Below are positions 1 through 64,000 of a DNA stretch of 64,000 nucleotides, one piece after another. Source of the stretch: Blepharisma stoltei ATCC 30299 (lineage: Eukaryota; Protista; Ciliophora); contig CBFDEM010000011.1 of assembly GCA_965603825.1 (NCBI GenBank), positions 1,116,704-1,180,703 on the forward strand, written 5' to 3'. The notes beneath the pieces were generated by a model, which was not told the origin of the DNA, did no database searches, and saw only the letters and a list, made by a program, of their open reading frames with translations. The translations under genes were made by a program, and so were the position numbers. Position 1 is the first letter of the stretch, and every line of letters starts with the position of its first letter.

Positions 1-451
1 TGCGTGATTTTGAGATAAATTTTGTGAGCTGCTTGGTTTTGTCGTTGCGTTCTTCAATACATTTTTGGATTTCTTGGGCTATTTCTTGCTTAACTGCTTG
101 GGATTTTGAATCAGTCTCTTCTACAAGCTTTTCGTGATGGCAGGATTCACAAAGACGCTCTTCTTCAGCACCCTTGGAAATAGAATGGTCCTTGCAGACT
201 AGTCTGCCACAAGATAAGCAGGTATGCTTTTTTTGAATCAGTGTAAATGGGGTTTCACAAATATAACAAACTTCATTGGTTTCAATGACTTTATTGAACA
301 GGTTAACTGATAAGTTGACTGGCTGGGTAATCAGACCTACAGTGCCTTTTGCTAGACCTTTTAATGCCCTTTGAGCAATATTAGGATCAGATGGAGAGCT
401 TGAAGAGCTGTTGTTAGAGTTAAACTTTAAGAGATTGGTAAAGTTTTTCAT
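1..451 (-). CDS. FYVE-like zinc-finger protein with coiled coil (3' part runs off the window)
   Basis: Manual translation from the ATG at 451 gives MKNFTNLLK...CYICETPFTLIQKKHTCLSCGRLVCKDHS...RLCESC, which has FYVE-type Cys/His spacing. The frame stays open to base 1. Not in the ORF track. Confidence 0.75.
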   Translation of the reverse strand, partial: MKNFTNLLKFNSNNSSSSSPSDPNIAQRALKGLAKGTVGLITQPVNLSVNLFNKVIETNEVCYICETPFTLIQKKHTCLSCGRLVCKDHSISKGAEEERLCESCHHEKLVEETDSKSQAVKQEIAQEIQKCIEERNDKTKQLTKFISKSR

Positions 452-638
452 GTTTTTATTACCATATTAAAAACTCTTTTTTAGATTTTATAATAATTTA
501 GATTCCATTAGAAAATAATGATATAAAAGTTGATTTTATATAAAAAAATTTTTCATCATTTCACTATTTTTGAGATTTTGGCAATCATCCTATATTTTTA
601 TAAGACATTTGGTTAATAAGGCATGCTTAGGAATATTT

Positions 639-1550
639 TTAATTGCTAGGGCATGTATTAGAGTTCGTAGGAGAAACTTCAAATTTCAGCTCCCTCCAGT
701 TCAGCTGGGCTTCTGGAAATTCGTTATATCCTTTAGAATTTCGGCACTCCGATCTAGAAGTGTCATCATCTAATATACCACAAAACATATAGCTGCAGTT
801 GGCAAAGCCAAATTTATTAGCTCTATAAATGTCTTGATTGCAGACAGGACACTTATGCTCTCTTCCATCAGACATCTCCAAAATTGCGTCGAACTTGCCC
901 ATACCCAAACAAATGCACACTCTTTGTTTGTAGGCAACACATTCATGATTCATGCAAATTCCTTCTAAAACCAATCCTGATTTTTTGATTTTTCACACCG
1001 GAACTACTGTATCTCTCCTCCCACTGTTATTATCACTAATAAGCACTGTAATAATTTCGCTTTGCTCAACTCCATAGTCAAGAAGCGTGTTGTTATCGTC
1101 CAGCTCAATTTCTTTATACAGGATTTTGACTTTATTTCGATAATCCCCACTCCCGCAGAACCTTTTCCTTAAATTCGAAATTTTTTCATTCCTTGGTAAT
1201 GACGCTCTGAGGACCTTTTTGGTATTTTCACAAATCATAAAGGAAAGTGTTATTTTTTCAGTTAAATCTTCAGTAACTTCGAGCGAAAGAGAGTCTCCAG
1301 AGGTCAAGCCAATTTCATATAAAGGCACGTAGTGAGTTGATTCAAAGACAGCCTGCTTATGCTTGATTTGAAACTTTAAGTGGGATGTTGAAATCCCTTC
1401 TTTCAGATTTTGGTGAATAATTTCGCGAGAAAGCTCACAAAGCCTGGTGGAAAGCGGCTTTTTTACTTTTATTTGAGGCTTACAGAAGTAAGTCTCATCA
1501 AGATTAATCCAGAATGAAGTATTCGCGCTAGTTGATTCATTGCAACCCAT
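639..1550 (-). CDS. Putatively N-acylated (MGC) protein with an internal ubiquitin-like domain and a C-terminal Cys-rich domain, 303 aa
   Basis: ORFs 993-1550 and 639-974 join in frame through TGA=Trp (VPVWKIKKSGLVLEGICMN). Ubl-like segment KILYKEIELDDNNTLLDYGVEQSEIITV. The C-terminal region has CMNHEC, KCPVC and GFANC. Confidence 0.75.
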
Positions 1551-1938
1551 TTTTAAGTATTTGCAACTAGTAAGACGTAGATATGGAGATTAGGGAAATC
1601 GGAGATTATTGGGATGGAAAATATTTTGAAAAAGTATAGCGAAGCAAATGAAATAAAAATAAGGACTCTTAGAGAACATTCAGTATAGGAAATTTGTTGA
1701 AATTTGTTGCCATTTACTTAGGAGATTTTAAATTAGATTGTTAATTTTATATGAATTTCGAAGAATCGTTATTTGACATTATCTATATTAAAAGCCAATT
1801 TTATAGAGAATCTTCATTTAGCACAATTAAAGACATGAGAATAATAAAGTCTCAACGGTCTATTTTTTTACTAGATAAATGTCCCATAATGATAATTTTA
1901 TTTTTTGATTATTAAAGCAAAATAAAAATGTAAATTTT

Positions 1939-2118
1939 AAATGAAGGGTTTCGCAGACCCGTCAATTCAAATACAGGCACTTTATGGTGTATAGCTCGTA
2001 GAATTGACATTTGAAATAAAAGAAGAGTTGAGCCCTTCGGGTGCTCCTCTTCTCTGCCTCACATTCCTAATCCTAGGACATTCTATATGTCGACAGGAGA
2101 CACCGTGGGCTGACAATT
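1939..2118 (+). ncRNA. Candidate U17/snR30-type box H/ACA snoRNA
   Basis: Structured intergenic island. It has a 5' hairpin (GTCAATTC/GAATTGAC), an H box AAATAA at ~2014-2019, and an internal hairpin (AGAAGAG...CTCTTCT with a UUCG loop). The 3' hairpin carries m1-like ACATTCCTA (2061-2069) and m2-like ACACCGT (2100-2106), followed by an ACA box at 2113-2115. Confidence 0.65.
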
Positions 2119-2201
2119 TTAAAAATAAACAGAAACTAAATCAATCTATTTATCCGCTTAAAAATTCTTTAATTTCTGTGTAAATTTCCTATAACCCTCA
2201 A

Positions 2202-2633
2202 TTATTCTTTAAAAGACTCCAAAAATGTGCTTTTATAAGTTTCTTTCAAGCTTGAATTCATATCAATTAAATTCCCTAATAGCTTTTCATAGCACTTTTC
2301 TTCACAAATAGTCAGATCTTCTTCTCCGTATTTAGATACAGGGTACTCCGAAGCACATCCAAACACACATTTTTTGCATTGATTGCTGTCATTAGGGAAT
2401 TTTTTGTTAAAAATCCCAAAAAAGGTATCATGCATTTCTTGGCATTCTTTTACGCAGTTTCCTCTAACTTTTTTCCAGTCTTCAAGCTGAATAGGGTCTC
2501 CACTATAACAGCTTTCAGCACATTTTGAATATTTTACCTTAACATTTCTCAATATTTTTAAGCCTTTTTCAAGCTCTTCTTCACACTGCTGTGTAAAGCT
2601 ATAATAGCTGAGTTTTCTCTTAAGATCATCCAT
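2202..2633 (-). CDS. Small helical protein with repeated CX3C motifs (possibly FAM136A/DUF842-like)
   Basis: 143-aa ORF with CAESC, CVKEC, CVFGC and CEEKC. The family call rests on the Cys pattern only. Confidence 0.55.
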   Translation of the reverse strand: MDDLKRKLSYYSFTQQCEEELEKGLKILRNVKVKYSKCAESCYSGDPIQLEDWKKVRGNCVKECQEMHDTFFGIFNKKFPNDSNQCKKCVFGCASEYPVSKYGEEDLTICEEKCYEKLLGNLIDMNSSLKETYKSTFLESFKE

Positions 2634-2660
2634 ATTAATTATCCAGGAATGGCTTAATCT

Positions 2661-3011
2661 TTACTTATTTGAGTATTGAAGTAAATAATCATTAATGACT
2701 GGAGCCATCGGTGAATACAACTGGCTTACCTTCTCAGCTAAATTTTGCTTGCAAGTTTCGTAGCAGCCTTCTTCTTTGCATGCAGAAAAACAGTAAAAAG
2801 CTTGTTGTCTAGATCTTTTCATTTCATGCACAAACTTATCATAGATTGATCTCCCTTCTTCAATGCAGGCTTGAGGCTTGCTTTCTTTCTTGCATCTATG
2901 CTTATTCACTAATAAGTAATGTTTTCTCGCAAAATCAATATCATCAGTGTCTTGAATAATCGAAATTTCTTGCCTAAAAGCTTCTTCTCTAGTTGTAGGT
3001 GGATAAGACAT
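2661..3011 (-). CDS. Hypothetical small Cys-containing protein
   Basis: 116-aa ATG-to-TAA ORF with CFSAC and CYETC motifs, flanked by AT-rich spacers. Confidence 0.6.
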   Translation of the reverse strand: MSYPPTTREEAFRQEISIIQDTDDIDFARKHYLLVNKHRCKKESKPQACIEEGRSIYDKFVHEMKRSRQQAFYCFSACKEEGCYETCKQNLAEKVSQLYSPMAPVINDYLLQYSNK

Positions 3012-3031
3012 TTTTATTAAATTAGGCTTAA

Positions 3032-3895
3032 TTATAAAATTTTGTCAGGGTGCTTTAGTCTATGAGTAAGGATTTTTATTATTTGTGGACAGCGGCCACG
3101 AATTGGGCTTGCAGTCTTGCAAGGTGAGGAAGTTCATCCTTCACCAAAAGTAGATGATAAAGGAAGAAGATCAGATTTCATATAAGAATTCATTTCTAAA
3201 GTTTTCAGCGAAATATGTTTAAGTGCATTGCGATCTGTCCCAGATAGCATAAATGCAGGCAATGTTTTATCACATGGCTTGGTTGGAGACTTACTGAGAT
3301 CTGGGCTTTGAGTTTTAGAGTCAATTTGTGAGTAGTTGATGGAATCAATTATTATATCACTTTTTGTGATCCTGTGAAATGGTGGCCTACCTTGAGCTTT
3401 ATTGAATTTAATAGTACCTTTTTCTGTATTTTTTTTAACTGCACTGTAATTAGGGTCATAAGAGGCTTGGCTTGATAAATCTTGATAAGTCTTAAAAGTT
3501 TCCCTCCCAAGGTATTTCGACATATCAGGCGTCCTGATATTTTGGACTTTTGTCGATATTGGTGGAGAGTGATCAAAAGGAATAAATCGATTATGATGGA
3601 CATCCTGGGCTCATTTGAGAAATTCAGGGCGTGCAAGCTGTTTTTCGAAAGAAATTGGAGACTGAACATGGGGTGATAAAGAACGGCGAGGAGCTGAAAT
3701 GGCTGATAACGTTCGTTTATGATGGGTTTCTGTAATAAAAAAATTTGAAGGCATTGTGGCAGTTTTAGGAGAGTTAAGAGGAAATGATGATTCTGCGGAG
3801 TTTGGCTTGTGGCGAACAGATTCTATGGTAAGCTTTGTAGGAGCACCAATTTTGGAGTAGAGATCTAAGGACTGGGGTTTGAAGTGCCTTGCCAT
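3032..3895 (-). CDS. Hypothetical Ser/Pro/Lys-rich protein (alternative start at 3991)
   Basis: ORFs 3611-3991 and 3134-3523 are one frame via TGA=Trp at 3611 and 3134. The frame continues to TAA at 3032-3034. Confidence 0.65.
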
Positions 3896-4297
3896 TAGAT
3901 AAATGCAATTAATAGAAAATATTGTTTGTGTTTTAAAATTTATAGGCTTGTAATTACTGAGTGAATTATAGCAACGATTGAAATATTCCATTTATAAACC
4001 AGAAATGTAATAAAAGATCAATAAAAATAAACACAAAAAAATCTGTATAATTATTATGATTAAAAGCAAAAAATGCTCCTATTTTGCAAACAATTTACTC
4101 TTAAATTAATTTAAAAAGTTTTAACTTATACGATCAAATCCTATTTAAGTTATAAATAGACAATCATCCCAAGAATGATATTTAATGTATTTTCTTAGCT
4201 AAGCATCGATACTAGCATATATAGCTTATCAAGTCTTGAATAAAAACTTCTATATAATTTTAAATAATTTTTTGGGGGCTCATCTAATATATCATAT

Positions 4298-4708
4298 ATG
4301 GAAGCTAAAGAACTCGGCCTTTGTGCATTATTTCGAGGAGTTGACTATGTAGCGAAAGCTTCGAAGCGACCAAGAGAGCAGATAAAAGCTTTTACCTCTC
4401 TAGTTTCTAATAAGACAACTCCATGCCTTTCTAAGCTACTAGACTCCATTAAGAACGTGTCAAACGATATAGGAATTGAAGAAACTGCTGAAATACTGCG
4501 TCTTCCTACAGATGTTTTAAGACTTTTACTAATAAATTATGGGGTTCGGAAAGTGGATCGAGAGAGCAACAAAATAGCTATGGATAATGAAGATTTCAAT
4601 GACCCCGAAGAAGATGAATCATACTCAGAAGCTGAAATAAAATTCGATAAAGAGCCGAAAGCTACTAAACACGCGAATTATTCTTATCAAATAATAGACG
4701 AAGATTAA
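4298..4708 (+). CDS. Hypothetical protein, N-terminal paralog of the next gene
   Basis: DYVAKASKRPREQIKAFTSLVS...PCLSKL matches DYIAKAAKRPREEIQAFTSLVS...PCLDKL encoded from 4812. Confidence 0.65.
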   Translation: MEAKELGLCALFRGVDYVAKASKRPREQIKAFTSLVSNKTTPCLSKLLDSIKNVSNDIGIEETAEILRLPTDVLRLLLINYGVRKVDRESNKIAMDNEDFNDPEEDESYSEAEIKFDKEPKATKHANYSYQIIDED

Positions 4709-4780
4709 TTATAATATAAATTTTAAATGATTAAATTCGTTATAAATTGATAAATTTTATGGCCTAGTCTTACATAAATT

Positions 4781-5780
4781 ATGCAGAAAATTATCAAAAA
4801 ATAATTTACTAGACTATATCGCTAAAGCAGCCAAGCGTCCACGAGAAGAAATTCAAGCTTTCACCTCCTTAGTATCCTACAGCTCAATACCTTGCCTAGA
4901 TAAACTTCAAAAAACACTCGTAAACGTCGCAAATGAACTAGGCACAAAGCCTACAGCCCAGATGCTTAGCATATCAGAAGAAATTTTATCCTTAATCATC
5001 TCTGAAGAATTTTCCAAACCCTCCCCAAAGCCTACCACAAACCATATAAAACCCAATCACGTAAAAAAACCCAAACAAATCCCTACAAATAACATATCAA
5101 ATCCTATAGAAATCGAAACTTATGAGCCAGTTACCGCAGAGGAGTCCAAAAATGTCTTAGAAGAACTCAAAAGGCGAATCACACAGCTTTATAGAGGAAA
5201 CGTAAAAATCAAAGTCATTATGGCCTTATTTGATATTAGAAACTCCTGCTTTATACATAGTTTTGGGGACTGGGAACGATCTGTAGCTAGACAGAGACTT
5301 TTTGAACTAAGGGAAAAAATAACCCAGCTTAAATCTGAAGGAAAAACTGATGAAGAAATCAGCAAAATACTGTGTATGCGAGAAAACAAAATGAGAGAAA
5401 TCATGGGCGACTTAAAAAGACCAAAATTAGTATATACAACACAAGATATCAAAGAAGCCATTTGCTTATATAAAACTATAAGAAATAAAAAAAGAACTGC
5501 AAAAGAGCTTGGGGTTTCAGTTTTTACGCTGGAAGAGTGGATAAATAAAAGCAAAACAGGGGAGCTGTGGTCGATTTATGATAATGATGAAGGAATTCCA
5601 TCGACTATTATTTTAAATGCCTTGGAAACTTATTATTTGACGAAAAACCTTGAAGCTGCAGCTAAGGTTTCAGGGCTGACTATCCTTAAAGTTTCGAAGT
5701 TTGTGGAAAGGTGCAGAATGAGATCTTTGGAATTTAAAGACAAACGTAAAAACTCTGAAGAAAATCATGAAGAAGAATAA
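4781..5780 (+). CDS. Multi-helix-turn-helix protein, start uncertain
   Basis: The frame is open upstream of 4962 with homology to 4298-4708. HTH-like segments are TDEEISKILCM, TAKELGVSVFTLEEWI and AAAKVSGLTILKV. There is no in-frame ATG, and the ATG at 4781 needs a 1-nt correction in an A run. Confidence 0.6.
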
Positions 5781-6192
5781 AATATTATTTAAATGTAAAA
5801 ACATTAAAAAATATTAATATTGCATATTTAAGTTAAAAAGTGCTATAAACTATGGCTCATTTGATGACCTAATTCTTTATCTTTTTATTTTAATTAAATT
5901 TCATTTTCCTTAGAGCTGCTCATATATATTTTATCATTTAAAATACAGATTTAATCAGGAACATAAATTTAATTGCATTAAGCTATATTCTAAGAAAATG
6001 ATATAGATTACAATTAGAAGTATATTATAGTTATTATCACTAAAACTAGTATAACTCATTTTAATTTAAACAATAATAATTTTTAAGCTTATATAAAAAT
6101 CAGCAATCAAGAATTTTGACTATCGAAAAGTTTTCTTTAAGATAATTTATTATGTAACTGTTTGAGAAAATGTTATAAAAGAATAAATTGCT

Positions 6193-9100
6193 ATGAGAAA
6201 TTCATGAAGTGGAAGCCAAGTAAGCCGAAAACCTCTCTCAGATTTAATGAGAAGCCAGCAAGTCAGTATCGACCAAGATCAAGTTTCAAATGTCGCATCA
6301 GATATCACTGATGATTATACAGGGCCGTCATTAGCTTTATTTGCGAAAATTATATGATCTAAAAAACTAGTCTTTACTCAACTCGCCCAACAAGGTGGAT
6401 TACGGCCACGCGTAAAAATGAGCCCTTCTGAGCTACTATCATTACTAAAACGTTCCGGAGTCGCTACAAATATGCATCAACTTAAAGCGTTTCTGCGATA
6501 TATGCAAGTTGAGAGTGCATCTCCGCTAGATATAGTTGAAGCTGCTAGAGCCCTTGGCAATAATGAGAGTGGCCTTACTTCAATAGAAGAAATCGACACA
6601 GGAGAAGAAAAATTCCCAGTATTTGTACATACTGATAGGTATTCTGAAAGGGTCAGAGAAGTATTAAAAGACACAGATTTAAAAGCATTTTTTAGAGAAG
6701 CCACACTTGGGACGGGCGTGATGGATATTGATAGCTTTGCAACAGCAATTTCATTGAAAAGTAATGGAAGGGTAAGACAAATTGAAGCACAAAAAGCGTT
6801 TGAAAAAATTGCGAATGGGAATGAAAATTTTACTGAGGAAGAATTTGTGAATGCCTTTAAAAATTACGAGAGACCAGGAAGGACGTTAACTCATTCAATA
6901 AAAATTTTAAAAAATTGGCTGAGAGACGAAAAACTCACTACTGAGCAAGGATTCGAGTATTTGCTAAGGATCACTGGAGCAAATAAAACTTTAAATTTTG
7001 ACCAATTTGTGATAGGGCTAACAGAATTTAATTTTAGTCAATATGAGCTTTATTTGTTATTTAGAGAAATTGATTCGAAACAAGATGGAGTAATTGACTT
7101 GACTGAGTGGATGAATAAAATCTATGAGAGCTCTGGGCCTTATCAGTCACTGCGAGACATTGTCCTTGAAAATAATTTGCAGACTGATGATTTACTCATC
7201 AAAATGGATTTAAAAGACAAACAAAATATCGGCTTAGCTGAATTTGCAAGTATTTTACAAAAAATGGACCCTACTTTAACAGCTGGAAAAGCTGTAGATT
7301 TAGCAAAAATCGCTATCGGCAAACAAGGATACGTTGATTTGCAAGATTTTCTATTACAATTATCACAGAAACCTGTGGATTACGAAGGCGACTGAAAAGA
7401 ACAAATTTTAAGAAAAATCCAAAACCATATTAAAGGAAACGTCGAAAAAATGAAAAAAATATTTGAAGACGCTGACGAACGAAACAATGGAAAATTGCCA
7501 CTTGCAGATTTCCAGCACTGTTTGCATAAAGCAGATATTGGGCTTCCTGCGATAGAAATTGAAAGACTTGCCAGAATTCTTGATAGAAAAGGTGACCATT
7601 TGGTTGATTATACAGATTTTTTGGACCATTTAGAAGGAAAAAATTTAAGTCCTCCAGACCCTCTTAAAAAAACTATCCTCAGGCTTATAGTATTTCTCCG
7701 TCAAAATTCCCTCGCCCCAGCACAACTTCTGAAAAGACTAGGAGGGAACGTCACAATAGAAACCTTTGCCAAATTTATCAGAATAAAAGTAGATAAACGG
7801 CTTGACCGTGTCACTGCTTATGAAGTTTCTAATAAATTTGACATGAACCATGATGGAATTATTGATATTGTCGATCTTTCAGCAGCCTTAAATAGTAAAT
7901 CCTATGCTTCTTTTTCGCGAAATTCTCCATTTCCAACTGATAAATTGAACCAAGAAAGAGCTAAAGGCATTATAAGAGATGTAAGAAATGCCTTGATACA
8001 GAAAAGGATGAATTATAAGGACGCATTTACTGCGTTTGATACAAAAAATAACGGGATGCTGACTTGCAAAGAATTTTCTGATGGAATTGATAAGGTTATA
8101 GAGCTGTCTCAGCCAGTCAAAAATGGGCTTTTTGCCATTATGGATAAGCAGGGGATTGGCTTGATTGATTATAAGGCGTTTTGTGATGTGATAAAAGAAG
8201 GGGATGTGCATGAGAAAGAACATGGAGATTCGTGGAGCTGGGAAACGAAAATTATTCATATGATAAAAAAATGGATTACTCAAGAAGGAATTAGCATCGA
8301 AAACGCATTCCGGGCATTTGATAAGGATTTTGATGGGATGATGAGCAAAGAAGACTTACGACAAAGCCTAGTCTCAATCTTAAAACTTGAAGAAAGAGAA
8401 ATTCCTTCATCAAGACTTGACAGGCTTTATAAGCTTATGGACAACTATAAGCGAAATTCTGTATACCTAGCTGACTTCAAAATATTATTTGAAGAAAATA
8501 AAGTCCAGGATTGGCGAGACTCAGCCAAGCAGCAGATTGGGCTTTATTTATCAAAAAAATTTTCTGATAATATAAGGTCATTTGAATTCGTGTCACAACT
8601 GACAGGGAAAATTACCTTTCAGCATTTTGATAAATGAATCCAGAAAAATCAAATTTTGCAAGGATTTAACCTGACCAATGAGCTAAACCAGCAATTATTT
8701 GCAAGCTTAGATTTTCACAGAAAAGGATACTTATTACAGCATGACTGGGATTTAGCCTTTGGAAATATCAGTTGAAATAAGCAATGCTTAGACGAGCTAA
8801 AAGACGCTATACGCTCCACATTTACCGACACAAATAATGCATTTTCTCATTTCCAAAGATACGCAAAAGGCTCAGAGCTGACCATTTCTGACTTCTCTGA
8901 AGGAGTCCACGCCTTAATCCCTGACCGTTTTTCTAGCAAAGATATCAATGATTTATGGCAACAAATAGTTGGCCCCAACCCAGGCCTGAGTTTCCCTGTT
9001 TTTAAGCAGGCTTTTGAAGACGTCAAGTTTTTATCTCGCCTTTCTTTTTGTAAATCCTCTATGAAATCGCGGTCTTTAACAAGGGAGTCTCGAAGAGACC

Positions 9101-9996
9101 TAAAAACTCCATTTTCTACCTTAAGCTATAGATCTTATGAGGAAGACCCATTAAAAAGGCTACAGTCCATGATTTCTGTTTCTAATACCAGGATTGAAAA
9201 TATTTTCAGCGAAATTGACTCGACTTCGTCTGGAAAAGTCTCGTCATTTGAGTTCAGAAAAGCGCTGAGGAGGCTCAATTTAGGCCTAACAGCAAGGGAA
9301 ATAGATAATATTGTTATGAGGTGTGACGCGAATAATAATGGAATTATTGATTGGAAAAATTTTAACAATCAGTTTGTGAAATCTGGGGTTGAAAACCAAA
9401 TAAAAGGAATCGCTAGTGAAAAAATAGAAAAATATACAGAAAACATGTTTTCTTATATGCTGTCACCTCGAGATGCTTTTAACCAATTTGACAAAGAAAG
9501 GTCTGGGTATTTAAGTTTTGAAGCCTTTGTCAATTTGATGACAAAGCTATGCAAACTTTCAAAAGATCAAATACCTAGCTTTACTGTGCTGAGAGATTTA
9601 TTTGAAATTATTGACTTACGGAAAGACGGAGTCCTTGACGTAAAAGAATGAATTTCTACCTTTAAATCCCATGCTCCAATGCCATGGGAAAATTCCCAGC
9701 TATATGACGACGTGTGCCTTTCTATTTCCAAGCATAGAAAAGGCTTACTCCTTACCTTTGAAGCCTTATCCGGGACTGGTTTTGTCTCTTTCACCGAAGC
9801 TAAAAACATCATCACCAGTATCCTCAAAGGTACAAAACTCCCAGACATATTATGAAACCAAATCCTCAGAGTTGCCTTAAAAGATGGCAAAATTGACTAT
9901 AAGTTTCTACTCGAAGTATACAAAAACCGAGCATTAACCAAACAAATGCACCCAAAAAGTACAGCGAAGCCAGAAGAAATTTCACTTAAAGCTTAA
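6193..9996 (+). CDS. Large multi-EF-hand calcium-binding protein (~1267 aa)
   Basis: One continuous frame when TGA=Trp, joining ORFs 6418, 7450 and 9061. Many EF loops: DSKQDGVID, DMNHDGIID, DKDFDGMMS, DANNNGIID, DKERSGYLS. Confidence 0.88.
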
Positions 9997-10028
9997 TTTA
10001 ATAGATGATGTAGGAAATTAATATAAAT

Positions 10029-10355
10029 ATGGATAAGAGAAGAGACAGACGAATTGAAGACCATGTAGAGGACGAAAACAACAAAAAAATAAAAGTTTTG
10101 CATTCCCAAGTATCAGAAATAAAAGCCGCCGCAAATAATATTTACCAAGAAACAAAAGACAGCAATTCCTTTTTAGATGTGTTTAATGGGCAGATGGAAA
10201 AAGGAAAAGCGGGTGTGAGAAATGTGTTTGATAGGTTTGAAGGGGTTTTAGCTGACAGGAATAACAGGCTGAGCATTTATATTGCAGGGTTTCTGACTAT
10301 TCTTTTCCTTATTGTGTGGAAATATGCAATGTACAGTGGAGGTGAATCTAGCTAA
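10029..10355 (+). CDS. BET1-like Qc-SNARE
   Basis: EDENNKKIKVLHSQVSEIK...IYQE SNARE heptads followed by a C-terminal transmembrane helix. Confidence 0.75.
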   Translation: MDKRRDRRIEDHVEDENNKKIKVLHSQVSEIKAAANNIYQETKDSNSFLDVFNGQMEKGKAGVRNVFDRFEGVLADRNNRLSIYIAGFLTILFLIVWKYAMYSGGESS

Positions 10356-10436
10356 TCTATTATAGTAAATTTCTTTTTATTTTAGTAAAATTTATAATAA
10401 TCCTTATAAAATCTTACAATTTATAATAAGTTAGCA

Positions 10437-11033
10437 CTACTGTTTACAAAACTTGCTGATTTTCATATAAGTTTCTCGGATTCCTCGCATCCTCATCTGT
10501 AAATCCGTAACTTGTTCTGTAATATAAGCATTTTCTCGATGAATGTTAAAAAGTGGGGTCTTATTTATTTCATTGCATTTGGATTTATAGCACGCAATCG
10601 CAGCGTCTTCTGATTCAAAATTGCCATCATCATTAAAAGGAAATCTGTCAAATTCAATTCCTGCGTCCTCTTCTGGCTCATCTTCCGACGTCATTATTTC
10701 ATCAATACATATCGAATGGGAAAGAGGGGTGAAGCCGACAGAATTTCGCTCATGGACACATCGATAACTGATAATGGACAGCTTGTCAATAGCCTCGTTG
10801 TTCCTATTCAGCTTAAAGCTATAAGTCCGCTGGCGATTCTCTCTGATGAAGTTTTCAGATTTTAGGTCTTTAAACAATCCTGGGCTTTCTGATGAAGAAC
10901 TCCCACAGATGTTGTAGGCTTTCGCATCGTTGCTTTCTAAGGAGATTAACCGTGGCCTGGTATTGAGGTTTTTGTCTTTTAACGGAGTCAGAGCTCCACA
11001 GTTTGGAGAGCTGGACTTTGAGTAGTTGAGCAT
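10437..11033 (-). CDS. Hypothetical protein
   Basis: 198-aa ATG-to-TAG ORF with coding-like composition and no recognisable domain. Confidence 0.65.
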   Translation of the reverse strand: MLNYSKSSSPNCGALTPLKDKNLNTRPRLISLESNDAKAYNICGSSSSESPGLFKDLKSENFIRENRQRTYSFKLNRNNEAIDKLSIISYRCVHERNSVGFTPLSHSICIDEIMTSEDEPEEDAGIEFDRFPFNDDGNFESEDAAIACYKSKCNEINKTPLFNIHRENAYITEQVTDLQMRMRGIRETYMKISKFCKQ

Positions 11034-11560
11034 TTATAAATTTCTTAACGTGAAGATACAGTCGAAAAATATCGAGAAATTGGAAAATGGGGAGAGAAGA
11101 GAAAGAGAGGGATTAGGATGGAATACGATTAAATTAGATAAGTATTATATATATGCCTGACAAAATAGAAAAAAATCGAAACATATGCAGAATCTTGATT
11201 AAAATTGGAAATTGTAAGATGTGGATTAAGAGGATAAGGGTTTTCTGCATTCAATAGCTTGTAAACTGAAATTTAAAAGAAATATAAATTTTTTCACCCC
11301 CATTTTAAAATTGAAAGTTGTTGAGATTTAAAATCCCATAGTAAAATTTAATTAAATTTTTCAAAATTTTGCTAAATTTTACTAAAGCCTAATTTTATAA
11401 AAATCAAAAAATCTTTATTGATAAATATTTTAACTACGATTATTTTTGTTGAAATTAGCATCAAAATATTTTGCATTAATTTATTTAACTTAGGCTATTT
11501 TTATATTTTTACCTCTGGCTATTATCGATTCTTTATGCCGCGCATTATTATAATTTAAAT

Positions 11561-12022
11561 ATGCCTAAAAAGGGAAATAGTGAAGGCTCAATGAAATCCA
11601 CCAAAGACAAAGCTCAAAAGCAAGTCACCAAGAAAAAAGCCGAACCAGAATCAGACCAAGAAGAAGAAAAGCCCGTAAAGCATGACGGTATCCAGCCTAA
11701 ACGAGCTAGATCCGCCTACATCTTCTTCTCAACAGAAAAAAGGCCTGAAATTTCTGAAGAATACAAAGGCAAAGAAGCCATGAAAAAGCTCGGCGCAATG
11801 TGGAAAGAATGTTCAGACGCTGCCAAGAAGCCCTACATCGCCTTAGCTGAAAAAGACAAAGAACGCTTTGATCGTCAAATGGCCGAATTCGAAAAAACCG
11901 GGGAATTCCACGACGAAGATGGAAACGTCGTCACAGAGGACAAACCAATGAAAAGAAGAAGCATGAGCGCCAAGGAAAGTGCCGGGACCAAAAGAAAGGC
12001 AGGAGGGAAGAAAAAATGTTAA
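11561..12022 (+). CDS. HMG-box protein (NHP6/HMGB-like)
   Basis: PKRARSAYIFF...KKLGAMWKE...KKPYIALAEKDKERF is the HMG-box signature. Confidence 0.92.
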   Translation: MPKKGNSEGSMKSTKDKAQKQVTKKKAEPESDQEEEKPVKHDGIQPKRARSAYIFFSTEKRPEISEEYKGKEAMKKLGAMWKECSDAAKKPYIALAEKDKERFDRQMAEFEKTGEFHDEDGNVVTEDKPMKRRSMSAKESAGTKRKAGGKKKC

Positions 12023-12088
12023 TTAGATAAGGTTTCAATCCATATTTAAAAAATAGCCTCCAACTTTATAATCAGAACTTAATAGAAA

Positions 12089-12806
12089 ATGCAGTCCACC
12101 ACAGTCAAGCTTAACATTACACATAGCAAGCGCAGCATGACAGCTATGGAAATCAGATTTGATACCTCACAAACCATAGCTTCCCTTAAGGTATTTTTCT
12201 AAATAGAACAACTTATCAGTCCGATTTGGGACAGCCGCTGAATATATGATGCTGAAACTTTTCAATGAGAACGGCGAGGTCGTCGCCAATATGAGTGATA
12301 ATGATGCCCAGCTGGGGACTTATAACCCTCATGACTTTTATGTGATCCATATCATTGATTTGGACCCTTCAACTGTGAATATTGACAATCTAGAAGAAGT
12401 CCCGAAGTATCAGATCTCAGATGAGGCATATAATCAGAGAGATGACACCTTTAGGAAGTTTAAGGAGCAACAACAGAAATTGCACCCGGATTTGGTCAAG
12501 CCTAATAAGGCACCTGTGGATGAAGAGTTCCAGAGGGAGTTTATTGACGGGATTCAGGTCGGAAATAGATGCAAGATAAATCCTGGGGATAAAAGAGGGA
12601 CTGTCAGGTATGTAGGAAAAATACCAGAGGCACAGCCGGGATATTGGGTGGGAATAGAGCTGGATGAGCCACTTGGGAAAAATGATGGGTGTGTAAAGGA
12701 AACGAGGTATTTCCAGACTGAAAAGAATCATGGAATATTTGTGAGGCCAAATAGTGTAGAAGTCGGGAACTTCAGACCTTATGGAGAAGACCCAGATGAA
12801 CTTTAA
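12089..12806 (+). CDS. TBCB: Tubulin-folding cofactor B (N-terminal Ubl plus CAP-Gly), 16-nt intron at 12191-12206
   Basis: CAP-Gly motif GYWVGIELDEPLGKNDG. The upstream exon from ATG 12089 (MQSTTVKLNITHS...EIRFD) is joined in frame by removing GTATTTTTCTAAATAG. Confidence 0.92.
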
Positions 12807-13065
12807 ATATTAGGATAAAAGTACTATCTATTAATTAGCATTTATTATTATAAAGATTCATTATTTAAATTCCTAAGCGAGTTTATTAAAATTTATAGCA
12901 AATAGCATTTCGAAATAAAAAAATTTACGATTTTTTTTACTTTTTTACTCAGCTCTTTCACAAATGCAGGCTTTCGGCTATTTTATTCCCAAAACTATTG
13001 TTTTTAAATTAAAAAGCCGATCCTCATTTATAAATTATGATAATAAACGGATAGTATAATTAATT

Positions 13066-13500
13066 ATGAAGGCTTCATTGTTGATGATTCTTACTCTTTT
13101 TGCATTCTCATCCAGCTTAAGAGTATTCAAGCCTATGTTTTCTCTTTTAGAAAAAGAAAATAACTCTGCAGGAAATCTTGAAGACACTAATGGTACAAAA
13201 TTAGCCGTTGGAAGCTTATTTTTAGAGACAAGCTCTGAGCTTTTAGGAAGCAGCGCAGACGGCAGCTCTAAAACTGGCAGTGACTCATTTTTGGAGATAT
13301 CGAGAAAAGATAATTCCTTTTTACAAACTGAATTAACTAAAGGAGGAACACGGGTAGGTGATATGGTAACTAATGGAGGATATAATGGGAATAGTAACTC
13401 TTTCTTGCAAACAGAAATTGAGCTAACTAAAGGAGGAACACGCTCAGGAGACATAATGTCTGGGGATGGCTTTAAAACTAGCAGCGAAGATTTTTTTTAA
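13066..13500 (+). CDS. Small secreted proprotein-like polypeptide with repeated S/L-F/L-L-E/Q motifs
   Basis: Hydrophobic signal peptide, then SLLE, LFLE, SFLE, SFLQ and SFLQ, with a duplicated ELTKGGTRxGD segment. Confidence 0.7.
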   Translation: MKASLLMILTLFAFSSSLRVFKPMFSLLEKENNSAGNLEDTNGTKLAVGSLFLETSSELLGSSADGSSKTGSDSFLEISRKDNSFLQTELTKGGTRVGDMVTNGGYNGNSNSFLQTEIELTKGGTRSGDIMSGDGFKTSSEDFF

Positions 13501-13656
13501 TGAATGAATTTTACTAATTATAAGTTTTATAATAAAATTCTGTATTTTTCTATAGAATTTAATAAAATTAATATTCAGAATCTATTAGCTTAAGATAAAC
13601 TTTGCTAAAACTCCATATAAATTTCAATATTTAATTCAAATCATATTTATCTAAAT

Positions 13657-16600
13657 TTATCGGATTTTTTTCTTGACTTTATCCACCATATCATTAACGT
13701 GCTTCATCGCCTTCATCAGCTGATCAAACTGTGACGTATCAACATTTTCAGCAATTTTTTCTACCCTTCTCACCCTCTGCAAAATCTGGTCTAGCAGAGA
13801 CATATCAGATTTTTCTCCATCTTTGCCCATTTCTACTCCAATTCTTAGGTTGCTTTCTACATCTTCTTTAGGCTCCCACAGCTTCAGCTCTACGCCACTG
13901 TAAGAAATAATTTTCAGCCTTTCTTGTTCTTCTTTGTCTTGTTGCTCAATAAGTTTGAGGTTTTCTTCTTTGTATTTCTGGATCTGCGAGCTGATTTTTT
14001 CTTGGTATTTTTGCTTTCTTTCGTCAAGTTTAGCTTGGAGACGGCTTTTCTGGCGTGTTCGCTCGTCTTCCATTGATTTTTCCCATTCGTCCATTTCTTT
14101 TTGGTGCTGTTTGAGCAATTCTTCCATTTTTTCAGGCGAAATTCCTCTTTCTTTCATGACTTCGACCATCATTCTTTGTCTTTCTTCCATAATTCGACGC
14201 TGTTCTTGGATTTCTTCAAGTCTTCTTTGCTTTTCTTCGACTTCTTTAAGCTGCTCTTGAATGCTGCTGATTTCGAGTTCTTTTCTTCGTTCGAATTCTC
14301 TAAGCTGTTGGTTTCTAAGGTCTAGTTCTCGTAGTTTTTCTGCATATAAGCGCTCGTTTTCTGACCTCAGTTTGTCGATATCTTTTTCCATATCACTTAA
14401 GTTAGCATTGGCCATTCTTGGGTCGCTTTCACTGATTTTCTTGAAAATTTCAGCATTTTCCTTCATATGAGTGTCAGCCAAATTATTGAATTTTTCTCTG
14501 AACTCATCCTCGACGTCTCGCCAAGCTTGATCTTGTTCTGAATTGAGCTGAGCCATGTTATTAAATTCTAATTGGTTTTGAGCTTCTTTTTCTCGTGCTT
14601 CAAGCTCCTCAATTTTAGCTTGAAGTTCTTCAGGTTTAAGCTTGCGTTTTTTAAGAGCTTCACGTTGGGCTAAGTATTGTGCACGAAGACTGGCACGCTC
14701 AACTGCTTTAATGTTGACAGCCGCTTGGATTAAAGTGTTTTGGCGTTCACGTAGTTTTCCATGCTTAAGAGCCGTAAGTTCACCGATTTCTCTGTCGTGT
14801 TTGGCTTCAAGCAGCTGTCTTGCAAGACCTATAAGTTCTTCTGCAGATATATTTCCTGCATTTTCAAGGATTTCTTCCATTTTTCTCATCTCGATATTGC
14901 TTCTTGCATCTCTTTCAGCTTCTTTTTGTTGCATTTCTACGTCAAATCGTTCTCGATCTTGCTTTACTTTAATTTGGGCTTCTTTTTCAGCTTTCCTTCT
15001 CTTTCTATCAAGGAGCCTTTGTTTGAGGTCGGTTTCTTGCTTTCCTTTTTGAATACCAATAGCTTCATCGAGCCTATCAATTTCTTTCAATATTTGGTCT
15101 TTTTCAGTCTGGCTGCTTGCGTTTTCTAAGGCTTTAATAAGTCTTTCTTTTTCTTCGGACTGTGCAGCTTCTTCTTGGTCTAAGATATTATCAATTTGTA
15201 AGAGTTCTTGCTGATGGGCCTCTTGAAGTCTTACTAGTTCTTGGTCATATTCTTCTCCAACGTCTTCTATTTCTCTCTTTTCATCTTCATTAAGCAATAT
15301 TTCTCCATTTCCTTCAGCAAAAGCCAGCAGAGTATTTCTTTCAAGCTGGGCTAGTTCTTCTTGATGCCTTTCCTCCATGTCTTTTTTCTTCTCTTCATGG
15401 TTTGCGTTAACTTTTCCCAATCTTCCTTTTCTTCTTTCCTCTAGCCTTTTGAATAAATCGGCTTCTTGTTGTTTCTTATGAGCAGTCAGCTGGTCTTCAA
15501 TTCTTTTTGCTTCAATTTCAAAGTTCTTCATAAGTGCATCTGTTTCCTGCTGATTTTTAGAGTTTGCTAAATCGTTTTGCAGCTGCGTTCGGATTTCTAA
15601 CAGTCTCTGCTCTACTTCTTTTCTGGTCTCTTTTTTGTAGTTTTCTTTCTCATTTAAGTAGTCTTCATTAATATTTTCAACTTCATCTTTAAGCTCTTTT
15701 TCTATTGCTTCTCTCTCTTCCTTTTGTCTAGCAATTATTTCAGCTTTTTTAGGCTCGTAGTAGGCTTTTTCTCTTTGAGCTGCTCTTCGCTTTGCTGCTC
15801 TTTCTTGAAGACGCTTATTGAGTTCTGATTGAGAATTTTGTATATCAGCATTAAGGAGTTGGTCCAATCTTTGCATATTAGCATTCAGCTCACCAATCAG
15901 CTCTTGTTTATCATGTTCCATTAAATCTGGGTTATTTTGGATATCTTTGCTCAAAATTTCAGTATTTTTTACTTCTATCAGAGTCTCTTTTCTGAGAATT
16001 TCAGCTACAGCATCATTATAAGTCGTTGGAATTTCTTCATCAATTATGGCTTCTGGGAGCACAATTTCTTCATCTTCATCGAATTCTGCCTCCACAATTT
16101 TTTGTTTCAATATCTCTGGATCAATATCCGCCAATTTATCTGCAAGCTGGTCCTTCAGTTCTCTCGCTTGCTCCAACAGCTCATTCAACCCTATAGTAGC
16201 TTCTTCATCCTGGGCATCAAAAGCTGCCTTAACTCTATCATAATACTTGCACAAGTTGTCATACATATCTTTAAACTGTGACGGCTCCAACAATTCTTTA
16301 TCAAAATCAATACCATCTTCTATAGACTCCTCAAATGCAGGGACAACTGGGACTAAATTTGACTTAAACCTGCATTTCTTGCAGCAGCTTCTCAACATCG
16401 CGTATAATCTTTCTTTAGAGTTCACAGACGCCCATGCTCTCCAGTGCAAAAATGATAAAAATCCTATGATAAGAATAATCAAAATAATCAGCGCAACAAT
16501 AATGCCTGCAATAATTCCCCACTGTGGCTCAGTCATAAGGTTATCAGCTGCATATATATTTAAAGCGTCCAAATTTAAAGAAGTTCTAGCTAAAAATGTG

Positions 16601-19600
16601 ACGTCTTGGCTTGGGCAGCTTTCACTGTCCCCAACCACAGCAATAATTATATGTTTATCAGAGTCTGCATTGTCTACAAAATCATAAATTCCAGCATCGG
16701 TAAAGGTAAAGGCAAAAGTGTCGACGTAACTTGAGGAAGATTTCATTCTCCATTCCAGTTCTTTGAAGGCCGCATAGTCAAAGTTTTTATTTGTGTTTAA
16801 TAAGGAGTCTTTAAGGTAGACTGGGTAGTGAGAACGAGGGGTCAAGGAGAATAAGAAGGTGTCGTTTCGCTTTATGCAGGCAATTGGGTTGGAAAGACCT
16901 TCAGAAGAAGCGGCAAGGAAACGAGATTCGTCGTCAGTAAGAAGACGACGGTAGTAGGTGGAAAGGGAAGAGCCAGTGCCGTAGACTCCTTGAGGACCGT
17001 CTGAAGTCATGTCTACTGTATGGACTTTGGAAGAATCTGAGACTGAGGTAGCTCCAAGATAGTTGGAGCCTGTCATGGAGACTGGTCGAGACGATCCACT
17101 TGAAGGGTTGTAGATGTAAAATTGGCCATCAGATTTAAGGGTAACGCTGGCTGATGTGCTTCTACAAGTAGAATTGCAGACGTCTTCTTCACTAGGAGTA
17201 TCATCACATATGCAGACACTATAAGTAGAATCTAAGTTCCCAGATCCTCCATTGCATTCGCTTTCACAGCTTCCTGAGCTTTTACAAGACCCATCAGCTT
17301 TTCTCACCTGTCCTGATATACAATTGGTATACTGTTTTGGTGTGCAGTCTTCAGCTGAATCTACTTCACTTTCAGTTACCCCTTCAATTACAAACTCATA
17401 AGTCGGCAAACATATGCAGCTTCCATCATATTTCTGATATCCACGGTATTTCCCTTTACATTGGCAAGTATCCTGTCCTGCGTCAGAATAAGCATGTGAC
17501 CCACAGATTTTGCATTTACTCAGTCCTTCTTCGTCACCATAAGTATTTGCTGGGCACGCCAGACAGGCTGAAGCACTTTTTCCTTTGGTGGATGGGTTAT
17601 AGGTCGTAATTGGGCATGGTATAGCTGATTCTGTGCCCTCAGGGCAATAATACCCGCTTGGACAAGGGTATCCGCCATCATTACTTAGTGTCTGAGGATT
17701 TGAACGTGTAGCGCCAGCCACACAAAGATACCCAGCATCACAAGGGTAGCATTTTTCTGACGACGTCCCATTCGCATATAGTCCTGCTCCACATTCAATA
17801 CATACATTATCTGCCATATAAGTCCCAGGCTCACATGTTTCTGGGTAAAAGTTAGCTAATTGGCAGATAGTTCCAGTAGGGCATTCAATAGCTTCGTCTT
17901 CAGTGTAATATTTAGTAAGGTTTGTGCTATCATATAATGGACAATAATAATGCACAGGGCATTTTGTAGGGGTTTCTGTAAGGTCATTGCAGATATAGCC
18001 AGGAGTACATGGGATAGGAGCTGATGAGCCTAATGGACAATAAGTGCCAATAGTACAGGCCACTGGAGAGGTGGTAGCTTCTTCACAGTAATAGCCTCCA
18101 GGACAAGCCGGACAATCACTAGCAGAACCTGCTACACTTGAGCTGCCTACAGTGCCTGGAGGACAAGGAATATAAGATGTAGCTCCTAATACACAGAAGT
18201 AGCCTTTTTTACAAGGATATTGAGTATAATCGCCGATTCCTGTGTCATCACAATAATAACCAGCTGGACAGGGCTTGCAAGCGTTAATATCACTCATGGA
18301 TTTGCTGCCATTATACGTATATTTAGGACAAGGTGTTGGAGAATTGACACCAGAAGGACAGTAATTCCCTTTAGGACAGTCAAAAGGTGTAGGGTTTCCT
18401 GTAACACAGTAGCTTCCAGGTGGACAAGTAGTACAGTCAGAAACCTGGGTAGCTCCTGTATCTTTTCTGAATTTTCCTTCAGGACATTTAGTCGGTGTAG
18501 TTGTTCCTAATCCACAATAATAGCCAGATGGGCATGGAGTACCTGTTAAATAATATACAGAAGGAGTGGAATAAGGACTAGACTTTTTACACCAAAACCC
18601 AGGGGCACATTGTCCTGAAATTCTTCCATCTACACAGTATTGTCCAGATGGGCACACACTGCATTCTGTATCCGCGGTAAGACCTTCACTATCTTTATTA
18701 TAGGAGCCTGAAGGACAAATAAGCCCATACCCAGTTCCTTCAGGACAATATTTGTATTGTGGGCATAAGCTATTGGCATTTGTAGCAGCGTTGTTGCATT
18801 CTCGTCCAGCAGGGCAAGTATTGCATGTCTCTAAGTTTGTGACATCAGCATAGGTGCCTGGGCCGCATGGGTATTCATTGCTATAGCGGGTTCCGACAGG
18901 ACAATGATAGCCAGTAGGGCAGTTTGTTTGGATTGCAGTAGAGCCTGTACAGTAGTAACCACTACCACACTGTGTGCAGGATGATTGCTGAGTTTGAGTA
19001 TTATAATAACCCATTGCACAAGGTATTGGAACCCAGCTGCCTGCTTCACAATAGTAGCCTGTAGGACATTCGCCTTCTGGAGGAGTAGGAGTGGCTTTTC
19101 CAGGGTCACAATAGTAGCCAGCAGTACAGTCTCCAGTAGGCGAGCTTAGACCTTGAGAATTACAATATTTGCCATAAGGACAGTCAAGACACTGAGTATA
19201 GTCACTTAAGCCTTCTGAAGGACTATAAGTTCCAGCTGAGCAAGGAGTTACTGCAGAACTTTCTGTAGGACAATAATTCCCTTGAGAACAGATATTTCCT
19301 TGAGTTCCATCTGTCGGGTTTGCAACTGTAGATCCTGCCAAACAATAGTAGCCAGCTAAGCATGATCCTGATTGGGCTGGTAGCGCATATCCTGCACAGT
19401 AAAGTCCAGCTTCGCATTTAGTAGCTGCACTGCTCCCTTCAGGACAATAATAGCCAGGGCTGCACATTCCACCTGTAGAGTCACTTCCTGAGGGCTTATC
19501 CGTAAAAGCTCCACCAATGCAATAATACCCTTCAGCACACACACTTTGATAAAGCGCAGCTCCAAGGGTGGGGCAGTATTTTCCAGGGTCACAAGACACG

Positions 19601-22600
19601 CAAGCAGTGGAATCGCTTTGGCCAATCAAGCTATTATAAGTTCCAACTGGGCAAGGATAAGAATGATAGTACCCAGTTCCTGATGGACAATAATATCCCG
19701 TAGGGCACAATGTTTCTGAGCTAGCTCCTAAGTCGCAGTAATACCCTGGGTCACATGTGACACATGAAGACTGTTTGGTATTCATTTGATATTTTCCAGC
19801 AGGACACAAAATCTCATCAGCTGTGCCACCAGGGCAATAATAGCCTCTATCACATTCATAGGTAGGCGTGATGTCTCCTCCAGGACAATAAAAGCCAGCT
19901 GTGCAAGCTTGCCTCATATTTGATGAACTAGTGCTACCGTCACAGAAATAACCAGGGGAGCATGTAATACACTCAGTGTTTGCGGAGGCTCCGGAGTATG
20001 GCAAATAATTTCCTGCACTGCATTGGACTGGAGAAGCTGATCCTGTGCAGTAATACATAGGTGAACAAATATTTCCGGTAGTACCATCAGTTGGAGCTGG
20101 AGTTGTGGCTTTAGAGTTACAGTAATACCCAGCTTGGCAGCTTCCAGAAACAGCTGACAATTCATCGGCTGAGCAGTATTTGCCAGAGTCACAAGGAATG
20201 CTTGAAGTTGAACCTTGTGGACAGTAGTAACCAGGATTACAACGGCCTCCATAGGTTTGGCTTTCTTGAGGTCGGGAAGTTGTAGATTTTGAAATGCAGT
20301 AAAAGCCTGGGTCACATTGTCCAGCGACAGCTGAGGCTCCTAGCTGGTTGCAGTAATAGCCTGGAGTGCAGTCGATGCATGCAGCACTGGACTGTTGGCC
20401 TGAGTTAGGGTTGTAAGTGCCAACAGGGCATGGGAATTGCTTAGGATATGAAGTTCCTGATTCGCAATAATAACCTGCAGGGCATACATTTGCAGTGTAG
20501 TCTGATGTGCCTGGCGGACAATAATACCCAGGAGGGCATGTCTGACAACTTGCTTGATTCGTAAGATCTTGGTATGTTCCTGCTGCACAGAGCAAATCTA
20601 CTGCAGATCCTTGTGGGCAATAGCTGCCTTCTGGACATATGCCAGAGCCTGGCTCTCTTGTAGTAGATGACTCAGTGCAATACCATCCTTGTCTACATTG
20701 AGTGCCCATATATGTTGATAACGCTGTGGTTGTGCATGCATATCCAGCAGGGCAAGGAAGACAATGGGAAGAATCACTTCCTGTAGTGCTTGGATTAAAT
20801 GTGCCAGCCAAGCAAGCTGTTTGATCAGAACTTCCTAAGCAATAATACCCAACTGGACATGGGCCGTAATATCCTGGGACATCAGCATAAGGTTGAGGAT
20901 ATGGAGAACTTGAGGTGCAGTAGTAGCCAGCAGAGCATGAACCTGCTACAGCAGTTTGGCCAGAGTACAAACAGTATTTGTTAGCGTTACAGAGAGTGCA
21001 ATCATCAATACTTTGACCTCCTGTTGCTAATCTATACGTTCCTGGAGGGCAAAACTTTCCAATAAATGAGCCTTGCAAACAGTACTTTCCTTCTTCACAT
21101 GGTGTTACAGATGTCAGTGTAGTAGTAGGACAATAATTTCCTGGGTCACATGAAATACAAGAAGACGCTGCTGTACTTGGATTATAAGTTCCAGCTGCAC
21201 ATGCAATTTGGGCAACACTTCCTGAAGGCGCATAGTACCCTGCTTGAGCAGCATGACTATTAGAAGTTGACTCGCCAGCTGGGCAATAGTATCCAGGGTC
21301 GCACTTTCCTGTTGGCGATGGGCTCAAATCAGTACCTGCACAGTAATATCCTGGCCAACAAGTAACGCAATCGCTAGACGACCTTCCTCCATCAAAATTG
21401 TTAAAAGTCCCTGCGCTACACTTTTGAGGTGAAGTTGTCCCTGCTGGGCAATACCCTCCTGCAGGACATTTTTTCCCAGTTTGGCCATCATTTGGTGTAG
21501 CAATAGAAGCTCCTCCTGAGCAGTAGAACCCTTCTGTACAGGTATCTGTGGTACCAGTTTGGCCTGGAGATTGACAATAGTGTCCAGCGTCACACGAAGT
21601 GCAGTCTGTAGAAGTAGCCAAGCCTGTATTGGCTCCATAAGTGCCGCTTGGACATTGTAAAGGAGTAATGGTGCCTGATGGGCAGTATGATCCAATAGTA
21701 CAAATTGTTGGGGTCGTTGTGGCTGTTGTAGGGCAATAGTAGCCAGGAGTGCATGAGGCACAGTCAGATACAGAAGCTCCGCCAGTTTCCTCTCTAAATG
21801 TCCCTGCAGGGCAAGCCATAGCTGTAGACGTTGTTGAGCCTTTAGGACAATAATAACCAGCACTACAGAGATAGCCGGAGTAATCAGAGGTTCCAGCAGA
21901 GCTCACATAGTACCCAGCAGGCACTGTTTTGCAGTCTTTGACAGATTTAGCACCTTTAGTGTTTCTATAAGTCCCTGCAGGGCAGTTTGTGCCTGATGAG
22001 GAGCCTTCAGGGCAGTATTGACCAGCTGGACATCCATTTGAACCCAAAGTAGGATAACTGTTCATGCCTGATGTACATTTAAATCCAGCTGGACAAACTG
22101 ATAAATACATCATAAGCTCTGAAGTAGCTACCTCAGCACAGAAAAATCCTGCCTTGCATGTAATTTGCCCTGATGCCCCTTCATAAGTATAAGAGCCTTT
22201 ATCTGCATCAGTACAAGAACTTAAACCTGAAGCACTTGAATATTTTCCTGCAGGGCATCTTTTACAGCTGGGATAAACCCCTGGTCCTCCATCTTGAGCT
22301 CCTAATTCTTCCATATAGGTCCCAGCTGGACATGGTATAGGTGGTGATGACGAAGAAATATACCCAGGGCAAAAGTTTCCAGCAGTACAAAATGTGCATT
22401 CTCCTTGGTCACTTGCTGCACCTGCATTATAAGTCCCTACTGGGCATATATACTGCTTATCATAAGTAGTGCCTCTTGGACAATAATACCCAGCTGGACA
22501 AGTGTTTGAAGAATATGATGATGTCCCAGCTGGACAGTAATAGCCAGCAGGACAAATTAAGCACTCATGAACACCTTCTACACGAGTATTTTCGCTATAA

Positions 22601-25600
22601 GTGCCAGCAGGGCATGGAAATTCTTTAGTAAAATGAGTGCCAATTGGGCAATAATACCCAGCAGCACATACTACTGGAGGGTTATTTACATAGTTCGTAG
22701 CATAGCCACAGGCAAAACCAGGAGGACATTGGTCACATTGGGCTAGACCATAAGCTCCATACATGGTACCGACGGTGCCTGGAGGACATGGGTTTTGGGT
22801 TTTGCGGGTCGAGCCCTCAGGGCAATAATAGCCAATTTCACATTTCATGATAGCTTCTACCATGCCTGCTCCTGGGCATGCATAGCCTGCAGGGCAGACC
22901 CAGCAGCTGCTTAGAGGGTTTGCTTGGTATGGGCCAATTTTTCCTGGAGAGCAAGGAAGTGGCTGTGCTGAGCCCGAGCCACAGGAAGTCCCTGCTGGGC
23001 ATAATAAGCAGTCTTCTATTTTATACTTTCCTGTTAATGGGTTATAAGTGCCTTCTGGGCATGCGGTAGCAGATGTGCTTCCAATCGGGCAAATTCTCCC
23101 TGCAGGACAAATGATAGGATTTCCGGTGCCTTCAGGGCAGTAGTAGCCTTCAGGACATTGTAAACAGTACCCTTCTGAAATAGCTCTAAGTTTTTTATAA
23201 TAAGTACCTTCTGGACAATTTGTGCCAGTAGATACCCCTGCTTCACAATATTTCCCTTGAGGGCAAGGGGAGTTTTCATAGTTTCCTGTGCCAGCAATGC
23301 ATTCATATCCTAATGGACAGTCAAAACAAAAAGTACTGTCATAAGCTCTGACAACAGCATTAAATTTTCCATCGCCGCATTTTGTCATTGTAGAAGACCC
23401 ATCACAGTAGTTGCCTGGCCAACATTCGAATCCAATCATATCAGGTCTATCTGCATTATCTGGCAGCCAGAAGCCTATAAATGCTGGACTTATAGTATCT
23501 GAGCCAATATAAGAGTATTTGTTGGAAGTAGCATAATTGCCAGCGCCATCTTCTCCTCCTGGTATTGGATAGCACCATCCCCATCCTGATGAACAAATAA
23601 TATTGTCTTTCCAAGCATCATAAGATTTCACATAATCATCAACGTCTGTAGATGTTACAACGCTGCTTCCACTTGTCGTCAAACCTGGATAACCTGCTAA
23701 GGTAGTAGTTGACTTGCAATATGCTGAGCCTTCAACTGAGTCATAATCTGTTGCACAAGCTTTTGGCCTAGCGCTTGATCCAGTGCCTTCGCTGGCAGAA
23801 CAATAATAGTGAGCAGGACATAGCTTACACACACTTTCTCCTGAAGCTCTGTATGTCCCTTCTGGGCAAATTCTTGTAGGTCCTTGGAATGGGTCGCATT
23901 CCATATTGTCAGGACAAGTCGCACAACTAGCCATCCCAGCTAAAGAATAAGTCCCTGCGCTGCATGATGTATAGGTAACAGGGTTTCCGCTACAAGAAAC
24001 ACCAGCAGGACAAGGCACACATATATCAGGAGATCCTACTATTATATAGCCGCTCGGACATGCAACTGTAAAAGAGACTTCAGGGCCTGGAGCCATCTCA
24101 CCAGAAGTAGGTGAACTGCAAGTACCTGAGCCTGGATCTGAGTACTGTCCTTGGACGCATCGCTGAATTTCATAGCCGCTTTGATTTGGGCATGAAAACC
24201 CACCAGGACAAGCAAGACAAAATGAGTAATATTCATATGAGTAAGTCCCAGAGGCACAGCTTTGTGCAGTTTGAGTAGGATCTGCACAATATTGTCCTGC
24301 CTGGCAAGCTGTGCAGACCATATCATCTTGAGCTGAATAAGTGCCAGGAGGACATGGGACTGGTGTAGACCCCATACAATTGAACCCAGCTGGGCATGTG
24401 CATTTCGGCCCATTTGGCCACGCATAAGGTGCATTTATACATATATTTGCCACAGAGACTACTATAGTAACACTGCTATATCCTCCACTAGAATCAGATA
24501 AAGTAACAGTTACTGCTGTGTAAGGTGTGCTTCCCATCGAGCCAGCTGCAGCATATATAGTGGCCTGTTTAAATAATTTATAATCAGACGTCGTAAAGCT
24601 TAATGAAGAGGTCGTCAACGATAAATTTGTTGTATCTGAAGATGATATAGTCACAGTTACTGTTGACGATGGTTGTGAGGATAGTCATACATCAAAAGTC
24701 GCATATTGCTTACTTTGAACCAAAATAGCTAAGTTGCTCACTTTTATAGTAGGAGTACTTGCTGGAAGAATAACTGCTGTGGTGGTTTTATCTGAAGGAT
24801 AAAATATTGCACTATTAAAATTTGAATCTGACGTAGAGACTGTATATGTAATAGTAGTGGTCTGATAAGGAGATGATGCACTTGAAGGGCCCGTTATTAA
24901 AATCCTCTGTGTGCTCCAGCTTGATGACGTAAAAGTCACTTGGCTTGAGCTCAGTGTTATATATGAGTTACTTAATGTCATCGAAACTACTACATCTGAC
25001 GATGGCGCAGCTCCAATTGAAATATAGAGCTGAGTGCTGTCTTTAGCTTGGAGGCCTACAGAAGAGTCTGCTTGAATATAATATTTAGTGCTCCCATATA
25101 TTGGCACTGAAATTGAGCCTGAAGAAGCAGTTAAGCAAGTTTGGAAATTAGCAACACCGTTGTATGTGGAATCTGATGAAGAAATTGAGTGGATCACACC
25201 GATGTTGACAGGATAAGAAGTTGAAGCAAGCATCCCAGTATTGAAGTAAACTTTTTGAGCTGTGGCGTAGTTTGAATCTGTAAATGTAAGGGTAGTTGTA
25301 GTGATTTCTAAGGATGAGGAGTCTTTTGAGCTGATAGAGACGATCACATCGTATAGTGGTTTATCAGTTAAATATATCTGGTAATATTGGTTATAAGTCC
25401 CTTCAAAAATCGCATCATTCAAATTTATAGCAAGCTCTCCATTAGAATATGACGTCGCTGTAAAAGTTGTCGCAAATGCTGAATATCCTGAACAAAGAGC
25501 TTCGACTTCAACTGAGCCAGTTCCAGTATAAATTACATTGGAAAACGACAGACTGCCCAGATTAAGTGTTGCACTCCCGCCACTGCTTATTTGCCCATTT

Positions 25601-26419
25601 CCTGATTTTGCTTGTAAGTAACACTTGATGCTGGAAACAACCTTATTTCCGCTTGAATCTGTAACAGTTGCCGTCACTGAAAATCCTGATCCTTTATAAA
25701 TAGTAGTCGGATAAGAGTTAAACGTTATAGATGACGGGGTTCCTGAAGATATTGTAAAAGAGCTGCTATAAGCGTCGCTCAGGCCTGAAGCGCTTGCCTT
25801 TAACACAAAAGTCCCAGCTCCGGTGACAGAACATGAGCTAAAAGTACTTACACCATTTGTAGCTGTCACTGAAACGCTTGACATTGTACCATAGCCACTT
25901 CCAGGTATCAGACTCAACGTAATTGAGCTAGCAAAGGACGTATCCACAGTATTTTTACCTATAGGAGGGTTCAAAACCTGGACTATTACATCGCTGGAAC
26001 AAGGGTCAGAAGCACTTGTAGGCTGAGCTGAAAAATAAAGCGTTTGAGAGGTGCCTGAAGTAATGTCAAAAGAGCTGCTGGACACAGAGCCGTAGCCTAT
26101 TGCAGAAGCTATAAGTTTGTATCCGGTTCCGGTCTAAATTAGATTTTACTGTTGTAATGTAAAGATTACTAAAGGTAGCAGTGCTTGAGCTCGATGAAAA
26201 GGTCACTGCAAGATTTCCATATAAAATGACGCTGCTTGATGCAGTTGAAGGATCCAAGCTCAAATAGACCGAAGCTGTGTCACTTTGAGATTTTGTGACT
26301 GTGACAGAAAATGTGGTATACGCCGTTGTCTACTTATAAAATACTGATGACGGAGTGCTAAATGACAAAGAAAGAGCCAATCCTCCTGGAACTAATAAGA
26401 TCCAAAGAAAAAGAAGCAT
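13657..26419 (-). CDS. Giant type I membrane protein (~4243 aa) with Ser/Thr-rich beta domains, many GCC2/GCC3 (ephrin-receptor-like) Cys repeats, one TM helix and a long cytoplasmic coiled coil
   Basis: Signal peptide from ATG 26419 (MLLFLWILLVPGGLA). Introns at 26330-26344 (15 nt) and 26134-26149 (16 nt). TGA=Trp at 24685 joins the 466-aa and 3665-aa ORFs. CPxGxYC repeats and TM WGIIAGIIVALIILIILIIGFL. Confidence 0.88.
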
Positions 26420-27240
26420 ATTTATTATAAACATTTCGAATGTGATAAGATTAAAATAATCAGATTAATTAACATTGATTTTAAATCAGAAATGATGAGA
26501 GGGAATATAAATTTTGAAAATAGAATTGGCTTGCTTCTGTTTCTGAAGATAAACGATATAGGGGCAATGATGAAATATTTTTCTTGATACTAATAAGATT
26601 TTTGTATGAAGATCTGAAATTGGAGAGGATTAGTGGCAAATAAGCAGAAGATTAGTTAAGCAGATTTAAAATTTTCAAGTACAAATTTGAAACTGTTGGA
26701 AATTTATAAAATGTTTTTATGAATTTTAATTAAATATTGAGATTTATAGAGTCAATTTTTGGGTAAAAAGAATTAGTCTGTTGAGTAATAAAATAATTGG
26801 GAGAATAATAGTGCAGGATTTTATTTAAATTGTAATAATTTATTGTCTTTTATATTATTTATTCGCAAATTTATAAGTTTTCCTCTTCAAATTTATAGTA
26901 AACAGTCCTTTAGTAATAATTTTAGTTGATATTGATTCAGAATATATGATTGATACGAAGATAAAGGATATAATAAAACTTTAATAAAAAGGGTTTCTTA
27001 TAAGAAGCTAGAAAATTAAGAGACTTATATAGCTATTTCAAGATAAATTAAATAGAATTATTTTTTAAATTAAAATTATTGTGATAATTGTTTATATAGC
27101 TTCATATTAGCTATTTAAAAGAAAAAAGTGATATTCCATAAGATAATTTTAAGCTGAAATATATAATTTTATTCTATATAAGCTCCTTATATTTATATAT
27201 TTAAAAATACAAAAATTAAAACTATGAATCCGAATAAAAT

Positions 27241-27978
27241 ATGGGAAATTGCTGCAATGGAGGAGTTGACAGTGCTCAACCAATCTCCAAAAACGAGCCA
27301 AAAATCACAGAAACCCTTCCTCGAGAAGAACAAATCATCATAGAAAACGAAAAAAAATTAGAATTCAGCAAACTCAACAGCAAAGACATCATAAAATCCC
27401 TAAAATCCGAAGGATCTCAAAATTGTTTAAGCATGCCTCAGCTAAAGCGAGCCTTTTTTGATCTCCAACTATCAGAAACTGACTTATCCTCCCCTGATTC
27501 CGCCTTTTATAAAATCCTAGCCAAGCTAAAAAACGATAAAAAACTTTATGAAATACGTAAACTTGTATTGCTTGCCTTACTAGTAGGTAAAGGAGCACCT
27601 CAAGATAAAGCAGTTTGGCTGTTTAAACAGTATGATTTAGACGCATCTGGGGTTATAGATGCAGAAGAAGTTGAAACTATGCTAAATGAGATGATAGATC
27701 TTGCTGTAAATATTTTGCCATTATCGGCAAGAGGGGATGAGGAAGGTTGTCTGACAAAAGAAGAGGAAGATACATATAAGAGTATGCTGCTGGCTGGACA
27801 ACAAAGTATGGTTCAAGAAGTTATGAAGCTATTGCTGAATCAGAATGAGATTGGAGAAACAGAATTTGTGGCGAAAATATGCGACCCAAGCCAGCAACTG
27901 AATAAGTTGCTTTGGAGCTATGGGGTTAGGCTGCTTTTGAAAAATTATGGAAATCATAACAATATTGAATCTCATTAA
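27241..27978 (+). CDS. Putatively N-myristoylated/palmitoylated EF-hand protein
   Basis: Starts MGNCC. EF loop DLDASGVIDAEE. Paralog of 28448-29227. Confidence 0.8.
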   Translation: MGNCCNGGVDSAQPISKNEPKITETLPREEQIIIENEKKLEFSKLNSKDIIKSLKSEGSQNCLSMPQLKRAFFDLQLSETDLSSPDSAFYKILAKLKNDKKLYEIRKLVLLALLVGKGAPQDKAVWLFKQYDLDASGVIDAEEVETMLNEMIDLAVNILPLSARGDEEGCLTKEEEDTYKSMLLAGQQSMVQEVMKLLLNQNEIGETEFVAKICDPSQQLNKLLWSYGVRLLLKNYGNHNNIESH

Positions 27979-28447
27979 ATCGCCTATGTTTTTACTAAGA
28001 AAACCTCTTTATATATATAAATTAAGTTTTCGCCATATCAATAGGCTATTTATACAATTAAGCCTAGCATAATAGTTAGCTTATATATTTTATTGAATAA
28101 ATTTTTCATATACTAAAAACCTTGCACATAACTAGATCTTACTCCATTCGAAATTGACAAAAAAAGCCCAAAAGGGAAATTTTTTTACACTATTTTAAAT
28201 TATTATTACGAAGACTCATTCAATAAGTCCATCAATTCAAATTCCAGACTGTTTAAGTAGCATTTCCTCTATTAAATTGGTCAAAGCTGTTTAGATTTTT
28301 TTCATTGATAATTAAAAATTAAATTTGAAAGTGTTAAATTTCCTTATATTAAAATTAATTACCCATTAAGCATCCTTCCAAAATCAGCTAAATAAAATAT
28401 CATTTATATTTAATGGAATTTGAATAAGTAATAAGCAGTCAATAAAA

Positions 28448-29227
28448 ATGGGAGCGTGTTGCGAAGGAAGAGATGTTTCAAGCCAAGAAGCAAGGAATGA
28501 GGTTGTTCATATTGGAAACACTGGAAGAGGGGCAAGCTTCAATCTTAAGGTAGCTGACAAGTCAAAGGTTCCTGATGCCCCTCCACGAGAAGAAGAAGTC
28601 ATTGCAAGCAGCGAGAAAAAGCTAGAATTTTCAAAATTGAACAGCAAAGATATCATCAATGCCTTTACTGCAGAAGGCATGGAAGGGGTATTAAGCAGGC
28701 CACAACTAAAGCGCGCCTTTCTTAGCCTTGGATTGCCTGAAAATGACCTAACGTCTCCAGATGCGCCTTTTTACCAAATTTTAGCAAAAATAAAAAATGA
28801 GAAAAAGCTGTATGATATTAGAAAAGTGGCTCTTTTAGGATTGCTATTAGGAAAAGGCTCAAACATAGATAAAGCACGCTTACTGTTTAAGCAATACGAT
28901 TCAGGAAGCTTAGGAAGCCTAGATACAGGAAAAGTCGAATTAATGGTCAACGAAATCATTGATTTATCAGTCAATATTATCCCTGATATTGCTATAGGAG
29001 AAGGCGCTGGATATTTGACGAGAGAGGAAGAAGACGCATATGAAGACCGCTTGCGTGCTCGACAGCAAAACACATTTAATGAGGTCAAAAGGATTCTTAT
29101 TAGTGAAGGCCAATTGAGTGAGTCTGATTTTATAGTCAAAATGTCTGATTCTAAGCTGCCACTTTATAAGTTGCTATCAAGTGTAGGGACAAGAGCACTT
29201 ATCAGATCTCTATCTAATACCAACTAA
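28448..29227 (+). CDS. Putatively N-myristoylated/palmitoylated EF-hand-like protein (tandem paralog)
   Basis: Starts MGACC. Shares EKKLEFSKLNSKDII, PQLKRAF and LFKQYD with the upstream gene. The EF loop is degenerate (DSGSLGSLDTGK). Confidence 0.8.
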   Translation: MGACCEGRDVSSQEARNEVVHIGNTGRGASFNLKVADKSKVPDAPPREEEVIASSEKKLEFSKLNSKDIINAFTAEGMEGVLSRPQLKRAFLSLGLPENDLTSPDAPFYQILAKIKNEKKLYDIRKVALLGLLLGKGSNIDKARLLFKQYDSGSLGSLDTGKVELMVNEIIDLSVNIIPDIAIGEGAGYLTREEEDAYEDRLRARQQNTFNEVKRILISEGQLSESDFIVKMSDSKLPLYKLLSSVGTRALIRSLSNTN

Positions 29228-29302
29228 ATATTTTTCAAATCATTTGAATTTACTTACTAATTAATCTGTAATTAATATATCGTCCATATTATGCTATGTG
29301 TA

Positions 29303-30337
29303 TTACATAATTTGGCATTTCGCGCACGTTCCTCGTCTCCCTGTTAACCCTGCCTCATTTTCTTTTTCTTTAGTCTCATCTTTTTTCGACTGCTGATTTG
29401 GCACTGCATCTTTCATATCATTACTGGGTATCCCTACAATTAACCCTGACTCAAAAACCACAGCTTCTTCATCTGAGCTTGAACTTTCAGATTCTACCGT
29501 TGAATCTTTTGGATCTACAATATTGCCTCTAGCTTCTTCTAAAAAGGTGTGGACAGGTGAAAAACTTTCTTTATATTCTCCATCTATATGGACGATTCCT
29601 GGAATAGTATATCTCCTAGGCTTTTTTCTCGATTTTTCTATATCTAGTTCTTCTTCTTCGTCAAGCTTTTTTTCTTCAGATTTTTCTAAATAATTTTCAT
29701 CAACTTTTACTATGTGCCCTAACTCTGCATGGTGCTCATCTATAAATTCTGGCTTTTCAAAAGCCTCAACTGGCTTAATTTCTTCATCGGATAGCTCACT
29801 AGCTTGGATTATTTGGAGGAAACTGCTTTTATAGTCAGATTGAAAAGTGCTGATATTGGTTGTTGAAGGGACAATTTCGGTACTTCCAAAAGCCCGTTTG
29901 TGCCTTTGTAGCTGAAATAAATCGACACTTACGCAGATTTTAGCAGCTTTGTCAGGAGATTTTGCAAGAACTAGCTCGAATTTAGTAAACGGCTCAAGTG
30001 TGCTAGCGATTTGTGAAAATTCTAAAGCAGCTTCTCCAAGCTTCTTTGTGGATTTCCCTCTGATTTCTAAGACTTGGAAACTCACATGCTTTTTCACCCA
30101 GTTTTTGCCTCGTTTTATCATATGGACGATGAAGGAAATGGGGTACTCTAGAATTACTTCGCCATTTAATGAGTTATATGGCATTGGCTGAGTTTCTTGC
30201 TTTTGCTTGCCCCTTTTCACTAAGATTTTTATCAGGCCTGTTTCCCCATATTGCGCTTTGACATAATGAACTTGGATATCAAGATTAAATTTGTGCTTTT
30301 TAGGAACAATTCTCTCAAATGTTTCTCTTAGAGACAT
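29303..30337 (-). CDS. NT-C2 (EEIG1/EHBP1-type) domain protein with C-terminal CaaX
   Basis: N-terminal basic beta-rich C2-like domain (KKHKFNLDIQV...KKLGEAALEFS). Ends CQIM. Confidence 0.7.
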   Translation of the reverse strand: MSLRETFERIVPKKHKFNLDIQVHYVKAQYGETGLIKILVKRGKQKQETQPMPYNSLNGEVILEYPISFIVHMIKRGKNWVKKHVSFQVLEIRGKSTKKLGEAALEFSQIASTLEPFTKFELVLAKSPDKAAKICVSVDLFQLQRHKRAFGSTEIVPSTTNISTFQSDYKSSFLQIIQASELSDEEIKPVEAFEKPEFIDEHHAELGHIVKVDENYLEKSEEKKLDEEEELDIEKSRKKPRRYTIPGIVHIDGEYKESFSPVHTFLEEARGNIVDPKDSTVESESSSSDEEAVVFESGLIVGIPSNDMKDAVPNQQSKKDETKEKENEAGLTGRRGTCAKCQIM

Positions 30338-30629
30338 TTTGATTTAGAATTATTTTCAACTAAATGCTAAAATAATTTGTATTATTAGCAATAAATAAAA
30401 CAGCAATAGCATTTTTATACGAATTATTTTCCTTTACACAGCAAATCAATTTTTATCGCGTTGTTTTTTTATATAAAAAAATCTTTATATCATTTTAATC
30501 TTATATATGTAGACAAAATCGCATTAGTGAAAAAATCAATACTTTGCCTATTTGAAAATTATTCTGTGGATTTTTATAACCAAATTCTGTATTTTTGTCT
30601 CATGCGTTTTCTCATTATCTTAATATTAG

Positions 30630-31685
30630 ATGGACTATTTAATCGATACCAATCGCGGATCTCTACGGTCAATTTTTTCAAAACACTCAACTAGTCATGA
30701 CAACCCAGTGATTACATATAACGAGCTTTTCAAGTTTTGCACTGCTGTAAGGATATTCCCTGATTTATTATCCTCATTTGAGATTAAGCGGCTGGTCATG
30801 AAATCCTCCAATTCTCATGGAAACTCAGACAAGCGAATTGAACTCAGTTATTTGCAGTTCGAAAAGCTTTTAAAATCAATAGCAAACCATTGCTTTACAT
30901 CTGGATCAGATGGAGAAAAGCTTAAGTTGCTATTTGCCCATATCAAAAATTCCTGCAAACTCAACTATCATGTAGACTTAAATATTGCAGTGGATAGTTC
31001 GTGCTTAATTGAAGAAAATTCTTTATCCAACTCTAATTTGAACTCGTCTAATGAAAGATCACAAAAGCAGAGAGAAACTTTAAGAAAATCTTCCTCAGGG
31101 CCTAAGATGAAAAGTAAATTTTAAGCAGAAAATGTGATTAAAAAAAGTCTCACAAAATGCGCATCTCTAAAGCTACCCTCTGCAGACCAGCCAGGCAACC
31201 GAACACGAATCGTTTCTCCTAGAATCATGAACCCAACCCCAAGAGTTGTAAATAAAAAAGTAAAGCAGCTCTATCAAGCAATTTCTCCAAGGCACCTCTC
31301 AGCTAGAAAGCTAGCATCAAGATCTCCAGATTCCAAGCATGAAATAAGCAGCTCTATTGACCAGCATTCGACTAGACTTAGCAAACCATTGGAAATTCCT
31401 AAACTGGGTAGTCCTCTTTCATCAAGCCAATTTGTTATATCAAATTTGCCTACTGTTAAAAATAGCACTCATAATAAATTAAGCAAAGTTAAAAGTGCAT
31501 TTGATGATTTTAGGAAAAAACACAAAGAAATAGTAGCAAAAAAGCCAGCAGGGATAAGCCCAAAGATGCTTAGGTTTATTAAAAGTTCACATAAAAATAG
31601 GTTTGAAAATGTAAAAGTTATGTAGAAATTTGTGACAAAGCTGTTTTTCGAGCTATGGAGGGTTAAGACGATTTATAGTGCCTAG
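30630..31685 (+). CDS. Hypothetical protein with two 15-nt introns (31114-31128, 31611-31625)
   Basis: Removing GTAAATTTTAAGCAG and GTAAAAGTTATGTAG joins ORFs 30630 and 31134 and extends the frame to TAG at 31685. Confidence 0.75.
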
Positions 31686-31739
31686 TATTATAATGATTAG
31701 AATAATTTAATTAGATAGAGATCGGAAATATTAAAATAA

Positions 31740-33287
31740 TTAATCACTTGTGACTGATTTATTCACAGCATGGCTAAATACAGCAAGTTTGGCCTTTATT
31801 GACCCCACAAGTAAATTATCGATATTTTCTTGCTGAGCAAGAGCTTTAATATTCATCGGATTCGTAGAAGATACCAAATGCTCTTTCAAAATTGCTTGTT
31901 TTTCAAGCTTCGAAACTTTTTCTGATATGATTTTCACTTTTTCTGTGTCTGAAACACTCATACTGAGCACATCGTCTCAGTTTGCCTTTATTTCTTCAAC
32001 AGGCATATTTTTTTCGTTTTCTTCTCTTAATTTTCTTTTTTCTTCTAAATAATTAATTTTTTTAGCAACTTTTGGAGTTTCCACAGTCTTTGACTGTGAC
32101 TGTATTTTTCTCGGCTTTATTTTCTTTTTCTCTAACTCTACAAACGACTCAGATCTCTGATTGATTTCTGACAAAATTCTATGATGCCTTGCTGGGTTTT
32201 TCATTTTTTCCAGCCTTTCCTGTAGCTCTAGCTGCTTTGTTTTATCGACTGTCGGCATAAACATTTCTTTAATCAACTCTGCATACCTCAATCTTTTTTC
32301 AATTTTTTGTAGCCTTTCTATATTTGCTGCATTTTGGGCTTCTTTTAGCTGTTTTTCCTGCTCAAGAATTTTCGCATTCCACGTGCATGATGAGCTTCTT
32401 ACTTTATTTTCGATTTTTCTTGAATTTAAGGCTTCTTCGTTTCTTTTTGTATGCTCATCTCTCAGTACATCGTATCATTTCATATGCTCAATTATTTTTT
32501 CCTGATTTATTGATCGGTTTACAAGTTTCCGCTTGGCAAGCTCACTTTTTCGTTTTTCAAGCTCTGGGAGTTCGTATTCGCATTTAAATTTTTCTTCGAG
32601 TTTTACGTAGAGAGGCTTGACACCTTTGATTGATTCGTAGTCATTATTTCTGCGGCGAATTTCGTCAATTTCTTGTTGACGCTTTGCTTTGAGTTCTTTC
32701 ATTTTTTCGAGTTTTTCGTAGTATTCTTGTTCTTTTTTGGCTTTGAGCTCTTCCATTTCTTGCTTTTTGGCTTCACTTTCTTCTTCGAGAATCATCATAA
32801 GTTTTGATTGCTCTTGCTGCTTTTTTTTGGCTCGTTCTTTTTGCTCTTTGTAATAGGCCTTTATTTTTTGGGCAGCTTCTTCAGCTTTTTTTCTTTCGTT
32901 TTCGAGATACTCTTGCCGAGTTCTAGCATTTTGAAGGTTCGGCTTATTAAGCTTGTTTTCGTTCTGAATAGAACCTATATTATCAAGTGTGCTTATGGAC
33001 TCTTCGATGCTTGACAACTTAGCTTCTAATAATTCTTTTTGCTTTTTTATTTCTTTCAGTTTCGCTTGTCTTACGTTTTCGTCAACATTACTCGAATTTA
33101 TCTTGCTAAGAAGATTATTGATAACTGTTTGGAGATCATCTGGGGATTTGGAAAAAGGGATCGAGGCTTGTTTTATGTGGGAAATTATTTTTAATGCTGA
33201 TGAAGAGAGCGAGCCTTGAACAGATTCCTGAGTCTTGGCTTTGGATTTGATAGAAGACAGGATATTAGACAAGTAATTTGTAACCAT
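31740..33287 (-). CDS. Coiled-coil protein (~515 aa)
   Basis: Three track ORFs lie in one frame via TGA=Trp at 32475 and 31977. E/K/Q-rich heptads. Confidence 0.78.
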
Positions 33288-33452
33288 AGTTAAGAATAAT
33301 TATTTATAAGCGTTATAATGAGGTAGCTGTTGCATGCTATATAGAGAAAAATTACATTGTAAGCAGGCTTTTAATAAAAATTCAATAATCCCTAGCTATT
33401 AAAAAGTATATAAAACTATGCCAAAACCTATATGAAATATTAGTTATTTGTC

Positions 33453-34955
33453 TTAAGAAGAAGAAGCAGCTACTACAATCATGTTTACTAGCACATAAAG
33501 CATGATTAAACTATTAAACCCTACAATCGCTAGTGAAATTCTCTAAATAGCTCTTACCCTTGACGAAAATTTCACATCATACGGTGAAGGTGTTTCCACC
33601 ATCTCCCTTGCCGCTATATGCATAAGTGGTATCGCAATTGGTACTAAAATAAACCCAAACAGTCCAACCCAGTTCAAAATAATGCTCTACATAGCTCTTA
33701 CCAAATCATACACAAAAAATGCAATTGAGAATGGCAAAACTACACACAAAAATCTACAAATAGCTACAGTTTTAAAAGGCAAGTTCTTGGTCTCTCCAAT
33801 GCCATAACGCATAGTAAGCACATTATCAGATAATGGAATCGCCATAAGTGGGAAGCTTGAAAACACATCAAAAGCAGGGAAAAGCACTATAATATACGCT
33901 ATTATATAAGTCCACCATGGTCTATCACTTTGTGAGTACCCAGCTGAGTACTCTCTAAATGATATATTAACTTCTCCTTTTACATCATGAATAGCCATCG
34001 GGACAATGATCCCTAACATCGCATATAATGTGAACGACGTCGCTGCTACCATGATGATAATTCTTTTCAAGTTTTTTACCCTGCTTCTCACGAATTCCGC
34101 AATGCTTGGGAACTGGATTTGGTATACAAAGGCAAAAAGAATAATAGAAGCCATACTAGACAAATGAGTCCACACAGCCAAAGGCGGGTCGTCAAAAGAT
34201 TCATGAACATCATGGTCGACTTGCTTTTGCTGAATTAAAAGAGCTATTGACGTTATAAGGACTAGACCAATAATAATAAACCTCATAATTGTCAACACAC
34301 TTTGCACCCACCGCTGCTCTTTCATGCCTTTAATAGTCAAATAAGTCATAAAAACAGCATAAATAATTAGAAATATCCAATAATTCTCATAGCAGGAATC
34401 AGAATAGCTTGAGGTTTCATAAATATCACACTTCTTAGCCCATGGAAGCGGGATATTTGAAGCAAAAGAGCTCGCAAAAATAGAGACGTAGCCTAATTGT
34501 GCACCTTGGAAGTAGAAACTTAAGATTATAATATAAAAAGTCGCCCATTTCTGGCCAAATAAAATTCGGATATTTTCTGTGACGTCGAACCTTCGACTTG
34601 TGATAATTGGACGTGGGGTGCGCTCTTTTTCTAATAAATCTTCGCCTGCTTTTTGGCCTGTGAGAATTTGTCGCCATGTAGGTGGTTTTACCTTTTTTCC
34701 TTCTTCTCGAAGCCGAACTATGACTTCTGTTCGGCTCATTACTTCAAGGAGCTGCCGAGCTAGATAGTAACTCTGATACGCTGTGAAAATCATGTAAAAG
34801 AAAGAAATCAACCACCCACTTGTCTTAAATGCATGTGGAAGAGCCAAGAAACCAGCTCCAACAACGATGTTAACTGAAAAGAAATAGCCAGTCGACAATC
34901 CAAATTTATCTGGATTGACAGAAGACGGCTCTATTGAGAAATCCATGATGGACAT
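33453..34955 (-). CDS. Amino-acid transporter (Aa_trans/TMEM104-like), 15-nt introns at 33687-33701 and 33543-33557
   Basis: NIVVGAGFLALPHAF TM1 motif and many hydrophobic helices. Splicing adds further TM segments up to TAA at 33453. Confidence 0.88.
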
Positions 34956-35427
34956 TTTTTAATTCACCAAGCTATTTAACAAATTTGTAAATGGGTTCTT
35001 ATTAATTAAAACGTTCTCCATAGTAAATTGTTGTAAAAAGGGGAATATGGAAAGAAATCATATAAATTTTGACTGAAAATTGGTAGTTAAGTATCTAAGG
35101 ATTGATGAGAAAAAAAAAGAGGAAAAATAGCTGTATTATAAATATCATCTGTGGAAAAAAATAGCGTAGACTAAGAAGATTTAGGATAGTAAAAACATTA
35201 TTATATAATCTATGATAATAAATTATGATGCTTTAAAGGCTAAGACCTATAGTATCATATAAATCTCCTATAAATAGAATAACTGATTTTTTAATATTTT
35301 TATTATCTCTTGATTTGTACACCATATAGCCATCTCCTTATGAATTTTCTATTAAAATCCGCTTCATTATAGTAATCTTTATATCTCTATTTTTCTTTCT
35401 AATATTTTTATAATCAAAAAATAAGAA

Positions 35428-37467
35428 ATGTCATGCCCTTGCTTCATTTGTAAAACTCATGAGCCAGTGCCAACTCACACACACTTTGTCAAGTCAAAGT
35501 TTACCTCAGAAAACTCTTATGGTTTGGTGTCAATCAGCAATGTAAGCTCATCTCCTTCATCTGCATTAAAATTCAAAATTAATAAGACTCAGGCTGCGTT
35601 GGATATGAATTTTTCAGCTATTTTGCCTACTTGGATTATTGAAGACGTTCTTTTTATTGAAGCTTATGAAGGTTCTATTTCTGATTCTCTAATAGGCACT
35701 GGAAGTATTCCATTAGCATACCAAGCATTTGACGATTCACTAGTAGAAGTAAATTTGGACTCTTTTATTGATGAACCTATTACTGTGTCTTTTAAACTGA
35801 GTTTTGAAAGTAAATGCAAAAATATCGAAAACCCTTCTTATATGATTTTTCGCAAAACCTCAAGACTCGACCCCAGCTATAAATATACACTAGAAATAAT
35901 AAACGGTGAAAAAACAGACGAAATTCGTATAAAAGATGAGTCACAAGGCTATAAAGATGAAGTTTGGCACCATATATCCACTATTGAGTCCTTTGAAGTC
36001 ATGAATCTTAATTTCAAAATGACAAATCTTAATGGGACAGGAAAAGCTAGGAACTTTGAAAGCTCTACAACAATCCAAAAGAAAAATTTTAAAAACGTTC
36101 CTTACTTTTTTACCTTGAGGTCTCCTACAGTACAGTTTTCTTCATTCCTTACTTTTTATTTGGTGCCTTTTAATTCCCAGTTTATCACATGCCCAACAGG
36201 TTCGTTTGAGATCAAGTTTTTGCCTCAGTCTAATAGGTGAATTAGTGATTTTATAGCAGAAAGAGGCTATTTTCAGTTTCAATTGATGACTTTGCTTGTG
36301 CAGCATCAGGTTAAAGGAGAAATTCAGGTTGAGGAGCTTTCACAGATTTTGGAGCATCAGGAATATGCTTTTAAGTTTGATACTAGAGATATCAATGACA
36401 AGCTTGTGGTGAAATTGTTTTCGTATAAGGAAAATCAAGAAGTCGCATCCCTTTGCTATGTAGGAATGATTAAATTTAAAGAAACTCCAGGCTTCAAATA
36501 TAGACAAGACTACCAATGCATAGTCCAATTCGGCCCATTCACATTAGACGTCACTCTATCCAGCGAAGAGTCCAAAATTGAAGAAAACCCTCAGAAATTC
36601 GAAACTTCTGTTTCAGAATTCAAAGACCCAGAGCCTGCCAATTTAACCTATAAAGACAGAACTTTTTTCAATGTCCTTGACCTAATGGAATTCAAAATCC
36701 ATCAAATTTCAAAAAGAAATAGCTTGACTACCACCCATATAAATAAACTTAAAACCCGAAATGAGCTCCTCCGCAAGCAAATTTTTGATTTAGAGCACTC
36801 TCACCCTATAACAGAATTTGATAATATTGTGCAGCAGTCTGCTCTGAAGCCTAAAAAAATGTCAAATTCTCAGTCTATAAGTCAAATTTTGCCTGGAAAT
36901 AGCATCAAACCTTTAGAAGAAACAGCTGCACCTAAATATCAAATTTGTTCATGTGGGAATCGAAATCCAAAATTTAAAGGATATTGTGAAAATTGTGTGA
37001 AAACTTTAAAAGATCAGTATGAAAGAGTACTAAAATGATATACTCCCATAAAGAACAAATTTGATGAACTTGAGAGAAAATACACTGGGATTAATGCAAG
37101 AAAAATATTATTTGAAGGGAAAATAATAAAACTGCAAGAAAAATTGAAAAAACCGGTAGATATTGAAGAAGGGGATACTGAAGAAGTCAAACAAATGATG
37201 GTCCAGCTGACTGAGCTACAAAATGAGGTAGAAAACATGCAAGAAGAAGCCAGAAGGAAAACTGAAATAATTGAAACACAGAAGAACGATATACAAGTCA
37301 ATTTAAGTGAAAAAGAAAAAGAGGAAGGAAAATTGCAGAAGAAACTGAGGGAAAGCGAAGAAAAAGCTGAAATAATAGCGCAGGAAATTGATGAGACTAA
37401 TAAAAGAATGGTGGATAAAAAGGTGTTTAATGACAAGTATAGAGGAAAATATTTGCCGACTGCGTAG
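35428..37467 (+). CDS. Hypothetical protein (~679 aa) with a beta-rich (C2-like) N-terminus, a small Cys cluster and a C-terminal coiled coil
   Basis: Three ORFs in one frame via TGA=Trp at 36238 and 37036. ICSCG...GYCENC motif. Confidence 0.72.
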
Positions 37468-37531
37468 AATTATTTAAATTAAAAGATTTTTATTGAAATA
37501 TTATATAATTATGCAGTAGATAATTATATAT

Positions 37532-40500
37532 TTAATCATCATCAATTTCTGACCCAGACTCATTTTCCTGTATCTTTTTCGCTTTCCTTAATCCATTACT
37601 TACAAGTATTTTCTCCAAAATCAAATCCAGCTTACTATAAATCGGTATATCCTCATTGCACACCAAATCTGACAGCCTCCCCAAAAAATCAAGAAACTCC
37701 ACAAACTGCATTTTATAGTGAGCCCCATCCGAGTCCATTTCATTTAATATGCTCATTTTGGAAAATGCATAAACCTTTATAAGCTCATCATCATTAATTA
37801 TGATTTTTGCTTTGTCCACAAGTGCTCTGATTGATTTAAATGACAGCCATCTTCCAAGCCTTTCTCGATATTTCGTGAAAATGTTCTGGAGATTTGATAA
37901 ATTGGCCTCAAGGATGTCGTTAACTTCAAGGTTGTAGAGCTTTTCTTTTCTGAATTTGGCAGCTTTAGCAGTCATTGCGTATTTAAATATATGGTCGTTT
38001 AGTAATTTCTCAGTCATTTGAGCAGGTGTTAAAGGAAGATCTTGGTATTTGCAGAGAGCCAATCTTACTATAATTTCATAAAACTCGTATCTACATAGCT
38101 CTTTATCAGGATTATCATCCAATTTTTCTTCAAGCTCTACATTTACAGCTATAAAAATTCTATCAACGGCCGCTTTATTTAAAAACTTTTTATCATGCAT
38201 ATCACATTGATCACAAAAATCGCTGAAATCAAGCCAGCCAATACTAGGATAGTTACTACTTGCTGATAAATATAAAAAGATCTCTTTAATTTCTCCAAAA
38301 TTTGCTAGTAGAACGCTATAAACATCGTCTAACTGTTTAGTGTCTCTAATAACCCTTGGGAGTTTATAATATTTGCTATCATAATCAAACATAATTTTCC
38401 TGGTTTGGTCAGTATCGTCTATATAATTCCTAAAAACAGATTTATTTTTATCAAAAACCCTCCCTACTTGTATATTTTCTGCTTCACTAACAGAAAGCTC
38501 ATATGACCTTAAAGGTATATTAATTTCGTTTACACTGGCTCCTTCCCATGTTCTTTTAGATAGTTCTTTAGTAACACACACATCATTCCCATCTAAAATA
38601 AACCACAAATAATGCTTCCCAGGTGGCAAAAGTAACGAAATTTCATACTTTCCTAGGGTTTCGTCTACAAGTTCTAGTGGGATTTCTTTTCAGTCGTTAA
38701 ATGAAGCTTTTAAACAGATTTTGCAGATTTCTCTGATTTTTTTCCAATTGAAGTTATTAATATTTTCAACGTTTTTAACCTTTTCTAAGCTGATTTTTAG
38801 GTCGTAAATGACCCATCTTTCACATATCCAGCAATGTGGAGACAAAATCCATTGGCTTGAGCCTTTAACTTCTCTTTTCCCCAGCATTCTGGAAAATATT
38901 AACTCATTGGAGTGTCCGAATAGTCTTTTATCTGCATCTTTGGTAGGACTTTCTATGTTTAGCAAATTATCTTTGTGTGTAATTAATGATCTCCCCATTC
39001 TATCTCTCAGTCTAAGATTGATTTTTGTGCTTTGATCTACAGTATAATCATTTCTTTTTAAAAATTTCATAGGATGTGGAACTGATAAAGCTGAATTTGC
39101 TTTCATCCCTACAGTTTCTTGTGCCCCTAAATGAAGTATCATTGAATTCAGCATTTTTCTCGAAATTTTATTACCAGTAAGATGCAGTCCAATCAGGGTG
39201 TTAGACTGTTTTAAGCCGTTAATAATAATTCCTGCATCAGTGTCTGTGATTTTTGTGTGAGAAATATTAAGATGTAATAAACCAGGATGCCTGCTAAAAA
39301 TCTGGCTAATATAAATGCTTAATTCAGAGTCTGGGGAGCTTAAATTGTTTCATGAATAATCTAAAAATTTTAAGCTTCTATTTTTTCTTAAATAAGCTAA
39401 AAATTTTTTAGTGCTTTCAGAAGATATTTGGTTTCATGATAAATCTAGCTCTGTCAAAATATTTTTTCTTAAAACTCTGCAGACTTGGTCCATTGCTAAA
39501 TTATTGAGCCCTAAATCTGAAATATATAGTTTTCTCAAGGTTCTTGAGAGTGGTAAAGCTTTGAGCGCTTCTACAACATTCATTGGTGTAAATCTACACG
39601 CATTTAAATTTATTTCTGTAATTTGAGCTGAAGCTATCATTTTATTTAATTCTTTCGCAAAATTCGAGCCTATTTCGTTTCTGGTATAGTAAAGAGATTG
39701 GATATTGGTATTTGTAGATATGCCTTTAAGCAGATTTGCACCTCCTTGATCAGAAATCCCGCATTCATCCAAATGGATTTGCATTAAATTTTTCATTGTT
39801 TTTATAGAGTCACTTATAGCTCTGCAGAGCTGGTCATTCATTTTATAGCGATTTAATATTAAAGAATGCTCTTTAGCATGTGCGAGCACTGGAAGTGGAG
39901 GGATTTGCTCTTCAGTGCATTTTTTACTGAAAACTGATAAAGAGGAGTCTTCATCATATTCATTTTTAGATCGGCCATATTTCCGATATGCATCATAAGC
40001 ATTTTCTTTGCTTTGAATTTCACTATACAAGCTTTCTATTAATGGAGTTTTAGTGTTTTGTAATTCTTTTCGGAGATCTTCTATTAATCCTTCATTTTTT
40101 TCAGTATCCTGAGTAAATTCATTAGTAGATCTCATTAAATTTTCAATTGATTTTTTCTTTTCAATTTTTTCTTTTACTTTCCTCAATATTTTTCCTTGGA
40201 TTTTTAAAGGTGAAATAGGCGGATTTTTTAATGTTGGGGTAACTGAAATGTGCCTAAGCGAAATATCAGAAAAATTAGTGGGAGAAGGATTGCTGTATAA
40301 TGAATTATCCTTGTGAGGGGATTTTCGGATACTTTCCAATCTGTCTTCAATTTCAGTTAGAAAAAAATCAATTTTCCTTTGTAAAGAAATAGCGTCCTTT
40401 TTACCACTTTGTCAGGACTCGTCGTTTTGAGTGATAAATGAAGGCTGAATGCCTGGAGACTTGATTTCTGGTAAGTGAATGTTATCTTTCGTTTCCAAAA

Positions 40501-40564
40501 TTGGAGAAATAATATGGGTATGCTCGTTTCTTAAATAAAGAGGACTATTTCTCTCAGTTGCCAT
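37532..40564 (-). CDS. Ribonuclease-inhibitor-type leucine-rich repeat protein (~1010 aa) with a C-terminal helical/EF-like domain
   Basis: One frame from ATG 40564 via TGA=Trp, giving canonical LRR units ELDLSWN and ILDYSWN, plus SFNDW...PPGKHY (CBM/E-set-like). Confidence 0.82.
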
Positions 40565-40752
40565 AAATTATTAATTAATTTTTAGAGTGATTTTGCTTTC
40601 CGAGGTATCTATTGGCAATGACAAATAATATTGAAAGAATTTTATTGTAAATAAAGGTGCTATATATTTTCAGTTTATACTGAAGCATAGGCTAGAGATT
40701 TTAATAAAATTTAATTTAATTAATTAATTTCATATATAAGCAAAAGAAGATC

Positions 40753-41493
40753 ATGGAAAAAACCTTAGCAAATTACACAAAAAAGCTTGCAAGAGTCCTA
40801 ATTATCGGAGGGGCAAGTTTTCTATCAGTTTATGGAGGATTTGCTTATATAGCCTACCAAAATAGAAAAGAGTACTCAGATCTTCTTCAATCTCTTCAAG
40901 AAAATCCTCCTCCAAAGTCTCAAGCTCCAGACCTTGATATAGGTGACATATTCTATTTTGATCATGATTGCATCAAAAGTTTTTCGGTAAGAGACATGAG
41001 AAAATGCGCCGTCCATAAAATGTACCACAGATCTGTATCGTCTGAAGAAGAATCTGCAAGGTACAGACAAGGAAAATGGCTGAATTCAGCAATAGTCATA
41101 AAATCAAAAGACGAAACCAAAATTTTTCATAGCTATTATGGAAAACTATACCAAAATAATTATAATGAATTTGTGAATCTTCCTTACATCTCACAAATCA
41201 GTATGAGAAAATTGGAGACTGGTATTCCAGAGCTAGAAGCTAATAGTCACGATTTTATTGAAGAATTCAAAGATTTAATAGATATTGTAAATAATTCGTG
41301 GCCAAATCATTCTGCGGATATTTTTAGAGATACAATTGATCTAATTTTGAACTTTTGAATGAAAGTTGGGATCGCAGACACAGCAAAAATTTATTTATCA
41401 TTAAAGCAAGGTATAGGAGACATGGATCTTGAAAATCCAACTTTACTTAATAGCACTATTGCTAAATATTCTAAGCCAATCTCAATTAAGTAA
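40753..41493 (+). CDS. Hypothetical protein with an N-terminal membrane anchor (246 aa)
   Basis: The ORF reads through TGA at 41356 to TAA at 41491-41493. Hydrophobic segment VLIIGGASFLSVYGGFAYIAY. Confidence 0.65.
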
Positions 41494-41664
41494 ATTTCGT
41501 TAAAGCTTTTATATAATAAATATACAAAAAATCAGGCCAATTATTAAATAAAATATTTATTAGTTGACCTCTATTTATGAAGCTCTCAATGCTTAAAAAT
41601 TAACTAAACCATTTATTCAGACGTATTAAATCTTAAGTTTAGCCTCACGCAAATTAATTAAAAT

Positions 41665-44600
41665 TTAATGGCTGAAAATGTATTTCAAAGGCGGGAGCTT
41701 CATATGAGTCCTATCTTCTGCTGAGACTGCATATAAGATAAGACAAACTGAAGTTTTTCCATCTGTTTTGTCTTCACTAATTTCTCTATATAGCTCATAA
41801 ACTTCTTTCTTGAATATTTCATCTTTATTACCTGCCATATATTTATTAAACAGACATTTAGTACCACAACCAATCTGTATCGCCAAAATCTTGTATTTTT
41901 CTTTTAAGTTCTCAATTAATTCTTCTATCGTGCAAGGCCCATCCACTACAATTTCATCCCATTTAGTAAAGCCATCATTATATGCTTTCTTAGGAGCTGC
42001 CAAAGTTTCATCATAATCTACAGATTTAATCATTATTGCAGGCTGAGGTTCGAGAAAAGAAAAATAAGAAATGGCCAAGTTCATAAAGCAATCCCTCATT
42101 TTCTCTATTTCAAGCCCAAGAGTATATTTAATAAACTCAGCGACCACAATTCCAGCAATAACTGCAGTGGTTGTTGCGAGGGCTGGATTATTTTTCCAGC
42201 GATTACCTTGGTTTGGTGCCTTTCTATAGTAGAAATTCGGTAGTTATTTGCCCTCAAACTTGAAGCATTGTGGATAAAATCGATATGAAAATTGCTGTCA
42301 TCATCTTTTTCAAAGGAAATTGGGGTCATAGGCTTGATATTTTCTAGTGAAAATCCTTTGAGCCAGCTTATTAGTTCTTCTTTTAATTTAATTTCAGCTT
42401 CTGATGCAGGCCGCTGCTCTTCATTATCATCTATTTTAATTTTTCTTGGGATAAATTCCTTAACCTGGACTTTAGACGCAATTTCTTTTATGTAATTTCT
42501 GTCTCTATTCTGAGGGATATTAAGGTTAAAGGCTAGCAAATTTGCATAGGATTCTATAAAGTCTATATGATTTTCTTTTTCTGTGTCAAAAATACAAGGC
42601 TCAGGCAGCCTCCTGGTCCCTGTCCAAAGATCTTTACCATGCTTGTCTTTTGTGCCGGGCGGACATTGATGTAGTAAAGACCTTATTTCTTCATAAAAAA
42701 GCTCATTAAACTTATGTCTTGCTATTATAATACAATCATCAAAGCTGCTTATCCCAGAAAGTTCTAAAAATTCTTTTAGCAGCTTTAACTGGGCCATCTG
42801 CATATCAAAATGCCCAATACTTCCCAATTTTTGTAAATAAGCCTCTGGGTTTTCTAAATATTTATTCAACTCATCAGGGCCAGAGGTAAAGAAATCTGAC
42901 AATTTTTCTCTTGACCAATCAATACAATGAGAAATTTCATATGGATAATGCTTCAAAGTGCATGATTTAGCTTTCGTTTCTGTTGGCTGTGGGGTATCTT
43001 CATAGCTTTGGGTCAGATATGGAATGATTGCTTGGGAGTTTGCTTTTGTCCCTTCTGTTCCGCTTTCAAAAAGTGGCTTTTTGTAATAAACACATTTTCG
43101 GTCAATAAAAATTCGTGCACTGGCATTATCAACAGCCCCAAAAACTGCATTTAATTTCTCCCAAAACCTATCATTAAACAAGTTTTCTGTTTCTGGGCAA
43201 GCTCTGTTTTTCAAAGCAGTGACATTTATTTCTGGGTTCATGATTTTCGCTATCCTTGTAGCACATTCACTTTTGGATTGACCTACATTGGTAATATTGA
43301 ATAAAAACTGCCTTGTCAGGTTTGAGATTTCTACATTATCGTCGTCAGTGACTGTAAGCTCTCCAGTCCCACAGCAAACTCCGGATAATGCAAAAAGCTT
43401 TAAAAATTCGCAGCCTAAAGCACCAGATCCGACCATAAATAAATTGGCTGATTTAAGCTTGTTTAGTCCTTCTTCTCCTATAATTGCTTGGAGATCGTGA
43501 TATCTTGAGTCAGAAATACTTGCAGATGGCTGAATTAGCTCAAACCAGTCCATATGTAGCCACTGCTGGATTGGGGTAAATTTTCCTGTGAATTTTATGA
43601 CTTCTTGAGCTGCAATTCCGCCAAATATTGATGTGATTGGAGAAATTTGTAGCCTTGCGTATTTTGAGACGTTTTTAATGACAGATTCATCAATTGTTTC
43701 TAATGAAAAGTCTTCTGAGGCTTCATTAATTTCTCTTGCATAAGCCACACAAAGATTTGCGTGGTCCTCATTATGGATTTCAGGAAGAAATCCGTGGATT
43801 TCTTGGAATTTTCTGATAGCAAGCATGGCTAAATGTAAATTGGCAGGTCTGTTTTCTTTTAAGTAATCAACATGCATAAAAGGCTTTAATCCTTCAGGAT
43901 TTTTAATAGAAATTTCATAAGGCCGGAAATCATAATGGAAAGGTTTTCTTACTTCTTCAACTGTCCCATATTTTATATAATCAGGGTAATCTGTGGTATC
44001 TTCATCTATAGAAAAGCTGTGCGGGTCAATATAAGTGACCTTTCGTTCTCTGCCATCATTAAGAGGAGTCATTCCTTCGACTTCTTTGAACTTTATGTAG
44101 TCTCCGTCCTGAAACCAATGCTTGTCCTCATCATTTAGCTTCACAACTCCAGGATTGCTTCTGCTTATATTTCCAACCAAGTACGTTCTTAAGGCTGATC
44201 CATTTTTGTCAGAAATTTCAAAATTATCCCCAAAATCTACAAAAACGTGCCCAGCTGTCCCCCATGTTTCGACAGACACAAATCCAACCTGTGGGCTTAA
44301 GTCTCGGCAAATGGAGTTAACCCTTATAAGTGTGGCACTATCACTTTCAGTGAGAAGGACTAAAGAGTGTTGAGAAATGACTTCTCGAGTAATTTCTCCT
44401 CTGTGGATATTTACTGAGACATTTGGGTTGAGCGCTTGAAGCTTGGAGATGACTGATTCAGCTCGATTTTGGCTGACATGGGATTCATTTATGAAAAAAT
44501 TGGTCCCTAAATCGGAGAGAGAAATTATAGCATCATCATGCAAAGTGACTGTATGGAGGCCAGCTAATATTAAGTTTTTAGCGACTTCAAGACCAACCCC

Positions 44601-44702
44601 ACGGAGTCCAGAAACTAAAACGCGTAAGGTGAAAAGCTTTTTTTGAGTAGCCATACCGATGGCAGCAATAGAGCGTGAATAGAGATTATCTTGATTTGAC
44701 AT
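41665..44702 (-). CDS. UBA1-like ubiquitin/Ubl-activating enzyme E1, copy A (~1012 aa, apparent 1-nt frameshift near 42185)
   Basis: LYSR...GLRGVGLEVAKNLILAG, GSGALGCE, SNLTRQFLF, catalytic SCTL (Cys codon 42960-42962), FEKDDDSNFHIDFI. Adding one C restores GKIIPALATTTA as in copy B and joins the UFD ORF 41665-42147. Confidence 0.92.
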
Positions 44703-45186
44703 TTATTAATAAATTGTAGAATCACTTAAATATGAATAAAAAGTTTGAAAAAATGCAGAGTACTTAAGCTATGTAATGAAAGTCAGCTTGTGAGAAGTTT
44801 GCATAAAGGAAATAAGATAAGTAGAGACTCTGAAATCTCTTCTGTCATAATTTAGAAATGATCTTGGCTAATGCTTAGTTGGATTAATATCAAGATGAAA
44901 GCTCCATACGATTAGGCCTAAAGAATAGTATTAAATTATGATTTAAGCAATTAAGCAAAAGAAATTTGATTTTTGACATTGGCTCCACATGCTTAAAACT
45001 TCTCACGTGTGGAGTCGGCTCATAATTTCATGAAACGCAAACTGGTCAGCAAGCGGGGAAGTAGCTTTAATTTCTTTTCAATAAATGCTTAATTATATTT
45101 ACCGAAAACTCTATTATAATTTCTGAAGGACTGCTTAAGTCCTTGACATGCCTTAATTCATAAATTTATTTTATTTATTTTTCCTT

Positions 45187-45627
45187 TTATCCCATAGCAT
45201 ACTGCTGAGTCCACTCTCTTGCCCTTTGGTTATATAAGTCCATGTTTTGAGCGCACAATGTATTAATTTCAGTTGAGAACCCGTTTGGACTAGGGTTATA
45301 CAATAGTGCTATCACATAAGAGATTACAGTTCTTACAGTGACTTTTGGCTTCCATCCAGAATTAAAGATTTCGCAGCAAATACGGCCATCAGAAGGATGT
45401 ACGTTCGGGTGGAAAATTTTCGTTTTGAAATAGAAGGTCGGAGGGCTCGCAGGGAAATTTGAAGGGAAAGTTATTTCGAACTTGAACATACCACCTTCAT
45501 AGGGGCTCTCATCAGGACCGTTTAGAGTTCCTCTCCAGTGAAATAGTGATTGATCTACTAAATTTACAGTGATGCAAGGCTCAGGTATTTCTAGAAGATT
45601 GTTAAATTCATTCGTGAGTCGCTCCAT
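45187..45627 (-). CDS. Divergent E2 conjugating enzyme (UBC fold)
   Basis: GPDESPYEGG, FPSNFPASPP, HPNVHPSDGRIC (catalytic Cys), W-x-P. Confidence 0.95.
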   Translation of the reverse strand: MERLTNEFNNLLEIPEPCITVNLVDQSLFHWRGTLNGPDESPYEGGMFKFEITFPSNFPASPPTFYFKTKIFHPNVHPSDGRICCEIFNSGWKPKVTVRTVISYVIALLYNPSPNGFSTEINTLCAQNMDLYNQRAREWTQQYAMG

Positions 45628-46266
45628 TTTATTTCTATAAATTTAAAATGGTAATTGATTTTAGGTTTTTATAAATTTTGATTAAAGATTGAATAATATG
45701 AACTTAATAGTTTCAAAATTTATTTTGACTTGGACAAAAAGTAATCAATAAATTTGAATTGTTTAATTATAAATTATTAAAAATAATTATCAAAAATATT
45801 TGAAAATTAATTATTTCTTTAGCTCTGTTCTCACTTATATTATTGGTTTTAAAATCTCTATCTTGGCATAAAATATATGAATAGCTCAAAACTAAAGCTT
45901 CAGTATTTAATTTTTGATTAATTAATTTAGAGAGTTACTTTTTTAAAGCTAATTAATCATTATACATATAGTAATATTTTACCTATTAGTATAATAAACT
46001 CGCACATGAACTAATAATAAAAATTAAATAAGCCAATATCTAATAAAATGATTATTTATTTAATAAATTTTACATGCTGCAAATTCCAACAAATTTAATT
46101 AGTTGTGTTTAGAATCTTAACTATTTATTTAATCTCAGTTTCATATTTGAAATTCGTTATTTTTGCAAGTTTTGCCAATGAAAGTCTTCAATAATTTTCT
46201 CTCTACAATTTTTTTATAATAGATTAAATGCTCTCTATACTTATTTTATATTATAATAACCAGATC

Positions 46267-46701
46267 TTATTTAGCAAAATCAGCCGTATATCGCTTTGCC
46301 TCTCTTTCATAAGCTGATACATTGGCTCTCATAGTATTGCATGCATCATTAACGTATCCTTGCTCAGGGCACGGCTCAGCTAGTAAATGGCAAATAGCAC
46401 AAAGGACAGCTCTCATTGATATTCCAGGTCTCCAAGCAACGCTTAATATTTCGGAGCATACTTTACCCTCAGAATTCACATTTGGATGATAAATCCTTGT
46501 ACGGAAGAAAAACTCAGGGGGAGATACTGGGAAATTGGAAGGGAAAATTATATCAAAGCGGAAGTTTCCACCTTCAAAAGGAGTTTCTGGAGGACCAATT
46601 AATAGACCATTCCAGTGCAGCATGTCTTGACCTAGGTTAATTTCGATTCCTTTGATAGGATTTTCCATGAGTTTATTGAATTCTTGTAATATTCTATCCA
46701 T
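46267..46701 (-). CDS. Divergent E2 conjugating enzyme (UBC fold)
   Basis: GPPETPFEGG, HPNVNSEGKVC (catalytic Cys), WRP. Confidence 0.95.
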   Translation of the reverse strand: MDRILQEFNKLMENPIKGIEINLGQDMLHWNGLLIGPPETPFEGGNFRFDIIFPSNFPVSPPEFFFRTRIYHPNVNSEGKVCSEILSVAWRPGISMRAVLCAICHLLAEPCPEQGYVNDACNTMRANVSAYEREAKRYTADFAK

Positions 46702-47165
46702 TTTATTATATCAATTATTTTTGATTCTATAAATTTTGTAAATTTTTGTTCTATTTATGAATTTAATCAAAGAAGAAATCTTTGTGATGTAAAAATATGA
46801 ATATTTCTCTTTCGGAATTATTATCAAGATAATTTCCAAGTAATTATAATAAAAGCATTTTTAATCATAGGAAACTGTTTTTAATTTTATGTAAGAGTTT
46901 TGACTAGTAGAAATAAGGGCTGAAATAAAAGTAAGGAAAAATCCATGATGAAAATTAAGTGTTCAAGCTAAAATTAAAATATTTAAGCTTTTATAAGAGA
47001 CGCTAAGTGTCTTCTATTTACTTTTGGAAGGTAATAAGAAATTAAAATTTTATAGTAAATTATTATAATAATAAATTAAATGAATTTTAGAAAAATTAAT
47101 GCACCATATTTTACCAAATACATTTATAGAATCTTGGAATGAATTGAAATTTATAATAAATATAA

Positions 47166-49439
47166 ATGCCTACAAGAAAAGGCTCACTTTCATGAGCTTC
47201 AAAGGCAGCTATTTCTATTATTGAATGCAATAAAGATCGACTATGTATCGATCCAAATTCGCCAATAGGCAAATTATTAGCAGATTTTGAATCAAGCTTG
47301 GAGTTTTTACCATTTAGGGAAGAAAAATTCGTAGTTAATATTCTTGAATATATTTCTAAAAATTACGATCCAAAATACTTCGAAACAGTTCAAGATTCCA
47401 ATATCAACGTAAAATATCTTAAAAAAAAAGATGAAGAAACTTACTTTTTTGAACAAATAAAAGCTAAAGAAGCACCTTTAGTTTTACTTAAAAGGCATAG
47501 TGAGGATAAACCATATGCTTATTTTGAAAGAAACAATGGAACTGTTTATTTATTAACAGCGCTTTTTACTCAAAACGTGTTGAAAAGATTATATTGCAAT
47601 TTCGGAAACCAATGGAAAAATCTCAGTGAAAACCCAGATGATAAAACACCAATAAAATTCAGAGAAGAAACTGTATACATTTATACAAAAATCAATAAAG
47701 AAGATCTTGATAAAGAAAAGGTCGATAAAATTCTTCCGTCCGAATGAGAAGGACATATAAAAGAAAACCTGCGAGAGTCTATAACAATATATTCCGTTAG
47801 CACAAATCAAAACCAGGCTGGGATAAAAATACCAAAAGATATTGAAGCTCAGCAGGAGTTAAAGCAAAAAATCCAAAATAAAAATGATGAAATACAAAAT
47901 TATAAAGATCAATTAGAGAAATCAAAAATTGAAAATGAGAAATTAAAAGAAACCATAAAAAGTTTAAGTGGCGAAAAAGAAAAAAATATCGAAATTCGTC
48001 AAGGGCTAATAAATGAAAATGAGAAATTAAGAGATCTCATAGAAAATTTAAATGTGAAAATAAACGAAAAAAATGCTGATATCAGTAAAGAATTGCAAAA
48101 AAGTAATTCAGCCCAACAAGAATTAAGCAAAAATATCCAAAATAAAGAGCAGATGATAGAATATTATAAAAATCAATTATCATGTTTGGAAAATGCAAAC
48201 GAAAAATTGCAAAAAGAGCTAAAAATAATAAATGATGAATTAAAAGAAAAAAACATCAAAATTGATTCGCAAAATCAAGAAATTCTAAATAGAGACGATA
48301 TAATTAAAAACTATAAAGAACAATTTGAGGAACTTACAAACGAAAGAAATAAATATCAAAAAGAAATAAAAGAACTGAAAATTGAACTTCAAAAAGCAGT
48401 AGATGAAAATATAAATTTGTCTGCAATTAATGCAATTCTACAGAAAGAAGCTGAAACCGAAGCTCAATCATTAATCCAAGTAAAAGAAATTTATAAAACT
48501 CAAAACGAAGCCTTAGTTCAAGAAAGGGAAAATCTTCAGCCTCAATTAAAAGCATTAAGTGAAGAAACTAAAGAATTCAAATCAATAAGCCTGCCTCCTA
48601 GGATTATAAGACGTCCAATAATTTATGACGGGAAAAAATCAGGGATTCCTAATATAGGGAATACCTGCTATCTTAATTCACTTCTTCAATTGCTTGCGAG
48701 CAACAATGAATTTTACGATAAAATCCAGCCTATCGAACATGAATTATTTTCTTCGTTATCCTCACTATTAAAGAGCATCAGAAATCCTGGATCCTATAAT
48801 AATACCGATCAACTTGTTAGGTCCTTTAAATACCAACTTGGTGCAGAATTCCCAATGGTAACCTTTATATAGCTTGGAAATTCATCTCAGCAAGATTCTA
48901 AAGAAGTAATGGTGATGCTGACAGGCATACTATCAGAATTAACTAATATAGACTCTATTTTTACAACTATCTATAAACAAATATTTAAATGCCATGCTTG
49001 TGGAAACAAAGCTAATAGGGATGATACAAATATTTTTATTACAGTTCCCAGGGGTAAATCTCGCTCTATACAAGAATTTTTACCAATTTTAAAACAGCCA
49101 AAATATTACACCGGAAGTAACCAATTATTTTGCGAGAATTGTCAAAATATGCAAAATATCACGATGGAGTGTGAAGAAATAATTTGGCCATCTACAGTTA
49201 CCTTTTACCTGCCCTCGAATAATGGGAGTACTAAGATTAATGAAGAATTAAATATTGAAGGAACTACTTATAGATGGTATGGATTAATATGCCATTATGG
49301 AAATTCACAATTTGGACATTATAAAGCATATACGTGGGATACCAAGAATTGGACTGAATATAATGATTTCAGTGCAAAAATTGATAAAGTCGATGTGGCA
49401 AATGGCTATCTAGCCTTTTATGCAAGGGCTGAGAGTTAA
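47166..49439 (+). CDS. USP/peptidase C19 protease A (~752 aa): unknown N-domain, coiled coil, compact catalytic domain; intron 48858-48872
   Basis: One frame from ATG 47166 via TGA=Trp. Cys box GIPNIGNTCYLNSLLQ, QQD directly after the 15-nt intron, His box GHYKAY, and YND. Confidence 0.9.
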
Positions 49440-51184
49440 TAAGAATAATAATTCTTAATTAAAATTATCATAAATATAAATTTAAGAATCTTAATTTATT
49501 TATTATTATTTACATAGATCAATTCATTTTAATTACATGACTTCTTGAAAAGCCTATAAAATAATTTTTTAAGCAATATTTATTCAGTCTCGATCCTAAT
49601 TTTTTAAGCAGCTAATTATTTGTTAAAAATATAAATTGCTAATAATAGATTATCTCTAATAAAAGTTGCATTTACATTTATCTTTTATATATTTCTATTA
49701 ATAAGTTTTAAGACTTAGAGTTATTTAATTTAATCTTTAATTTAATTATAATAAGTTTAAAATATAACTAAATTTTATTATTATATGGCGATTACAGGCT
49801 TTTTGTCCGAAAAGAGCTTAATTATTATTTTAATTTAAAGTGTAAGCGCTCCACCATTTTTGGCTAGGTCATCAAAATTAGTTCTTAACCAAACTGAATT
49901 GCTAGGAAAAATGCATCTGAATATTTTGATACTCTAGGCGTATTGCCAGTACAGTCATAGCAAACCTCGTTGCCTGGAACTTTACTTGAAATATATCGAT
50001 GCGCAAAATTATCGAGTATTGACCAAATAAATTTTAATTCTTAATTTCAGCTTTTGTGGAAATAACAAGAACATCTTTCTTTGATTTTTTCAATTAATTT
50101 TTCAATTCACAACTTTCTATTGTATTACTAATAAAATCTAATTTTATTTTTACAAATGCTTCTAGTACTTCTACGTTCCTGGTAACTTTGAATATTCAAT
50201 TAATTATCAAAATAATCATTAAAATGGAAGTTTGGCCTATTTTAAGAGTTCAATAAATATATAGTGTAAGACACTCAGTTTATTAGCTATTTTGGGAATT
50301 AAATTATAAAGAGATTGCTTGAGGTGTTTCATTTTAAAGACTTGATAAGATAAATATAAATATTATGAAACCATTAAAAAAGGGTTAAATAACTTAACTT
50401 GAATTATCTTCAATCCCATTCTAAACGCATTTTTCGTAATTTCATGCAACCCTCTATCCAGTAATAGTGTACTTTTGGATCCAGATAAGCATGCATGTTG
50501 GCGTTAATGGCTGCTATCATCAAGCAGGCCTTCTTCAAATAAGAAATTCTCATATTTTTATTACTATCTACAAATTCAAGAATTTAATGCTTAACTGAAT
50601 CGCTAAAAGCATTTGCTGATGGTATTTAAGAACAATAAAACAGAATTTCGGTCATATATCAAAAATTAAAGTGCTCAAGGAAATACGATAAATAAAAATT
50701 AATTTTTTGATTTCATGAGGGTCATACTTTATGCATCTTAAATTTTACAGAGTAATATTAATTAGCAACAATTTAAGAATTTTAGAAAAAATAGTCAAAA
50801 CTTCTTTTAGCTCAAACATGATTATTAAAAGAACCGAGATTAAATATTCGTCCCATGTATCTCCGCCACTTGCTTGCGAATAAGCCTCCACGGTGTTGAA
50901 CATCTTAGACAGAGCTTGGAGTTTGAGATGATGGACCATAATGCAGAATCAATAGCCTAGCTCGAATATTTATGAAGCTAGGCCCTCCATAAGGGCCGAA
51001 AAGCAGCCTGGCTTCAAAATCATTAATTGGGATATTTTATCTTTGTATTTATTAAAATTAGTTCTCGTGCAAAAATTTGCTGTCCTTTTGTCATTTTAAC
51101 ATATCTTTTTGCTATAAATTCATATAAAAAGTTTGCCATTTCTAATTTTTAAAGCCATGCTTCTATAAAACTTAAAAATTATTA

Positions 51185-51457
51185 ATAATTTTAAAGAATG
51201 AGTAACAGGGTGTTAGCAGAGCAATAGAAGTCTATAAAAATTGGAAATATTCATTATTATCAGAAAAAATAGCTGATATTTGTAATGTACCTCAAGAACA
51301 GCAGATGATTACTTTCGAAACGAGAACATTGAGTTTAGCACAGCATAGAGACAAAACCTTAGGTGAATTGGGAATGCAAAATAATAAGATAGTCAATGTT
51401 ATGCATAGGTTCATTGGAGGCAAAAAGAAAAGTTTGGATATTATTTGAATTAATTAA
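51185..51457 (+). pseudogene. Divergent ubiquitin-like modifier 1 with a disrupted 5' end
   Basis: The frame reads IILKNE*QGVSRAIEVYKNWKYSLLSEKIADICNVPQEQQMITFETRTLSLAQHRDKTLGELGMQNNKIVNVMHRFIGG-KKKSLDIIWIN*. It has an in-frame TAA at 51203 and no in-frame start ATG (the ATG at 51198 is out of frame). Confidence 0.7.
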
Positions 51458-51718
51458 AAATATTTCCTCAATAAATTGTATGCACTTTTTATCAATTGTT
51501 TGACGAAAACTAATTGTTGCTTCTTTAAAAAAGATCAAACTTTGCCCGCCCTAATTTATATCAGATCTATTGAAGCTCTAATTCTTAATTTAATAATTCA
51601 GCTTTTGAAACCCTGTTTTTGGTTATTTCTTATCCATTTTAAATTATCAACAGCTGAATTAATTTTTAACAAAATTCTACAATTTAGGACCTAAATTTTA
51701 GAACTCTATAATTATTAA

Positions 51719-51984
51719 ATGTCAACCTGGACGATAAGAATTGAAGATAAGGAAGGAAATTCACGCTCAATGCAAGTAAATAGCTCTTGAACTTATGCTC
51801 AACTCCACGGAGAGCTTTTAAATTGCTTCAGAATCGAAATGCAACTCCAACTGTGATTTATAATAATAATACTGGGGACAAGTATTTGAATTTGGAGAGA
51901 TCAGGTGGACGCACTTTGGAACAGCTGGGCTTTCGGAATAGCTGCTTAGTTAAACTTCTTGAGAAAATGAGAGGAGGAAATTAA
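51719..51984 (+). CDS. Divergent ubiquitin-like modifier 2 ending MRGG-N (apparent 1-nt frameshift near 51820)
   Basis: MSTWTIRIEDKEGNSRSMQVNSSWTYAQLHGELL joins KLLQNRNATPTVIY...RTLEQLGFRNSCLVKLLEKMRGGN. Relative to paralog 3, one A is missing from TTTTAAAATTG. Confidence 0.75.
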
Positions 51985-52440
51985 GCTAATTTATATTTAT
52001 AAGTGTGAGTTTTAATATAAAATTAAAGTTATCATTGATTTTTTATCAAAATTGCATTTTTAAAGCATATAAAGGACTAGACACATGCGCTCTCGAGTTT
52101 ATTATGCAGGATAATTAATTAGTTAAAAAAATGAATAGAATTCATCACTTCAGTTTTGACGATAATGCTCTATTTTGACAAAATTTAGTCTTTTTAGATT
52201 TTTATAAATTTATAAAAAGTCTTGCAATTATGCTTACCTCCAAGCAAAATTGTTGTTTCTCTAAAAAAGATCAAACTTTGTCTATCCCAAATCAATTAAA
52301 TCTCTAGTTCTCTATATTAATACCTTGCTTTTAAAACCCTGCTTTCATTTATTTATTATCCATTTTATCTATTAGCAGCTCAATTAATTTTTAAAATTCT
52401 ACAATTTTAAACAAAGATTTTAGTATTTTATAATTATTAA

Positions 52441-52695
52441 ATGCCTACCTTGACTATAAGAGTTGAAGATATGGAAGGAAATGTACGCATACAGCAAGTA
52501 GATAGCTCTTGAACTTATGCTCGACTTCACGAAGAGCTTTTAAAATTGTTTGAGAATCCAAACTCAACACCGACTGTGATTTGCAATAGTAAGTATATGA
52601 ACTTGGCGATATCAGGTGGACGTACTTTGGAAGAGCTGCGCTTTGAAAACAACTGTTCACTCCAACTTCTTGAGAAAATGAAAGGGGGAAATTAA
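52441..52695 (+). CDS. Divergent ubiquitin-like modifier 3, intact, 84 aa, ending MKGG-N
   Basis: MPTLTIRVEDMEGNVRIQQVDSSWTYARLHEELLKLFENPNSTPTVICNSKYMNLAISGGRTLEELRFENNCSLQLLEKMKGGN, with one TGA=Trp. It shows a beta-grasp pattern, a GRTL motif and C-terminal di-Gly. Confidence 0.82.
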
Positions 52696-54225
52696 GCTAA
52701 TTTATATTTAAAATTATGAGTTTTTACATAAAATTAAAGCATCTCGAAAATGGGCTTAGTATTGAATTTTCATTAAAAATTGCATTTTTATAAAGGAATA
52801 GGTAATATGCATTCTCGAGTTTATTAGAATTAAATATTAAAAAATAAATAGAATTCATCACTTCAGTTATTGACGAAAATTATCTATGTTGCCAAATTTA
52901 ATTTCTCTAGATTTTTATAAATTTATAATATCCTAGACTTGACTTTCTATGTAATAAATTCTCCTTACCTTTCCTTAAAAACATCAAATTTATAAATAGA
53001 TTTTACCACTCATATAGCACAAATTCATGCTGCAGGCTTAGAATACTTTTATTAGTATAAATTTTCAAGAAATATATCTTATCAGTGCAAAGGGTAAGAT
53101 AATAAATCCAAAGCGTCATGTTCCTTAAAAAATCAAAATTTTAAATAGACAAAAGTTGGCTTTGGTATATATAAACTTTGCGAGCCTTTTTAGCTTTATA
53201 TAGATCAATCCTGGATATTTATCATCTGTGGCCCTTTTGGATATCTCAGCTAAGCCAATATATATTGATTTGATCACACCTGATGAATCAAATTGGATTA
53301 ATTAAGCTAAAAAATAGGAATTTACAGACTATTCTCATTTATGATCACAAATCAGATTAAAAAGATAATGATTAATTTTAAGAATAACATTGGTAGAATT
53401 AGAAGCCAGAGATCATCGTATTATTGAACTATTATAAATTATATATAACTTATTCACTTTTATAGGTCGGCCTTATTAAAAATGCAAATACTCTAATGAA
53501 ATTCACATCTTTTGCATCCTAAGATTAAAATATTATTTTATCAAATTAATTTTGATAGATTTTAATGAGTTTTCATTTTGGTTGAGAAATGGCTAGAAAG
53601 GAAGGTTTTCAATAATAAAATAATTAAGGAAATTCGCGAATAATGCATATCTATAGATAATCCATCAGCTATTCTTTAGAAACACATATAAAGCATGAAT
53701 CGCTAAAATATGTTTCAATTAATAGACTTTTCTGGACATAGCATATGATTAATAGTATCTCATATTCAAGCAATTTACAATTAGTCTGGGGAAGAGCTCT
53801 ATCTCCCTGAAGCTTCTTACACTGAGTTTTTTTGCTTATATCTTTTTATAATTAACTATCTCCAAAAAAAAGTTTAGCCTCTTCTGAAATTTGATCCCCC
53901 AGGAGTGAAGGATATATAAACAAATCTAAATACCATTTAGTCATATTAATATATGAATAATTATAATTTTTGCGTATGCATTTCAGCAAAATTAAGCTTT
54001 CTCAAATATATTTGTTTCATTATATCAACCTTAAGTTCGCAAAACCTGACCATATAATTAATTTTACTAACTTGGAATTGAAAATTTGTCCATAAGTTGC
54101 AACCAGCATTTGAAGGTTCAGCAGATAAATGGCTTTAGACAAACCTTTAGTAATTACACTTTAAAGATTAAATAAAGCACAATTAAATTAAAAAATATAT
54201 GCAGCTGAAAGAAAAATAAAGATAA

Positions 54226-55218
54226 TTATATAGAATTACCTAATTTTAAATAAAAAAGTATATAAGCATGATTATAGTCAGGAGGATCTTCTGTCACAAA
54301 AGCGTCATTAAACTTATACCATTTTCCATTATCACAAGTATAAGCAATATAGTGGCCACATTGCCCGCCTCCATAATAGCATATTAAAGCATATAGTCTA
54401 TAGTCACTTTCCTGGAAATTTATTTCTGTCTCAAGTTTTCTATTCTTATTCGAAGTATCAGTAACATAAAATACCAAAATTTCTGGCATTTCTAAAGAAT
54501 CTACTGCGATTGTAGAGCTGGTTATTTCCTGACAAACTTCGCATTGCAAATTTAATTTATCTTTTTTGCTTTTTATGTTTTCTAAACATATTTTTGCATT
54601 TTATTTATCCTTTGGAGCTATAATAAAAAATAATGATTTATCTGATTTTATAACTTTATGGCCTTTCTGGCATGTAAAAGTTTGGTTTTTTGTGATCTGA
54701 AATCTTTTTTCCTCATGGCTAAATTCTTGTATATATATATCTATTAGAATATTATAAAGCTCTTTACAGTCGTTCTGGGCATTAAGTTCGTACTAAATAT
54801 TGTTTACCGTAGGAAATTTTTCTTTAAGTGTATTTAAAAAATTTATAATGCCTGGTTTAAAATCACTTGATGAGATACGGGAAAGCATAAGGTAAAAAAT
54901 TATTAATAAATTTCTGAATAAAATGGTGTTAGATTTCGATATGAAATCTACAAAATTTGGAGTGCTTGCTAGAACTTGGAGTACAGAATTTAAATAGCAG
55001 GTATTTCCATAGTTAGGAATTCCACTCTTTCTAGAGCATTGATTTCCAAAAGACAAATTTTCTAGCTCTTGATAATCTCTAGAGTCCTTTAGCTTTTTGT
55101 TTTGTTTATTTTTACGATTTCTCAATCATGCTACTAGTTTTGGGAAAAAATAAATAATAACTAATATTGCAACTATATATCCTCCTCTTTTAGCAAAATA
55201 CTTAATATCATAGCTCAT
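54226..55218 (-). pseudogene. USP/peptidase C19 protease B with an N-terminal TM anchor; intron 54793-54807; in-frame TAA at 54601-54603
   Basis: ATG 55218 gives MSYDIKYFAKRGGYIVAILVIIYFFPKLVAW. Cys box GIPNYGNTCYLNSVLQ, then QND, GHYIAY and FND. A single internal TAA with the frame preserved on both sides. Confidence 0.75.
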
Positions 55219-55589
55219 TTAATTTTCATAGAAATTTAGCTTAAATTAAATATTAAACATAAAACTCAGAAAGCAAACATATCTGCGCTTTAGGAAATTT
55301 AGAGTCCAAATTTAATAAATTAAACTCAAATTTTTTATACCTTGTAAAAGTTTTCAATACTTTATGTATTGGCTAAGAAAGCCTAAACATATCAATATAT
55401 AAATGTAATTATTAAATCCAAATTATGAGAAACTAGAATTACTTGATGAGATTAACAATTATAACATTTGAAATTCTAGAGCTGAGAGAAGCTGCAGTAG
55501 CAAGCACCCCAATATTGGACTCCAATAGTGTGAGCATTCATATAAGTTAAAAAAACACTTTGAAATCAGACTACTTTCAGAGGCTTCTT

Positions 55590-55737
55590 AAAGAGAATGA
55601 TTGTAAAGAACTATTTATTATCATTATAAATTTATGTATGGAAAATTACCAAAGTGATATGCTTATAATAAACAAAAAACAAGCAATATTCTGTGAAAAT
55701 GGTAACAGGTAGAATTATCTGAATCTCAATTATTTTA
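55590..55737 (+). pseudogene. Relic fragment of a USP gene (paralog of USP C)
   Basis: KENDCKELFIIIINLCMENYQSDMLIINKKQAIFCENGNR* aligns with KENSCEELYTIIINIFMEFCHSEMFLINKNQAIICENNHR at ~57694-57813. Confidence 0.78.
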
Positions 55738-56170
55738 GATAATAAAATATATATAGAAGAATAGCTAGATAAGCTTTGAGTGCAAAATTATCAGATTCAA
55801 AGATATAGTCAGAATCAGTGTCTTGCATGCTCTTTCCCGATATTTCAATGTAAAATTTACCTAAAAGTTGGGTGTAAAATCAGCTAATTTTTGATAATTT
55901 ATAAATCATTCCATTAATATAGATATAATCGAAATATAGAAATTCAATTGATAAATAAATATTCTTAAAAATCCACCTTAATGCATATGTGTAATATTTT
56001 TCTATTGTTTTGATAATTAAGCTCAATTCTTTATTATAGAGAATTAAACCTAAATGCAAAATAATAACCTTTGTTTAATAATCTGATAAGCTATGTTTAT
56101 ATAAAATCTTACGATTTCATATCTCCAGCAGCAAATAATTAAAATGTCTATTATAATTCTATAAATTTAT

Positions 56171-58236
56171 ATGTCAGAAGAGCTTAAAAAAGCAGTTTAT
56201 ATTCTTGCAACGATCAATCAGCATATAAAATTTCCTTTCAAAAATCCATGTTTAAGCAAAATTTTTCAAAATGCTTTTACCTCAGGCATTGATAATGAAG
56301 ATCTTAGACTACTTGAAAAATACACATTGCCATTGCCAAGCTTTGATAGCGCATATCATATTGTAAAGGATATCATTAGATTCCAGAAATGAGAAGATAT
56401 TTTTGCTTGGCCGAACAAATTATTGCAACCATTTCAAGTATCTGACATACCTAAAAAAATTCAAAAAGTTGCATTTTTTTGCGTTTGCACTAATAAGGAT
56501 TATATAGAGGAAATAGAAGGCTACAACTTAATTGTAAAACTTGTTCTACCTGAAGGGATTTTACAATGTAAATACTGAGAAGAATGAAAGAGCTGCTCAT
56601 CTTCTCAGGAAATGGACAAAAATAGTAAGCCTAAAATCTATTCCGCAATTTTTGGCTTTGTTAAAAACTGAGGAGTGATTCCAAAAAATGAAGAAACGGC
56701 AGAGAATGAAATAGAAAAAGTGGAAGATGAAGAAGCAAGAATAGAAAAAATTGAAGATAACCCTCAATATTTTGAAGAAAATGATACTAAAAATATAAAT
56801 GCGGACCAAATAAATGAAAAATTCAAACAAATAGAAGAGCTATCTAAATGCAAACAAAGCAATGAAAGCAATGAAAGCCTCCAAGCTGAGCTAATAAGAG
56901 TAAAAATTGAAAATAAAAAAGCGTGCAATGATATAAGTGAAATAAAAGCAATGATAGAGGACGTGAGAAATTCTTTGAATGAAAAAATAGATGAGACTAA
57001 CATAAATTTAAAAAAAGTTTAAATTATTTAAAAGAAGGACTAGATAAAGATCAATTATTTATGGAAAATGTCCTTGAAAATTGCCAAAGTAATTTAAATC
57101 AACTTAAGTATTACAGAAATAGCTCAAATTATGCACCAAAAAATAAAAATCGCGATTTTTCTTTAAATTTTAATGTTGTTTCTGATAATTTTCAATGCAT
57201 CAATCAAACTGTTCAAGATTATATCCAAAAATTCAATCAACTGGAAATTAAATGCAATTCATTAGTAGATATATGCAATAAAATGATAATTGAGAATGAT
57301 AGCAAAGATTCATCATTAAAGGCGAAAATTGATGAAATTGAAGAAAAGATCAAGAAAGTTTCAATATCAAATGGAAATGAATTAATTTCAAGCCCAAAAA
57401 ATGCTCCTGACTTAAAAATTATAAATAACAACACTCCAAAAAGGAAAAAAAGGGGGTTAACCAATATAGGGAATAGTTGCTATCTGAATTCAGTTTTACA
57501 GATCTTTGCAAGTGTTCAAAATTTCGTAGAAAATATAAGAAACATTGAGAATGACTTATTTTATTGCTTAGGTGATGTACTATCGTCGATAACAGATCCC
57601 TACTCTATAAAAATAGACGAAAAATTAAGAAAACTAAGAAAATTGGTTACTAGCGAATATCCTATGGTAATTTATATATAGTTTGATGGAAATAAAGAAA
57701 ATAGTTGCGAAGAATTATATACTATCATAATAAATATATTTATGGAATTTTGCCATAGTGAAATGTTTTTAATAAACAAAAATCAAGCGATAATTTGTGA
57801 AAATAACCACAGGTCAGAATTACCTGAGCATCAACTATTTTTAACTATACCCGATAATGAATTGTCATTTGTAGAATGGCTAAATCAGCTTGAAAATGAG
57901 AAAAAATTATTTAGTGGAGATAATAATTTATTCTGTGAAACTTGTGGACAGAGATCTGACTCAGAGATTGTGACAGAAAGAATTGAGACTCATGAAATTT
58001 TAGCTTTTTATAATGGCAAAAGTAAAAATTTGATTGAAAATGCTCCTAATTCTGTTTCTTTAGGGGAAAATCAGTATGAAATATTCGGAATAATTGTGTA
58101 CAGTGGAAGACACTACATAGCTTATACAAAAGAAGAGGGAATTTGAAATGAGTATAATGATAATGAAGTCACAGCAAATAAGCATCCAAATCCAAATAAT
58201 AGCTATATGCTGTTTTATAAAAAAACTTACAATTAA
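56171..58236 (+). CDS. USP/peptidase C19 protease C: unknown N-domain, coiled coil, catalytic domain; intron 57667-57681; apparent 1-nt frameshift in the A run at ~57010-57016
   Basis: Read-through of several TGA=Trp codons. Cys box GLTNIGNSCYLNSVLQ, His box SGRHYIAY, W(TGA)NEYND and SYMLFY, ending at TAA 58234-58236. Confidence 0.82.
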
Positions 58237-58380
58237 TTAGTTTTTCATTTATCAAATTTTTAATAAATTATATTTATTTAATTTAAACTATCACTACAAA
58301 ATTTATAGTAAATAATTTTTCATCGTCAAAAATCATAAATTATTATGATTTACTTTCCATAATAATTATTTTAGAATAAA

Positions 58381-58818
58381 TTAAACTGCATAAGTCTGCG
58401 TCCACATCCTAGCTACATTTTCATATGCTTCTTTATCAGCATTTCTGATTGTCGTGGCATCATTAAGGTATCCATCCTCAGTGCTAGGTTCACTCATGAG
58501 TACACAAATACTGTCAATGATCGACTCTACTGTTGTTGCACTTTGCCACTTGTAATTTAATAGCATCGTACAAGCTTTGCCATTCGAGTCCACGTTTGGG
58601 TGGAAAATAATCGTTTTGAAGTAAAATTCTGGAGGACTTTGAGGGAAGTCTCGAGGGAAAAGAATCTCGAATTGGAATCTTCCACCTTCAAAAGGAGTTT
58701 CTGGAGGTCCTATTAGTATCCCACCTCAGTGATAGAAATCATTGTCGATTAAATGGACTGATAATCCGTCGGTTGGGTCTTCACAGATCTTTGCGAAATC
58801 AGCCTGGAGCTTTTGCAT
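58381..58818 (-). CDS. Divergent E2 conjugating enzyme (145 aa)
   Basis: ATG 58818 gives MQKLQADF...FYHW(TGA)GGILIGPPETPFEGG...FHPNVDSNGKAC. The track shows only the 3' half. Confidence 0.92.
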
Positions 58819-59143
58819 ATATGTAGAATTATAAATAATGAATTTCTTTATTAGGGATATAAAGAAATGAAAAAGTTTAAAATAAATGAATTAGGAAATA
58901 CATACTGTGTTTTCAAGTCTTCATTTTTATATAATAGAGTCTCAATGTCTTTTAATAGGTATTTTTCTATGAATTCTAACAATTTGGCGAATTAGGCTCA
59001 AAGTCCCTTAATTTTTTAGACTCAGGAATTTTGCCTAATTTGATTTTTCCATAAACTCGTTCTTATTATATCTCCCTGCTCATATTTTCATCTTTATGCA
59101 CACTTTTAACTGAGAATTAAGGATTCTACATTTTCTGTTAATA

Positions 59144-62100
59144 ATGTCAAGTCAAGATCATCTCTATTCGCGCTCAATCGCTGCTATTGGGATGGCGACT
59201 CAAAAAAAGCTTTTCACCATGCGAGTCTTGATTTCTGGTCTCCGAGGAGTCGGTCTGGAAATCGCTAAAAACTTGATCTTAGCTGGCCTCAACACAGTAA
59301 CTTTACATGATGATTCTGTAATTTCGCTCTATGACTTAGGGACCAATTTCTACATAAATGAGTCTCATATAAACCAAAATCGAGCTGAATCAGTCGTCTC
59401 CAAGCTCCAAGAGCTCAACCCAAATGTCTCAGTTAGCATCTACAAAGGAGAAATTACCCAAGAAGTTATTTCTCAACACTCATTGGTGATTCTTACAGAA
59501 AGTGACAGCACCACGCTCAGAAGGGTGAATTCCATTTGTAGAGAGCTAAATCCTCAGGTAGGCTTTATATCTGTTGAAGCCTGAGGAGTGACTGGACATA
59601 TTTTTGTAGATTTTGGGGATAGTTTCGAAGTTTCTGATAGAAAATGGACAGACTTGAAGAGCTATATTATTACCAATATAAGCAAAAGCAATCCTGGAGT
59701 TATAATGATAGAGTTGAGGCAAAGACAAATACTTCAGACTGGAGACTATGTAAGGTTCAAAGATGTCGAAGGAATGACTCCTCTTAATGATGGCAGAGAA
59801 AGAAAGGTCACTTATATAGGCCGGGACAGCTTTTCAATAGATGAAGACACCACAGAATACCCAGATTATATAAAATATGGAATAGTTGAAGAGGTCAGAA
59901 AACCTTTCCATTATGATTTTCGGCCTTATGAAGTCTCTATAAAAAATCCTGAAGAATTAAAGCCTTTCATACAGTCTGATCACTCAAAAGAAAACAGGCC
60001 TTCCCATCTGCATTTAGCTATGCTCGCAATCAGAAAATTCCAAGAAGTTCATGGATTTCTCCCTGAAGTCCACAATGAAGACCACGCAAACCTCTGTGTG
60101 ACTTATGCAAGGGAAATCATTGAGGCTGCTTCACAAGAGATTTTTATAGATGCAGTTGACGATACCATCATTAAAAGCGTCGCAAAATATGCAAGACTGC
60201 AAATTCCTCCAGTTACTTCTATATTTGGAGGAATTGCAGCTCAAGAAGTCATTAAATTCACAGGGAAATTTACTCCAATCCAGCAGTGGTTACATATGGA
60301 CTGGCTTGAGCTGATTCAGCCAACTGCAAGCATTGTTGACTCAAGATATCATGATCTCCAAGCAATAATAGGAGAAGAAGGACTAAACAAGCTTAAATCA
60401 GTCAATTTATTTATGGTCGGGTCTGGAGCCTTGGGCTGTGAATTGTTACAGCTTTTTGCATTATCTGGAATTTGCTGTGGGGATGGAGAACTTACTGTCA
60501 CTGATGACAATAATGTAAAAGTCTCCGATTTGACAAGGCAGTTTTTATTCAACTTGACTAATGTGGGGCAATCCAAAAGTGAATGTGCTACAAGGATAGC
60601 GAAAATCATGAACCCAGAAATGAATGTCACTGCTTTGAAAAGCAGAGCTTGCCCAGAAACAGAAAACTTGTTTAACGATAGGTTTTGGGAGAAATTAAAT
60701 GCAGTTTTTGGGGCTGTGGATAATATAGCTGCACGAATTTATATTGACCAAAAATGTGTTTGGTATAAAAAGCCTCTCTTTGAAAGTGGAACAAAAGGGA
60801 CAAAAGCGAAATCTCAAGTAATCATTCCATTTTTAACCCAAACATATTCAGATATCCCATGGAAGCATGAAAAGAAAATCTTAACGGATAATCTATATTT
60901 TCCATATGCAATTTCTCACTGTATCGAGTGGTCTCGAGAAAAATTGTTAGATTACTTTACTTCTGGTCCTGGAGAGCTAAATAAGTACTTGGAAAACCCT
61001 GAGGCTTATATGCAAAAACTACGAAGCATGAACAATGCTGGAACACAAGTTGTCCAGCTAAAACAACTTAAAAAATATTTAGAGCTTTCTAAAATAAGTA
61101 GCTTTGATGATTGTATTGCTACCGCAAGACATAAGTTTAATAAGCTGTTTAATGAAAAAATTAGAACCTTATTACATCAATTTCCCCCTGGTAGTGATTT
61201 TTGGTCAAGGACTAGGAGATTGCCTGAGCCTTGCATTTTTGACACAGAAAAAGAAAATCATATAGGCTTCATAGAAGCTTATGCGAATTTGGTAGCCTTT
61301 AACCTTAACATCCCACAGAATAGAGACAGGAATTACATAAAAGAAGTAGCGTCTAAGGTCCAAGTTAGGGAGTTTGCCCCAAAAAAAGCCTATATGAAAT
61401 TAGACGATAATGAGGGCCAGCAGCCAATCGAAAAATCTGACATAGAATTAAGAGAAGAATTGCTGAGTTGGGTCGAAGAATTTTCATTAGAAAATGTCAA
61501 GCCAATGACACCAATTGCATTTGAAAAAGATGATGATACTAATTTCCATATTGATTTTATCCACAATGCTTCAAGTTTGAAGGCGAATAATTTCAAAATT
61601 TCTACAATAGAAAGACACCAAACCAAGGTTAGTGCTGGAAGAATCATCCCAGCTCTGGCTACAACAACTGCAGTTATTGCTGGAATTGAGGTAATTGAAT
61701 TTATTAAATATACTATTGGGCTAGAATTAAAAAAAATGAGGGATTGCTTTATGAATTTGGCAAGCCCGCTTATCCTTTTTCCAGAGCCTCAGCCTGCAAT
61801 AGTGATTAAATCTGTTGAATATGATGAAGTTTTTGCTGCTCCCAAGAGGGCATATAATGATGGCTTTACCAAATGGGATAATATTGTTATTGATGGGCCT
61901 TGCACAATGGGAGAGCTAATCGGCACTTTGAAAGAAAAATACAAGGTTTCACCATTACAGATCGCCTGTGGAAAGTTCTGCTTGTTTAATCACTATTCAA
62001 GAGATAATAAAGATGAGCTGCTTAGAAGAGAAGTTTATGAGCTATATAAAGAAATTAGTGGAGACAAAACAGGGGGTAAAAAGTCGATTGGTCTCATGTT

Positions 62101-62170
62101 ATATGCAGTCTCAGTTGAAGATAAAGCTCTAATGATGTTTCCACATTTGAAGTATATTTTCAGTCATTAG
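59144..62170 (+). CDS. UBA1-like E1, copy B (1008 aa), lacking the canonical catalytic Cys
   Basis: Two ORFs join through TGA=Trp at 59582 (VEAWG versus VETWG in copy A). Collinear with copy A. SCTLKHYP is replaced by TDNLYFP. Confidence 0.92.
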
Positions 62171-62308
62171 CATTTAATTAAAATAAAGTTATATTGAAGT
62201 ATTATTTGGCTTTTTATTAGTATAAATATTAAACGATTTTTAAAGTTAGAAAATTAAATTATTTATTACCATATTTACTTAATTTCATAAATTAATTGTA
62301 GATTTGAA

Positions 62309-62611
62309 ATGAAAATTCCTGAGGACCAGAAATACTGAGATTTATGTGCTTCAATTTGCTTGATTAATACTATAGTAGAATATCTTTATATTGATGATGC
62401 AGGCCAAATTAGCAATTTAATGCAAATAGAGCAAGCTCTAAAAGATTCTCAAAAGTTTAACTTGAAAGAAGATTCAATAAAACAGCTGTGAGATCAGGCT
62501 AAAATGAAAAAGATATGATTTGAAACTGGCTCAACATTATTTTGAATGATAGTGATCTATGAAATTTGCTTTTTTATCAAGAACAAAATAAAACTTAGAT
62601 TTCTTTGGTAA
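62309..62611 (+). CDS. Possible 100-aa hypothetical ORF or gene remnant
   Basis: ATG-to-TAA frame is open only if four TGA codons are Trp. No recognisable motif. Confidence 0.3.
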
Positions 62612-62796
62612 GCTATTATAAGTTATGCCTAGGGCAAAATATTGAAAATAAGTTATTCCTATAAAAATGATGTTATATAATTATTATAATAACGACTTAT
62701 TAAGATCAAATTTTATTTTAAATCTGCATTTTTTGGAGTAGTTCAATACGGTCTTGGTCTAATGCGTCGCTAATGAAATTGATTTCTTTTTTAGAA

Positions 62797-64000
62797 AGGG
62801 TGTAGTTAGGGTGTTAGGGTGGTTAGGGTGTTAGGGTGTTAGGGTGTTAGGGTGTTAGGGTGTTAGGGTGTTAGGGTGTTAGGGTGTTAGGGTGTTAGGG
62901 GTTAGGGTGTTAGGGCTGTTAGGGGTTAGGGTGTTAGGGGTGTTAGGTGTTAGGGTGTTAGGGTGTTAGGGTGTTAGGGTGTTAGGTGTTAGGGTGTTAG
63001 GGTGTAGGGTTAGGGTGTTAGGGGTGTTAGGGTGTTAGGGTGTTAGGTGTTAGGGTGTAGGGTGTTAGGGTGTTAGGGTGTTAGGGTGTTAGGGGTGGTG
63101 TTAGGGTGTTAGGGTGTTAGGGTGTTAGGGTGTTAGGGTTAGTGTTAGGGTGTTAGGGTGTTAGGGTGTTAGGGTGTTAGGGTGTTAGGGTGTTAGGGTG
63201 TTAGGGTGTTAGGGTGTAGGGTGTTAGGGTGTTAGGGTGTTAGGGTGTTAGGGTGTGTTAGGGTGTTAGGGTGTTAGGGTGTTAGGGTGTTAGGGTGTTA
63301 GGGTGTTAGGGTGTTAGGGTGTTAGGGTGTTAGGGTGTTAGGTGTTAGGGTGTTAGGGGTGTTAGGGTGTTAGGGTGTTAGGGTGTTAGGGTGTTAGGGT
63401 GTGGTGTTAGGGTGTTAGGGTGTTAGGGTGTTAGGGTGTTAGGGTGTTAGGGTGTTTAGGGTGTTAGGGTGTTAGGGTGTTAGGGTGTTAGGGTGTTAGG
63501 GTGTTAGGGTGTTAGGGTGTTAGGGTGTTAGGGTGTTAGGGTGTTAGGGTGTTAGGGTGTTTTGGGTTGTTAGGGTGTTAGGGTGTTAGGGTGTGTAGGG
63601 TGTTAGGGTGTTAGGGTGTTAGGGTGTTAGGGTGGTTAGGGTGTTAGGGGGTGTTAGGGTGTTAGGGTGTTAGGGTGTTAGGGGTGTTAGGGGTGTTAGG
63701 GTGTTAGGGTGTTAGGGTGTTAGGGTGGTTAGGGTGTTAGGGTGTTAGGGTGTTAGGGTGTTAGGGTGGTAGGGTGTTAGGGTGTTAGGGTGTAGGGTGT
63801 AGGGTGTTAGGGTGTTAGGGTGTTAGGGTGTTAGGGTGTTAGGGTGTTAGGGTGTTAGGGTGTTAGGGTGTTAGGGTGTAGGGTGTTATAGGGTGTTAGG
63901 GTGTTAGGGTGTTAGGGTGTTAGGGTGTTAGGGTGTTAGGGTGTTAGGGTGTTAGGGTGTTAGGGTGTTAGGGTGTTAGGGTGTTAGGGTGTTTAGTGTT
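62797..64000 (+). repeat. Telomere, (TGTTAGGG)n, equivalent to CCCTAACA on the other strand
   Basis: About 1.2 kb of 8-nt tandem repeats running to the window end, with the G-rich strand 5'->3' toward the terminus and scattered indel variants. Confidence 0.97.

Follow-up and report, generated by a model that had tools for sequence, protein, structure and literature searches.

A full-length UBA1-type E1 of Blepharisma stoltei that has lost its catalytic cysteine, perhaps a retained pseudo-E1

The E1 and E2 genes of the window

The window analysed is a 64,000-nucleotide stretch of the genome of Blepharisma stoltei ATCC 30299 that ends in a telomere. Two UBA1-type E1 genes, here called E1-B and copy A, are present in it, together with an E2 gene adjacent to E1-B (Table 1). 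The domain architecture of E1-B is that of a complete UBA1-type enzyme, both by Pfam and by full-length alignment with UBA1 and UBA6 structures. ThiF (twice), E1_FCCH, E1_4HB, UBA_E1_SCCH, and E1_UFD each score above the Pfam gathering score, and the HMMER alignment with human UBA1 (9mc4_A) runs from end to end (E=4e-153). The translation is identical to the publicly annotated 1008 aa product P0001.

Table 1. Coordinates of the E1-B locus and associated features in the window
Feature	Position	Strand	Description
Copy A, E1 with Cys intact	41665-44702	-	1 nt deletion at 42184-42186; annotated product of 865 aa
Linked E2	58381-58818	-	145 aa; HPN...C motif intact; co-duplicated with E1-B from the paralog C block
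E1-B coding sequence	59144-62170	+	1008 codons and TAG; IAD, FCCH, 4HB, AAD, SCCH, UFD
In-frame TGA, codon 147	59582-59584	+	Read as Trp
Adenylation-site changes, near-invariant residues	60449-60529	+	K436Q (60449-60451), D456N (60509-60511), E459K (60518-60520), N462D (60527-60529)
Remodelled catalytic Cys loop	60878-60901	+	Against paralog C: P to L, E to T, C to D (GAT, 60887-60889), T to N, one Lys codon deleted, S to Y
Telomere, (TGTTAGGG)n array	62810-64000	+	E2 and E1 block ends approximately 0.6 kb before the array

In B. stoltei UGA has been reassigned to Trp (PMC9942806) and this code was applied to all translations and readings. It is only because of this reassignment that the frame of E1-B is open; one TGA occurs in frame, and with UGA read as Trp there is no stop and no frameshift. 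This TGA is a sense codon rather than a lesion, since copy A has TGG at this position, the intact paralog C found on other contigs has the same TGA, and the linked E2 also encodes a Trp by TGA. In the E2 the codon concerned is number 31, for the Trp that is invariant in the UBC fold (FYHWGG); the E2 counterpart on contig C15 has TGA there as well, which neatly confirms UGA as Trp from within the genome. In the searches, proteins with a TGA were entered as separate pieces, E1-B as the two parts to either side of its TGA. An earlier note, made from the letters of this DNA, had described the 1008-codon frame as free of nonsense lesions, and this holds with the qualification of the single sense TGA.

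Elsewhere in the window, an open frame of approximately 4075 codons, with UGA as Trp and containing a single TGA, lies on the reverse strand at 13657-25884. The G+C content of this region is 0.42-0.47, compared to approximately 0.30-0.35 around it.

Paralogs and the duplicated block

The genome has been published as 64 telomere-to-telomere HiFi contigs with CCCTAACA telomeres and tiny introns (PMC9942806). A search of its 41.46 Mb, in 64 contigs, for E1 paralogs identified UBA1-type genes with 73% (copy A), 86% (paralog C, in two identical copies), 45% (the canonical UBA1 on contig C28), and 41% (a degenerate E1 on contig C55) identity to E1-B. Paralog C is located on contigs C15 (686472-689081; P0002) and C35 and has kept the Cys and all catalytic residues. 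E1-B and paralog C are sisters, with a dS of 0.25 between them, and copy A falls outside at approximately 0.65-0.70.

Copy A had been used in the earlier note as the intact reference for E1-B. This was wrong, both because the sister of E1-B is paralog C, on other contigs, and because copy A carries a 1 nt frameshift. Its motif at the Cys, KSCTLKHYP, is indeed intact on translation. The 172 codons past the frameshift are still open and conserved, with the same dN/dS of 0.18 as upstream, so the lesion must be very recent, unless it is bypassed or is a rare assembly error.

Positions 58350-62653 of the window match C15 685240-689560 with 88.7% identity over 4.3 kb. The block consists of the E2 and the E1 and is subtelomeric in both places. 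E2 and USP genes are found around both E1-B and paralog C, and the E2 beside E1-B has a dN/dS of 0.13 against its C15 counterpart. E1-B and paralog C have in common the TGA-encoded Trp, the linked E2, the subtelomeric site, and a germline insertion near the C-terminus, whereas paralog C differs in its intact catalytic residues and in its omega of 0.17.

The homology to C15 (689560 onward) ends approximately 150 nt before the telomere (62653-62810). On C15 the E1 is followed by a 676 aa USP; here it is followed by the chromosome end. It appears that the addition of a telomere has cut the E1-B block short. The two paralog C loci, C15:684972-690581 and C35:771465-777074, are identical over 5.6 kb, which suggests that they were duplicated or homogenised very recently. 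Their flanks differ slightly; at one locus the flanking USP is 635 aa, and at the other it is broken into 436 and 189 aa.

In the germline-inclusive record GCA_914767885.1, contig 11 has two insertions inside the E1-B coding sequence, at window positions 60449 and 62008, and two more downstream. The insertion at codon 436 is 123 nt, is bounded by TA, has terminal inverted repeats, abuts the K436Q replacement, and has no counterpart in paralog C. The one at codon 955 is 134 nt and is common to paralog C. By their sequence, these insertions look like internally eliminated sequences.

The catalytic loop and the ATP site

The earlier note had placed an Asp at the catalytic Cys position of E1-B, within KKILTDNLYFP. 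This was confirmed by locating the 24-mer of the loop and by alignment to the human UBA1 structure, where Asp582 of E1-B lies unambiguously opposite Cys632 by HMMER. In a family alignment of 120 proteins, 117 of the other 119 sequences have Cys at this column. The loop reads IPECTLKSFP in paralog C and ILTDNL-YFP in E1-B; within eight codons there are five replacements and one deleted codon, with approximately 10 nucleotide changes in 24.

Drift in the adenylation motif, also claimed from the letters, is likewise evident, from TDDDNVEISNLTRQ in copy A to TDDNNVKVSDLTRQ in E1-B, with GSGALGCE retained. In paralog C this ATP-site helix is TDDDNIEVSNLTRQ. Four residues of S. pombe Uba1 provide a guide to the consequences. 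C593 acts as the nucleophile. D465 serves to stabilise the closed conformation, and its replacement by Ala gives no cross-linking, with E2 charging reduced 25-fold. K596 touches D537 in the closed state, and N471 touches the ATP gamma-phosphate and PPi, the N471A mutant forming no thioester (PMC6681703). All four of these published functional sites are lost in E1-B. The thioester-specific residues have all been changed or lost, these being the Cys, the Thr next to it (T583N), the Lys three positions further downstream, which is deleted, and the equivalent of Asp465 (D456N). At the ATP site, the Asn471 equivalent is Asp (N462D), the E468 equivalent is Lys (E459K), and K436 is Gln. Kept in E1-B are the GxGxxG motif, the Ubl-tail motif (AGRIIPALATTTA), and the UFD, as are the equivalents of R21, D470, R481, K494, D544, and N545 of yeast Uba1, which are ATP and Mg ligands (PMC9378703).

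Since the C593, D465, K596, and N471 sites are lost while the main ATP and Mg ligands stay, there are solid grounds in the sequence to predict that E1-B is unable to form the thioester. Its adenylation is probably, not certainly, impaired. As encoded, neither E1 of the window is predicted to be competent.

At near-invariant columns of the family alignment E1-B departs from the consensus at 14 of 95, the highest of the 120 proteins, while paralog C does so at 3 of 95. With E1-B replacements polarised using copy A as the outgroup, 9 of the 60 E1-B-specific replacements fall in columns with an invariance of 95% or more, versus 2 of 167 on the copy A and paralog C branches (Fisher p=1.3e-4).

No new Cys gained on the E1-B lineage was found. 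The Cys in SHCIEW, noted earlier in copy A and E1-B, is present in these and also in paralog C. It was considered as a relocated nucleophile and rejected; canonical UBA1s of Blepharisma and Stentor carry it too, and it does not therefore compensate for the loss. The genome was also searched for a template from which the rewritten loop could have been copied, but it has no second match to the 24-mer of the loop with up to 3 mismatches. The tiny introns of heterotrichs (15-16 nt) account neither for the odd loop nor for the frameshift of copy A, as there is no GT...AG candidate and copy A is merely 1 nt short.

Selection on the E1-B branch

In a three-branch codon model, where each value is an average over the whole branch, omega is 0.46 for E1-B, 0.17 for paralog C, and 0.18 for copy A. 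For the E1-B branch, both an omega of 1 (p=0.0027) and an omega equal to that of paralog C (p=0.0057) are rejected. Parsimony assigns 54 synonymous changes and 84 nonsynonymous ones to E1-B, and 68 and 43, respectively, to paralog C. Neutral simulation of the E1-B branch under the observed mutation spectrum gives an expectation of 96 nonsynonymous and 42 synonymous changes, with a probability of 0.009 of 84 or fewer nonsynonymous. Approximately 4 stops are expected if all 138 substitutions were neutral and none are present (P=0.013).

The replacements themselves are conservative, with a mean BLOSUM62 score of +0.65 in E1-B, +0.87 in paralog C, and -0.39 under neutrality (E1-B versus neutral p<2e-4). 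A history in which approximately half of the E1-B branch was neutral predicts a mean near -0.2. All deletions in E1-B relative to paralog C are in frame. Gene conversion between copy A and E1-B could have misled the polarisation of changes, and this was rejected, there being no 150 nt window with more C-unique than A-unique sites. Neither a stop nor a frameshift nor an omega near 1, the marks of a pseudogene, is found in E1-B. Taken from the coding sequence, the evidence favours a gene in which catalytic constraint has been shed and structural constraint kept. A history of constraint first and then recent neutrality is conceivable, although weakened by the BLOSUM62 and open-frame tests.

Is E1-B a retained pseudo-E1?

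The earlier note had left three readings side by side, a pseudo-E1, an adenylation-only enzyme, and a relaxed duplicate. Of what it proposed, the loss of thioester formation is solid and the evidence now leans to a retained pseudo-E1, with an adenylation-only enzyme disfavoured by the Asp at the Asn471 equivalent. On balance, E1-B would seem to be a retained, catalytically dead pseudo-E1. The leaning away from a decaying duplicate is due to the omega below 1, the conservative replacements, and the intact open reading frame.

E1-B is proposed to be a UBA1-type paralog within the clustered Ubl/E2/USP gene sets of B. stoltei, generated by duplication of a subtelomeric E2 and E1 block, of which the sister block with paralog C is on C15 and C35. 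After the duplication, the crossover/Cys loop would have been rewritten, with the Cys becoming Asp, the Thr becoming Asn, and the Lys three residues on being deleted. The Asp of the closed conformation would have become Asn and the Asn that contacts the ATP gamma-phosphate would have become Asp. Because of these changes, no E1~Ubl thioester would be formed and adenylation would probably be poor or absent. Relaxed purifying selection would meanwhile have maintained the fold together with the main ligands for ATP and Mg, the motif for the Ubl tail (AGRIIPALATTTA), and the UFD that binds E2. That E1-B has a non-catalytic role is pure inference; it might bind the Ubl and/or the E2 of the cluster, for example competing with the active paralog C or regulating it.

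Counting against a retained pseudo-E1, the two identical intact copies of paralog C could supply the function, and the neighbouring E1, copy A, is frameshifted. A 201 aa query around the Cys loop had no match among transcript-derived fragments or orthologs, a search with the full-length E1-B protein found no Blepharisma relative outside the B. stoltei genome, and no E1 entries are present in the supplement of the genome paper (PMC9942806).

These same two facts, the intact paralog C in two copies and the broken neighbour, could also suit a young duplicate that is turning into a pseudogene, redundant and losing its catalytic residues by drift before any stop or frameshift has occurred. Such decay, the main rival reading, is possible but somewhat unlikely. 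It would fit with an omega 2.7 times that of paralog C, with the subtelomeric location of a block cut short relative to C15, where a USP follows the E1, and with the E1-B-specific 123 nt insertion in the coding sequence of the germline record. The invariant catalytic columns also change at or above the neutral rate, with 10 hits where 5.6 are expected. Set against this, omega is below 1 (p=0.003), the in-frame indels and the tight conservation of the adjacent E2 do not suggest decay, and the replacements are nearly as conservative as those in paralog C (+0.65 versus +0.87) and well removed from both the neutral (-0.39) and the half-neutral (approximately -0.2) expectations. The open frame is less decisive for a half-neutral history, where approximately 2 to 3 stops would be expected (P approximately 0.05-0.1).

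In the manner of MoeB/ThiF, E1-B might instead be an adenylation-only enzyme, in which the Ubl-AMP is made and then held or handed to a nucleophile that is not the enzyme's own Cys. The retained equivalents of R21, D470, R481, K494, D544, and N545, along with the GxGxxG and Ubl-tail motifs, would allow for this, and in yeast Uba1 the D472A mutant has full ATPase activity and the Cys mutant turns over ATP at approximately half rate (PMC9378703). However, such an enzyme is improbable here, given the Asp at the equivalent of the Asn that S. pombe Uba1 needs for its thioester (N471A; PMC6681703), the Lys at the near-invariant neighbouring Glu, the Gln at K436, and the loss of ATP-site residues together with the Cys in three other Cys-less ciliate paralogs. 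That the Asp codon is an artefact of assembly or consensus, such as a collapse of paralogs, is scarcely credible. Paralogs of approximately 90% identity are present in the genome, but the assembly is telomere-to-telomere PacBio HiFi of a virtually homozygous strain (PMC9942806), the loop differs from paralog C by approximately 10 substitutions and a 3 nt deletion rather than by a homopolymer indel, its 24-mer has no near copy, and the whole 4.3 kb block, including the non-coding flanks, is consistently diverged by approximately 11% from C15.

Other Cys-less E1s in ciliates

Three further UBA1-type paralogs without the Cys were identified in ciliates, these being the C55 gene of Blepharisma, P0026 of Stylonychia lemnae, and P0107 from a Stentor-like metagenomic source. 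The C55 gene (C55:255872-258757, reverse strand) has 961 open codons and is full-length and E1-like, but heavily degenerate with a branch length of 1.67. Its loop is IPNEFLIKYSP in place of IPMCTLKNFP, its ATP motif is SNLSNHTLF, and ESGTxGTK has disappeared. In a family tree that was made by a quick search with midpoint rooting, and in which its own branch is very long, the gene groups with the clade of copy A, E1-B, and paralog C. It stands alone, with no E2, USP, or Ubl neighbours. Of P0026 and P0107, one has SNLNTQ and AVNN at the ATP site and the other has SSKLDRE and AVNN, and in each case the branch is longer than that of the canonical sister.

Like E1-B, all three have the full or nearly full E1 architecture, and in all three the loss of the Cys is accompanied by loss of the ATP site and by a branch longer than that of the sister. 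Unlike E1-B, C55 is outside a Ubl/E2/USP cluster and is far more degenerate, and the origins of the three are independent of it. C55, a much older Cys-less E1 that is long-lived and still open, indicates that such proteins can persist in the B. stoltei genome. It can be tentatively suggested, as something short of probable, that full-length pseudo-E1s, having arisen independently at least four times, are a recurrent and selectively retained class in ciliates. E1-B would then be a young member that regulates a clustered, lineage-specific Ubl pathway by binding Ubl or E2 without activation, as the counterpart at the E1 tier of the UEV pseudo-E2s.

Significance

Relatives of enzymes that are themselves dead are known among E2s, deubiquitinases, and kinases. 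The usefulness of E1-B lies in its active sister with 86% identity, paralog C, which makes of the pair a natural experiment on the residues needed only for catalysis. The changes in E1-B single out residues that have been assigned structurally to the closed, thioester-forming state. If it is expressed, E1-B would be a ready-made probe of E1 binding to Ubls and E2s without turnover, and a candidate for the regulation of a ciliate Ubl system that is as yet undescribed. If it is silent, it would show unusually cleanly how an E1 begins to decay.

Comparison with known systems

E1-B shares with the canonical E1s of the UBA1/UBA6 type (human, S. pombe, and S. cerevisiae) the six-domain architecture, approximately 36-45% identity, and matches of approximately 1e-153 to solved structures, and it has likewise kept the main ligands for ATP and Mg along with the Ubl-tail motif and the UFD. 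It differs from canonical UBA1 in having Asp for the Cys, Asn for the next Thr, no Lys596, Asn for Asp465, and Asp for Asn471. A literature search for pseudo-E1s found no description of a full-length UBA1-type E1 without the Cys.

The UEV proteins (Mms2, UEV1, and TSG101) are E2 variants that are without the catalytic Cys and have kept the fold for binding, a function that has been established experimentally. In concept E1-B is similar, being a ubiquitin-cascade fold without its Cys, although the tier and the fold are different and a binding function of E1-B is a proposal. Within the E1 family, SAE1, NAE1 (APPBP1), and the inactive adenylation domain of UBA1 are degenerate adenylation modules that have been kept for structural roles. 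The role of the IAD of UBA1 has been described (PMC9378703). All of these are half-enzymes beside an active partner domain, whereas E1-B is a complete E1 in which its own active half has been disabled.
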